DNA of 64,000 nt from assembly GCF_009914755.1 (NCBI RefSeq), contig NC_060943.1; one strand, given 5' to 3'. The notes below the pieces were generated by a model that was not told the DNA's origin, made no database searches, and saw nothing but the letters and a program-made list of their open reading frames with translations. The DNA is from the human T2T-CHM13v2.0 reference genome, Homo sapiens. This document shows positions 1 through 64,000 of this stretch, in pieces; within the stretch, counting starts at the first letter, position 1, and the number at the start of each line of letters is the position of its first letter. The position numbers and the translations under genes are program-made.

Positions 1-1284
1 ACCCACTGCTTTCTCTACCACATTCCCCAGACACTACTGTTTTGGGTCTCTTTTCATTTCTTTTCCTTGCTTACGCATGTTCTCAGATTAAAGTGGGATT
101 TTCTGAAACAGATTTTTTCTATAATGGGGTAAAAACCGTAAGTAAACAGAATTATCATAACCATTTAAATAGTAATAAAATATGTTTTTCTATTTCTATT
201 CAAAGAGGGGGAAAGGTAACTGGAGAAGATGAAAGGAAAAGCTAGATTTGTGGGTGGTAGGTGTGTTTTCTTCTTCTTCAACAACAGGTACAGAGTTTTA
301 GTAAAGGACTTCAAGGGAAAAGGAAAAAAATAGCATATACTGTTATGGGGTTATTTTTATCTTTCATTTTTGTGACAACTTATTTGTACTTAAGAGAATC
401 TTTCCAAAGAGTTAGAAGCATCATTAAATAAAGACTGTGAAATGTGCAATATGGCTTATTTATTTAAATGTTAATTGGTCCAACGAACACTTCTAATTAG
501 CTCTATATTTGCTTAGCAAAAAGTTTTACAAATTCCAATTGTGAAAAGCAGCTATTTTGAGCTGGTAAGCATGTTGCAGCCTCAGCTATGATTTTTCTAT
601 AGTTCTCAGCCCTTGAAGGCACAATTTAATTTTTCATGTATGCATACTAGCAACGGTAAACACTTGCGAGTGTAAAGAACCTTCTTTAATTAGCTGCACA
701 ACAATTAAAGGATTCACAAACTAAATTGAACCCTGTCTCGGTGCTTACTAGCTGAATTCTACCACCTGTCACAACAGCACTTTGTTCAATCTGTTATGCA
801 AAATCATTATAGCAATATAGTGGAGGGGAAAAAAAAAGAGAAAACAGCAATTATTTCTTACTTTTCTCTTGAATGGGTTATTTTGGGTTATACTGATGTC
901 AGGTTCATTGAAGCTAACCTTTTGAAATCTGTAACAGCATAATACTTCTAAGGCAGTCTCAGAATGGCTGGAAGAATATTCCATTTTACGCTTTTAGGAG
1001 GAAGCAGCATTCATTTCTTTCCTCCTAAAAGTGCTGGAGACTCTGATCATTTGAAACAACCTGTTCTACCTCTCCCAGCCACCTTCCATTTGCCTTTTTT
1101 CACCGGGAACCCTGTACGGCTCGACAGGCTTCTGTGTTTTAAAAGCTTGCAAACCGCGGCCGACGTGGGTTTAAAGATGCAATTCTCAAACTGCCGCCTC
1201 CAGAGCATCTCGAGTCATATTACTTCATAAGCCCAGTGACTTACTGTAAAAACATGTGTGTTGCTTGCTTTTTAAACATTTTTT

Positions 1285-1293
<9 letters not shown>

Positions 1294-1342
<49 letters not shown>
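1294..1342. repeat. (AT)n microsatellite, about 24 units
   Basis: Uninterrupted ATATAT run. Confidence 0.95.
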
Positions 1343-1351
<9 letters not shown>

Positions 1352-2949
1352 AATTTGATTTAAACTAAACTGCTCTCCTGTTTAGACTGGGTCGGAGGGG
1401 AATGTTACCCCCACCCCACCCTGGCCATTTGCAGAGACAAAGGCTTTATTGTGAGGCCCAAACCCAAAGCCTGACATGACAGACTTCTCCCTGGAGTCGA
1501 GGAATAAATGTTTACATTTGGTGTTGCCGTGCCCTGGCCCCCTGGTAGGAATGCCTGCAACTCTGGGCTTTCACATACAGAAGGGATGGGGAGGGATGCT
1601 TTGCGGAGGAGAACACCGCTGCTGACGAGCTGCACTTTGAGATGCTGCCTGGCATTGCTTAAAATGGCATCAATAACATATTGTTAGTCCCAGCCTCCAA
1701 AGCATATGTGATCTGGCCATTTCAGACGTCGGAGTGACTGTAGACAAACCGCTGAGCTCAGTCAGAGGGTCTGCATTCTCCCACATTACAATATTTTTTA
1801 TAAGTTGTTCTTTACATCATTTCAGGAAAATGCACAACGCAGACAAGGCAGGCCTTTGAAAATCTAAACTCTTTCCCTGAAAAAATGCTGAAAGGAGGAA
1901 AGTGAGAGCCAAAGGTCAAAGGCTGCGCAAGAATGTGTTTCTCTATTTTTCCTATTTCTTAAGCAGAGGAAACTGTCATCGTTGTGGCATTTGGGTAAGA
2001 AGGACTATCTCCAATCAGGTCCAGGAGGGAGAATTTGAAGTCTACAGGGGCTTCTCTCTTCTTTCTGCTGAAATCCAACTCTTTGGCTGGTCCAGGGCTA
2101 GTGCATGGAAACTAAAGTGAGCTGCTATCCGCTTTATTGAAGTTGGTGAAATGCATACCTCCTGCAAACTTGCAGCTCTAGAAAGAAGACCCACTTGCTG
2201 TCTTCCACAGCCTCCCTGTCTGCTGCTGCACTCGGCTGCAGTTTTATTGCCAGAGTCTCCAAGTGCAAGGTCCAGCTGCTCTTTGTCCCTGGGCATGCTG
2301 TCCCCCTCGTTCTTCCTGTGCTCTTGACAACGGTGTCTGCACCAGGCTTTTGATGGGAGGCTGCTGTTGCCTTCAGGGATGGGATGGTCACATAGTAGGC
2401 TCTCAGTGAACATCTGGTGATGACCGTAAATGTAATCTCCACTTGGCCGAAGAACTCATGGGAATTGAAGGGTGGATTCAGGCAATTTAAGCCCTTCAGC
2501 ATTCCCCTCTACATTTTTTTCTTTCCTTTCCTTTCCTCTTTTTTTTTTTTTTTTTTTTCTGCTGTTCATTTAGAATCTCCTCATCACGGTGCACTATTTG
2601 TTCCATCCCACGTTTCTTATTGCTAGTCTTGCAAGGGAAGATGGTAGGTAGAAGAACTGTAGCGTAAGGCCAGCGTTGCCCACGCAGGGCCTGCCTACCT
2701 TGTGCTCAGACCTGGGTTGGGCACAAAGGGGGCCATCCTGCCTTCAAGAGGCTTCTAGTCTGGGCGCAGAGCCCAGACTCCCCAAGGAAATGTGGAGACA
2801 GCCTTGGTGTAGATTCTGTATTTGGGGCAGGCCAGAGGGGGACACTGTTTTCTGGCACCCCAGCATCCCTGGAACTCCAGCATCCTCAACTGCAGGCCAC
2901 TTGAGGTAGTGATGGCTTAGCAGTGAGGCGCATGGCATGTGGAGACAGG

Positions 2950-3146
2950 CAGTCTGGGGTTCAGTCCCAGCAATCTAGTGATCAGATGTGAAACTTTAGG
3001 CAAGTTTTTTAACCTCTCTGTGCCTCAGTTTCCTCAACCATAAAACGAATATGATAGTAGTAAAACTCACTGATAGAGTTTGAGAATTATGTGAAGGCAC
3101 TTAGAACAGGACTGAGTGCCCAGGAAGTACCACGTTAGTTACCATT
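2950..3146 (+). mobile_element. MIR SINE
   Basis: MIR core ggcaagt...aacctctctgtgcctcagtttcctc...taaaa, then aaggcacttagaacag. Confidence 0.85.
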
Positions 3147-3152
3147 GCTGTT

Positions 3153-3937
3153 TGTTTCTAGAAAACTCTCCAACCATGATTTTCCTCTTCTCTTATACTA
3201 CAACCACAGTCATCAACACAGAAGAAGACTTCTGTGACCAAATGTCCGGAGAGGGGGGGGCTCCTCAACACACCCAGCAGTGGACACCAGCTGGGTGTCC
3301 CCAATTCAATTCTGCCACCATCTACCCAGAGATCCCACAGGTTGAGAGCTCAGTCCCCAAGACGGTCCTGCCCCAGGCACCAGTTGCAAGTCCAGGCCTC
3401 ACGAACTTCTGACCAACAGGCTTCACGTTGGGGTTCCCATGACCCCCTCTTTGGGTCCTATTAATTTGCCGGAGCAGCTCATGGAAACATTTACTTATGT
3501 TTACCAGTTTATTATCAACAATATTACAAAGGATGTGGGTGAAGAGAGGCGTAGGGGAATGTATGGGGCATGGTGGGGAGCTTCCACGCCTTCCCTGGGC
3601 ACCACTGTCCGGGAACCTCAAGGCATTCAGCTATCCCGAAGCTCCCAGAACCCAGTCCTCTTGGGTTTTTAGGGAAGCTTCATGATGTCATACATATCCT
3701 TCAGAATATAGGGTGAGTCCCTCTTTGGGGAGGGTCTTAAGACCCCAAGTCAGAAAGATGGGGGAAGATTAGAGTCCTGCCTTGGGGCAGGTGAAAGGAG
3801 GTCAGAAAAAGATCAGAAATATTCTGTTTCCTGAGGCCTAATACTGCCAACATTACAACAAAAGACTCTGACAGGGACCATGGGAGTTATGAGCCAGGAA
3901 CTGCAGACAAAACCTATGTATATATAATAACACCGCA
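3153..3937 (-). mobile_element. Solo LTR, MER21A-like
   Basis: Reverse complement starts TGCGGTGTTATTATATATA...TTCCTGGCTCATAACTCCCAT and ends ...GAGAGTTTTCTAGAAACA, matching the recalled MER21A consensus; TG...CA termini. Confidence 0.8.
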
Positions 3938-4167
3938 CTGCTACTTCCTGAACTTGGGGTCTCCCTGTGCCTGAACTCCATAGGTTCTGAGATTCAACAG
4001 AACCTTAGGAAACCATCTCCTAGCTCCTGGCTTCAGGCTTGATGGGTCTGATGAGCCATCAGACCAGAGTCTTCCAGGGAAAGCTTCTCCATGGGTACCA
4101 AACCATTTAAGACTGCACTTCTCCCTTGCCTCTTGATACTGTTTATGGGCGCAGTGTTGTAGTCTAG

Positions 4168-4617
<450 letters not shown>

Positions 4618-5825
4618 TGAAGGATCTCTAAAGTCAGGAGTTCCTGAGTATCTTCCATGCTAGAAGTATGTGCATTGTTCCATGTGCAGGGCACATGGGA
4701 GAGACACAATCATTGTTAACATATGAATTTATAGCCTAGCAGGGGCACCAAGAAAAGGGAACAACTAGTCAACCGCGATGCATGCCCAGGGAGAAACAAC
4801 CCAAGGAAGAGGAGTGGGAGACGAGAGAGCGGAGTGTGGTTAAGGACTAGGAAAGGATCAGGAGCAGGTGCCACCGAGCAAGAATCTTAATTTGCCATGG
4901 TCATGGGTTGGGGAAGGTTCTGAAGGTGTTTTCTTTGAAATCCACACCGCTTTACTCCAGGCCAACAGGGATTTTGGCCAGGAGACTGCAGGCTGATGTA
5001 GGAGAGCTCTGCTGTTGGGGAAGGATACATTGTAGGGCTATAAATACCTGAGATAGGAAATGCGTATTTTTAGCTCCAAGCATTGAGGAAACTTGGATTA
5101 TCTAGCAGTGATTGGGGTCATCTCCCAGCTCTGTTTCTACACTGGGAAACTGTACGGCCAGTTTTCCTTTTAAGGGTTGAGCAACGTGCCGGGGCTGGCA
5201 CAGCTTGGTGCCTGACACAGAGTGACCCCTGGAGACTGTCTGTGGAATGACTGTGTGACAGCCTCCAGTGAACAAGTTTTCTGTAGCGGGTGTGCTCCTT
5301 TAAAGCAGGGGCCACCACAACTTGTTGGCATTTCCCTGGGTGTTGCTATCATGTCAGTTTCTCATGGTGATAACCTTTTAAAAGATGTTTGATCCCTAAA
5401 CAGTGTAGAAAGAGATGCGAGCAGAGGAGATCCACAGAGTAGACAGAGGGCATCCCCAACCTCTGTTGTCTCTGCTGTGGACCCTGGACTGACTGCAATC
5501 ATGTCGGGTCCCACCAGTTACTTTAATGAGGGGGGATTTTGCTTTTGCAGAAGTTGCTGCCTTTCTTGTGCCTGTTACTTTGCTCACTTATTACTGGGGT
5601 CACAGCAGGTGGCTGGATAAAGGATCACCGGAACCAGGGAGCCAGCCCTACAACTCCACTTTGCTCCTCCCTGACCTACCCTGTCCTGTGTGGCCAACAG
5701 ACTGACCTTATGATCCCCAGAAGGCTGAAAAATCTACAAAGGATGTTTCTTCCTTTTTGTTTATATTGACGTTTTGCTAGTTTTTCTAAACATTACATAA
5801 TGAGCTGATTTCAAAATCAGCTTGC

Positions 5826-6123
5826 TGTTTCGAGAAAACTCTCCAACCATGATTTTCCTCTTCTCTCACACTACAACTATAGTCATCAACACAGAAGAAG
5901 ACTTCTGTGACCAAATGTCAGGGTGGGGGGCTCCCCACACACCCAGCAGTGGACACCAGCTGGGTGTCCCCCAATTCAATTCTGCCACCATCTACCCGGA
6001 GATCCCACAGGGTGAGAGCTCAGTCCCCAAGATGGTCCCGCCCCAGACGACAGTCACAAGCCGGGGCCTCACGAACTTCTGACCAACAGGCTTCACTTTG
6101 GGGTTTCCAAAATCCCCTGTTTG
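5826..6123 (-). mobile_element. Partial MER21A-like LTR, second copy of about 3150-3455
   Basis: Colinear and highly similar to the first 300 bp of the LTR at 3153-3937. Confidence 0.85.
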
Positions 6124-7208
6124 TGTTCTGAGCAGCAGGAAGGGAATGGACATCCCTGGGTGATCACCAAGATGAGTTCTTTGCTGTCTCTCCTTTCAGG
6201 CCCTTATGCATGTATATTCTCTCTTTTTGTTGTTGTACATAAAGTGGATTATGCTTGCATACCATTTTGTGAACAGCCACTGAATTTAATGTATTCTTCT
6301 GCACCCTTCTTGATGAGTGCAAAAACAATTGCATGACTCTACCATGATTGATTTATTTAATCCAGTCCCGTGGGTGGAAATACAGATGGTTTCCAATTTT
6401 CTTTTTCTCTCATTAGATCTGGGGACTGGGCTCCTTGTCTTTGGCTCACAGAGGATGACTGGGGTTTCCTTTGTTGAGAGGAAAGTGGCCGTCATGAAAT
6501 CAGTTGGGTTTTCTCTGATGTGATGGGCACTATGAGTACCTGCCTTGGCCCACTCATCACCAACCCTGAAGGGGTCTCAGGCATATACTTTTGGATTGGA
6601 GGTGGGTTATGAGAAAGATGGGCTGTGTTTCTTTTTGTGTGAGTGGATGCATGTACCTGTGCACGAGTACATGTGTGCACAGAGGTGTAGAGGAAGTTCA
6701 ACCTGTTTTTTGCTTTGGGTTTGTGGTGATTGAATCCAGGCCATTATAGACCATGGGGAGAAGGGTGGAAATCTGGGTGTTGCATTCTAGTAAAATTGGC
6801 CACTAGTATAATTGCCCTAACCTTCTGAGTGTCTGCTCACGGGTGTTAAGCATTTGTCTGTACCATTTTTGATTAGTGCATGGTATCCAGGGGGTGCCCT
6901 TGTGAGCCAGCCTCCCCTCCCCATCACCACCTTTGTTCCTTGAGCTTCTTTCCTTCAGTACTCCATCTGCATTATTTGTCCAGGCCACAGCCTTTTCTCC
7001 AGGAATTAGAAAGTCATCACTGTTTTCTACTGCCATTCAATCTTCTTGACCTCTGGTGAGAGTTGTGAGCTGCTCTCTCTGCCAATTTCAGCAGCTGGGA
7101 GGGATATTGGTGAGGGCACAGGAAGTAAGTGGAAGAAGGGTATCAAGGTGGTCACATCGCAGTTGCAATCTGCTTTTGTTTTATTCCTTTGGTTGTTAGT
7201 AATTAGTT

Positions 7209-7698
7209 ATTCATCCATCCATATGTCCATCCATCCATCAGCCATCATTGATCCATCGGTCCATCTGTCCATCATCCATCCATCTATCCTTCCATCTATT
7301 CATACATCTATCCTTCCATCTATTCATCCATCCATTATTCTCTATCATCCATCCATCTATATATTCATCCATCCTCCATCCATCGATCTTCTATCCATCC
7401 TTCATCTATCATCATCCATCTATTCATCTGTCTATTCATCCATTCATCCATCCACTCATCCATTCATCCATCTATCCACCCACAAATCCATCATTCATTC
7501 ATTCATTCATTATCATCCATTGGTCCATCCATCCATCCATCCATCCATCCATCCACTCATTCATCCATCCATCCACTCATCCATCCATCCATCCATCCAC
7601 CCACAAATCCATCATTAATCCATTATCATCCATTCGTCTATTCATCCATCCATTGATCCATTCATCCATCTATCCATATCTTTCTATCTAAACATTCA
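7209..7698. repeat. Degenerate (TCCA)n/(TCAT)n simple repeat
   Basis: About 490 bp of catc/tcca/ttca units; explains the H/P/S/I-rich spurious ORFs. Confidence 0.92.
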
Positions 7699-7704
7699 TC
7701 TCTG

Positions 7705-7778
7705 GTATGTAGAATGGTGTCTGGCATAGAGTAGTTGCTCAATAAATATTTGTTGAATAAATGAATGAATAAATAAAT
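7705..7778 (+). mobile_element. L2 3' end
   Basis: gtgtctggcatagagtagttgctcaataaatatttgttgaataaatgaatgaat. Confidence 0.8.
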
Positions 7779-8972
7779 AAAAGTCAGAGGTTTTGAACTT
7801 GGAGAGTGTATTTCCTGCCAATAGTCTGCAGCAGGCCTATGAGATTCAGACCACCTTGTTCTGCTAAAGGACATCTCAAGCCTCGCTAATCTTACAGAGC
7901 TCTCTTTTCTTATGTTGTTATCCTTGGGAGGCGCCCTGTCTAATTTTCTCCTTCCGAATCCCTGGCCCCCCTGCTCCCAGCTTCCTTGGCAGCAGACAAG
8001 GAAGAAGGGCAATCTAGGTGTACTTTTATAAATGACACTTTGATGAACATCATTTCAGCTAAATCTTTGTACACGTTCTTAATTATTTCCTTAGGTTTAA
8101 TTGCTAGAAGTGGAATTGCCAGGTTAAAGAGAATGCACATTTAAAGATTTGAATACCTGTTGCCAAATTGCCCTTCAGGCATGTTATGTCAAATTACGTC
8201 CCCCGACCACCACAACTGCCATACAAATTATGACCCTGTCCCTTTCCTTATATTCCTTCAAGTCTGAATGTTATTTAACAAAGTGGTACACCGTACTAAT
8301 TTTATATGCAAACTGTCTCATTTTGCTTTTTATTTCTCAAGCTTAATATGTATGTATATCTATATTTTATGTAGATATCTCTCTATATAGATGTAAAGAT
8401 ACATATCTTTAATGGAATGCCTCTAAGTCCCTTTGGTGAATTACCTGTTTATGCCTTCTGTCTGGTTTCCTTTTGGGTATTTGAATTTTTTTTTTTAACT
8501 GTAGCATCTCTTCATACATCAGAGATATTAACCCTTTGTCTTATACACATCTTCTAATTGTTTCTTCGAAGTATTTCACTTGGAAAAATAGTTCGTACAT
8601 GGTGTTTTCTAATGAGATAAAGGGATTTAAGTGATTAAATCTTTTAATGTATTCCTTTACTTTTTAGTGCCATGCTTTGAAAATGATTTCCTACCCCATT
8701 AATAATACTCCTAAATTCACCTTAAGTATTTATGATTTTATTTTAAATATAAATTTCTAATCCATTAAGTGCTTATTTTGATGTATATCCTTAGGGTAAA
8801 ATTTTGTATTCACACATTGCACACATATTCATAATTTTCTATTAAAGAGATTTTAAAATTACATTTTCCAACTGATATATAAGATATATAGGAAAACTCC
8901 ATTTACTTTTTGTTCTTTGAAATTTATAAATAAAATAACTTTAAAAAATTATTTGAAATAAATAAACAATGA

Positions 8973-9330
<358 letters not shown>

Positions 9331-12305
9331 TCAAGAGGTAATAATTTTTCATGGATTGGCATTATCTCTGCACATGCACAAATGCATATAAATACAAAGG
9401 AGTTCTTGTTTTTCACAAACATGGCAAAACCGTATACACATTGCTTTGACACTAGCATTTATATACTTAAGAATATAGAGATCTATTTAATTCTCTTAAA
9501 CTTGGACAAAATTCCATGATATGGATGTACCATAACTACTTAGGTATTTTCCAATGGGTCAATGATTGAATCATTTCCATTCTTTCTCCAATTAAAAAAA
9601 TGCTGCAAAAAAATTTCTGGCACATACACATGTGAATATTTCTATAATATGGATACCTCCAAGTGGCATTGTTAGGTTGAACGGTATGCACATTTAAAAT
9701 TTTCGTGGATATTGAAGAATTGCTTTCTAAACAGGGTGCACCAGTTTACTTTTCTGCAGATAGTGTGTGAGAATGGTCAGTTTCCCAAACCTGTACCAAC
9801 AATATATACAAATAAAGCTTTTTAGTTTTTTTTTGCAATCTGATGCACCAAAATTTTAAAATTTTTATATGAATTTCCTTTGGAATATAGTTAAAGATAC
9901 ATTTTTATTTATACAACTTTATATGGCTTCATTTTAAAAAGTCTTTACCAAGGATTATAAAAAAATTCTCCTATGATTTCAGTGATGACTTCTTAGTTTT
10001 AAAACTTTTTGTGTGAAGTAATGTTGTGTAATGTATTTTTTAAATGCATAGACTATTATCTCAATATGTTTACTGATCAGTCTATTTTTATATCTGAATC
10101 ATCACCTTTATCAAAACCACGTGTCACTTTCGGGCTTCTCTCTACCTGGTTCATTGACATATTTGTCTACTTCTGTATACTACCACATTATTTCAATTAT
10201 TATAGTTTTACTGTATTTTGATTTGATAGTACACATGCTGTCTTTTTATTCTTTCTTAAAACTTGCTTGGCAATTATCACATTTTTTAATGATGAATTTT
10301 AGATTTCACTTGATAAGTTTGATAGATGATCTTATTGATAATTTGACTTGGATTTATAGATTAATTTTAAAAAAATTTATGTATTTATGATATCACCATT
10401 TCATCCATGAACATGGTATAGTTCTATTCAGGTCTTATTTTATGCCCTTTTGTAAAGTTTTCTGTTTTACTTTTATAGATTTTGCCCATGTCTTATTATA
10501 GTTATTCTGGGTGTTTGAAATTTCCTCTGACAACTTACAATTGTTTTTTTTTATACAGGAAAGTGATCATTTTCAGTATATTGATTTTATCTTTGACATT
10601 TTACTACGATTTATTAGTACTAACAGTTTCATACTTTATTCTTTGGATCTTTTAGGTACAGTCATTTTCAACTGTGAATAATGACAGTTTTGCCTAGTCC
10701 TTGTAAATAATTACAACTCATAACTTCTTTTTTTTTCCAAAAATTTCACATTGTTTGTATTGACTAAGACTTCCAGGACAGAGTGTCTTGTTGCTAGCTT
10801 TAACAGAAATAATTCCAATGTTTTGCCATTAAACATAATGTGTGATTTGGCCATTTATCTTTTTATAAATCAGGAAGGAATGTTGAATTTTATCAAGTGA
10901 TCTTGGGATGTTGTTGATATGATTATTCTCTTGTAAGATATTAATATAGTGAATTAGTAGACTTTCTATTGTTGAATGAATCTTGAATTATTGGGGGTAA
11001 ACTCTAGTTGTTCTTTAATAAATTATGTGAATATACCATATGGTTCATTTCACTAATATTTTATTTGATATTTATATTGCTGTTTATAAATGAGATTGCC
11101 TTATAGCTTCTAATAGAAAGTAGTAGTAATAGTAGTAACAGTAATTCTTGTCCTTCCTTTTCCCCTTCTCCTTCTTCTCCTCTTTCTCCTCCCTCCCTTC
11201 TTTCTTTTTGTCTTATATGCTATATCTAGTAGCACTATCCTAGTCTCAGAGAATGAAATGAGAAACTTTCTATCTTTTCTGTGTTCCGAGATGGTTTATA
11301 TACAGAGACGATCTGTTTCTTTGAACTTCTGGTAAACTATGAACATAAAAGTGATGAGGCTTTTTTTTAAAATGTAAATGTTCGTTATCCTTAAATTTCT
11401 TCTATAGTTATTCTTTTATTCAAGTATGTTACTTCTCATTGTCATATCTGATAATTTTTTTAGACAATTCATTTATTTTAGTGTAGATTTTCAAATTTAA
11501 TGGTATAAAGTTGTTCTGTATTTTATCATTATTTTAAAATGTCTTTTGTACCTGAATTTTTATTCCCTTCCTCAATCCCATGTTGTTTGTGTTTTCTCTT
11601 TTTATTCTCATCCATATTGCCACATTTATTTTCTTGGTCTTTTCAAAGAAACTGTTTTTAGTTGTATTGAATGAGCCTTTTGGGGGAAAGGGTGTGGAGC
11701 GGTTCTATTTAATTAGTGTCTGCTCTTATTTTTATGAATCCCTTCTTACTTTCATCAGGTGTATTTTTATTACCCCCCTCCCTAGTTTATGGAATTGAAG
11801 GCTTTGTTCATTTGTTTTCAATTCTTTTCACTTTCTATTCATTACATTAAAGGTTATAAAGTCTCATTTGACTACCCTCTTAACCACATCCTAGAATTTT
11901 TATTCGTTTGTTTTGCTATTGCTTTGTTTTTACTTTTAATTTGAACAGGTATTTAATAAGATTTATAGGTTTTGGAACTTTATTCAGGTATTTTTGAATG
12001 CTGTAATACATGTAACATTTTTGAGATGTTGCATGGATGTTTGTAAAGAATTCATATTTTCTGTTGGGTATGGGGTTCTGTCATTCTTATTTTTAAACAT
12101 TTATTTTTAAAGTCTAATTTCCTATCTGAGGAAGGCATGATAACCTTTTCCATGATGAATTTGTTAGTTTTGCATTACATTACCCGCTTTTGCATTATGT
12201 ATTTTATAGCTTTGTTGCTAGGTGCATAGAAGTTCATCACTATGATTGCTCCTTGAAGTTCTTTGATAGACTGTATTCTTTCTTGACATAAAAATTCCCT
12301 GTACT

Positions 12306-12613
<308 letters not shown>

Positions 12614-13502
12614 GTTTCCCTGTACCTATTTAATGTTTTGGCCTCAAATTATATTTTATATGATACTACTATTTCACTACTTACTTTTGTTTTATTGATG
12701 TTGCTTTGTATATATCTTTTCCATTCTTAAATTTTCAACCTTTATGTGAAACTGGTTCTCACATAAAGAATATAAAACTGGGGAATGGTGGGCATATATT
12801 TAACCTAATCCAATATTTGAAATTCTTTCTTTTTTATACATGATTTTAACCCATTAACATTTATTAAGTTTACTAATATGTTTAGTTTTTATTTTTGCTA
12901 TCGTTTTTATGTTGTCTGTTAATCATGGCATATGAAGTTTTCTCTCTTTTATTGCATGGATGAAATTTTGTTTCATTTTTTTTCTTTTCTGATTTAAAAG
13001 TGTACACCTGGGGTTTGGTCACATAATGAGAATGCTTAATTTCTGACACATTTTAAATGTGTGTGTGTGTGCACATATGCATTCACCATCCATATCCTCC
13101 CTTGAACAAGACAAAGCCTTATCTGTCATCCATCCCAGCCCCATGTCCTTTGCCTTTCCTTCATGTGAAAATGATCTGTGATTTTAATTCCAGACATTGT
13201 AAAAACCATTATGTACTACCCATTATTTGAACTTAAATATAAATATAAACTGACCTTTGGTTTACTTATTTTATTTCCTCTGTTGTATAAAACCTTTAAT
13301 GATTTCAGAGTGAGTCTGAGTCCTTTTTTATCTGAAAATGTGTTATTTTATCTTGCACTTGATGCTACATATAGAATTCTAGGTTTAAAATAACTTCCCC
13401 CAGCCCTTTGAAAATATTACCTGACTATTTTGAAATATCCAGTGTTGTCATTGAGAAGTCTGATGACAGTCCAATTCTCATTCCTATGTGGGTAAGCTGT
13501 TG

Positions 13503-13916
13503 TCTTCTTCCTCTTCTTTTTCTTCTTCTTTTCCTCCTCCTCCTCCTTCTTCTTCCTGCTTCTGCTTCCCCTCCTCCTCCTGCTCTCTTCCTCCTTCTCC
13601 TTCTTCCTCCTTTTCCTTCTTCTCCTCCTCCTCCTTTTCCTTCTTCTCCTCCCCCTCCCCCTGCTCCCTGTCTCCCTCTCCCTCCCCCTCCTCCTCTTCT
13701 CCCTCCCCCTCCCCCTCCTCCTCTTCTCCCTCCCCCTCCTCCTCTTCTCCCTCCCCCTTCTCCTCCTCCTGCTCCTCCTCCTCCTTCTTCTTCTTCTTCT
13801 TCTTCTCCTTCTCCTTCTTCTTCTTCTTCCTCTTCTTCTTCTTCGTCCTCTTCCTCTTCCTTTTCCTTCTTCCTTCTTCTCCTTCTTCTTCTCCTCCTTC
13901 TCTTTTTTTTCCTTCT
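13503..13916. repeat. Polypyrimidine (CCT/CTT)n tract
   Basis: No A from 13496 to 13916; only 7 G in 13503-13916. Confidence 0.95.
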
Positions 13917-14066
13917 AGCATTGTTTTTTCCACTTTCTTTCTGGAGGTTGGAGGTCTCTTCTTGATGTGACAGTGTGTGAATTCTTTTTTCCAGAAATTT
14001 TCCCATCAGCTGGGGGATTCTTTCAAATGTAATTCTTTTTATTTTTCTCAGTCTACAGACTGAAAA

Positions 14067-14411
<345 letters not shown>

Positions 14412-15468
14412 CATCATCATCATTTTTCAATCCTTAGCTCGCTTGTTCTTTCTGGAACTTCTACTTGATGGGTATTAGACACTTTGGATTGTATCTGCAT
14501 GTCTTTTCATTTATCTCCTATACTTTCCATTTCATTATTTTTGTACTACTTTCACATGATCTTTCATGTCAGGAATTTGGCTGGGACCATGTCTATTCAG
14601 CTTTTAGATCTTCAACAGGGATTTAAAGAAAATATATGCAATCAAATTGTGAATTTCCAACACTTTTTTGTGTTTTCCTTCTCTGATGGCTCTATTTCCA
14701 ATCAGTCATTTCTCTCTTTATGGTTGCAATATTATCCTTTTTGTGAAGATACTAGTTAGAATTTTTTATTAAATTATCTTTGTCCTCTGAATTTTTTTTT
14801 TTTTTGGTACATCTTGGTTCTTCTTTGTTGTGTTTTTAGCTTCCTTCACATTTGTAGTGAGCTATTTTGTCATTTGTTTTTGTGAAAAGAGGAGTAGTGG
14901 CTTAGTATTGGTGCCTGGCAGATATTCTTCTGTGGTTCTCTAGGTCTGTTACCCCATCAGGCTCTCCATGGCATGGGAGGGATGCTCATTGGCTCTTACT
15001 GTGGAGGGTTCTGGGACTGTCAGACTCACGTTAGGATGTGCAGTGTGGGGTGTGTGGGCAGGAAAATAGGCAGGCTGGGACTCACCCACCTCCTCCCTGC
15101 CCTCCCCATCCTCCCTGGGAAGAGGGCAGGCTTTCTCTCTGGCACTGGGAGACTCAGGTGCTCACCTTCCTAGTGGGTGGCCCTTTCATCTTTTTCCCCA
15201 CCACGTTGATGAGGCAACTTTAAACTCTCTCCTGTGTCTTTCCAGGTCCCTGTCCTCACTCTAGAACATTTTTTTGGTTAGGTGATTCATATTCTTAGAG
15301 TGTTGGATAATACTTGGCACTTGGCTTTGAGGATGATGCTTCCCTCTACCACTGCACTTTCCATTTTGAGTTTTTGTGGATCAGCTCATTATTTTCAAGT
15401 TCTTTCCCCACAGTGTATTTGAGGCTGTTCTTTGGCCTATGTCTATTGATCTGATCCCATCTATATTA

Positions 15469-15782
<314 letters not shown>

Positions 15783-16248
15783 TGATTTCATTTACTTTCC
15801 ATCCTCAGGAATATCTCAACATTCCTGGCATGCCGATGACCTGCTTCTTGTTTATTTAGTGCCATTAGGGAATTATTCTATGTGAAAAAAACATCTTTTA
15901 TGCCATTTCCAGGGATTTGAGGTGGCAGAGAAGGAGGGTGAATGTGTCCAGTTTTCCATCTTGATACAATCCACTGCAAATGTTATTTAAATTTCGACTT
16001 TCTGGGTTTTAAGATTTAATGGAATTCTCTAAATACAAACATACCATTAGAAAAAAAAGGATAAAGTTTTCTTATTTCCAATATTTATAGTTCTTATTTA
16101 ATTTTCTTTGCTAATTGCATTAGTTAGAACTTCCATAACAATATTTAAGAATTGGGGTGATGGAGCATCTTTGCATCTTTAGTTTGCTTTTAATTTGATG
16201 AAAACGTCTCTAGTGTTTTATCACAAGGACATGTTTTGGGGGTCGGAA

Positions 16249-16532
16249 TTTTTGTTTGTTTTTAGACAGGGTCTTGCTCTATTGCCCAGGTTGGATTGTA
16301 GTGGCACAATCATTGCTCACTGCAGCCTTGAACTCCTGGAATTAAGTGATCCTCCCACCTCAGCCTCCCAAATAGGTGACATGTCACTATGCCCAGCAAT
16401 TTTTTTTTCTATTAGTAGAGACAAGCTCTTGCTATGTTGCCTAGGCTCGTCTTGAACTCCTGGGCTCAAGCAATCCTCCCCGCTTGGCCTTCCTTAGTGT
16501 TGGGAGTACAAGTGTGAGCCACCATGCCTGGC
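16249..16532 (-). mobile_element. AluJ
   Basis: AGACAGGGTCTTGCTCT...GCAGCCTTGAACTCCTGG...CTCAAGCAATCCTCCC. Confidence 0.9.
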
Positions 16533-17419
16533 TTGGGTTGTTTTGATATAAGTATATTTTCATGATCTTATTTTTGTATTGCCAAGCATTTTTTTTTTTT
16601 AATCAGAAACGAATACCCAATTTTGCTGGAGGATTTTTGATGTCTATCAAAATGATCATGTAGATTTGTTCCCTGGCCTATTATGCTTGATTTTTAAATC
16701 TTGCATCATCATTTTTGACATTGATGGAGCATTCCTGGTGTCCTGTTCTAAAATGAAGGAGACATCTGTGACCTACTCACTGTATAGTTTCTTCTCTTCT
16801 CTGGAGAAGGCAGCCTTTCACAGGTGAAGTGCGTTCAGTCATTCCCACCGTGGGTGCAGCATGGATGACAGGAAATTAACTTAATGCTCTTTGTTTTGTT
16901 AAATCTAAATGATAGATGCTTAGTAATTGTTGGTTGAATTTAACAGAAATATTTAGACTTCTAGGGTTTTTTGTAAAATTTCAAATATCTGAGGAGAAAA
17001 AAATAAACTTGTGCATCCTTCCTCCTAAGATGTTAAATAGCATCTTTACTCACTTCAATTACATTTTTGGAACACCTACATGTGTACTGGGCATTCTGCC
17101 TAGGGATCTGCAAAGATGGGACAGAGGTGGCTCCTCTGAAGGTGGGGTTGGCCGGGGTTGGAAGGGTGTCTATGATGATGTGCCCGTCTCAAGAGGTACC
17201 CATTTCCTTCATGCCACCATCACTAAACCTTCACCTCTGGGAGTCATTTTCTTCCAAATTATGCAATTAAGATACTTGAATTGTTATAATGGTTATTATT
17301 ATTTTAAACTCTCATTTACATAATTCTGGTGCAGACTAGATATATGGCCAGTTACCAAAAATTTTCTTTTAAAAATTAAGTATTAAAGATTGGTCTCTGC
17401 TAAATGAGGATGGATTTTC

Positions 17420-17990
17420 TTTTATTTTAATTTTCCCTTCAGAAATAACTTTATATTTTCTGATTAGAGAAACGATGCGTGTCCATGAACTAATTTGGAA
17501 AATACACAATAGCATTCAGAAGAGTGTTGGTCCTGCCACCCAGAAATAACATTTTGTTATTTTTTCTTTCTTTATTTTCTATGCCTATATATTCTTTTCT
17601 TTTTCAGAATTGGTACCAAACTGTAGCCATAGCTGTATCTTTCACTTGAAATGTTATCATGGGCATGTTCCCATCCACTGAAACGTCTTTTGAAAGCCTG
17701 AGTTTTAAGGCAGAACGCTCCTTCATGGCTTTGATGTAACCATTCCCTTACTCTTGAACATTTGGGGTGTCTGAGTGTTTTTCTCACTATAAATAGCATT
17801 TCCGTACAGTTTTGTCTTTATTGCTGATAGCATTCTAGGTTTGTTCTAGGAGTGGAAAACTGAGTCATAGTTTATAAATGTTTTTGAGCCTTTTGATCTA
17901 TAATGCCAAACTGCTTTCAGAAAAAATATACCAGTTTTCCCTCCTTCCAGTACTTCCTAAGAATGCCCTTTCTCTGTAACCAGAAGCATA
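17420..17990 (-). mobile_element. L1ME-like 3' fragment
   Basis: ccacccagaaataac, gatgtaaccattccct, gaacatttggggtgt, taggagtggaa, aatgccaaactgctttcagaaa. Confidence 0.6.
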
Positions 17991-19867
17991 TGTCATCATT
18001 ACAAACACACACACATATGTGTGTGTATATTCACGTGTGTGTATGTGTGCATGGCTAATTTTACAAACGATAAATGTTGCTTCGCTATTTTAAATCAGAT
18101 TCTACCCAAGACAGATAAAATAAAGGAAACGTGAGTTTTGTATAAGATGAGAGCTGAATGTGCAAATGGGCCAGCAGTGTGAGGAGCAGGAGGATTGGAT
18201 GGGGTCTGAGAAGAGGCAGCACGCTCCGTCTCCTGATGTGCTCACATCTGGGGAGGCTTTGGCGTGAGGCTTCTCTCACCATGGCTCTCCCCATCCAGGC
18301 AGGACTCCCAACACGTCCTCTGCTCCACGGCATCCTTTCCAGGCACGGAGAAGCCATCAGCAACCCGGGAAGCTCAGTGAAGAGGAAAGGCAGCAAAGCA
18401 GGAGGGGACAGAGTTCCCATCCGGGTGCTGCTTCTGGCGGCTGGAGGAGAGGCCAGATTGTGGTGGCCGGTCCTGGGATGAGTCATGACCCAGTGCTTGC
18501 AGGAGTCACAGGCAGGCTGGGCGCTGGGCAGAAAGGGTGCAGGGCATCTGCAGGGACCCAGCCTGCATGTGACACTCCCAGGGATGTCACGGGGAACTGC
18601 TTGTGCGTGGCTGAGAACAGAATCTGGCTTAACGCTTTTAACAAGTTAATGTTTGTGCTCATGGGCCCTGTGCACATTTAAGAATTAATTAAATCCTTTA
18701 AGGAAGCCATTTATGTTTGAGACCAAAGAAGATACTTAGGGGCCAAAATACCCCCAAAGAAGAAGGCCTGATCACATCTCTTATGTCTTGGAAGGCCCCA
18801 CAAGACCAACTTCCTTATACCCCGATCCGCAGTGCGGTGTGTACAAATACCTTTAACCCATTCTTTCCGGAAAGCTCCTGGGGAGGCATATTAAACCTGA
18901 GTTATTTTCAATTTCATCTAAGGTGTCTCTATCCAATGCAGTTTCTTCAAAGTCTGCAATGTGGGATTCAAAATCTCTTAGCATCATCAAAGTCTTAGAA
19001 AAATATATTACTAGGAAGTAGAGCTGCTTCTTGTGTGTTAATTACAACAAGCCCGGCTGCCGCGCAGATAATCTCTAGCGTCAGAAGCATCAGCTCAGGC
19101 AATATCAGGAAAAACAAAATCTTTTTACAAAAGAAAATCCTAAATTCTCTTTTTTTTTGCCCTCTGAGGAAAAAAAAAGTGTGGTTCATTGTGAAGTTAA
19201 ATCCCATCTATTTAGTTGTTCTTATAAAGATTTCACTGATATTTGAAATATTCCTCTCTTGAAAGGGAAAAACAAGGTAGGTTTTCAGGATCCAGCCTCA
19301 GAATTATGGTGCTATTTTCGGAGTCTTTATCTTCAGAGGAAAAGCTGTGAATCGTCCATTTGGGCCAGGTTCTGAGTACAACTAGAACTTTAGCCTGCCT
19401 GAGACGAATGCTTGGTTTGCATGTGTGTGTTTTTTGGTGGGTTTCACCGTTCACCTTCACTTACACGCTGAGGTTGAAGTTGTGCGGCAGACGGGGCTCT
19501 TCTTTCCCGTGGCTTTGAGGGAAGTAGGGATCTGTTACCAGCTGTCCCTCTGGGACATCTGTGCTCCCTGAAAGTAGAGCAGGCTCCTAACCAAGACAGG
19601 GTCCTTGGGCTTCGGAGGCAGTGAAGGTCAGGGATAGGTATGTAGAGGATCCAGCGTGCAGAGAAGGGAGAAGTCGGTAGATTTTAAAATTACTTTTTTT
19701 TCTTTAATGAGGAGGAAAACTCCATCGGTTCCCATTTATTCAGAACTTCTTAAGAAGATCCTAATCTACTGTGGCCTTAAGATCCAAGTTGGTTAAAGGA
19801 AGAGCTGAGTGACAGCCTGTCCTGACCAGGGAGAAGCAAGCCATTGGTGGTGCCCAGGGCGACTTCA

Positions 19868-20147
19868 TTTTTTTTAAATTTTCTTTTTTAGAGACAGGGT
19901 CTCACTCTGTCACTCAGGCTGGAGTGCAGTGGCACAATCAGAGCTCACTGTAGCCTCCCAGTTCCTGGCCTCCTGGGTAGCTGGGATTACAGGCATGCCA
20001 CCACGCCTGGTAATTTTTAAATTTTTTGTAGAGATGAGAGTCTCACCATGTTACCCAAGCTGTTCTCAAATGCCTGGACTCAAGTGATCCTCCCACCTCA
20101 GCCTCCCAAAGTACTGGGATTTCGGGCGTGAGCCACTGTCTCTGGCC
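19868..20147 (-). mobile_element. AluJ
   Basis: AGAGACAGGGTCTCACTCTGTC...CTCAAGTGATCCTCCCACCTCAGCC. Confidence 0.9.
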
Positions 20148-20359
20148 CGGCAAGTTCAGAAGATACGGAGACCCCCGTGTAAAACAACCTAAGTCACAGG
20201 GTGAGAGATCTACCCTTGTCACGCTCCCTGGGATCTCCAGGAGAGAAGCCCCTTCCAGCCCCCAGTGTGTCTTTAACACCTTCTACCTCTGCCAGCCTCC
20301 CTCTGTACACGAGAGCAGGCCCCAGGCCAGGGCCGGCTGCAGGCAGCAGTATTCAGCCA

Positions 20360-20620
20360 GAATTTAATAACATTGTTCTCTTTTTATTTATTTTTATAAT
20401 TACCTTTAATTTAGAGCAAGTGATACAAATTTCCATTTAGGGTAATGATATAGTTTCCTTTTAAATGCATTAAAGTAAAAAATAGTGAATTAATTAAAAA
20501 AATATTAGCAGGGGTACAAAAACATGGGAAAAAATGTGAAGGTAGTTTATTGCAGTACAACTCTATAGCAAAAAGCATCAGGAAGGTGATATGCGGGTGC
20601 CTGAAACTGGGAGCACAGAT
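20360..20620. mobile_element. hAT-Charlie DNA transposon fragment
   Basis: ttacctttaatttagagcaagtgatac...ttccattta...tgatatagtttccttttaaa...gaaggtg resembles a recalled Charlie-family consensus. Confidence 0.45.
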
Positions 20621-21139
20621 CTGTAAGGCCCTTTTAGACTATTTTTATTTTATTTATTTTCTGAAACACGTGAGGGGACCCTTAGCTACTGGAGAGTTTA
20701 GGATTTTAGGAAACAGGGCTCTACAGAAAACCTCCTGAAGACAAGACATATTGACCTAAGAGGTTTAGGATGGATTCCAGGCCCAAGGAAGTTGCATCAG
20801 AAAGATCCCAAGATAGAGTAGCCCCTCTCCTCTTTAGCATTAATTTTTCTAGAAAGGACTAAAGATATCTCCCTAAGTAAGCTAAGAACCCTACTGCCCA
20901 AGAAAAAGATTACTAGATGTCAAGTAATATTATAATGGATGCTGAATTTTACCTTTTCCTTTCTCTGAATTCTCCTGCCACCTCCCTGCAAGAGTATAGC
21001 CCATGGGGGTGGCCTACTGTGTTCTTCCTGCTCTCAGTTTGGGTATCAGGTCTTGACCCTCTTCCTTTCTAGAGGAGACTTGTCCAGGCTTATCTCCACA
21101 GTTCTCATAACACCTAGCACATAGAAGGCATCATTTGCC

Positions 21140-21797
21140 CATTCCATCTATCCATCCATCCACACATCTACCCATCCTTCTATCCTTCTATTTAGCCCTT
21201 CTCTTTCTCTCTCTTCCTTTCTTCTTTTCTCTCTCTCTCCACCTACCCAACCATATAGCCATCGATCCATGTATCCATCCACCACCCACCCATCCCTCCC
21301 TTCATCTGCCTATCTACACATTCATCCATCCATCCATCCAACCATCCATCCATCCATCCATCCATCCATCCATGCGTCTACCCACCCACCCATCCCTCCC
21401 TTCATCTGCCTATCTACACATCCATCCATCCAACTCTCCATCCGTTCAACCATCCATCCATCCAACCAAACATCCATCCATCCATCCATCCATCCTCCCA
21501 CCCACCCATCCCTCCCTTCATCTGCTCATCTACACATCCATCCATCCATCCTCCCACCCACCCATCCCTCCCTTCATCTGCTCATCTACACATCCATCCA
21601 TCCATGCATCCATCCATCCATCCATCCATCCATCCAACCATCCATCCATCCATCTAACCATCTTCTATTTAGCCCTTCTCTTTCTCTCCCTTACTTTCTT
21701 CCTTTCTCCCTTCCTCCACCCGCCCATTCACATATCCATCCATCCATTCATCCATCTACCACCCATCTATTCATCTATGTATTTACTTCTTCATCCA
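21140..21797. repeat. (TCCA)n repeat with higher-order duplicated units
   Basis: cccacccatccctcccttcatctgc at 21285, 21385, 21501, 21557; ttctatttagcccttctctttctctc near 21186 and 21663. Confidence 0.92.
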
Positions 21798-21955
21798 CTA
21801 AATAAATATTTTATTAAGAATATTCAGTATTAAACAATAGCACCAAAAATCTGTTGGGTGCCTCCAGCACTCAGGTATCCAATAGGGATACAGTAATAAT
21901 AGAAGGAGACATTGTCACTGCTGTCACAGAGTTTATGGCTAATGAGAGACAGAAA
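21798..21955 (-). mobile_element. L2 3' fragment
   Basis: aataaatattttattaag...ggatacagt...agacattgtcactgctgtcacagagtttat. Confidence 0.6.
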
Positions 21956-23525
21956 TGGAACAAGTGGCTATTCTATGCCCTTAATGAATGAAGAAGTGAA
22001 TGAGTGGATTGGTAAATCCCTTTTCTCTGTCACTGCTGGGCACTGGGACCTGTGGAGTCCAAGAATGCTGGGGTGAACAAGCAGTTCCATAGATCAGAGG
22101 TTGCACTTGCCAGGCCTTCGCCAGCTGGGCTTCTGGAGTGAGATAACAGGCTCTGCACAGTCTGCTCAATGTGTCCCCAGCCGCTGAGGGCCTGCCCAGA
22201 CTGTGCGAAGAGCATGCAAGGGCAGGGCTCCCTCCCGGGGGCTTCGGCAGGAGCAAGGCTGGCAGTGACAGCAGCTGTGGCGGGGAACGGGGGCCTGGGA
22301 GCGGTCGCTGCGAAGGACGTCAGGGAGGTGGGGGCAGGTGGGAGGGTGGATAAGTAGTAATATGATGGGGATTTCAGGGGGTCAGACACAGGCAGTCCCA
22401 GGCTCCCTGCCAGGGTCAAGCATGGTGTCTTGAAAAAAAGACAGGGGGCAAGTTTCCCAGGGTCTGGGCAGTGCCCTCTGCACCTACAGTCCCGGGTGCT
22501 TTGCTGGGGGCCTGGGCTGGCCCTGCTTGCTGTGAGTATGCAAGGGCGGCCACTCTGAAGCTCAGCTGATGCTGGCCAGGGGACACTTTGTTTCTGGGCC
22601 ACAGGACCTGGATGTAGCTCATTTTCTTTCTCTCTGTAACTCTCCACCTGCTCTGGGTGCCCTGTTTCTGGTTCCAGATACCCTTACACTTCCTGCACTT
22701 TCCAAGGCACACACACAGTGGGCTGCAGGGGGGTCTGGACTTGGAGCAGGAGCACTAGGTGGGTGCCTGGTCACTCTGGGCTTCTGGGCTTTATAATGCT
22801 CACTGTGCAATAAAGAGGAGGCCAGGAATCCCTCTCTCCAGGGCAGGGCTGACCGAGGGAGCACAGGGAATGAACCTCAAACCTGTGCAACATCAAACAC
22901 CCTGGGGCTCCCCTGTCATGGACAGCAGACTGGCTTCTTTACTGAGCACAGGTAACACAGTCTGCTGAGCACACAGGGATCTGAGTGTGGGTAACAGGGG
23001 AATCTCTGGGTTCTGGGGAGGCTGAGAGACATTCCTGGGACAGGGACGTTTGGCTGTAGATCAGAGAAGTTACCCAAGGAGGGGATGAGGAGGGGAGGAT
23101 GGATGCAAAAAAAAATAATAGGGTGTGCAAGGCTCTCTGCTGAGAGGGAACTTATTAAATCCACACGGCCTTCTTTCCGGAAGACTCTGGAACATCATGC
23201 CTAACATAGCTAAAATCACTTCTCCTTGACACAGACAAGGAAAGCACTGGGGAAAGACCCATTAGTGGGATTTCAGACCCCTGGGCAAATGGCTAGGAGG
23301 CAGCTGGGCAGGGTGAGAAATGCATGCTTGGTGACCATGGTGGAGTGCCCATTCTGTCCAGGGCACACAGGAGAAGGTGCTGCCTGCCACCTTCTGCTTC
23401 CCACCCAACGCTTCTGGAAGAGCCCAAGCCAACGTATGGCTCAGGATCCCAGGGGTGTGCGTGGAGCCTTCTGGGCTTAGGATGGTCAAGATTTAAATGA
23501 GTTTGGTAGAAGAAAACAAAGATGG

Positions 23526-23732
23526 TGAGGACACAAAGGCATAAGAATGACACAATGGACTTTGGGGACTCAAGGGAAAGAGTAGGAAAGGGGTGAGGGA
23601 TAAAAGAGTACACATTGGGTACAGTGTACACTGTTCTGGTGATGGGTGCACCAAAATCTCACAGTTCACCTCTAAATAACTTATTTATGTTACCAAACGC
23701 CACGTGTTCCCCAAAAACATGTTGGAAAAAAA
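23526..23732 (+). mobile_element. 5'-truncated L1 3' end (L1PB-like) with 13-bp TSD
   Basis: aaaggcataagaatgacacaatggactttggggactc...cattgggtacagtgtacactg...ttccccaaaaac + A tail; TSD aaaacaaagatgg at 23513-23525 and 23733-23745. Confidence 0.88.
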
Positions 23733-23839
23733 AAAACAAAGATGGGAGTGCCTTAGTGTGATCATGGGCAGGGAGAAGGCTGGAAGGGCAGAGGAGTAAC
23801 CGAGGGCCCCAGGGGGTGTCTGGAAGGGAGGGCATATTT

Positions 23840-24330
23840 GTTTATCAGCCAGGACTCCTTTCGTTTCCAGTGATTGAAAATTTAACCCAAACCAACTTAA
23901 ACCACCAGGAGACCTGTATTGACTCATATCAGTGCAAATATGTAAATGGTTCAGCCTCAGGTGCTGTTTGATCCAGGGGCTCAAATGTCACCAAGCATCT
24001 GACGTCTCTCCTCCTTCACCTCCTCAGCACTGGCCTTGTCCCCAGTGCTGCATAACCCCACTGCCACCCGCTTAGACTCTTCTTGGTAGCAAAACAGCTG
24101 CCACAGCTCCAGATCTTACTGAGAGTGTCTGAACCATCCTTGTAGCTCCCTGGCAAGCCCTAGTTATCACTCTCGTTGGCCTGGAATAGGTCATATGATG
24201 ATCCTTGAACCAATTACTGAGGCTGGGGCATGGAACATTCTGAATGGCTCAAACTGATTTTATAGTCAGAAGCAGGGAGCTGGCTACATCTCACCCAAGC
24301 TGCAGGACTGAGTAGGAAGAGGGGTTCTCC
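23840..24330. mobile_element. MLT1 (ERVL-MaLR) LTR remnant
   Basis: tcagccaggactc...acccaaaccaacttaa...gatccaggggctcaaa...ggtcatatg...ccttgaaccaattactg. Confidence 0.65.
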
Positions 24331-25414
24331 CATGTAGGGACTGTGGTGGGCATGGATGCAAGGATGTGAGTGTCCATGCAGGCATCTGTAGTTGGCTGTG
24401 GAGTCTGGACCTGATTAATAGGTGTGAGCGAGAGTGCAGGAAGTCCCAGACCCTACTAGGAACCCTGAGCATGGAGTGACATTTTCAGGGTTCCCCTCCC
24501 AGCAGAGCAGTGGTGGGTCGGGGCTGGTAGCACACCCCAACTGGGCATGACTGTGGGAGCCTCCCCAGAGGTGGTCTACTTTGGCAGGATCTCTGCAACC
24601 CCTGAGGAGCTACAAACAGGTAATGCTTGGCTTCCCCAGGCCTGCATTATGAAAAGCTTGAGTTACAAAATGCTCTGGCTATTAAAAACCTGCTACTGAC
24701 TTTAACGGCAATAAAATATCTGCTGTTTATGAGTAATTAGCCACTTCTGGAAAAGAACTCTATTCCTTTAAATTTATGAGGTGCCTTGATTTATGCATTT
24801 CATGGTGGGGGGATGTCATGTTACATCACATCAACCTGATGTAATTTGATGCAAATCAAACACATGAAGGAGTGCATGGAAACGCTCTCTCCTGCCTCCT
24901 GAAGTGTGTTTTTATATGGGGGAAGGTTTTGGTCCTTATTCCATCTTTGTTCTTCTTGCTTGCTTTATCAGGAAAGTCTTAGGTGAATCTTTACCCTGAA
25001 GGTCCTTGGTCCTGAGTGCACTGGCTGCAGCCTCTGACCACCCTTCAGGTGCTTCCAAGGGGGACTTCACATCCCCGAGGGTGGCAGAGATGCAAATATC
25101 TGAAGCTATTTAATGAGCACCCACGCCTTGCCCTGGGTTGCAGGAGCCTGGGGAGGCCAACAGGGAGACGTGCTTCCTGATTTTAAGGACCCCAGGGTTG
25201 GTTCCTATACACAGGACATGATGTAATCAATGAGTCTGATTTCATATTGTCTGAGAGGTGAGCGTGGGGCCCGGCAGGGGGAAGGTATATTTTGGAAGTC
25301 TTTCATAGCTTCTGAACCTCTGTCTGACAGCTTAGAGGGTAGAGGTGAGGGCATTCAATAATTTGTTGGTGGGACTATGTATCTATTTGTCTGTGTGCAT
25401 TATTTCTTCTTTAG

Positions 25415-25500
25415 TCCACCCACTCATCTATCTATCTGCTCATTGATCCATGCATCCATCCATCCATGTATCCATCCATCCATCCATCCAACATCCATCT
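25415..25500. repeat. (TCCA)n simple repeat
   Basis: catccatccatcc units. Confidence 0.8.
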
Positions 25501-25557
25501 GACACCTACTAAATTTCTTGAGTGAGGTAACAAAGAAAAGTAAGACACAGATGCATA

Positions 25558-25650
25558 TCCACTAACTTGCTGTGGAACCATAGGTGAGTTATCCCCTACC
25601 ATCTGGCCTCTGTTTACCTATCTGTAAAATGGGCACATCAGACCAAGTGT
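25558..25650 (+). mobile_element. MIR fragment
   Basis: ctggcctctgtttacctatctgtaaaatggg. Confidence 0.65.
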
Positions 25651-28154
25651 CAAGGAGCTAGATGATCTCAGATATTTCTCTTGCTCTGCCATCCTCTGTA
25701 CCATTGTCCCTTTCCTCAAGGAACATCTCTGTGCAAGGACAGAAGGTGTGGACAACTCTCATTCATGGGATGCAGAGATGCTTGCCAAGTAGTTGAGGAG
25801 AATGTGGGGAAGAGTGATAGGAAGAGAGATAAGGTAGGATGCAGCAGTGGCCCTTTGGTGGAAGCTTTTGGCATGAATCTGGGTAGTTTGCCCTCAGGAA
25901 AAACAATGATTTTTGATCTTTGATCTCTGCACTTAAATGGAGTTATCCCAAGGGTGCAGGGGACAGCAAGTGGAAAAAGCCTGGCATTGGGCATGGAGCA
26001 CCACCCCTAGTCAATGTGAACTTGTTGGTTGGCTGTAGATGTATCTCAGCCGGTTGGCTTTCTTGGCAGGATGGCTGGATGGGTTTTACTAGATTTCTCG
26101 GGGTCATGTAGAAAGCACACACCTTGGTCTTCTAGCATGAGGCCCTTTTCTGTTCCTTTTGGTCTCAGGCATACTAGCTTTCCAGAATGCCCAGCATCCT
26201 AGCCTGGCTTCCTCAAAGTGACAGTCAGTGGTGTTCAAGCATCATGTGTAATGTCTCTGGGCTCCTGACTTTAGAAGGGAAGTTACAGTTGAAACAAGGC
26301 CACTTGACCTCCTTCCCGGTTCCACCTTGGGTGTGACATGAGACGATGGAGGAAGTTTAGGGTTCTCACAAAGTCCAGGTTCAATCTGTAATATAATTAT
26401 TTAAAAATGGAACCTTGCTATTGTTTTGATTTGAGTCTTCTTGCTTTCTGGTTAGGAGTGACATTTTTGTGGTCACGAGCCAAATTTTGTTGCTTTTGTG
26501 AATTCCCTGCTCACATGCCTTTTGTCCAGGTTTCTAATGGGGGTGTTTGACTTTTCCTTGTTAACTGCAAGTGCTCTTAAAAATACAAAAGGTAAAGTTA
26601 TTAACTCCTTGCCTACCACGTATGCCTCTGAATGCTGGTCTTCCATGAGGCTTTGGAACAGGTGACTGTGAGCAGGACTGAGGGTGATTGCAGGCCTGAT
26701 AGAGGCCGCATCAACATGCAGATGGTGACAGGGGAAGGAGGAGGAGAGGCAGGAGCAGACGCAGGCTTTGCAGAGCACCTGCCCTGTGCAGACGCTGCTT
26801 CAAGTACTTCCTAGCAGTGACCTCACTCATCTTCCCAGGTACATTAGCATTGCCACCGTAGCACACTCATAGAGCTGACAAGTTGCCCCTTGGGACTCAG
26901 TTCTTTTGGAGTAAGATACTGTACACCTTCTTGAAGCAGCAGCGAGTTTTCCTCTGTTACCCAGAGTCCCAGTAAAGAGATTCCTCATAGGAGCCCAGAG
27001 AGTAGCAGTGGCCACCCTGTGGGGACCACAGTGGCTGCTGAAGGCTGCTTGCAGCTTGGGTAGGTGATACTTCCACACCAAGCTACTGAAGTTACAGAAC
27101 ACCTTGGGGTTCTCTGAAGGCCTCTCCATAGGACATAACTTCTGGCACCTGGAGGTGGGGGTGGGGGAAGATGTTGATATCAAGACCCTGGTGAGATAGT
27201 ACAGAGTGTCCAACATCAGATGGATGGTGCACTGAGGGTCCTGGACCAGCCCATGAATGGCATTTTCTCCCTTGTGCAGAGAGAAACATTAATTGCTTCA
27301 TTTTAGAATATTTCTCTGTGTTCAGCATCAGCAAAGTTCAACTGCAGATGGGTGATGGTTCAAGATCAGGGTTTGGCTATGCGGTCCCTCCCTGTCAGGT
27401 GGGCCTCAGAGGCACCCACAGGGGGATAGAGAGAGGGGCTGAGTTCAGGGTCCAGCCTGACCCGCTTCCTTGTCTAACACATGGGAAGCCATGATTCAGA
27501 GAGGGGCCAGGGCACCTGAGGCCACATGGCTACCTGGATGACCATGCAGGTGTGGTTTAAGGGGGTGGAGGAGGCTATAGAGGGAGGATCCAGGCCCACT
27601 GATGTAGTGGTGGGGAGGCCGTTTGTCTTGGATCCTGGCCCTGGGGCTAGCTGGGAGAGGAGGTCAGTGCACCTGGGCTGGGGAGAGGAGTCATTAATTC
27701 AGTCAGCACTTCCTGAGCACACCTGCTAGTGTGAGGCTCTGCTCTTGGCACTTGGGAATGTTGCCCTGGTGGATGTGTCATCATCACAGAGAGGATGCCT
27801 TAGCTGCCCCTGAGGGCATCCTATTTGGTTCCAGTTGGCTGTCTTCTTCCTGACACTATGCAAGGATCTAGATCTTCGGGTGCAGTGAACTGAGATCAGG
27901 GAGAGAGGCAGCAGTAGAGGTTCAGAATGGAGGCTGTTGTCTCCAAGAACAACTCTAGGGAAGGGAGTGGCAGTGTCACCCCGCATCGTCAGCTCACCCC
28001 AAAGGCCTCCTCTGCACCAGGCACTAAGGAGACAAATGAACAAGATTGTTGTTCTCAAAAAAACTCCCAGTCACCTGATCCTTTTTCGAGTGAACAGTGC
28101 TCAAATATTTGCATCGTCTCTTTGGGTGGATGTTTCAGATCCATCTGTCCTTTA

Positions 28155-28268
28155 GATGATGAGTTTCAGGAGGGCAGGGTGTTTGAGATTCTCTCTGCAG
28201 AGCCAGGCACCGTGCCTGGTGTGCAGTGGAGAGTCAGAAGGGCTTACTGAATAAATGAATGAATGAGT
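28155..28268 (+). mobile_element. L2 3' end
   Basis: ggcaccgtgcctggtg...ttactgaataaatgaatgaatga. Confidence 0.7.
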
Positions 28269-28739
28269 ATTTGCATGAGCAAGTACGAGAATGCTGAAAG
28301 TAGCTAGGGAGTCAACAGGAGAGTGGAGTTTGAAAAAGGCACGTTGAAGGACTTGGAATCCAAATTAGTTCAACCAGAATTTGTAGGTACTTGTCACCTG
28401 CAAAGCATTGGGTTTCAGTCACATGTGGGCCCCAGGAGGTCCTGGATAAGGGTACAGGGTGGTGAGGCACGGGCTGTGAAATCCACCATGAGACAGAGTG
28501 GGGTTAGCTCTTTATGGAGGGTGTGAAGGGTGGGGGAGGGGATTGGGAGTGGCTGTGTGGAAGAACTGTTCTCTTCTAAGTTTTCTGGGGTGACATTAAA
28601 GTAAAGTTCTAGTGACCAAACTTCTCACCTGGCTGTGCCTCCATGAGTAGAGGGCAGGGCTGGTCATGTTGTCTGAGTCTTCCTCCCGGCATCCCCGCTT
28701 TCTCCCCAAGGATAGATGTTATGCTGGAGGCCTGCAACT

Positions 28740-29140
28740 TGTTCATTCATTCATCCATTCATTCATTTGTTCCCTCATTTGATTATTTATTTATTTGCTT
28801 GTTCCTCTATTCAGTCACTCAGCAAATGTTCATCAAGTGCCTCCCCTGTGCCTGGCTCTGTGTTGGGTGCTGGGGGGGACCCTGGTGAAGCCGATGGTCA
28901 CAGTGTGGCCCTCATGGGGTTTTGGACAGGCATACAAACAAACCCAACCTAATGTAGAAGACACTGTTCGGGGTGAGGCCAAGATACCGTGGAGATAGAC
29001 GGAAGGGCTCTGGACCGGGACCTGACATATCAGGGAGGGCTTCCTGGAAGAAGTGGTATTTAATTTCTCCCAAGATTACTAGGCACAGGGGCAAGGAGGG
29101 ATTGCAGAGAGGAGTTCCCAACAGGGGAAATGATATGCAT
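28740..29140 (-). mobile_element. L2 fragment
   Basis: ttcattcattca...cagcaaatgttcatcaagtgcct...ctgtgttgggtgctgggg; tcagggagggcttcctggaagaagtgg. Confidence 0.75.
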
Positions 29141-29175
29141 AAAAGGATACCAAGTTGCCCCTCTCTGCTCCCTGA

Positions 29176-29554
<379 letters not shown>

Positions 29555-30477
29555 TGATCACGGTTCGAAATTGGTCTTTGTCCCTGGAATCCATCTATGG
29601 CAGGAACACTCCCATATCTGAGACAGCAGCCCCCAGCAGCCCTGGTTCCATGAGATGGGCCACCTGCAGCCAGCTCCCCCAGAACCTGCGTTGAGGGGGT
29701 CAGAGTCAGTCTTCCCTCCTCTCCCAGGAGGCCAGCCCGGCAGAGGCTGGGCCAGTCTGGTGACCTGTGCAGGAGCTAGGGATGCTAAATTGGGGACCTC
29801 AAGACCAAAAAGGACCAAGGGCCCAGCCCAGCCCTGGCCAGCCTCCATCTGTTAGCCTCAGCGCAGAAATTGCAGGCAGCAGGGGACCCGATGGAGTGCC
29901 TGGATTTTCTCCTTAGTAATGATCGTGCTTACTTACCGGATGATGTGTATCTGAGCTTATGTCTTCGACAGGTGCCCCTGTGGACGAATCTCCCTGGGCC
30001 GACTTCTATAAATATTTCAAAATCAAGCCCCCTTTGATCACTCTTGCGTATGTGCATTTTACATTATATTTAGTTTTGCACCGAATCAAATCTGAGGCCT
30101 CTGTGAAATGAAAATAAACTGTTCGACACGATATCATAGTCCACAAGTGCTCAAATGTAAACGGCTTTAATCAGGGGTAAAGGAGCAGGGAGGTGTAGCC
30201 TGATGTCTATTCCCTGGCTGCTGCTGCCCCAGGGAGGGGTCCTGCGGAGGCCAGGGCCTCTGGTTCCCAGGGCAGGGGCTGTGCGCTGAGGCTGGTGCCA
30301 GGAGCCAAGGCGGGTTAATAGGGGATTAAATGTCTAACTTCCTGCCATGACCAAGTCTGCTTTAAAAAGGGAGCAAGAAAGCCAGCGAGAGGAGAGTAAT
30401 CAATACACTCCTGACAACTGCTGGTATCTTTTTCAGTTTTGCATTATTATGTTAAAGATATACCATTCATTAAAAGC

Positions 30478-30557
30478 ATATATATATATATACACACACA
30501 CATACACACACACACACACAGGCACGCACAGAGAGAGAGAGTCAGAGAGAGAGAGAG
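30478..30557. repeat. Compound (TA)n(CA)n(GA)n microsatellite
   Basis: atatatata-cacacaca-gagagaga. Confidence 0.92.
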
Positions 30558-31970
30558 TTCTTGTTGCTTTCCTTGGTGGGGTGGACACAATTCAGATAAA
30601 AATCCATTACAGAGAATTAGGGGGCTATCTCCTTCTCAAATCATCCCATCTGGGTGAAATGGGAGCCCTGCTTCATGGCCTAGATGCTGGGGTGTCAGGG
30701 CTGAGTTGCCATTCCCAAACTGCAGTCCGTGGATGTGACACCGTGGGCAACGTCCCCTCTCCGGCATGGTGACTGATCATAAGCTTAGAGGACCAGGGGG
30801 CTTGGAGGACTTTCCATAGGGTGGGATTCTCTATGAGCTGCAGACAGGAGGCTGGTAACCCACCTACTCTCACCAAGCTTCCATTCTGAGGAAGCAGGAT
30901 CACTTCCAGCCCGGGTCAAATCCAGGAAGGTTTCCTGGAGCACGTGAAGCCAGGATGTAGCATGGAGGATGGAGTTGGGCTCACAGCTGTGGTGAGGTGG
31001 GGCTGGGCTGCTGGGAGATGTGGGGAAAGTTTCTGCTTCTACTTTTTCACCATTAAAAAGAAGGCAAGGGGAGACGAATGCCTTTTTCCAAACCCTACAC
31101 TCTTCTTTCTCATGCACGGGGAGCCCTCATCACCACAAGAGCTTTGACCTTCCGATGTTTGGTTTGTGGTCCAGGAGTTTATTTTCATCCTTTACTGGTT
31201 TACCATCTTCTCTGACTCACATTGGATAGAACACTGCCTTTTCTAGCTGCGCATAGACAGAAGGTGTGTACAGTTTTGAAGCTGTTCTCTTGTAAGTTTT
31301 CTGGAGACAAGACTGTCACCCCTATAGTTGGTGGCTGCCCTAGTGGAAGCTCTGTGGGGCTGACTGGATAGTCTTAGGACCTCAGCCGTTGGCGTCTTTT
31401 TTATAGGAACCTGGTAGAAGGATGGATGAGGCTCTCCCTGGCAGTGTGAGGCGTGCATGTTATGTTCTTCCTCTGTTAAGAGCTTCTTGAGCCGCTGTTT
31501 TGCCCAAATATGAACTCCATTCTGCTCAGATTGACTTTCAAGTCTGCACCAGCCCATGCCTCTGCCCTATCTCCTCTCTGTCCCCTGAGCATTACAAGCT
31601 CCATATACATTTTGTACATGCTGATCCCTTGGGCACATGTGGCCTACTTCTCCTCTCTACCTGGTGACCTCCTCAAGGCTCGGCCAAGGCCTGTCTCCAC
31701 CACTGCCTTCCTTCCCTTCTCTCTCCTGCACTCCCATCCCACTGTGACCAGCATGCTGAAGCTCTCTGCAATTCAGCAGGTGACCCAAGCTTCATGAGTC
31801 CATCCATCTTCCCCCCACTTCCCCAATTCAGCTTTTAAAGGCAAGGGTCTGGTCTTGCTTATAGATCTCTAGATGTACCCATGTCTTGCCACATGTAGGC
31901 ATTACAAAATGTTATCAAAAGATGCCAGTCCCACTATATAGATCCTCTGATAAGACTGACAACAGGAGCA

Positions 31971-32281
<311 letters not shown>

Positions 32282-32449
32282 AACAGGAGCATTTTTATTA
32301 ACCACCTTTACATGCCTTGGTCATATCCTTCCCCTCTCAGCATGTCCTCTGCTACCAAATTAAGGGGGCTTCTGGATCTAAAAACTATGCTAACTGCTGC
32401 GGTCAGCATCTAAGAAGCATTACTGCACAGGTAGAAAATGCCTCATATT

Positions 32450-32630
32450 CTCTCCCACAACCCCCTGTGCCCTCTCAAAATCCCTTGAAGTGAATAGGAC
32501 AGCCTATCAGTCTGTTAGAGCGATAAAGAAACTGAGGCTCTGGCAGGGGACCAAGGTCACACCGATTCTAGTGGGAGAGCAGGCAATTGGATTCATGTCA
32601 ATGGAACTTCAGGTGTCATTCTCTTTCCAT
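32450..32630 (-). mobile_element. MIR fragment
   Basis: gataaagaaactgaggctc...ccaaggtcacac. Confidence 0.65.
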
Positions 32631-32999
32631 TACTCCAGTCTAGTTGGGGGAATAAGCCACCTGACTCTACAGGAGAATGTGGAATAATGTATCAGCCCTT
32701 CTATATATTAAGAAAATAGAAGAGTCTAAAGATAATTTTTAGGGGGTGACCCTCTGCTCTACCAGCCAGTGAGTAACAGACCTGCTACATTTCTCCGTCT
32801 GCAGTGCCTGCCATGTCTGCCCCACTTGATTTCACTGCCTGGCCTGTGTCTTTGTGCGTCTTCTGTTCCTTGGCCTCCTCAGAGCTTGCCCATGGCTGTG
32901 GCTTCCTTCTTTCCAGGCATTTCCCAAATGACTGAGCTGGGTTCCGACTGTCGTTATCCAGCCCAACAAGAATAAATGTGTTGCAAAAAGCCAGCCTGG

Positions 33000-33142
33000 C
33001 CACTGGCATGTCTTCATGACTTAACTTTCTGAGCCCCTATTTCCTCATCTTTTGTATTGGAATAACATAGCACCAATCATCTAAGATTGTATAAGGCTAA
33101 CATGAGACAATGACTGTGATGTACCTAGCAGTGTTGGCAGGT
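33000..33142 (+). mobile_element. MIR fragment
   Basis: gacttaactttctgagcccctatttcctcatct...aataacatagcacc. Confidence 0.6.
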
Positions 33143-33164
33143 GGTATTTTGATGGAGAGGAGGA

Positions 33165-34112
33165 AGATGATGAAGATGAGGATCCTGTTAATGTACATAG
33201 TGATGGTGGTGGCCATGATAGTGATGATGGTGGTGATATTGATGATAATGATGATGATGGTGGTGGTGATGACGACGATGATGATGGTGATGGTGATGAT
33301 GGTGGTGATGGTGGTGATGGTAATGATAATGATGATGATGGTGATAATGATGATGATGGTGATGGTAGTGATGATGCTGCTGATGATGGTGATGATGCTG
33401 ATGCTGATGCTGATGATGGTGATGATGGTGATAATGATGATGGTGATGATACTGGTGATGATGATCGTGGTGATGATGGTGATGGTGGTGATGCGGATGC
33501 TGGTGATGGTGATGATGATGGTGCTGGTGGTGATGATGATGCTGATGATGGTGATAATGCTGGTGATGATGATGATCATGATGGTGTGATGATGATGGTG
33601 ATGGTGATGATGATGCTGATGATGATGGTGATTATGATGGTGATGGTGGTGATGCTGATGATGCTGCTGCTGATGATGATGCTGATGATGGTGATGATGA
33701 TGGTGATGATGGTGATAGTGATGATGATGGTGATAATGGTGGTAATGATGGTGATGATGACGGTGATGATAATGGTGATGGTGGTGATGCTGATGCTGGT
33801 GATGGTGGTGATGATGATGGTGATGGTGGTGATGCTGATGCTGGTGATGGTGGTGATGATGATGATGATGGTGTGATGATGATGCTGTTGATGGTGATGA
33901 TGCTGGTGATGCTGGTGATGATGTTGGTGAAGATGATGGTGATGGTAGTGATACTGCTGCTGCTGCTGATGATGACGATGGTGATGACAGTGATCATTAT
34001 GGTGATGATGATGGTGATAGTGATGATGATGGTGATAATGGTGGTAATGATGGTGATGGTGATGATGGTGATGATGATGGTGATGATGGTGATGCTCTTG
34101 CTGCTGCTGCTG
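33165..34112. repeat. About 950-bp degenerate (GAT/GGT/GCT)n trinucleotide repeat
   Basis: Continuous atg/gtg/ctg/ata triplets; gives poly-M/V, poly-I/T and poly-H spurious ORFs. Confidence 0.96.
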
Positions 34113-36552
34113 AGGGTTGTTGCTTTTTAATGAGAGGACAGTCCATAGTCTTAACAACTACCCCATGTGAACTTGTCTTCTTTCCATCCCCAGCAGCTAC
34201 TTGCCTGGCTTTGTGTGGTATAGGCAGAAGGTGACCCAGGGATCCAGACCAGAAGTCTTCTCTACTCAGAGAAGATGACAGGAGAACCCCTTTGTTGCCA
34301 TTTTTCTTTTCCATCTGATGTTGTTGTGCTCATTATCTGTCTTCATTTCTGGGCTGCAGTTTTAGCAGAGACTCCAAAAGCCACAGTGATGGAAGCTCTT
34401 TGCCTTTGAGAATTTTTTTTTCACCAAACCCAAACCAAAAATGGTCACGTCTTTGAGAATTTTGAAGTCATCCAAAGTTTCCAGGGAGAAGACATTCAAA
34501 TTCTTTTCCCAAATTCTCCAACTCTTGTCCTACCAGCATGGAAGCTGCCTGGGGCTCCATGGGACCACATATTAAGCCAGCCCAGCCAAATCCTGCTCAC
34601 TACTCAAGTCAGTGAGGGCCTTGACTTTGGCCAATGTTCCATCCCCAAGGGGACACTTGGGAATTTGACTACAGTCTGCAACTTGACTCTGTTGGTTACA
34701 CAGTTGTCATTCTCCACAGCCTGATTTGAATGTGGTATTTTTGTTCATAAATTCAGCAAGGATTTAACTATTTCTGGCCCCATCTCATGGCACTGTCTAC
34801 ACATCAGTCAAAATGGAACAGGTCACCCGCGCTGCCCTCCTGTTCATCTATTAATCATCTGGCAAATAAACCACTCAGTATCCTGCCCACCCCAGTAATG
34901 TTTGTGATGTAATTTGTTTGGATGCCCAAATGTCACCAGTGTTGATTGTAAGAGATCAAAAAAAAAAAATGCACTTGCTCAGCATAGCAAGCTCTAGGCC
35001 AAAATGTAAGCATGAAATCTCTGGTTTATTTTTGTAATAATGTTTACAGCTGTTTAATGACCCTGAAAAGGTTCAGTAGTCTGATGTTCTGTATTTCAGA
35101 ACAGGAGTGTATTATGCTTATAACAACCTTAGTTAAACAGTTTGAGCTACAACAATTGGAAAAATAGTATTTAATACGAAGCCATTGTATTCTAGGTGAA
35201 ATTGTCTTAATTACTGTTTACTGTCAGCATAAGAAAGCAAGGTGGGCTTCAGGGACAGACTGAGGGTCACGTGAGCCTCCAGGAATGGGGTCTGCCTGTT
35301 ACTAGAAGTGCATGTTATGAGAAGATTTTGAGTAAAATCCACAATGGTGTTTGGAAACCCCCTTGCTGTGAACCCGAGTCCTAGACCCTGCAGAGTAACT
35401 TGGAGGTCAGGGACTCCTACAAGGCTTCCGAGGTAGCAGTTTCACCCACGTCGATGAAAAAGGGAATATATTTAGTTGTGCTTGGCTAGACAACAATACT
35501 TGATTTTTTAAAATCCAGTGCAAATGGTTATTTTGAAAGCATTTTATTTTCCAATGATTCTTTTTCGTGGTATAAGGAAAAAGCTCTTTCATACAACTTA
35601 CTGGCAAGATCTATATTTTTTTGGACTATTCATAAGATTACTTTTTTTTTTCTGTGCTAGCAAAATGAAACTGTGTTTTTGTGTAAAATTTATTTAGACT
35701 CGTAGCAGCTGGCATCTCTGGTGTCCTGATAGTTTTAAATTTCATTTTGAGTGAAAGATACAATTAGGTTCTCTATTGGAAGAGTTAAGTGAAAACTTTT
35801 GTCATTGATATCACAGGAAATAGTCTTGAAGGCAGAAATGCAAAATCAAAATAACCATTAGCACCATCAAAGGCAGCTGAATGGCTCACGGTACCTGCAA
35901 TGATGGCAGTGATGAGACAGAATGTATTTTGATAATCTGTGCACCCAATGGTGGGTTTCATTTGCTGAGTGTGAAATTGCATTGTTCAAGAAGAAAACCT
36001 GTAATGTTTGGAAGCCTTCACCCGGGGCCCCTGCCTGTGTTTAGAGGTGCAGCACAGGGGTTTCCACACTGTCGTGAAGAATCCTGTGGCCACCGAGAGC
36101 CTAGCTTAGTTCTTCATCAATACTGACTGTGGAGTTGAGTCCCCAAGGTGCCCCACCATGACCCTGTGCTCAGAAAAGGTCAGGACTGGGGGGGAATGTT
36201 GCCATGTTTCTACATTGGGGGGATGATGCTGCAAACTCAAGAGTTTACAGTGGCCTTTAACTGTCCAGCCTCGGTAAGGACATCTGGCTGCCTTTGCAGA
36301 GTTAGGTAAATTATGCATTCATTTGTTCCTTCCATCAATCAGCCAGGGTTTATTGATCCTCTTCCTTATAGGTTTCAGGCTGGGGCAATGAACTGAAGGC
36401 CAGGGGCAAGCTGTTCTCACTGTTTAGTAGTTTGTTTGCTTGCTTTTAATTGTGCTAAGGGTTTTTCTGCCCAGGTGAGCTGGTTCGATGAGTTCTTGCA
36501 GAGGTTATTCAAAGTCCTGACTGCCCAGTTGCCTTAAGCCCAGGATCATGGC

Positions 36553-36568
36553 CTGCCCTCTGCTGGCC
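36553..36568 (-). promoter_or_regulatory. Candidate CTCF site
   Basis: Reverse complement GGCCAGCAGAGGGCAG matches the CTCF core CCASYAGRKGGCRS. Confidence 0.5.
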
Positions 36569-36578
36569 CCTGGCTTCC

Positions 36579-36810
36579 TTTTTTAAAATTTTAGACTCGG
36601 GGGTACATGTGTATGTTTGTTAAGTTACATGGGTATATTGCATAATGCTGGGGATTGGGCTTATAGTGCACCCATCAACCAAATAGCAAACATTGTACCC
36701 TATAGGTAATTTTATCAACCCTCCCTCCCCTCTCTCCCTCCCCACTTTTGGAGTCCCCAGGGTCTATTATCTCCATCTTTATGTCCGTGTATACCCATTA
36801 TTGAGATTAG
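36579..36810 (-). mobile_element. Older L1PA 3' end
   Basis: T tail + ggggtacatgtg...gttacatgggtatattgcataatgctg...ggagtccccagggtctatt. Confidence 0.85.
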
Positions 36811-36921
36811 CTCAACATGGATTAAAGACTTAAACATAAGATGTGAAATTATAAAAAAAAATCCTAGAAACACCTAGAAAAACCTCTTCTGGACATCAGT
36901 CCAGGTGAATAATTTGTGACT
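36811..36921 (+). mobile_element. L1 ORF2 fragment, inverted relative to the adjacent L1 3' end
   Basis: ctcaacatggattaaagacttaaacataaga...aaatcctagaaaacacctag...cttctggacat. Confidence 0.8.
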
Positions 36922-37131
36922 CCAGCTCCTGGGTCACGCAGTGCTGAGTGAAGGGTCAGTGGGGCGTGTAGGCTAAAGTGCTCTGGCAGCAGGGTTGGGG
37001 GTGGGCTGTGGCAGGAGGCCCCTCCAGGGATATTCCCTATGGGGCCTGTAAGGGAGCAGCATGGTCTGAAAGGGAAGGCTCACTCCCTGGTGGGCTGGGA
37101 AAAGGGATAATAAGACCTTCCAGCAGGTCTT

Positions 37132-37448
37132 TTATTTGAAATTTTAAAAAATTATCTTTTAAATTATTTTTGTTTTTTGAGACAAGGTCTCATTCCCATC
37201 GCCCAGGCTGAAGTGCAGTGGTACGGATCATAGCTCACTGCAGCCTCGACTTCCCAAGGCTCAAGTGATCCTCCCACCTCAGCCTCCCATGTAGTTGGGA
37301 CTACAGGCACGCATCACCATGCCTGGCTAATTATTTTATATTTTTAGTAGAGATGGGGCTTTGCCATGTTGCTTAGGGTGATCTCAAACTCCTGGGGCTC
37401 AGCCTCCCAAAGTGCTGGGATTACAGGTGTGAGCCGCTGCGTCTGGTC
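37132..37448 (-). mobile_element. AluJ with 16-bp TSD
   Basis: TSD ccttcca(g/a)caggtctt at 37116-37131 and 37449-37464. Confidence 0.92.
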
Positions 37449-38397
37449 CCTTCCAACAGGTCTTATCGTTTGCAGGCAGCTCCACTTCCTCCAGCCCCAT
37501 GAGCTCTTATGTCTGCAGCTGGATTCAATCCTTTAACAGTAGGATAAATGATGCCTTAGTTTCCCAGTGTAGGCATTTGTATACATTTCTAGAGGGCTAT
37601 CAGGTAGGGACTCCCCACCCTTCCCTCAACACAGACATAATTATTGCACACACACGCACACACACACACACCCTTAGACACCAAAGCTGCGATGGTTTAT
37701 CTTTTCCCCAGCTTTGCATTCAGCCTCGAAGGGACCTTTCATTGCTCCCTGTTACTTGTGGACACTCACTCACGCTGGCCCCTTAGATGAACAGGCCCTC
37801 GAGGGCAGGTACATGGAAGGTCCCTGGCAAATATTGACTGAATGGCTAAGGTAAGGAATAAACGCATTCTGGATGGGTGAAGTGTCAAGGCTGGAGAAAT
37901 TGGGGCCGACCCAGGTTTTGTGAGTCCCAGGCCGGGCCTGGGGCCAGCTTGTCCTGCCTCGGCTGTTTTGGCGCAGAGACAGCACACCAATTACCCCATA
38001 CTCTTTCCAGGAACTCGTGCTTCCCTTTCTTGCTCTAAGTCGAGCAGCAGGCATCAGTTATGACTGCCCCATTGCAGCGGCCTCGGCTGCACCTGCTCGA
38101 GGAATCACAGAGGATTCTAAGCTGACTGTCGTGGTCCTTTCTCCCAGTAAGGCTCTGTGCAGGCTTCTCCCAGGCTTATTCAAGGGCTGGGGACCAGTAT
38201 CCTGGAAGCATCTCCTAGGGAGCTGGTCAGCTCCTCTGAAACCCTGGGGTCTCCCATGGGCAGTGACGGTCAGTTAAGTTCTAAAGGGAACCATTGCTGT
38301 GTCTCCTAGTATTCAGCAACTGGGCCATCAGGGGTGGTCCAAGCCTGGGGTGATAACCATGGACACCTAGACTGTGAGAGTTAGGGGTGTGGACAGC

Positions 38398-38941
<544 letters not shown>

Positions 38942-38949
38942 TGAGTCTC

Positions 38950-39290
38950 TATTCACTCATTCATCCATTCACTTAGGACACACTGAACCTAAGATAAGCC
39001 AGCTCTGCCTTAGGACCCAAGGCTTCATCCTTGACCAAGACAGACATATCCTCTGCCTTCACGGGAATGAAGTATGTCTGTAAAAGGACCAATGACAAAA
39101 TGTTGCCCCCATGGCAAATGCTATGTAGAAGAAAGTAACATGTTGGGACAGAGAGGGGCTGGGGTGTCAGCCTCAGACAGGGTGGGCACAGAGGGCTTTT
39201 GTGAGAAAGGATGTGTGAGCTCAGACCCACAAGAATAAGAACAGAGCCAACTATGAAAGAGCCGGGGCAGCATGCATGTTCTAGAACATT
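38950..39290 (-). mobile_element. L2 fragment
   Basis: attcactcattcatccattcac...caagacagacatatcctctgccttca...tgagctcagacc. Confidence 0.65.
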
Positions 39291-39366
39291 CTATCCTCAG
39301 CTGAGGATCTAGCAAAGGCATTTAAAGACCTTAAAGAGATTACAAATCTTTGTTAACTCTGGCCAG

Positions 39367-39417
<51 letters not shown>
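39367..39417. repeat. (GATA)12 tetranucleotide STR
   Basis: Perfect GATA x12 + GAT. Confidence 0.97.
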
Positions 39418-42020
39418 TTGAAAAAAATAAAAGAATTCCATACTCAAACCAAATCTGAAAACTCTCACATTCCTTATTTGACGAGTTGAGCTGTCACTTG
39501 CATAGCATGAATGGTGGTGGTGTTGGGGGACATGGTCTTCAACTCCATGCCCCTCATCCAAGCTGATTTGCAGTCTCGCCGCATTGCACATTCAGCCTTC
39601 TTTCCCTCCTGCTGAATTGGCGTCAGCTCATCAGCAGCAACCTGAAAATAGCCCGTCTTCCTGGATTCATGTCTTCTGAGCTGGCCAACTGGGCAGCCTT
39701 TGGAAGTGGGCCAGCCCTGTTGGCCTTGGACTTTCCAAACTTCCATGGAGCTGTTGGGTGGAATTCTGAGCAATCCTGTGTGGCTTCAGGGTCATGATCC
39801 CTGTTGGCTCAGAAGAGGAGCCAGTGCAGCTGTATGGGGCTTGAAGGTGGAGAGAGGGTGCCAGACAGGGCCCTGGGGCCACCAGTCTCTGCCTGGAGCC
39901 TCCAGCAACCTCTGTACACTGTGCCTGCTCCTCCCTGCTGGATAGTGGGTGTCATGAGTCCTGGGGCTGGTGGGTCTTGTCCACCATCATGTCTCCAGTG
40001 GCAAGGCTAGGGACTGGCACATGGAAGGATCTCGGTAAGTCTGTTGAATGAATGCAGCAACCTCCATGGGATATTAGCTTTTTTCTGACCAACCTCCAAA
40101 ATGGGCCCGCGTATTTTAAAAAAATTTGAGTGTAGACTGCCCCCAGAAGCAAAAAGGAAAGATGACAAGCTGGAAGCCTTCTCCTATGGCAAGTGCCCAT
40201 GCACCTTTACGCTTTGCACAGTTGTGCATATCTTTCATTCGTGGACAAAGTTGGCCCAGCACCACCACTGTAATCCCTCTGCCTCCTGGAAGTAAACATT
40301 CATGGCTCTTTCTTCCCTTCCCTTGCAAGATAGACTCCTCCTGCCAAGGAAGTCAGGTCTCCCATTGGAGACCCTCCATGCCACGCAGTCTCCTGGCGGG
40401 AGGCCCAGCAAGCAGCAGACCCTGCCGAGGCTGCCTGTGCTTCCTCCACAGTTGAGCTCTGTCCCCATAGGTCTCCCTGGTTAATCACTTAGCCCAGAAA
40501 TCAGTCCCGGCTGGGGTTAAGCGCAGCTCCTGGACCACCTGGCTGCCCAACACATCTAAACAATGGGATGCAAGAGGAGAGGTGTGTGCAAAGATGATTC
40601 CAATGGCAGGAAACAAATTTGGACTCCTTCAGGTGGGAGACATAGCTGGAAATAGAAGGATCCCAGGCAGGGGTTCATTGCCTTGCAAAGCTGAGCTCCC
40701 CACGTGCTCCAATGTGGAAGGGGCTGTTTCCTCTGCCCTCCCTGGAGCCATCTGGCTTTAGCCATTCTGCACAGGCTGAAGAGGGGGCAGAGAGGACTAT
40801 TAAAGACAATTATGCAGACCAGCTTTGAACGATAGTGTTTAACAAACAACTTTGAGTTCTAATTTTCTGCAAAACACATACTGCAGGTACAATTTGTACT
40901 CATTATTGTATATTGGGAAAGTTATTAAAAACACTCAAACTTGGTTGAGACTTCCTATGGCATCATTCCTGGATTTTAATGGGTTTTTATCTAGTTCTAT
41001 AAAAGACCTCTTTAAACCCAATCAAAGTCCCTGCTTTGGATATCTTGCCATTGAAGGATGGGAAGAGCCCCATTATAAGGTATCGGTGTTTCCTTTGACC
41101 CAAATTTGAACAACTTCAACAATCTGCTAAGATTCCGTCAGGAGATAATTTATACTTCTTTTGATGGGCACAGTTACCAAATGATAAAATAACAGTGTTT
41201 CGTAACATAAGGGTTAAATCTTAATCTCTGAGGTTTGCAAAGCCGCTACTCGCAGTCTCCTTAAAATTTAATATACCTCGTTAATGCTTCCTTGCAAACA
41301 CTGAAGGATTTTTATGATTATAATCATGTGTTACAGCACCTAGTACTGTTTCTAAGCAGCATACTAATCAGCTTAATGAGATATTACTGCACTTTTTGTT
41401 GACTAAAGCAAAATCCCTTTTATTATTCTAAAGCCTGTCCTTTACTTTATTTTTTCCCAAAACATTATCTTGTTTTATTATGTACCAGTAAATATCATGC
41501 CATTGAGTGTTTTTTGTTTGTTTTTTTTTTTTTTTTGGCCAAATCATAAAATGATCTCTTTCATCTCAGACTGGTGAATGTACTGAATATAGTAAACGGA
41601 AACAGAAGTTCCAAGTGGGTTTATTTGGTCTTACAGGGAAAGTCATTCTGCTCTCAGGCAAACTTTGGACGGAACCAACAGGTACAGGTGCGACAATGGG
41701 GCAACGGAGAAAAAGTTTCACACGTAGACCCTTGATTTGTTATTAGGTGTTGAAAGTGGTAAAACATTAATAATTTAAAGGTGAATGAATAATTGCAGTC
41801 TGTAAATAGAAAATACAAGGAAGACGATCTGTCGCCAAAACAAATTGGAGGAGCAATGCCATATTGCATAATTGGCATTTAATAATTCATTTTTTTATTA
41901 TTGTTTTTGACAAGAATTCCTTAGCATGATTATGTGTAGGTAAGGCATGAAATGGAAATTCCCTGCCCGCCAATGCTGTTGATTCATGGCGCCACAGCCG
42001 CACCTGGCACGGATCTGAAC

Positions 42021-42039
42021 TCTGCCTCTCTTTTCAGGG
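42021..42039 (+). promoter_or_regulatory. ZNF536: 3' splice acceptor of the coding exon; exon starts at 42038, 2 nt before ATG
   Basis: Polypyrimidine tract tctgcctctcttttc followed by AG (42036-42037), then GGATG. Confidence 0.92.
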
Positions 42040-44209
42040 ATGGAAGAAGCGAGCCTGTGCCTTGGAGTGTCTTCGGCGGAGCCGGAAGCTGAGCCCCACC
42101 TGAGTGGCCCCGTCCTCAACGGCCAGTATGCCATGAGTCAGAAGCTGCACCAGATCACCTCCCAGCTCAGCCATGCCTTCCCCGAGCTCCATCCCCGGCC
42201 CAACCCCGAGGAGAAGCCCCCCGCATCCCTGGAGGAGAAGGCCCACGTGCCCATGAGCGGCCAGCCCATGGGCAGTCAGATGGCGCTCCTGGCCAACCAG
42301 CTGGGCCGGGAGGTGGACACCAGCCTCAACGGGAGGGTGGACTTGCAGCAGTTCCTCAACGGGCAGAACCTGGGCATCATGTCCCAGATGAGCGACATCG
42401 AGGACGACGCCCGCAAGAACCGCAAGTACCCGTGCCCACTCTGCGGCAAGCGCTTCCGCTTCAACAGCATCCTCTCCCTGCACATGCGCACGCACACGGG
42501 CGAGAAGCCCTTCAAGTGCCCGTACTGCGACCACAGGGCGGCGCAGAAGGGGAACCTCAAGATTCACCTGCGGACCCACAAGCTGGGCAACCTGGGCAAG
42601 GGGCGTGGGCGTGTGCGCGAGGAGAACCGCCTGCTGCACGAGCTGGAGGAGCGCGCCATCCTGCGGGACAAGCAGCTGAAAGGCAGCCTGCTGCAGCCCC
42701 GGCCGGACCTGAAGCCCCCGCCGCACGCCCAGCAGGCCCCGCTGGCCGCCTGCACCCTGGCCCTGCAGGCTAACCACAGCGTTCCCGACGTGGCCCACCC
42801 GGTGCCCTCGCCCAAGCCTGCCAGCGTGCAGGAGGACGCGGTGGCCCCGGCGGCGGGCTTCCGCTGTACCTTCTGCAAGGGCAAGTTCAAGAAGCGCGAG
42901 GAGCTGGACCGCCACATCCGCATCTTGCACAAGCCCTACAAGTGCACGTTGTGCGACTTCGCGGCTTCGCAGGAGGAGGAGCTCATCAGCCACGTGGAGA
43001 AGGCACACATCACGGCCGAGTCGGCCCAGGGCCAGGGCCCCAACGGCGGTGGCGAGCAGTCGGCCAACGAGTTCCGCTGCGAGGTGTGCGGTCAGGTGTT
43101 CAGCCAGGCGTGGTTCCTCAAGGGTCACATGCGCAAGCACAAAGACTCCTTTGAGCACTGCTGCCAGATCTGCGGCCGGCGCTTCAAGGAGCCCTGGTTC
43201 CTCAAGAACCACATGAAGGTCCACCTCAACAAGCTGTCGGTGAAGAACAAGTCCCCCAGCGACCCCGAGGTGCCTGTGCCCATGGGCGGCATGTCCCAGG
43301 AGGCCCACGCCAACCTGTACTCCAGGTACCTCTCCTGCCTGCAGAGTGGCTTCATGACCCCGGACAAAGCCGGCCTGAGCGAGCCCAGCCAGCTCTATGG
43401 CAAGGGCGAGCTGCCCATGAAGGAGAAGGAAGCGCTGGGGAAGCTGCTGTCTCCCATCTCCAGCATGGCCCACGGCGTCCCGGAGGGGGACAAGCACTCC
43501 CTCCTGGGATGCCTCAATCTCGTGCCGCCGCTGAAATCCAGCTGCATCGAGCGGCTGCAGGCGGCTGCCAAGGCTGCGGAGATGGACCCCGTGAACAGCT
43601 ACCAGGCTTGGCAGCTCATGGCCAGGGGCATGGCCATGGAACATGGCTTCTTGTCTAAAGAGCATCCGCTGCAGCGCAACCACGAAGACACTTTGGCAAA
43701 CGCCGGGGTTCTGTTTGATAAGGAGAAGCGGGAGTACGTGTTAGTGGGAGCAGATGGCTCCAAGCAGAAAATGCCTGCTGATTTGGTTCACAGCACTAAA
43801 GTGGGCAGCCAGAGAGACCTGCCAAGTAAGCTCGACCCTTTAGAAAGCAGTCGGGATTTTTTGTCACACGGGCTGAACCAGACTCTCGAGTATAACCTGC
43901 AGGGTCCTGGGAACATGAAGGAGAAGCCCACCGAGTGCCCCGACTGCGGCCGGGTGTTCCGCACTTACCACCAGGTGGTCGTGCACTCCCGTGTCCACAA
44001 GCGGGACCGCAAGGGCGAGGAGGATGGGCTGCACGTGGGCCTGGATGAGCGGCGTGGCTCGGGCAGTGACCAGGAGTCCCAGTCGGTGAGCCGCTCCACC
44101 ACGCCGGGCTCCTCTAACGTCACCGAGGAGAGCGGGGTCGGAGGCGGCCTCTCCCAGACCGGGAGTGCCCAGGAGGACAGCCCGCACCCCTCCTCGCCAT
44201 CCTCCTCAG
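42040..44209 (+). CDS. ZNF536: Zinc finger protein 536, first coding exon (aa 1-723, ends in phase 1; gene continues beyond the window)
   Basis: ORF MEEASLCLGVSSAEPEAEPHLSGPVLNGQY... recognised as the ZNF536 N-terminus. Very high GC3, seven C2H2 fingers, acceptor ctctcttttcAG|GG ATG and donor TCAG|GTAGGT. 2170 coding nt = 723 codons + 1 nt. The ORF-track extension to 44370 is intron read-through. Confidence 0.97.
42427..42579 (+). other. ZNF536: C2H2 zinc fingers 1-2 (aa 130-180) with TGEKP linker
   Basis: YPCPLCGKRFRFNSILSLHMRTH-TGEKP-FKCPYCDHRAAQKGNLKIHLRTH. Confidence 0.95.
42859..43224 (+). other. ZNF536: C2H2 zinc fingers 3-6 (aa 274-395)
   Basis: FRCTFC...HIRILH; YKCTLC...HVEKAH; FRCEVC...HMRKH; HCCQIC...HMKVH. 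Confidence 0.95.
43930..43998 (+). other. ZNF536: C2H2 zinc finger 7 (aa 631-653)
   Basis: TECPDCGRVFRTYHQVVVHSRVH. Confidence 0.93.
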
Positions 44210-44215
44210 GTAGGT
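44207..44215 (+). promoter_or_regulatory. ZNF536: 5' splice donor of the coding exon
   Basis: CAG|GTAGGT; codon bias and CpG density drop immediately after it. Confidence 0.9.
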
Positions 44216-44442
44216 TAGCTGAGAAGCGGGGAGAAGCAGCTTGTACAGCAGCCCTGCTCAGGGCTGCCTGGTTCTGCTCCCAGGCCTCCAGTCAGTTCCA
44301 AGGCCAGTGGGTCTTGATTGAGGACAGGGGTGGGTTGGACACTGGGCCATGCCTTTCTTTCCCCCCCTGACTGGAGGGAAAGGGCCGTCCTTTCACCTCT
44401 TAGGCCTTCCCTTGAACACTGGCTACCAAGAAAGTAAGTTGA

Positions 44443-44856
<414 letters not shown>

Positions 44857-45287
44857 TCACCGCCTGACGCTGTCGGCCATCATCTGGTCTCTGGAACTCA
44901 GGAGCTGGCATTCTGCTCTATCCCTGGGTATGAATGTGTAAGTTCCAAACTTCACCATCTTTCTCTCCCCCTTAGCGTATTCCCATAATTCTCTCATGCA
45001 GGCACCGCAGTCTCCCTCCCCAAGCCAAACCTATCTTCTGGCCCCTTCCAAAATTACAACGTGGCTCACCTGCCAGATCCGTGTGACCTAAAGAGCCCCA
45101 CCACTTTCCTCTGATGGTTTGGAAAAGTACAGGCATTTGAAACACAGACGCATGACTGTTCTGTCTTAAATTGTACTGTGTTACACGGCTGATACAGCTT
45201 TGGGGTCTAAAATAGCAAAGCAGAAAATCTGTCATCAAAATGTCTGTGAAATTATGAAGCTTCCTGGCCCAGTTTAAAAAAAAAACC

Positions 45288-45320
45288 AAAACAACAACAA
45301 CAACAACAACAACAACAAAA
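45288..45320. repeat. (AAC)n microsatellite
   Basis: aacaacaac... run. Confidence 0.9.
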
Positions 45321-48300
45321 CACGCTAGCCTCAGACGGCTAAATTAAAATCACCACCTAACAGCAGGTAAGGCGTTGCCTTCATCCATATTTCCAAAGCC
45401 CCTTACTAATGGATAGTAAATTGAAAGTTATCTCTAGCCCTTTATAAAGAAAGCACCTCGCTAATACTGTAATCATTCTGCAGCCTAACAACAGAGGAAA
45501 TCATGCCATAACAAATACCCTGTTACTAATGGCAACATTGATTTCTGCAATCAGCCATTAAGTCTAGAAAATGAAAGACAGTTTGAGGCACCTCGAGGCA
45601 CTGCCTTGCCCACTGTTAAAGACGTAGCAGCACCCTGTTGAGGGTCATTTTTTAAAAGTTTTTTCTTCTTTCTTGATCCCCCCCACCCTCACTCTTTGGT
45701 TTAGATACCTATTTCGATCTTGGAGGCAATTCACTGCTGCACTTATTAAGTAGATGCCAGTTTTAGCTTTGCTGTTATAGTCTTGCTTAAGCATACTCTT
45801 CTTCTAGGACAAAATTAGTATTAAAATAAAGTGGGACTCTGCCGGCTTATTACAAACCAGTAAAGAATTGTTAAGACACATAAATCTGGTCTGCACATTC
45901 CAGAGATTCCGATAGCACTTAATGCCGCTGCTTAAATACCCATGAAACACACTGTCTACTCCTGGAGTCCTAGACTTGTTTGGGATTTATTACGGATGAG
46001 ACACTTAGGAAGTGTCTAACCAGCAGCATGAGTGCCAAGGAGGCGTGAGGTCACACTACCTGGAGCGACTGTCACATGGAACATACTAAGATTCGAGGGA
46101 AGGGTTTTCACCATGTAAAGATAGATCCCTACTTGAGAGGCAGCCAAGTGCCAGGTGTCCCAATGTCAGGAGGAGCTCTTTCTGGCCTCCTAGGATGAGG
46201 TCTGCTCTTCTGGCATGTGTCGTTTCTGATTCTGGATTAGGACCTTTACAGGACAGGGTGCAGACAGCAAACTGGTTCCCCTAAGTTTTTAGAGTGACAT
46301 GGAGTTAACATTGACAGATTTCCATCCCTCTCTCAGACCTCCTGAAATGTAAGGGTCTCGGCAGAATATTCTGACACCAAATGTTCAGCTTCATTAATGA
46401 CGTGTTTACCGTGTTTTTCTCACCTTCTGGCCAAGTGATAGCCTCATGCTATTCCTATCTCTGTTGCTTGCCTATCTCTCAGTGCTTGGTTGAAAAAACC
46501 CATTTTGCTTAAAAAGAACCAACCGTGCTCATGACTCAAAAGAGAATTATACTTGAGTTGTGGTTATCTTCTCACTTTTATTTCCCCTCATTGAAGTATT
46601 TTACAATTGTGAATACTGATTCTTTCATTTCTGGTTGACTTCTTTGTTTTCTTCATATTCAAATTAGACCCTTTCATAATTTTCTGACTAAGTAGGAGAA
46701 TTGAGGGCATACCAATATACAACCCGAATCAGCTGTGCGTCTGGGGCATTCAGGTTTCCCTGGGATTTAGGACTCTTAACCAAATCTGGTTAGTCCTCCC
46801 TCTTATTTCCAACAAGTTTGACTTGTATAGAAGTGCGATTAAAATAAGCATTTAAATAAAAATCTGGATACAATGGGTATTTTATTATTACCTGTTAAAG
46901 AGAAACCTGCAAGGTGAAGGAGAGAGAGAGAAAAAATCTTTAAGCCCTTAAGTAAAGAAAGAAGTACTTATTAAGGCTTCTATTAAGAAATAACTGCAAA
47001 ACACGGTTTTACAAATTTCTCAGACTGCATAACAATGTCGCAAAACTTAATTTGCATCACTTGATTCTTTTTTTTGTTGAAAACTGGGTCAGTAGGGCCT
47101 GAGAAACTATTTTTTCAGATCTTAACCAATGAATTCTTCTTTATAAATCGCTGCTCTTAACATGATAGTAGTTCTGAATTCATCATAAAAAACCTTTTTA
47201 CAGAGCCTCTTAGAACAGATCTCTAGAAGAAGGCTTACAATGAGTGGCAGAGACGTCCTTTGTTATCTGATGTAATTCTTTGCAAAGAAGGATTGGGAAC
47301 GGAGTGGCTGTTTAAAAATGTCTTGCTCAGACCGAGATGAAGAAGGGGTCAAGTTTGCAATCAAACAGTTATTGCCGAGATGGGCGACTGTCACTGGCTA
47401 GGCTAATGTGGGATGCAGCTGTTTGTTATGTGAGCAAAAGAATGTTTGAATCAGTGAACATGTGAAAATGATTCCAGTGAACCAGAAAATGTGTTTGTTC
47501 TTTGGCTCTCCAAACTGCTGAGAACCAAGCTTAAGATCAACTGCGAAAACTAGGACCTCTGACAAATTGAGAGGTCATATTTTCTAACAGAAAATGGACA
47601 AAACTAGTCACACAGATCACTTCCCCATCTTCCCCCTTTGTTTTATTTTTGTTTTGTTGTTGTTTATTTGACTTACCAGTAATTTCACACCGTGGTCAAT
47701 GTCATTCAATGTAGCCTCCGTGTACAATGCAAAGAGAAACTGTTTGGAAAGCAGCAGCTTATTAATTTTACTTTTATGGCATTTAGAAAGCGGGGTGGCT
47801 GTTTCGATGCCTCCTCATTTCTGGCTTGCATGCAAACACTCTTATGGCATTAATCTTTGCATCTTTCTCTAAAACCTCCTCTAGGGCTGAGCTCGAATCC
47901 TCGCTTTGCTCTGAGTCAGAACACAACCAAAGTTCTGTTTCTTCAGATTTTGCTTTGGAAATCACACTCAGAATAATTAAAACTTAATGTACTAAGAAAT
48001 GATACTGTTCATTATATCCAACAGGGCAGTTACCTTCTGAATTCCACATAATTTTGGAGTGGGGATAATTGAAGTGTTGATGGTGGGAAGGGGGTAATTG
48101 AATGCATTGACCCTCTGTTCATTAAATAAAGTCGGCTAAGTTACAGGATCAATGGAAAGCCAGGGAGAGATGCGAAGATGAAAATATCGTTAACCCCTAC
48201 TACTTCTGGTATAATATTTTGAGATGGACAAGGATTATTTGGTCAGCTGGGCTAAAAGCCTTGCGAGGTCTTCTTTTGTTGTTAGAGCTGCATTCCTGAA

Positions 48301-49419
48301 ATGCTGGGTCTCCATCCCATTGACCACAGCATCAAAGGCCTTTATCTGGGGCGCTTTCGCATTTACATGGGGTGTATAGTGATATGATAGATTTTCTTTC
48401 TTTTCCACCTCTTTTTCTCATGTGGCTCCCCCTCCCTGCCCCCGTTCACGATAACCGGTGCCTGCTCCACACACAAACAAATCCAGGCACCCAAAAGAAG
48501 AAAAAGAAAAAGAAAAAGAAAAAAAATTTGAGTTTGAGGATTAAGATCTTCATTTTTTTTTTTTTTTTTGCTTGTGCATTCCAATTGTTCTTAAAATATT
48601 TGGCAATGTCAATTAGTAACTGAGCAGAGTTAGCTGATGAACACAATTTTCCAGTAGACTGAGCACCCTATTGTTGCCGAGCGAACAGCAGATTTCTGAG
48701 GTCATTATCATTCGCTGGTTGCTTGGCCCAGCTGCTTCCTGCTGCAAAAGCCAAACTTTATACCGGAGCTCGGGGAGGCTGCAGCAACAGGGGGCTGGAG
48801 GGGGGGAGAGGGGAGCTGGCTGCAGAGCCGAAGACAGTCATTATCAGCAGAGGAAACAGAAAGTAAAAGTTTCCAGGCAATTCCAGGAAAACTGCCGGAG
48901 CAGGCTTCTTCCTCCTGTTCCAGTCCAACCACCTTCCACCTCTAGGCAGGGAATTAAAAAGGACTTGGGGAGACCCCCCTGGGCATGGTGGCAGCTAATC
49001 TCTTTGTGGAGGAGAACTTTGGAAAACAATAATCCCATTTATAAATAATGCTTAAAAATTTTTTTAGCCCAGGCTCAAGCATGTGAGTGATGCCCTCTTA
49101 GATAGCCTCCTTCATTGTTATATATTTAAAAAATCATTTTAAAAATGATATTAGGAACTTGAAATTAGTCAATTTGGGGATGACAAATAGGCAACATTAT
49201 TTAATTTTCCAGAGGGACCTTATGAACAGATCATAGTCTGAGATTCCTTTTAAAATCACATTTAGCCTTAAAGGTTCCCCCTACGCCTCCCCCTGTCCCC
49301 TGCTTCCTTATTTTTCTGCCCCCAGCCCACCCCAACTCCAGCCTTCCTTCCCCACCTCCTAATTTGGGAACTGGTTCAGTGAGATGAAAAGCTGCACTTT
49401 TTTTAAAGCTCAGCTGTGA

Positions 49420-49830
49420 AAGCCGAGCGCCATATGCAGCCCTTCGGTCTCTGCCGTGGAAGCGTGTGCAGGCGGCCGCCGTGTTTGCGGAGATTTACGG
49501 AGGATCGGCTCGTGTGTGCCGAAGCTGTGCCCAGGCGGACGCCGGCCAAGGCCCGTCCCCTGAGCTGAGAGCCGAGAGCTGAGGTGGCCGCCCGCCTAGG
49601 CGAATAAGCCGGCTGGTCAGGTGGCTCCTGGGGAATGTCAGATGGGGCACAGGGTCAGAGGCCCCCGTGTCTTCCCCTGGCGGCCACCTTTCCGCTGGGG
49701 CCCAAGGGTGGTCTGTCCACTTGGGACGCCCTGCTCGTGCCGGGATCGCCGTTGCTCTCAGATGCTGGTTCATGTGCGGCTGTCACATCATCCTCCTCCT
49801 TCCCCGGAGCCGGATGCCTACCAGCAGTTT
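49420..49830. promoter_or_regulatory. Small intronic CpG-rich element (candidate enhancer or alternative promoter)
   Basis: Non-repetitive CpG-dense segment (gcggccgccg, gcggacgccggcc, ggccgcccgcc) within a CpG-poor intron. Confidence 0.5.
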
Positions 49831-52800
49831 CTTTTTATAAACTTCCCATTCACTTGGTAGACTTGTATCATCTCGTGCTTAGGAGCGATGATTTGGGAAC
49901 AATCAGTAACACTTCGGGGCTTTTACCATCTTTCTGACCCCTTTACATGGAGCCATAAATCCCGCTTCTCCGGGGCTGCTTGATGCCAGTCCACCGTCAC
50001 TTGGCATTTCAGAAAGAGGGTACTTGCACAGGCTCTGAAAGTCTTCAGACTAGGAGTGTAACATCAGAGATGTGTGGCATAAAATTGCAGAGGCAGAGCA
50101 CCCTCTCTGCTCCAGCACTTAACAGGCAGGACATGGTTTTGCTTGTGAGGGATTAGATTCGAGGCCGCGGAGTCACTCAAATGTGTTTCTCTGGCGGCCT
50201 CACTTGGCCCATCTGTGGGATGGACACCGCTGTTGCCTGGGCTGCCCTTCTGTTTCCAACACTCCTGCCCACGGAGCTTCTGAGGAGCTCCATGAAGCTC
50301 TCCTCCCTATGCATGTTAGCGCAAGGGACGGAACAGTTCATTTAAACCTAAATTTAATGGAAATAAGGAAAACATAGATTAGCTAAGGACAGGTTACAAT
50401 GAGGCAAGGAATTAAGCGGTCAATTTTCAAAACAGAGCTTGAAGCATTAGCTGCGTGATTTCCATTGACTCGAATGGGAGGTTCCAGGCTCAGGTCTTGA
50501 CCACCACCTTGGGTGTGTTGGGGTGGGAGTTAGTAATTTGCTTTGCAGACAGCCACAAGGTGTCCCTTGATTGATGGTTTGGCCAGAAGCAGGTATCACG
50601 AGCTTCCAGGATCTGACTCTTACCCACTCCCATGCTTACCATGCACTCAGGTAGCTGGGAAATGATGCCCACTGTGTTATGTGAGCCCTGCCAGGGGCCA
50701 CTTCTGCAGAGCTGGGGCAGCCTCTGCATAGAGGGCAGATTGGGGTCCTTCTGGCCGCCCAGATCCCTTCACTGCCAGGTTGCTTATCTTTCTAATTCTT
50801 TCTCTGGTTTGAAGCTTTGTGTCCTGTTCATAGGAAGTGCGTTCCCAGGAAGGGTAAGGTAAGACTTTCTTCCTCTACATCTCAGTGCATTTCCCACGTC
50901 TGCCCCTTCTCCCTGAGAAGTTTCTGGCAGGTAGCCCTGATGTCTCAAAGGGGTGGGGACAGGGCTGGCTTCAACAAGGCCTGTTATACTGGCCTCGATA
51001 TTCCACTGGTTCTAGAGAGAGACCGTGGGTATACTTGGAGACCTAGAGATGGAGACAGTGAATTTCATGGGAAAGAACTGTGCAGGGAGCATTTGGAAGC
51101 CTTTTGAGCCTGGGAAGTCAGGGGAGTGAGTAGTTAACTCCTTTACCCGTAGAGCTGTTTTGGAGCATTGATGGCAGGGGTGGAGAAACACCTGCAGAGA
51201 TCAGGAGATTGGATTTGTGCACACTTCCCAAATCCGTGATGATTGGACTGGAACCTTTGCCATCTGTGACCCTTGGGCCTGTTTGCTGCCCTTCTGGGTG
51301 TCTCACCTCCCTTCGTCTTCCTCTCCTCTGTCGGCATCTGATGGGTGCATCTCTCCACCCTTGTTGATGGTGCTGGCATGTGGAGGAAGGAGGCGGGGGC
51401 TGAGCGAGGCTTGCAAATGCAGAGGAAAGGGGCTCTCCAAGAGGGGTGCATGGTGTCGGGGGGGTGGGCAGGTGGTGGGGGGACTCTGATCTCCCCAGGA
51501 AGTGAGCTTTGCTGCAGCTGAGAGCGGCCATGGGTCCCCCTTGTCTTTTGCTGGCAGGATGGGGCGATGGCAACATTTACTTAAGCTGTGGAGTCTGGCA
51601 CTGCCGCAGCCAGGCGCCATCTGGAAAGCCCTTTTCAGAAAGCTGTGTCCCCCCCACCCCCAAAAGGAACTTAGGGGAACAGGACTTGGGCAGAGCTGTG
51701 GGACTTGTTTCTTGGGCAGAACCTGCTCACTGAGGCACCTGAGCCGGGCTGGGTTTCCCTGGGAGCCAGGTAGATAAGACAGGTCTACCTCGGGGTGCAT
51801 GTGGGCTCTTTGCTGTCTGTGGGGCCCTCGGTTCATCCTCGAGCCAGGTCTGGTTTAGGTTTACTAGGGCTGTATTTTCCATCTATTTGTTTTGTGTTGC
51901 ATTTTGCTTACTCTCTTCACCTAAGTCCTTGTATATTGTGAGTATGATGGGGTGGCGCCAGCCGGGATTGGTCAGTGACTGTTCCTTCCCTGTAATAGCA
52001 GGGCTGATTAGCAGAATATAAGAAATGAATGCTGTGCCTCTGAAATGTGCCTGTGAGACAGGATCTAGAACTCAGCGGCTCAGCTTGCAACAAACAGGGC
52101 AAACTAAGCACAGAGATTTGCTACCATCCTTTCCCTGAGCCACATCTTCAAAAAAGACTGCAGAGTCCCAAAACAATGCGTGTCTGAACAAACACCATCT
52201 TCAGCTACCTGATGGGTGGGCCTGGGCAAAACGGGGGCCATGCCGAAAGCAAGGGCAGCAGTCCAGGCAGAATTCATTTGCCTCCTGTTTCCACCACCCC
52301 CAAGAGAAAGTTGTCCAGGGCTTAGCTTCTTGTGGGACCCATCTCTTTGTTGCTGTGAGCCTTGGGGTTTTTGTGTGACATGTGGCATGTGTCTGGGAGA
52401 AGCGAGAGGCATAGCACAAGCTGACTCCTTGGCTTGGCTGCCCACCACACCACATGGGAGGCCGGCCCTCCCCTTAACGGTGCCCAGCCAGGAGGCTGCC
52501 TCCAATGTGGGCATGAGGACGGGCTTGGCTTTAACACCTCCTCACTTGCTTCCAAAGGACAGGGTCATTTTCCAGCTTTTCTTGCAAGCAGTGTCTACCT
52601 TTAGGAACCTTTCAGTTTTACTCTGTGCCATGGGGCCCAGGGCATTTCACGGAGAAATCAGTCCTTTCCTTTACAGAGGCAACTTGTAGGACTAGACTTT
52701 TGGCCAACGCTAGTTTCTTTTCTTTTGTCTGACCTCAGTTCCAAAACCATTTGATGCACGATGAAACAGGATCGCGCCACAGTGCTCTCTTCTCTTCATT

Positions 52801-53211
52801 AAAGTAATGTCCAGAAACTCTTAGCACAGTGGTGGTCATCGTGGCTTTTGGACACTCTCAGTTGTCCTCAATCATCTTGAGAGGCATTCTGGAACATGTT
52901 CAACATGTTAACGTTGAGTTCAACATGAAGTGTATGCAGTGGTGGTTTTCTTGAAGATCAAGACAGATACATGCTTCTCTTTATTGCTAAATATGTATAT
53001 TTTTAAATTTGTTGCTAAAATATGTGTTTTTATTTTCGTTTCATTTCATTTTTTAAAAACTCAGTAGTTTGCCCTGAAAAATTGGAGTGATCCTGCAGCA
53101 AAGCTGCTATGTGGCATCATAATCCCTGTTGAGAGAGAAGGCTTGGCAGTGTTCATGTCCGTCTCTGGCTGGGGCCAGACCCCTCGGAAATGTCCTTTTT
53201 AGTGACCTTCA

Positions 53212-53551
<340 letters not shown>

Positions 53552-53746
53552 CTACTTGGTCTCGTCCACGAGTCCCGTTCACTGACTTTATGATGCTGTT
53601 GTTGTTCAATGACTTCACTATTCTTTTTTTCTTACTATAAAGTAATTCTTGTTCATCTTGGACATTTAAGAGATACAGATAAATAAAAAATAAAAAAAAT
53701 TAAATGTGTATGCCTACCACCACTCAGGAATAATCACTGTGAACAC

Positions 53747-54295
<549 letters not shown>

Positions 54296-54431
54296 GTGAA
54301 CATTTTTAATTCATACTTTTCCAGTCCTTTTTATGCAACTAAAAATGTAGTTAGCCAAAAAGTACATACTTCTGTGTAAGTTCTTACTGAAATGTATGTC
54401 ATATTTTTTCTTGTCATTGAACATTTCCCAC

Positions 54432-54626
54432 CAGGATCAGCAAAGTTTTCCTGTAAAGAACCAGCTAATGAGTATTTTCGGCTTTGGGGGCCATGTGGTT
54501 TCTGTAGTAAACACTCAATTCTTTCATAAATAAGAGTGTGATGGTATTTCAATAAAACTTTATTGAAATTGCAAAAATTGGCAATGGTTCAGATTTGGAC
54601 CCTGGGCTGTTGCTTGCAGATTCCTG
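54432..54626. mobile_element. MER58-like hAT MITE
   Basis: caggatcagcaaagttttcctgtaaagaaccag...gtattttcggcttt...caataaaactttatt...gatttggacc; imperfect terminal inverted repeats cagg...cctg. Confidence 0.7.
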
Positions 54627-55094
54627 TCCTAATAGTAATAGTTATACTTTTTTTTCCCCAAGCTTTACACAAGTAATATGCACATGGAGGAAATGCTAGA
54701 AAGATGGAGAATCCAAGAAAAACTCTATATCTATAAAATGGTTTAGCCAATCTCTGATTCGTGAACACGGGACTTGTTTCTTTTCTTTTTTTTTTTTTTT
54801 TTTTTGCCTGAGATGCAACCTCTGAGGTGTACGTTTCTGCAGCATTTGTGACCTCATCGATCATTCTGATCTTCTGCACCATTATTTCCTTAGGTGTGTT
54901 GCCTCGCAGTAGACTCTCTGGTCACAGGCTGGTGAGTCCGAGGTGGCAGAGCTAAACCACCCACTGTGTGCTGCGGCTCTAGACTGTTTGTTTTACGCTG
55001 GTGTTTGCACCATGAGAAAATCCCCTCGTAAGATTGTACTGAAGCCTGTCTCCCTGAAGCTAGGTAGTTCCCTATCACCACGCCACTCTGTGAC

Positions 55095-55625
<531 letters not shown>

Positions 55626-56924
55626 ATGGGAGGGTTTACCCTGGGGCCTGTGGGAGCACCTTGGTGCCCAGTTTGTTCTCAAAGGATCTGAAAGGGCAAG
55701 GAACCACTTCAATTAGCTCAGCGACTTCTTTGGCAAGGAGGAGTAACTCTTTCCCTCTGTAGAATTAGGCCAATCCTGGTGACTTCCTGGAGGAAGCAGA
55801 CAAGTCTCTTTTAGCCACTGTGGCTGGCTGCTGTTCTTTCCCTGGCTGGGAGCCACAGTCTAAGTAAATGCCTTGTCACATACAGAAGAGGCCCTGGGAG
55901 AAGAGTCCAGTGGGTGCTTCCCAGGAAGGCATCCCAGGCTGGGAAGGGAGGGAGAGGGCCGGAGCAGGATGGGAGCTGCTGAGGCCCAGTGAAAGCTTTG
56001 TTGCACCCTACACACCACATAGGGGGCCTCCCCGAGGGAGAGCACTCTGGGGGACGCAGGACAGTTCTCCACACCAGAAAGTGAGAGGCAGGCTCCTGGC
56101 TCCAGCTCATGGCCCCCTGACCATGCTGTCCTTGGAGGCAGTGGCTCATGAATGGAGGAAGACACATCAGGTGGTCAGGGGTGTGAGGCTCCTACTGGGA
56201 CCCTGCAGCTGGAGCGTGCAGAGAACCTGTGAGGCCCCACACTGGGAAGGAGGGCTCACATTTTATCCATTTCCCTGTCTGCCTTAGGAACTGTCCATAC
56301 CTGCCCCACAGGGGCTCTGGGTGTCTCATGGGAGGGCTGCACCCCCAGTATGTCAGAACGTCCATCTGCAGCCTGCAGCAGAGGATTGCAGGCACTCGTG
56401 GATACGGCCCCTCTTCTTTTTGGGTGGTGGGTGGGACATGAACTGAACGAGGGCTTGCTATGAGAATGGGTGGAAGTGACTTCTAGTCAATTGCCCTTTA
56501 TCTTCTGATGAAGCAAAACGTCATATGCTTAGATATTAAGCCAGAGACAAACACATTTTCTCACGTTAAAGGAAAGGCTGAGGGCGGAACGTCCCCACTT
56601 CACTTTGGAGCCGGGCCCCACACACATTTTCGGGGCCATGCGTTTAGTCATCCTGCTGGACTATTTGGGCAGCTCGCTTTCCTTCTCTGGGCTTTGGCTT
56701 TTTCCTCCACATCATGGGAATTTGGGTGGGGAAGTGTAGAAGATTCGGAGACGCCTCTCAGCTTCCATTTTTCCTTCATCTTTCAATGTTTCCCCCACCT
56801 TTCTCTCCTCTCCCTTCCTAAATGTTTCCATGGCTTGGGGGTGATTTTAAAGGGTCTTACCTGCTGTTCCTTGAGTAGAGAATTAACGTTCCTAGGGTCC
56901 AAGTATTTCCTCGATTTCCTGCTG

Positions 56925-57234
56925 TTTTTTTTTTTTTTTTTTTTTTTTTTTTTGACCGAGTTTCACTCTTGTTGCCCGGGCTGGAGTGCAGTGGCGTGAT
57001 CTCCGGTTCACTGCAACCTCCACCTCCCAGGTTCAAGAGATTTTCCTGCCTCAGCCTCCCGAGTAGCTGGGATTACAGGCATATGCCACCACACCAGGCT
57101 AATTTTGTATTTTTAGTAAAGATGGGGTTTCTCCATGTTGGTCACGATGGTCTCGAACTTCCAACCTCAGGTGATCCGGCCACCTCAGCCTCCCAAAGTG
57201 CTGGGATTACAGGCGTGAGCCACCACGCCTGGCT
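56925..57234 (-). mobile_element. AluSp-like with 12-bp TSD
   Basis: TSD gatttcctgctg at 56913-56924 and 57235-57246. Confidence 0.95.
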
Positions 57235-57449
57235 GATTTCCTGCTGATTTTTGCATCTGAGCTTCATCGTGTCGTCTCTGAGGGACCCATGTGCCTGGTG
57301 AGGGGCTGGGGAGACTCTCTTCTATCTCATTTCCCGTGGGCCCCCCTTCCACCTCCCATCTCTCCTGGATGCCATAGAGGCAGAGCCTTGCAGCTGGAGG
57401 GGCACTGCCAGGGCCCCTGCTTTACCCAGCACGTCTGTGAGTGTGTTAA

Positions 57450-57620
57450 CTGTGGCCGAGGACTCTGGTGCTGGCCCTTAGGAGCTGTGTGGCCCAGCAA
57501 GGGCTCCTCAGCCTCTCTGTGCCTTGGTTTCCTCCATGTAAAAATGAGGACGATGGTAGTGTTTGCCTCTCTTTATAAAGCCCTTAGTGAAGACTCCAGT
57601 GCTCAATAGACGTCATCTGT
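57450..57620 (+). mobile_element. MIR
   Basis: gctgtgtggccc...cctctctgtgccttggtttcctccatgtaaaaatgagga. Confidence 0.75.
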
Positions 57621-57764
57621 TATGAGGTTTATTTCTACGCTATACAATACAAACACAAACAGGTGAAAATGGGCAACTTGGCCAGGGGAGTGGTTGGTTT
57701 TTCATTTTTATCATTTTCATTTTTTTTTTTTTACCCCATTGAATGTTTATTTCATTTGGGTACA

Positions 57765-58139
<375 letters not shown>

Positions 58140-58379
58140 TGACTGTTGGGAGGTGTGCAGCTCACGGGGTCGGCCTCACTGGTTTGTGTCATTGAATCTG
58201 GTAGCCATTTGTCTATATCCCTAGTGCGATGTTGGGACCAGTTGTTTGCATCAGGCTCTCTTCGCTGGAGGTTGATTAGGGTGCCCTTGTCGAGCAGTCA
58301 CTGATGCTGTCCTAGGCAGGCAGCTTTCCTTCTCTGTGTGGAGCAAATTCAAGATGGTTTAGTTCCTGCCCAACGTGCC

Positions 58380-58860
58380 ACAGTGAGTCTCAATTCAAAC
58401 TGACTTTAACTACAATTATAACCACAGAGGAGCAGTGAGATTCACGGAACTGGAAGGTCTGGACTCTAACTGAGGTGGAGTTAGCAGCTCAAACGGCAAC
58501 CCCATGGACTTACCTCATAGTAGCAAAATGGCTGCCATAGCTCACACCTCACATCCCCATGCCACCAAACAGAGCAGCACTTTTTTCTAGAGGTCTAGCA
58601 ATGATCTTCTTGCATCCTACTAGGTGTTTTTGTACTATTATGCCCATTCCTGAACCAGTCACTGCTGCCAGGGGAATGGGGTGTACCACTTGGTTCATGG
58701 CAAGGAAGTTAGTCCTTGGAGGAGTGGGAAAGAGAGAATGCCAGCTCATCCATCCCGTGGCCGAATGTGACAGAGAGAAGCTTTCTCACAGAGATTCAGA
58801 CGGAGGAGGAGGCATGGAGCTTGGGCAACTAAATGGTGTCCAAAATGTCACCACTCCGAG
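58380..58860. mobile_element. MLT1 (ERVL-MaLR) LTR remnant
   Basis: caattcaaactgactttaa...tagcaaaatggctgcca...tgcccattcctgaaccagtcactg. Confidence 0.6.
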
Positions 58861-59659
58861 GTTCTTCTAGTAGCAGAGGCACTGGCCCTCCTGCTCAGGA
58901 CACCTGAAGAGGTGTCCTGGCCTCCCTGAGCAAGGTGGTTTGGAGTCTGCACGTGGTGACGAGGTTCTGTCCTCCCATTCTCCCATCACAGAGATATGAC
59001 TGTGTTACATGGGTCAGCGAGTTCTTTGGCCACTTTCTCCAGGAGTCCATTCCTGCCTGTTCTCTTCTTTTTGGTAATACTGAGTCTCATCTCAGCTAGG
59101 AAGTGACAATGGACACCAGCAAAGCCAAATGACATATCCTTCCATGTGGCCACTGTGTGTGCAGGACTGTGTCCCTCATCATGTTAGTGGAGAAAGGGGT
59201 GGCACCCAAGAGGAAGGGAAGGTGGGATTCCCTGCTCTTGAGGAGAAGCTGGCCTGTCTTTGGGAATGGCCCACACATAAAAGAGAGTTGGGAAGCCACA
59301 GAAAAACAGTGGTTAGCTCAGGGATTGCGACTCAGGGTGCAGGGCCTGGGATGTCCTCTCAAGCACAAGGGAACAGCCTGGTCATCTTCCTTGCACCTCC
59401 TTCTCCTTCACTGCCTCTTCCCCAGGTAGAAACAAGATGCCTGCCCCCCAAACCTACATTTGTCCTCACTCTGAAAGGACACAGAAGGAGATAAGACTGC
59501 AGGGTCAGGCCGTGTGGGCGCGTCGGAGGGGTTGGGCATAGGGTGAGCCCAGGCCTCTGGCATGGGCTCCCATTTCCCTGTTGCCCAGGAGTGTTCCACA
59601 GAAGGTATCACTGGGAATCTGCCCTCCCAGAGATTCCCGGAGGTCTGGAGGGGACAGCG

Positions 59660-59775
59660 TATCAGCGGATGTGTAAACTGAGGCATGGAGAGGTTGGATT
59701 GAGTTGTAAGGCTAGAAGTGGCAGAGCTGGCATTTGAACCCACCTCTGTGTGACCTCACACCTTTTAACTCCACC
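59660..59775 (-). mobile_element. MIR fragment
   Basis: taaactgaggcatggagaggtt...agtggcagagctggcatttgaaccca. Confidence 0.75.
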
Positions 59776-60774
59776 TTTGGGCCATGCTGGGAGTTGTGTA
59801 AATGCAGCAGAAGGCAGAATGCAGCTCACCAGCAAACTCGGCTGCTGGTAGGACAGGCTGCAGGGAGGTCAGAGGTCACCACTTCCCTCTCTTTGCTTCT
59901 CAGTAGGAGTCATCCCGACATCCCTTCAGAGAAAAGAGCAGGGAAGGAGGATAGCCCAGCACTTACTCCCTTGGTGATGTCTGATGGGACCCCCCTGAGC
60001 CCCACACTTAGGCTTGAGGTGACCCCCCAGAGCTGTGGTTGTGAATATCCCCGAGCCCCTGCTCAAGGTCACACTTGTTCCCCTAGTGTCTAAGACAGGG
60101 AGGAGGAAAGGGGAAGAGGCCCTCTGAGGCCACAGGAGCATGGGCTGGCGGACAGGCCAGCACAGCCTGACTTGGGCTGCCCGGCTCTCCGCCTGTGTGA
60201 GCTTGCCCCCGTCTCAGTTCCCCAGTCCCTTCTGACACTATGATGCTTCATGAGTGTCCTTTACATGCTCTAGCCCGCAGCTCCGTGTGGGGAGATGGCC
60301 TGCATGTGTGGCTGGTGGGAGAAGGGGCCTGCAGGTAGAAGAACGTTGCTGGCACCGCCGGTGCTGCCTTGTGCATGAGCTTGCAGACACCATCCGGAAG
60401 TCAGCTCTCCACCCCCACCCCTTCTCCAGAAGAGGAGAGACTCCCCCATCAGTAGACAAAGAGAAAGAGAAGAAGGAGATCTCTAATCCTCCGGCCTGGT
60501 CAGGGCAGTCCATGGGGTTGTAAATTAGGAGGGCTAGATGATTGTCTGGGAGGGCCTCCAGAGGAGGGGTGGCTGAGAGTTTTGTTGTTGTGGGCACAGA
60601 GGGCTGGAGCAAGCAGCCACTTTGCACTGGACACATGCAGCAGGAAGCTTGGGGCTGGCACGAGGCCCTGGCCCCACCTAAGATGCTCTTGGAGAAAGGG
60701 CCCAGGACTCAGTAGAGGGGCTGAGTCTGCTGTGATGGATGGGAGGAGGCCAGCAGGTTCTTTTCTTGTGATTT

Positions 60775-61138
60775 TGTGTGTGTGAGTGTGTGTGTGTGTG
60801 TGTGTGTGTTGAATGTGTGTTGTGCATGTGGGGATATGGATATATTGGTGGGTGTGCTTGTGCTGTCTTGGGGTGGTGATGCTGTATGTATATCTGCAAG
60901 TTACCTTAATTTTTCAGGTGTAGGTAGCTGCGGGTGCATGTATCCCTCTGTGCCTGTGTGTATGTGTTGGCGTGTGTGTCTTGGGCTATGGCTGTCTTGG
61001 TATGAGAGAGGATGTGCCTGTGTTGAGTATGTGTATTGATGTGTGCACAGGTGACAGTGACTTGGGATGTGAATGTCAGTATCTTTGTGGTTATTGGGAA
61101 GTGTTAGGATGTGGCATTTGGGTGTGCAATTATGTTGC
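60775..61138. repeat. (TG)n-rich low-complexity region
   Basis: (TG)n run followed by degenerate TG-rich sequence. Confidence 0.85.
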
Positions 61139-61645
61139 TGTGTTGGCATGGGATGGGGTGTGTGTTGTGTGGATAAGGATGTGTGTGTTGTGATGGGTGT
61201 ATCCATATGCATTTGCCTGTGTTGGAATGGGATAGGGTGTGTGTTGTGTGGATAAGGATGTGTGTGTTGGGATGCATGTATCCATATGCATTTGCCTGTG
61301 TTGGAATGGAATGGTGTGAGTGTTGTGTGGATAAGGATGTGTGTGTTGGGATGGGTGTATCCATATGTATTTGTCTGTGTTGGCATGGGATGGGTGTGTG
61401 TTGTGTGGATAAGGATGTGTTTGCTGGGATGGGCGTATCCGTATGCATTTGCCTGTGTTGGAATGGGATGGGGTGTGTGTTGTGTGGATAAGGATGTGTG
61501 TGTTGAGATGCCTGTATCCGTACGCATTTGCCTGTGTTGGAATGGGATGGGGTGTGTGTTGTGTGGATAAGGATGTGTGTGTTGGGATGCGTGTATCTGT
61601 ATGCATTTGCCTGTGTTGGCATGGATTGGGGGTGCATGTGTGTTG
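61139..61645. repeat. 79-bp minisatellite, about 6.4 copies
   Basis: Anchor ggataagg at 61171, 61250, 61329, 61407, 61486, 61565 (periods 79, 79, 78, 79, 79). Confidence 0.95.
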
Positions 61646-63649
61646 CATATCATGATGGCTTATTATTACATAGGGTGGATTTGACCTCCCCCAAGGACTA
61701 TGACCTTCAACTTTCCTTAGAGGAGAGGTATCTGGGTTCTGAGACTGTCCTTGCCCCTTTTTCCAAAACCTTCGCTCATCACTAGAGGGGTCTTCCCTCC
61801 CTAATGCTGGCTCAGCCTCAGGTGGAAGATCTGGCTTTTGGGGTGCAAGTTGGGAAATGCAGAAAGCCCTGCCTTCCAGTATGCAGCTGTGGCCTCTCCA
61901 GCCTCAAGCACCTCCTGGAAGAAGCTGGGGCTTGAGGCTCTGGGGTCCCCATTCAGGGAGCCTCTGTTCTGGAGCTCAGCCAGCCTTGTGCCCGGAGGAG
62001 GTCCGTGAGCTCCATGAGGCAGGGGTTGTGTTTTCTTCAGCCGTCTTTCCATCATGCTTCCCTGCACGGGGCATAGAGCACAGCAGATGTCAGGGAATGT
62101 GGTCAACTTATACAGAATGAAATGAAATGCCTTCTCTCAGCACAAAAGGCACTTTGCCCAGCAGCCAACTGGGATTTAGTCCTTCCCACCGCTCTTCCTG
62201 TAAGAACCTAAATTTACAGCACAGGGCCTGCCACCGTAGACTTTTGGTGGGGGTTATTGTGAGCTGGGCAGGTTACCAGGTGCATGAGGGAGCGTGGGGG
62301 TTTGAGATGGGGTGCAGGCATGGTGGTGTGGCTCGGGGATGAAACCTCATGGTGATGTGTTCTGTTTGCTGTCAGCATCCTCGGGACCCCCTCTCAGGGA
62401 CAGTGGTGACCTTGGCTCCATGTCCAACTTCTCCCTGGATGATTATTCTCCTTCACGAGCCTAAGAGGCGGCTCTAGGAGTAGCTGTTTTCTCTCTTGCC
62501 TCCCTCCTGTTGAAGTTCACCAACAGAGTAGCTGCCTCATTCACTTGTGCCTGTTGGAAGCCAGGGGTACAACCTTCAACTGCGGTCACTGCCTCTTAGG
62601 TCTGCGGAGTGTTTAAGGCCTAAGCCCTGTGGCCAGCACCTGCAAAGTGATCACATCGCTGCTTACGGGTTTAGCTGACCAAGTTCTATGGACACGATGA
62701 AGGATTAGGGGTGCAGGCCTGGGGCGATGGGGGTGGAAGTGAGTCTGACTGAGTTTACCACAAGGCAGGGATTTCAGAAAGGCACCCACACATTCTGCAG
62801 CCAGCTGGGGGTGTCGACCAGAGCCTGGGGACCAGACGGCGCTGGGCCCTCGAGGGGTAAAGGTCAATCAGCTTTTCCTGACCTCTGCATGCACATAACA
62901 TAGGAATCTCCCTTTCCTGAAATTCCAACACATCTTCTCCCAGCCATTTCATAAGGTCAGAAAGAACAAATTTCAAGAATAAGAAGGTAGTGGGTTAGGG
63001 GAGTCATGAATTGGATGAAAATCATGGGATCATGATTTTCCTGGAAATCACCAAGACCCCAAGTGGCAGCTCCGCCAGCTTCTGCTTGGAAATGTGTGCA
63101 GCCAGGTGCATTGGGGTCAATGGTCCTTTTTTGGTTAGTGGTTGATGACACGCTGTCATCTCCAGGAAGTAGGTCCCATGGGAAGAATGGCACATGGGTC
63201 CAGGAGACTATTCAGGGGAGAGAGAGCCTGAGCACAGGAGAAAGGGCAGAACATGAGTGCCCAGGAGGGAGAGGGCAAAGCGGGGTCCATCAGGGTGGGG
63301 CTCCTCCTCCTGCCCGAGTTCCTTACCAGGAAGCACAAGGTTCTGTGGAGGCCTAGAGGGCCCCTTTGATGGCTGTGGCTCTTCGGGGAATTTGGATGGA
63401 AAGTGGCTGGAACCCCCAAGGGATGCAGCACTCTGGAGAACAGGGACTGCCTGATGAGAACTGGGGCCGTCGGGGTTGATGAGAGAGCAGTGATGTCAGC
63501 CCAGGCAACAGAGTGGTCATTGGAACCATATTGTTTCCACGCTTAGAATCCCCCAGTGACTTCCCATTCATGAAGTACGGAGTTAAATCTGTGGCGGACA
63601 AGGCCCCATCACCTCCCACTCTCCCTGGTCTCACTCTGCTGAGGCCCTG

Positions 63650-64000
63650 CCACCTTGCCTCTATTCTCATTCCCTGAAGCCAGCCCTGTAGTGGCCTCAG
63701 CATTGCCTGCTGCTCTCTCAGGCCTGCTCTCCCCGCAGACCATCCTGTTACTGGCTTCATCTCACCTTCACCTCAACGCCACTTCCTCTGGGAGGCCTTT
63801 CCAGGGACCTTAGTAGGAACTATCCCTCCCCAGTCACCCCCTGAAGATGTTTCTCTGTAGGATTTGCATCTCTGAGGTGTTTGGAGGGCACCTTGTTCAC
63901 TCTTCCTGGTTTTCTTCTTCACTCATTCATTCATTTTCTTTCTTGTGTATTTGTTGACTTGCCCCTGGTGTGAGCGCCAGGAGAGCAGGGTTGGTCCCTT
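63650..64000 (+). mobile_element. L2 fragment
   Basis: ctggcttcatctcaccttca...ccacttcctctgggaggcctttcc...tgtgagcgccaggagagcaggg. Confidence 0.6.

What the first reader, a model, noticed from the sequence alone, without database searches (positions are those of the whole stretch)
42038..44209. ZNF536 start-codon exon would circularise into an endless, stop-free ORF (candidate rolling-circle translated circRNA)
Seen: the exon is 2172 nt, exactly 724 codons. Back-splicing joins the last base G (44209) to GG (42038-42039), reading TCC TCA GGG ATG GAA. The junction adds one Gly and returns to the native ATG in frame, with no stop anywhere on the circle. It also creates a strong Kozak context (G at -3, G at +4), and DRACH-type motifs lie just before it (AGACC 44156, GGACA 44175). 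Established: long ATG-containing exons flanked by long introns often form circRNAs (circ-ZNF609 is a translated example), and stop-free circles can support rolling-circle translation. Inference: such a circle could yield concatemers of the 7-finger N-terminal half without the C-terminal region, possibly dominant-negative or multivalent. Caveat: a 3n length occurs by chance one time in three.
Basis: partly seen in the sequence, partly recalled or inferred. Interest (0 to 1): 0.85.

Follow-up and report, generated by a model that had tools for sequence, protein, structure and literature searches.

The report
ZNF536 first coding exon, endless-if-circular
This is the ordinary first coding exon of ZNF536; it would indeed read without a stop if spliced into a circle, but about one in five comparable exons on chromosome 19 would too, and nothing here shows that such a circle is translated.

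Summary
The arithmetic is right. Exon 42038-44209 is 2172 nt (724 x 3). It starts 2 nt before the ATG and ends on a phase-1 donor, so a single-exon circle has no stop in the native frame.

The property is common. On chr19, 479 MANE Select start codons lie in internal exons. Of those exons, 147 are 3n, which is no excess, and 103 (21.5%) would give a stop-free circle. Published figures are 8% of AUG circRNAs and 14% of all circRNAs.

The supporting details are not specific. DRACH motifs occur at chance level: 30 against 28.9 +/- 4.1. The linear mRNAs already carry a purine at -3.

Circularisation is plausible:
- The flanking introns are 71 kb and 89 kb.
- An inverted Alu pair brackets the exon, 3.3 kb upstream and 0.23 kb downstream.
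- circBase lists a ZNF536 circRNA, but I could not see which exons it contains.

The closest paralogue, ZNF516, does not share the property, judging from splice sites I inferred. Orthologues could not be checked.

Verdict: an incidental endless frame in a plausible, unverified AUG circRNA. Rolling-circle translation is unsupported.

The parts
42038..44209 (+). ZNF536 first coding exon (exon 2 of MANE Select NM_014717.3), 2172 nt, 64.7% GC
   Evidence: The bounds are identical in 46 of 47 RefSeq transcripts.
42020..42037 (+). Pyrimidine tract and ag acceptor; this would be the back-splice acceptor
   Evidence: Read directly.
42040..42042 (+). Native ATG, 2 nt inside the exon. With the phase-1 donor, this makes the exon 3n.
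   Evidence: and the RefSeq coding start.
44210..44215 (+). Phase-1 gtaggt donor; this would be the back-splice donor
   Evidence: All downstream coding introns are also phase 1: exons of 153, 87 and 1572 nt are all 3n.
44008..44208 (+). Residues 657-723, which match positions 1-67 of 81 in Pfam PF16606 (zf-C2H2_assoc). The conserved region is cut by the exon end.
   Evidence: E = 1.1e-35.
38441..38745 (-). Antisense Alu, 3293 nt upstream of the acceptor; upstream arm of the inverted pair
   Evidence: I8, I1; sub-threshold Metazoa_SRP matches; masked repeat 38394-38747.
37164..37435 (-). Second antisense Alu, 4603 nt upstream of the acceptor
   Evidence: (duplex -363 kcal/mol with the downstream Alu).
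44442..44750 (+). Sense Alu with an A-tail and a GAAA-type microsatellite, 233 nt downstream of the donor; downstream arm of the inverted pair
   Evidence: (duplex -445.5 kcal/mol against -133.9 +/- 7.1 for 30 shuffles).

Best explanation
This is the constitutive first coding exon of ZNF536. It encodes residues 1-723, with seven C2H2 fingers, plus the first base of codon 724. Its job is ordinary linear splicing into ZNF536 mRNA. Its 3n length follows from two facts: the acceptor lies 2 nt before the ATG, and the donor is phase 1, as at every other coding intron of the gene. The endless frame on circularisation is therefore an incidental by-product, shared by about one in five start-codon exons. 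Long flanking introns and a bracketing inverted Alu pair make some back-splicing of this exon likely (inferred, not shown). If the circle forms, it is most likely a low-abundance AUG circRNA that is not translated to any meaningful extent.
For: All coding exons are 3n, and all five circles that start at this acceptor (e2, e2+3, e2+3+3b, e2+3+4, e2+3+3b+4) are stop-free. This shows the property comes from gene-wide phase symmetry plus u = 2. Base rate on chr19: 147 of 479 exons are 3n and 103 of 479 are stop-free circles. All 14 of the 3n exons with 5 nt or less of 5'UTR are stop-free. Stagsted 2019 (passages) reports infinite ORFs in 8% of AUG circRNAs in human and mouse, with ORF features at chance, no in-frame ribosome footprints across junctions, and no peptides. 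DRACH count is 30 against 28.9 +/- 4.1. The -3 purine is already present in linear mRNAs. The exon is 64.7% GC, whereas the IRES-like elements of Fan 2022 are AU-rich. The homologous ZNF516 exon, with inferred splice sites, is 1967 nt (not 3n) and has an in-frame TAG in its 157-nt UTR part, while the phase-1 donor is kept. For circularisation potential: introns of 70.9 kb and 89.2 kb; an Alu pair 5.7 kb apart across the exon, against 12.2 kb and 25.8 kb to the nearest same-intron inverted partners; a strong predicted duplex; and circBase hsa_circ_0109365/ZNF536 matched across its junction by a goat circRNA.
Against: Fan et al. 2022 (passages) argue that circRNA translation is pervasive. They report that rolling-circle ORFs yield about half of the junction peptides they detected, although such ORFs are the minority, so an endless ORF may be translated more efficiently than a finite one. 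This exon is the longest of the 103 stop-free chr19 exons and has the longest flanks. It is the only stop-free one among the 4 exons with both introns above 20 kb, so it is an extreme case for circularisation. One IRES-like hexamer named in Fan 2022 (AAGAAG) sits right after the ATG. I could not examine orthologues, back-splice reads, ribosome profiling or proteomics. The 74-aa tryptic junction peptide would escape standard proteomics, so published negatives say little about this circle.
Confidence: 0.8

Rival explanations
1. The exon-2 circle forms in neurons, ribosomes start internally at the native AUG and run round without stopping. The result is an approximately 80-kDa seven-finger unit or concatemers of it, which act as dominant-negative or multivalent ZNF536.
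For: The circle is 3n, stop-free and carries the native ATG. The architecture favours back-splicing. [quoted passage not shown] Frames +1 and +2 carry 18 and 13 stops, so a frameshift would end a chain quickly.
Against: There is no evidence that this circle exists or is translated. The property is common (21.5%). The Kozak and DRACH arguments fail the controls. AUG circRNAs as a class show no translation signal. The exon is GC-rich, while reported IRES-like elements are AU-rich. The rolling-circle cases whose sizes are given in the review table are 249 nt and 361 nt, and circTau 12->10, with an infinite ORF, is 288 nt. This circle is about 6-9 times larger. Fan 2022 reports that some such concatemers are rapidly degraded. 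ZNF516 lacks the property.
Confidence: 0.04
2. The circle forms and matters as a non-coding event. Back-splicing of the only start-codon exon competes with linear splicing, an 'mRNA trap', and so tunes ZNF536 protein output; or the circle acts as an RNA.
For: The exon carries the only annotated start used by 46 of 47 transcripts, so any transcript that loses it cannot make ZNF536. AUG circRNAs are described as the most abundant and conserved class, with long flanking introns. A ZNF536 circRNA junction is shared between human circBase and goat.
Against: No annotated transcript skips the exon. The abundance and exon content of the recorded ZNF536 circRNAs were not visible to me. No paper in the library studies a ZNF536 circRNA functionally.
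Confidence: 0.12
3. No exon-2 circle is made at any meaningful level. The recorded ZNF536 circRNAs come from other exons: 5'UTR exons, or exons 3-4.
For: The one mouse Zfp536 circRNA whose coordinates I saw spans about 9 kb of genome, not a 2.2-kb single exon. The total distance to the inverted Alus (3526 nt) exceeds the 2300-nt cut-off Stagsted used for Alu-dependent circles. QKI-type ACTAAY motifs are not enriched in the window: 32 against 44.7 +/- 6.5.
Against: Long flanking introns are the main correlate of conserved AUG circRNAs. The nearest complementary Alu partners lie across the exon.
Confidence: 0.3

Closest known systems
AUG circRNAs (Stagsted et al. 2019, PMC6487579)
   Same: An internal exon carrying the annotated start codon, with very long flanking introns (above 6.5 kb) and an N-terminal part of the host ORF. 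It would fall in the 8% subset with an infinite ORF.
   Different: The existence of the circle is not shown here. Stagsted et al. conclude that the class is non-coding.
circZNF609
   Same: A single-exon circle of exon 2 of a zinc-finger gene. It contains the host start codon and has Alus in both flanking introns (review table).
   Different: It is 874 nt with a finite 250-aa ORF. The ZNF536 circle would be 2172 nt with no stop.
circEGFR (rolling-translated EGFR) and circNFIB
   Same: A 3n circle with an infinite ORF in the host frame.
   Different: They are 249 nt and 361 nt, made of internal exons without the host start codon, and carry experimental evidence. The ZNF536 case is about 6-9 times larger and carries no evidence.
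circPSAP, circPFAS, circABHD12 (Fan et al. 2022)
   Same: Endogenous circles with rolling-circle ORFs overlapping the host protein.
   Different: They have junction peptides by mass spectrometry and reporter ladders, with units of 10-22 kDa against 79.8 kDa here.
circHIPK3
   Same: An AUG circRNA from a large exon 2 with long flanking introns plus flanking inverted Alus. Its biogenesis is argued to be largely Alu-independent.
   Different: It is the most abundant human circRNA and treated as non-coding. Its inverted Alus lie within 2300 nt, against 3526 nt here. Its exon size is recalled, not checked.

Membership tests
AUG circRNA | The circle contains the annotated start codon of a protein-coding host | tested here: met
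   ATG at 42040, 2 nt inside the exon.
AUG circRNA | A back-splice junction is observed in RNA | not testable with these tools
   Reads and circBase are not available. Only a circBase id for the host gene was seen (hsa_circ_0109365), without exon content.
AUG circRNA | Long flanking introns (above 6.5 kb in Stagsted 2019) | tested here: met
   70,949 nt and 89,189 nt. Only 22 of 479 chr19 start-codon exons have both flanks above 6.5 kb.
Infinite-ORF (rolling-circle) circRNA | Circle length divisible by 3, with no stop in one frame | tested here: met
   2172 nt, 0 stops in the native frame. The same holds for the four longer circles that start at this acceptor.
Infinite-ORF (rolling-circle) circRNA | A start codon in the endless frame | tested here: met
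   The native ATG plus 20 further in-frame ATGs.
Infinite-ORF (rolling-circle) circRNA | A concatemeric product or junction-spanning peptide | not testable with these tools
   No proteomics or ribosome profiling is available. The tryptic junction peptide would be 74 aa; the Glu-C peptide would be 13 aa.
Alu-dependent circRNA (Stagsted cut-off) | Inverted Alu elements within 2300 nt total distance of the splice sites | tested here: not met
   3293 + 233 = 3526 nt. An inverted pair is nevertheless present and predicted to pair strongly.
m6A-driven circRNA translation | DRACH sites above background near the start, and methylated | tested here: not met
   30 DRACH sites in the exon against 28.9 +/- 4.1 in 1000 codon shuffles. 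Methylation itself is not testable.

The most novel reading that the evidence does not exclude
In ZNF536-expressing neurons the 2172-nt exon-2 circle is made and read round by ribosomes. This would give an approximately 80-kDa seven-finger N-terminal ZNF536, or multimers of it, that compete with the full-length repressor. It would be by far the largest rolling-circle translation unit described.
Probability: 0.04. Interest if true: 0.6.

Novelty: new member of a known kind. Interest (0 to 1): 0.2.

Why it matters
If the circle existed and were translated, it would add a truncated or multimeric form of a brain transcriptional repressor. It would also stretch rolling-circle translation to a unit of 724 residues. 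As it stands, the useful result is a calibration. An endless frame in a start-codon exon is expected in about one exon in five, so on its own it should not be read as a signal of circRNA translation.

Tried and rejected
**Searches for a published human ZNF536 circRNA**
- Name variants (1 paper, on goat).
- ZNF536 plus circRNA (19 papers). I opened two goat papers. The other 17 I judged from titles and abstracts only.
- The circBase id (only the goat paper is relevant).
- circAtlas-style names (0 papers).
- Zfp536 plus circRNA (4 papers; 3 opened, of which one lists only a linear transcript).
- hg19/hg38 exon coordinates that I recalled from memory (only unrelated number matches, so this blank means little).

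Supplements are closed. The following may hold the answer and were not seen: Fan 2022 Supplementary Data 4, the Stagsted tables, goat Table S8, and the brain circRNA tables behind circBase.

**Motif test.** QKI-type motifs in the window are not enriched.

**Orthologue test (mouse, chicken, fish).** I did not run the protein homology search. Coding indels are 3n by necessity and the donor phase is fixed by the linear ORF. Protein alignments therefore cannot reveal the only free variable, the acceptor-to-ATG distance.

**Paralogues.** ZNF217 and ZNF219 loci (L154, L155) were fetched but not analysed. The ZNF516 exon bounds are my inference from splice-site motifs, not from annotation.

**Script and call failures.** One search failed to map loci because the records carry no coordinates; one search repeated the step using fetch order. 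One search was rejected for a term format slip ('A/U') and was corrected.

Full report
**Observation**

The window sequence shows a pyrimidine tract and an ag acceptor ending at 42037. The exon starts with GG at 42038-39, the ATG is at 42040, and a gtaggt donor follows 44209. Translation of 42040-44209 gives 723 sense codons and one spare base. The exon is therefore 2172 nt = 724 x 3.

Joining its last base to its first two gives a Gly codon followed by the native ATG. Rotated as a circle, the native frame has 0 stops and the other two frames have 18 and 13. One round is 724 residues, 79.8 kDa, with seven C2H2 fingers by pattern. Pfam finds C2H2 finger families, and finds PF16606 over residues 657-723, matching profile positions 1-67 of 81, so the exon end cuts that region.

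**What the exon is**

RefSeq lists 47 ZNF536 transcripts. 46 of them use exactly these bounds, and the remaining one starts from a downstream promoter. This is the constitutive first coding exon.

In the MANE Select transcript the upstream intron is 70,949 nt and the downstream intron is 89,189 nt. Every other internal coding exon is also 3n (153, 87 and 1572 nt), so all coding introns are phase 1. Given that, the 3n length of this exon reduces to one fact: the acceptor lies 2 nt before the ATG.

Consistently, all five circles that begin at this acceptor and end at a downstream internal donor are 3n and stop-free. All seven combinations that begin with an upstream 5'UTR exon run into stops.

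**Is it more than chance?**

I took the 1377 MANE Select mRNAs of chr19. 479 of them have the start codon in an internal exon that does not also hold the stop codon.

| Set of exons | Count |
|---|---|
| 3n length | 147 of 479 (30.7%; the other two length classes have 166 each) |
| 3n and stop-free as a single-exon circle | 103 of 147, i.e. 21.5% of 479 |
| 3n with 5 nt or less of 5'UTR, and stop-free | 14 of 14 |

There is no excess of 3n. To get the stop-free count I fetched the 3n exons and read each as a circle from its annotated ATG. 102 of 145 were stop-free. The two exons first lost to truncation added one yes (KLK6) and one no (ZNF540). One of the 145 (PLK5) has its start codon split by the exon end, and it has a stop.

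Published figures agree in kind:
- Stagsted et al. 2019 (passages read) report infinite ORFs in 8% of AUG circRNAs in human and mouse, with ORF lengths past the junction close to chance expectation.
- Fan et al. 2022 (passages read) report that 14% of full-length human circRNAs carry a host-frame rolling-circle ORF.

The endless frame is thus an expected, frequent by-product.

**The supporting details fail their controls**
- DRACH motifs: 30 in the exon against 28.9 +/- 4.1 in 1000 codon shuffles.
- Kozak context: the G at -3 is not created by back-splicing. The last base of the five annotated upstream exons examined is G in four and A in one, so linear mRNAs have the same purine at -3 and the same G at +4.
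- Composition: the exon is 64.7% GC against 46.5% for the window. Fan et al. describe the IRES-like elements as AU-rich.
- One hexamer they name (AAGAAG) does occur just after the ATG. They also note that such hexamers occur by chance in any sequence above 50 nt.

**What does favour a circle**

The exon stands out for architecture, not for its frame.
- It is the third-longest internal start-codon exon on chr19 and the longest of the 103 stop-free ones.
- Only 22 of 479 exons have both flanks above 6.5 kb. Of these, 7 are 3n and 5 are stop-free.
- Of the 4 exons with both flanks above 20 kb, it is the only stop-free one.

A blastn map with one Alu copy finds 17 Alu-like elements in the window. 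Upstream, 10 of 11 are antisense; the nearest are at 38441-38745 (3293 nt from the acceptor) and 37164-37435. Downstream, the nearest four of six are sense; the first is at 44442-44750, only 233 nt past the donor. These elements match the masked repeats of the annotation. They give sub-threshold matches to the SRP RNA model, as 7SL-derived elements do.

The two nearest arms are 5.7 kb apart across the exon. The nearest inverted partners within the same intron are 12.2 kb and 25.8 kb away. The predicted inter-arm duplex is -445.5 kcal/mol, against -133.9 +/- 7.1 for 30 shuffles. The same-intron partners pair about as well, at -467.6 and -451.8 kcal/mol.

By the Stagsted cut-off (2300 nt total) the pair is too distant to class the exon as Alu-dependent. 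By the same paper, long flanking introns are the feature of conserved AUG circRNAs. QKI-type motifs are not enriched: 32 against 44.7 +/- 6.5.

**Direct evidence from the literature**

No paper in the searchable library studies a human ZNF536 circRNA.
- A goat follicle study lists circBase hsa_circ_0109365/ZNF536 as matching a goat circRNA across the back-splice junction (Table 2 and methods).
- A second goat paper mentions a circZNF536 in passing, with a garbled id.
- A mouse brain table lists a Zfp536 circRNA spanning about 9 kb of genome.
- Another paper lists Zfp536 among circRNA host genes.

None gives exon content in the text I could read, and supplements are closed. The locus therefore makes circRNAs in three mammals, but whether any is the exon-2 circle is unknown to me.

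**Translation**

Stagsted et al. found no phasing of ribosome footprints across junctions, no peptides and no product from ectopic AUG circRNAs. They warn that vector by-products mimic circRNA translation.

Fan et al. take the opposite view. They report that rolling-circle ORFs are over-represented among junction peptides and that some such products are quickly degraded by the proteasome.

A 2024 review lists rolling-circle cases circEGFR (249 nt) and circNFIB (361 nt), and circTau 12->10 (288 nt) with an infinite ORF. All are far smaller than 2172 nt.

For this circle the tryptic junction peptide would be 74 residues, so ordinary proteomics could not see it. A Glu-C peptide would be 13 residues.

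**Paralogues**

The exon's protein finds ZNF516 (41% identity over residues 123-717), ZNF217 and ZNF219 in the human genome.

In ZNF516, using splice sites that I inferred from the sequence (no annotation was available for chr18), the homologous exon has these features:
- It keeps the phase-1 donor.
- It is 1967 nt, which is 2 mod 3.
- It has 157 nt of 5'UTR with an in-frame TAG.

The property is not shared by the closest paralogue. Orthologues could not be examined with these tools. Coding constraints force everything but the acceptor-to-ATG distance to stay 3n, so 'conserved 3n length' would be a weak test unless that short distance is looked at directly.

**Verdict**

The exon is an ordinary constitutive coding exon whose endless circular frame is incidental. 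Circularisation is plausible from the architecture but unverified. Rolling-circle translation has no support beyond the arithmetic.

If the circle were shown to exist it would be a new member of a known kind: an AUG circRNA with an infinite ORF.

Noticed in passing
window 4300-58133: Alu orientation is strongly asymmetric around the exon. 10 of 11 upstream copies are antisense to the gene, and the nearest four downstream copies are sense. Nearly every upstream copy can therefore pair with the near downstream ones across the exon.
   Followed up: partly
window 44008-44208 and the next exon (chr19:33055399-33055551): The conserved Pfam region PF16606 (zf-C2H2_assoc) is split by the exon 2/3 boundary: profile positions 1-67 of 81 lie in this exon.
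   Followed up: no
chr19:33055399-33070067 (outside the window; L146-L148): All internal coding exons of ZNF536 are 3n (153, 87, 1572 nt), and every coding intron is phase 1. Any exon skipping or any circle starting at exon 2 would therefore keep the frame.
   Followed up: yes
window 38405-38446 and 44751-44790: Both Alus of the bracketing pair carry A-tail-derived GAAA-type microsatellites. These are complementary to each other and extend the inverted repeat beyond the Alu bodies.
   Followed up: no
window 44646-44705 and 38560-38611: Sub-threshold Rfam matches to mir-3135 and mir-1268 fall inside the two Alus (about 41 bits against gathering scores of 80 and 83). They are most likely just Alu sequence.
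   Followed up: no
window 56131-56641: This is the only RefSeq functional element in the window, an H3K27ac-H3K4me1 hESC enhancer. It lies 12 kb into the downstream intron, among the downstream Alu cluster.
   Followed up: no
L153 (chr18:76669700-76672500, minus strand): The ZNF516 first coding exon keeps the same phase-1 donor position class as ZNF536 but has a much longer 5'UTR part (157 nt against 2 nt). The splice sites are inferred from motifs only.
   Followed up: partly
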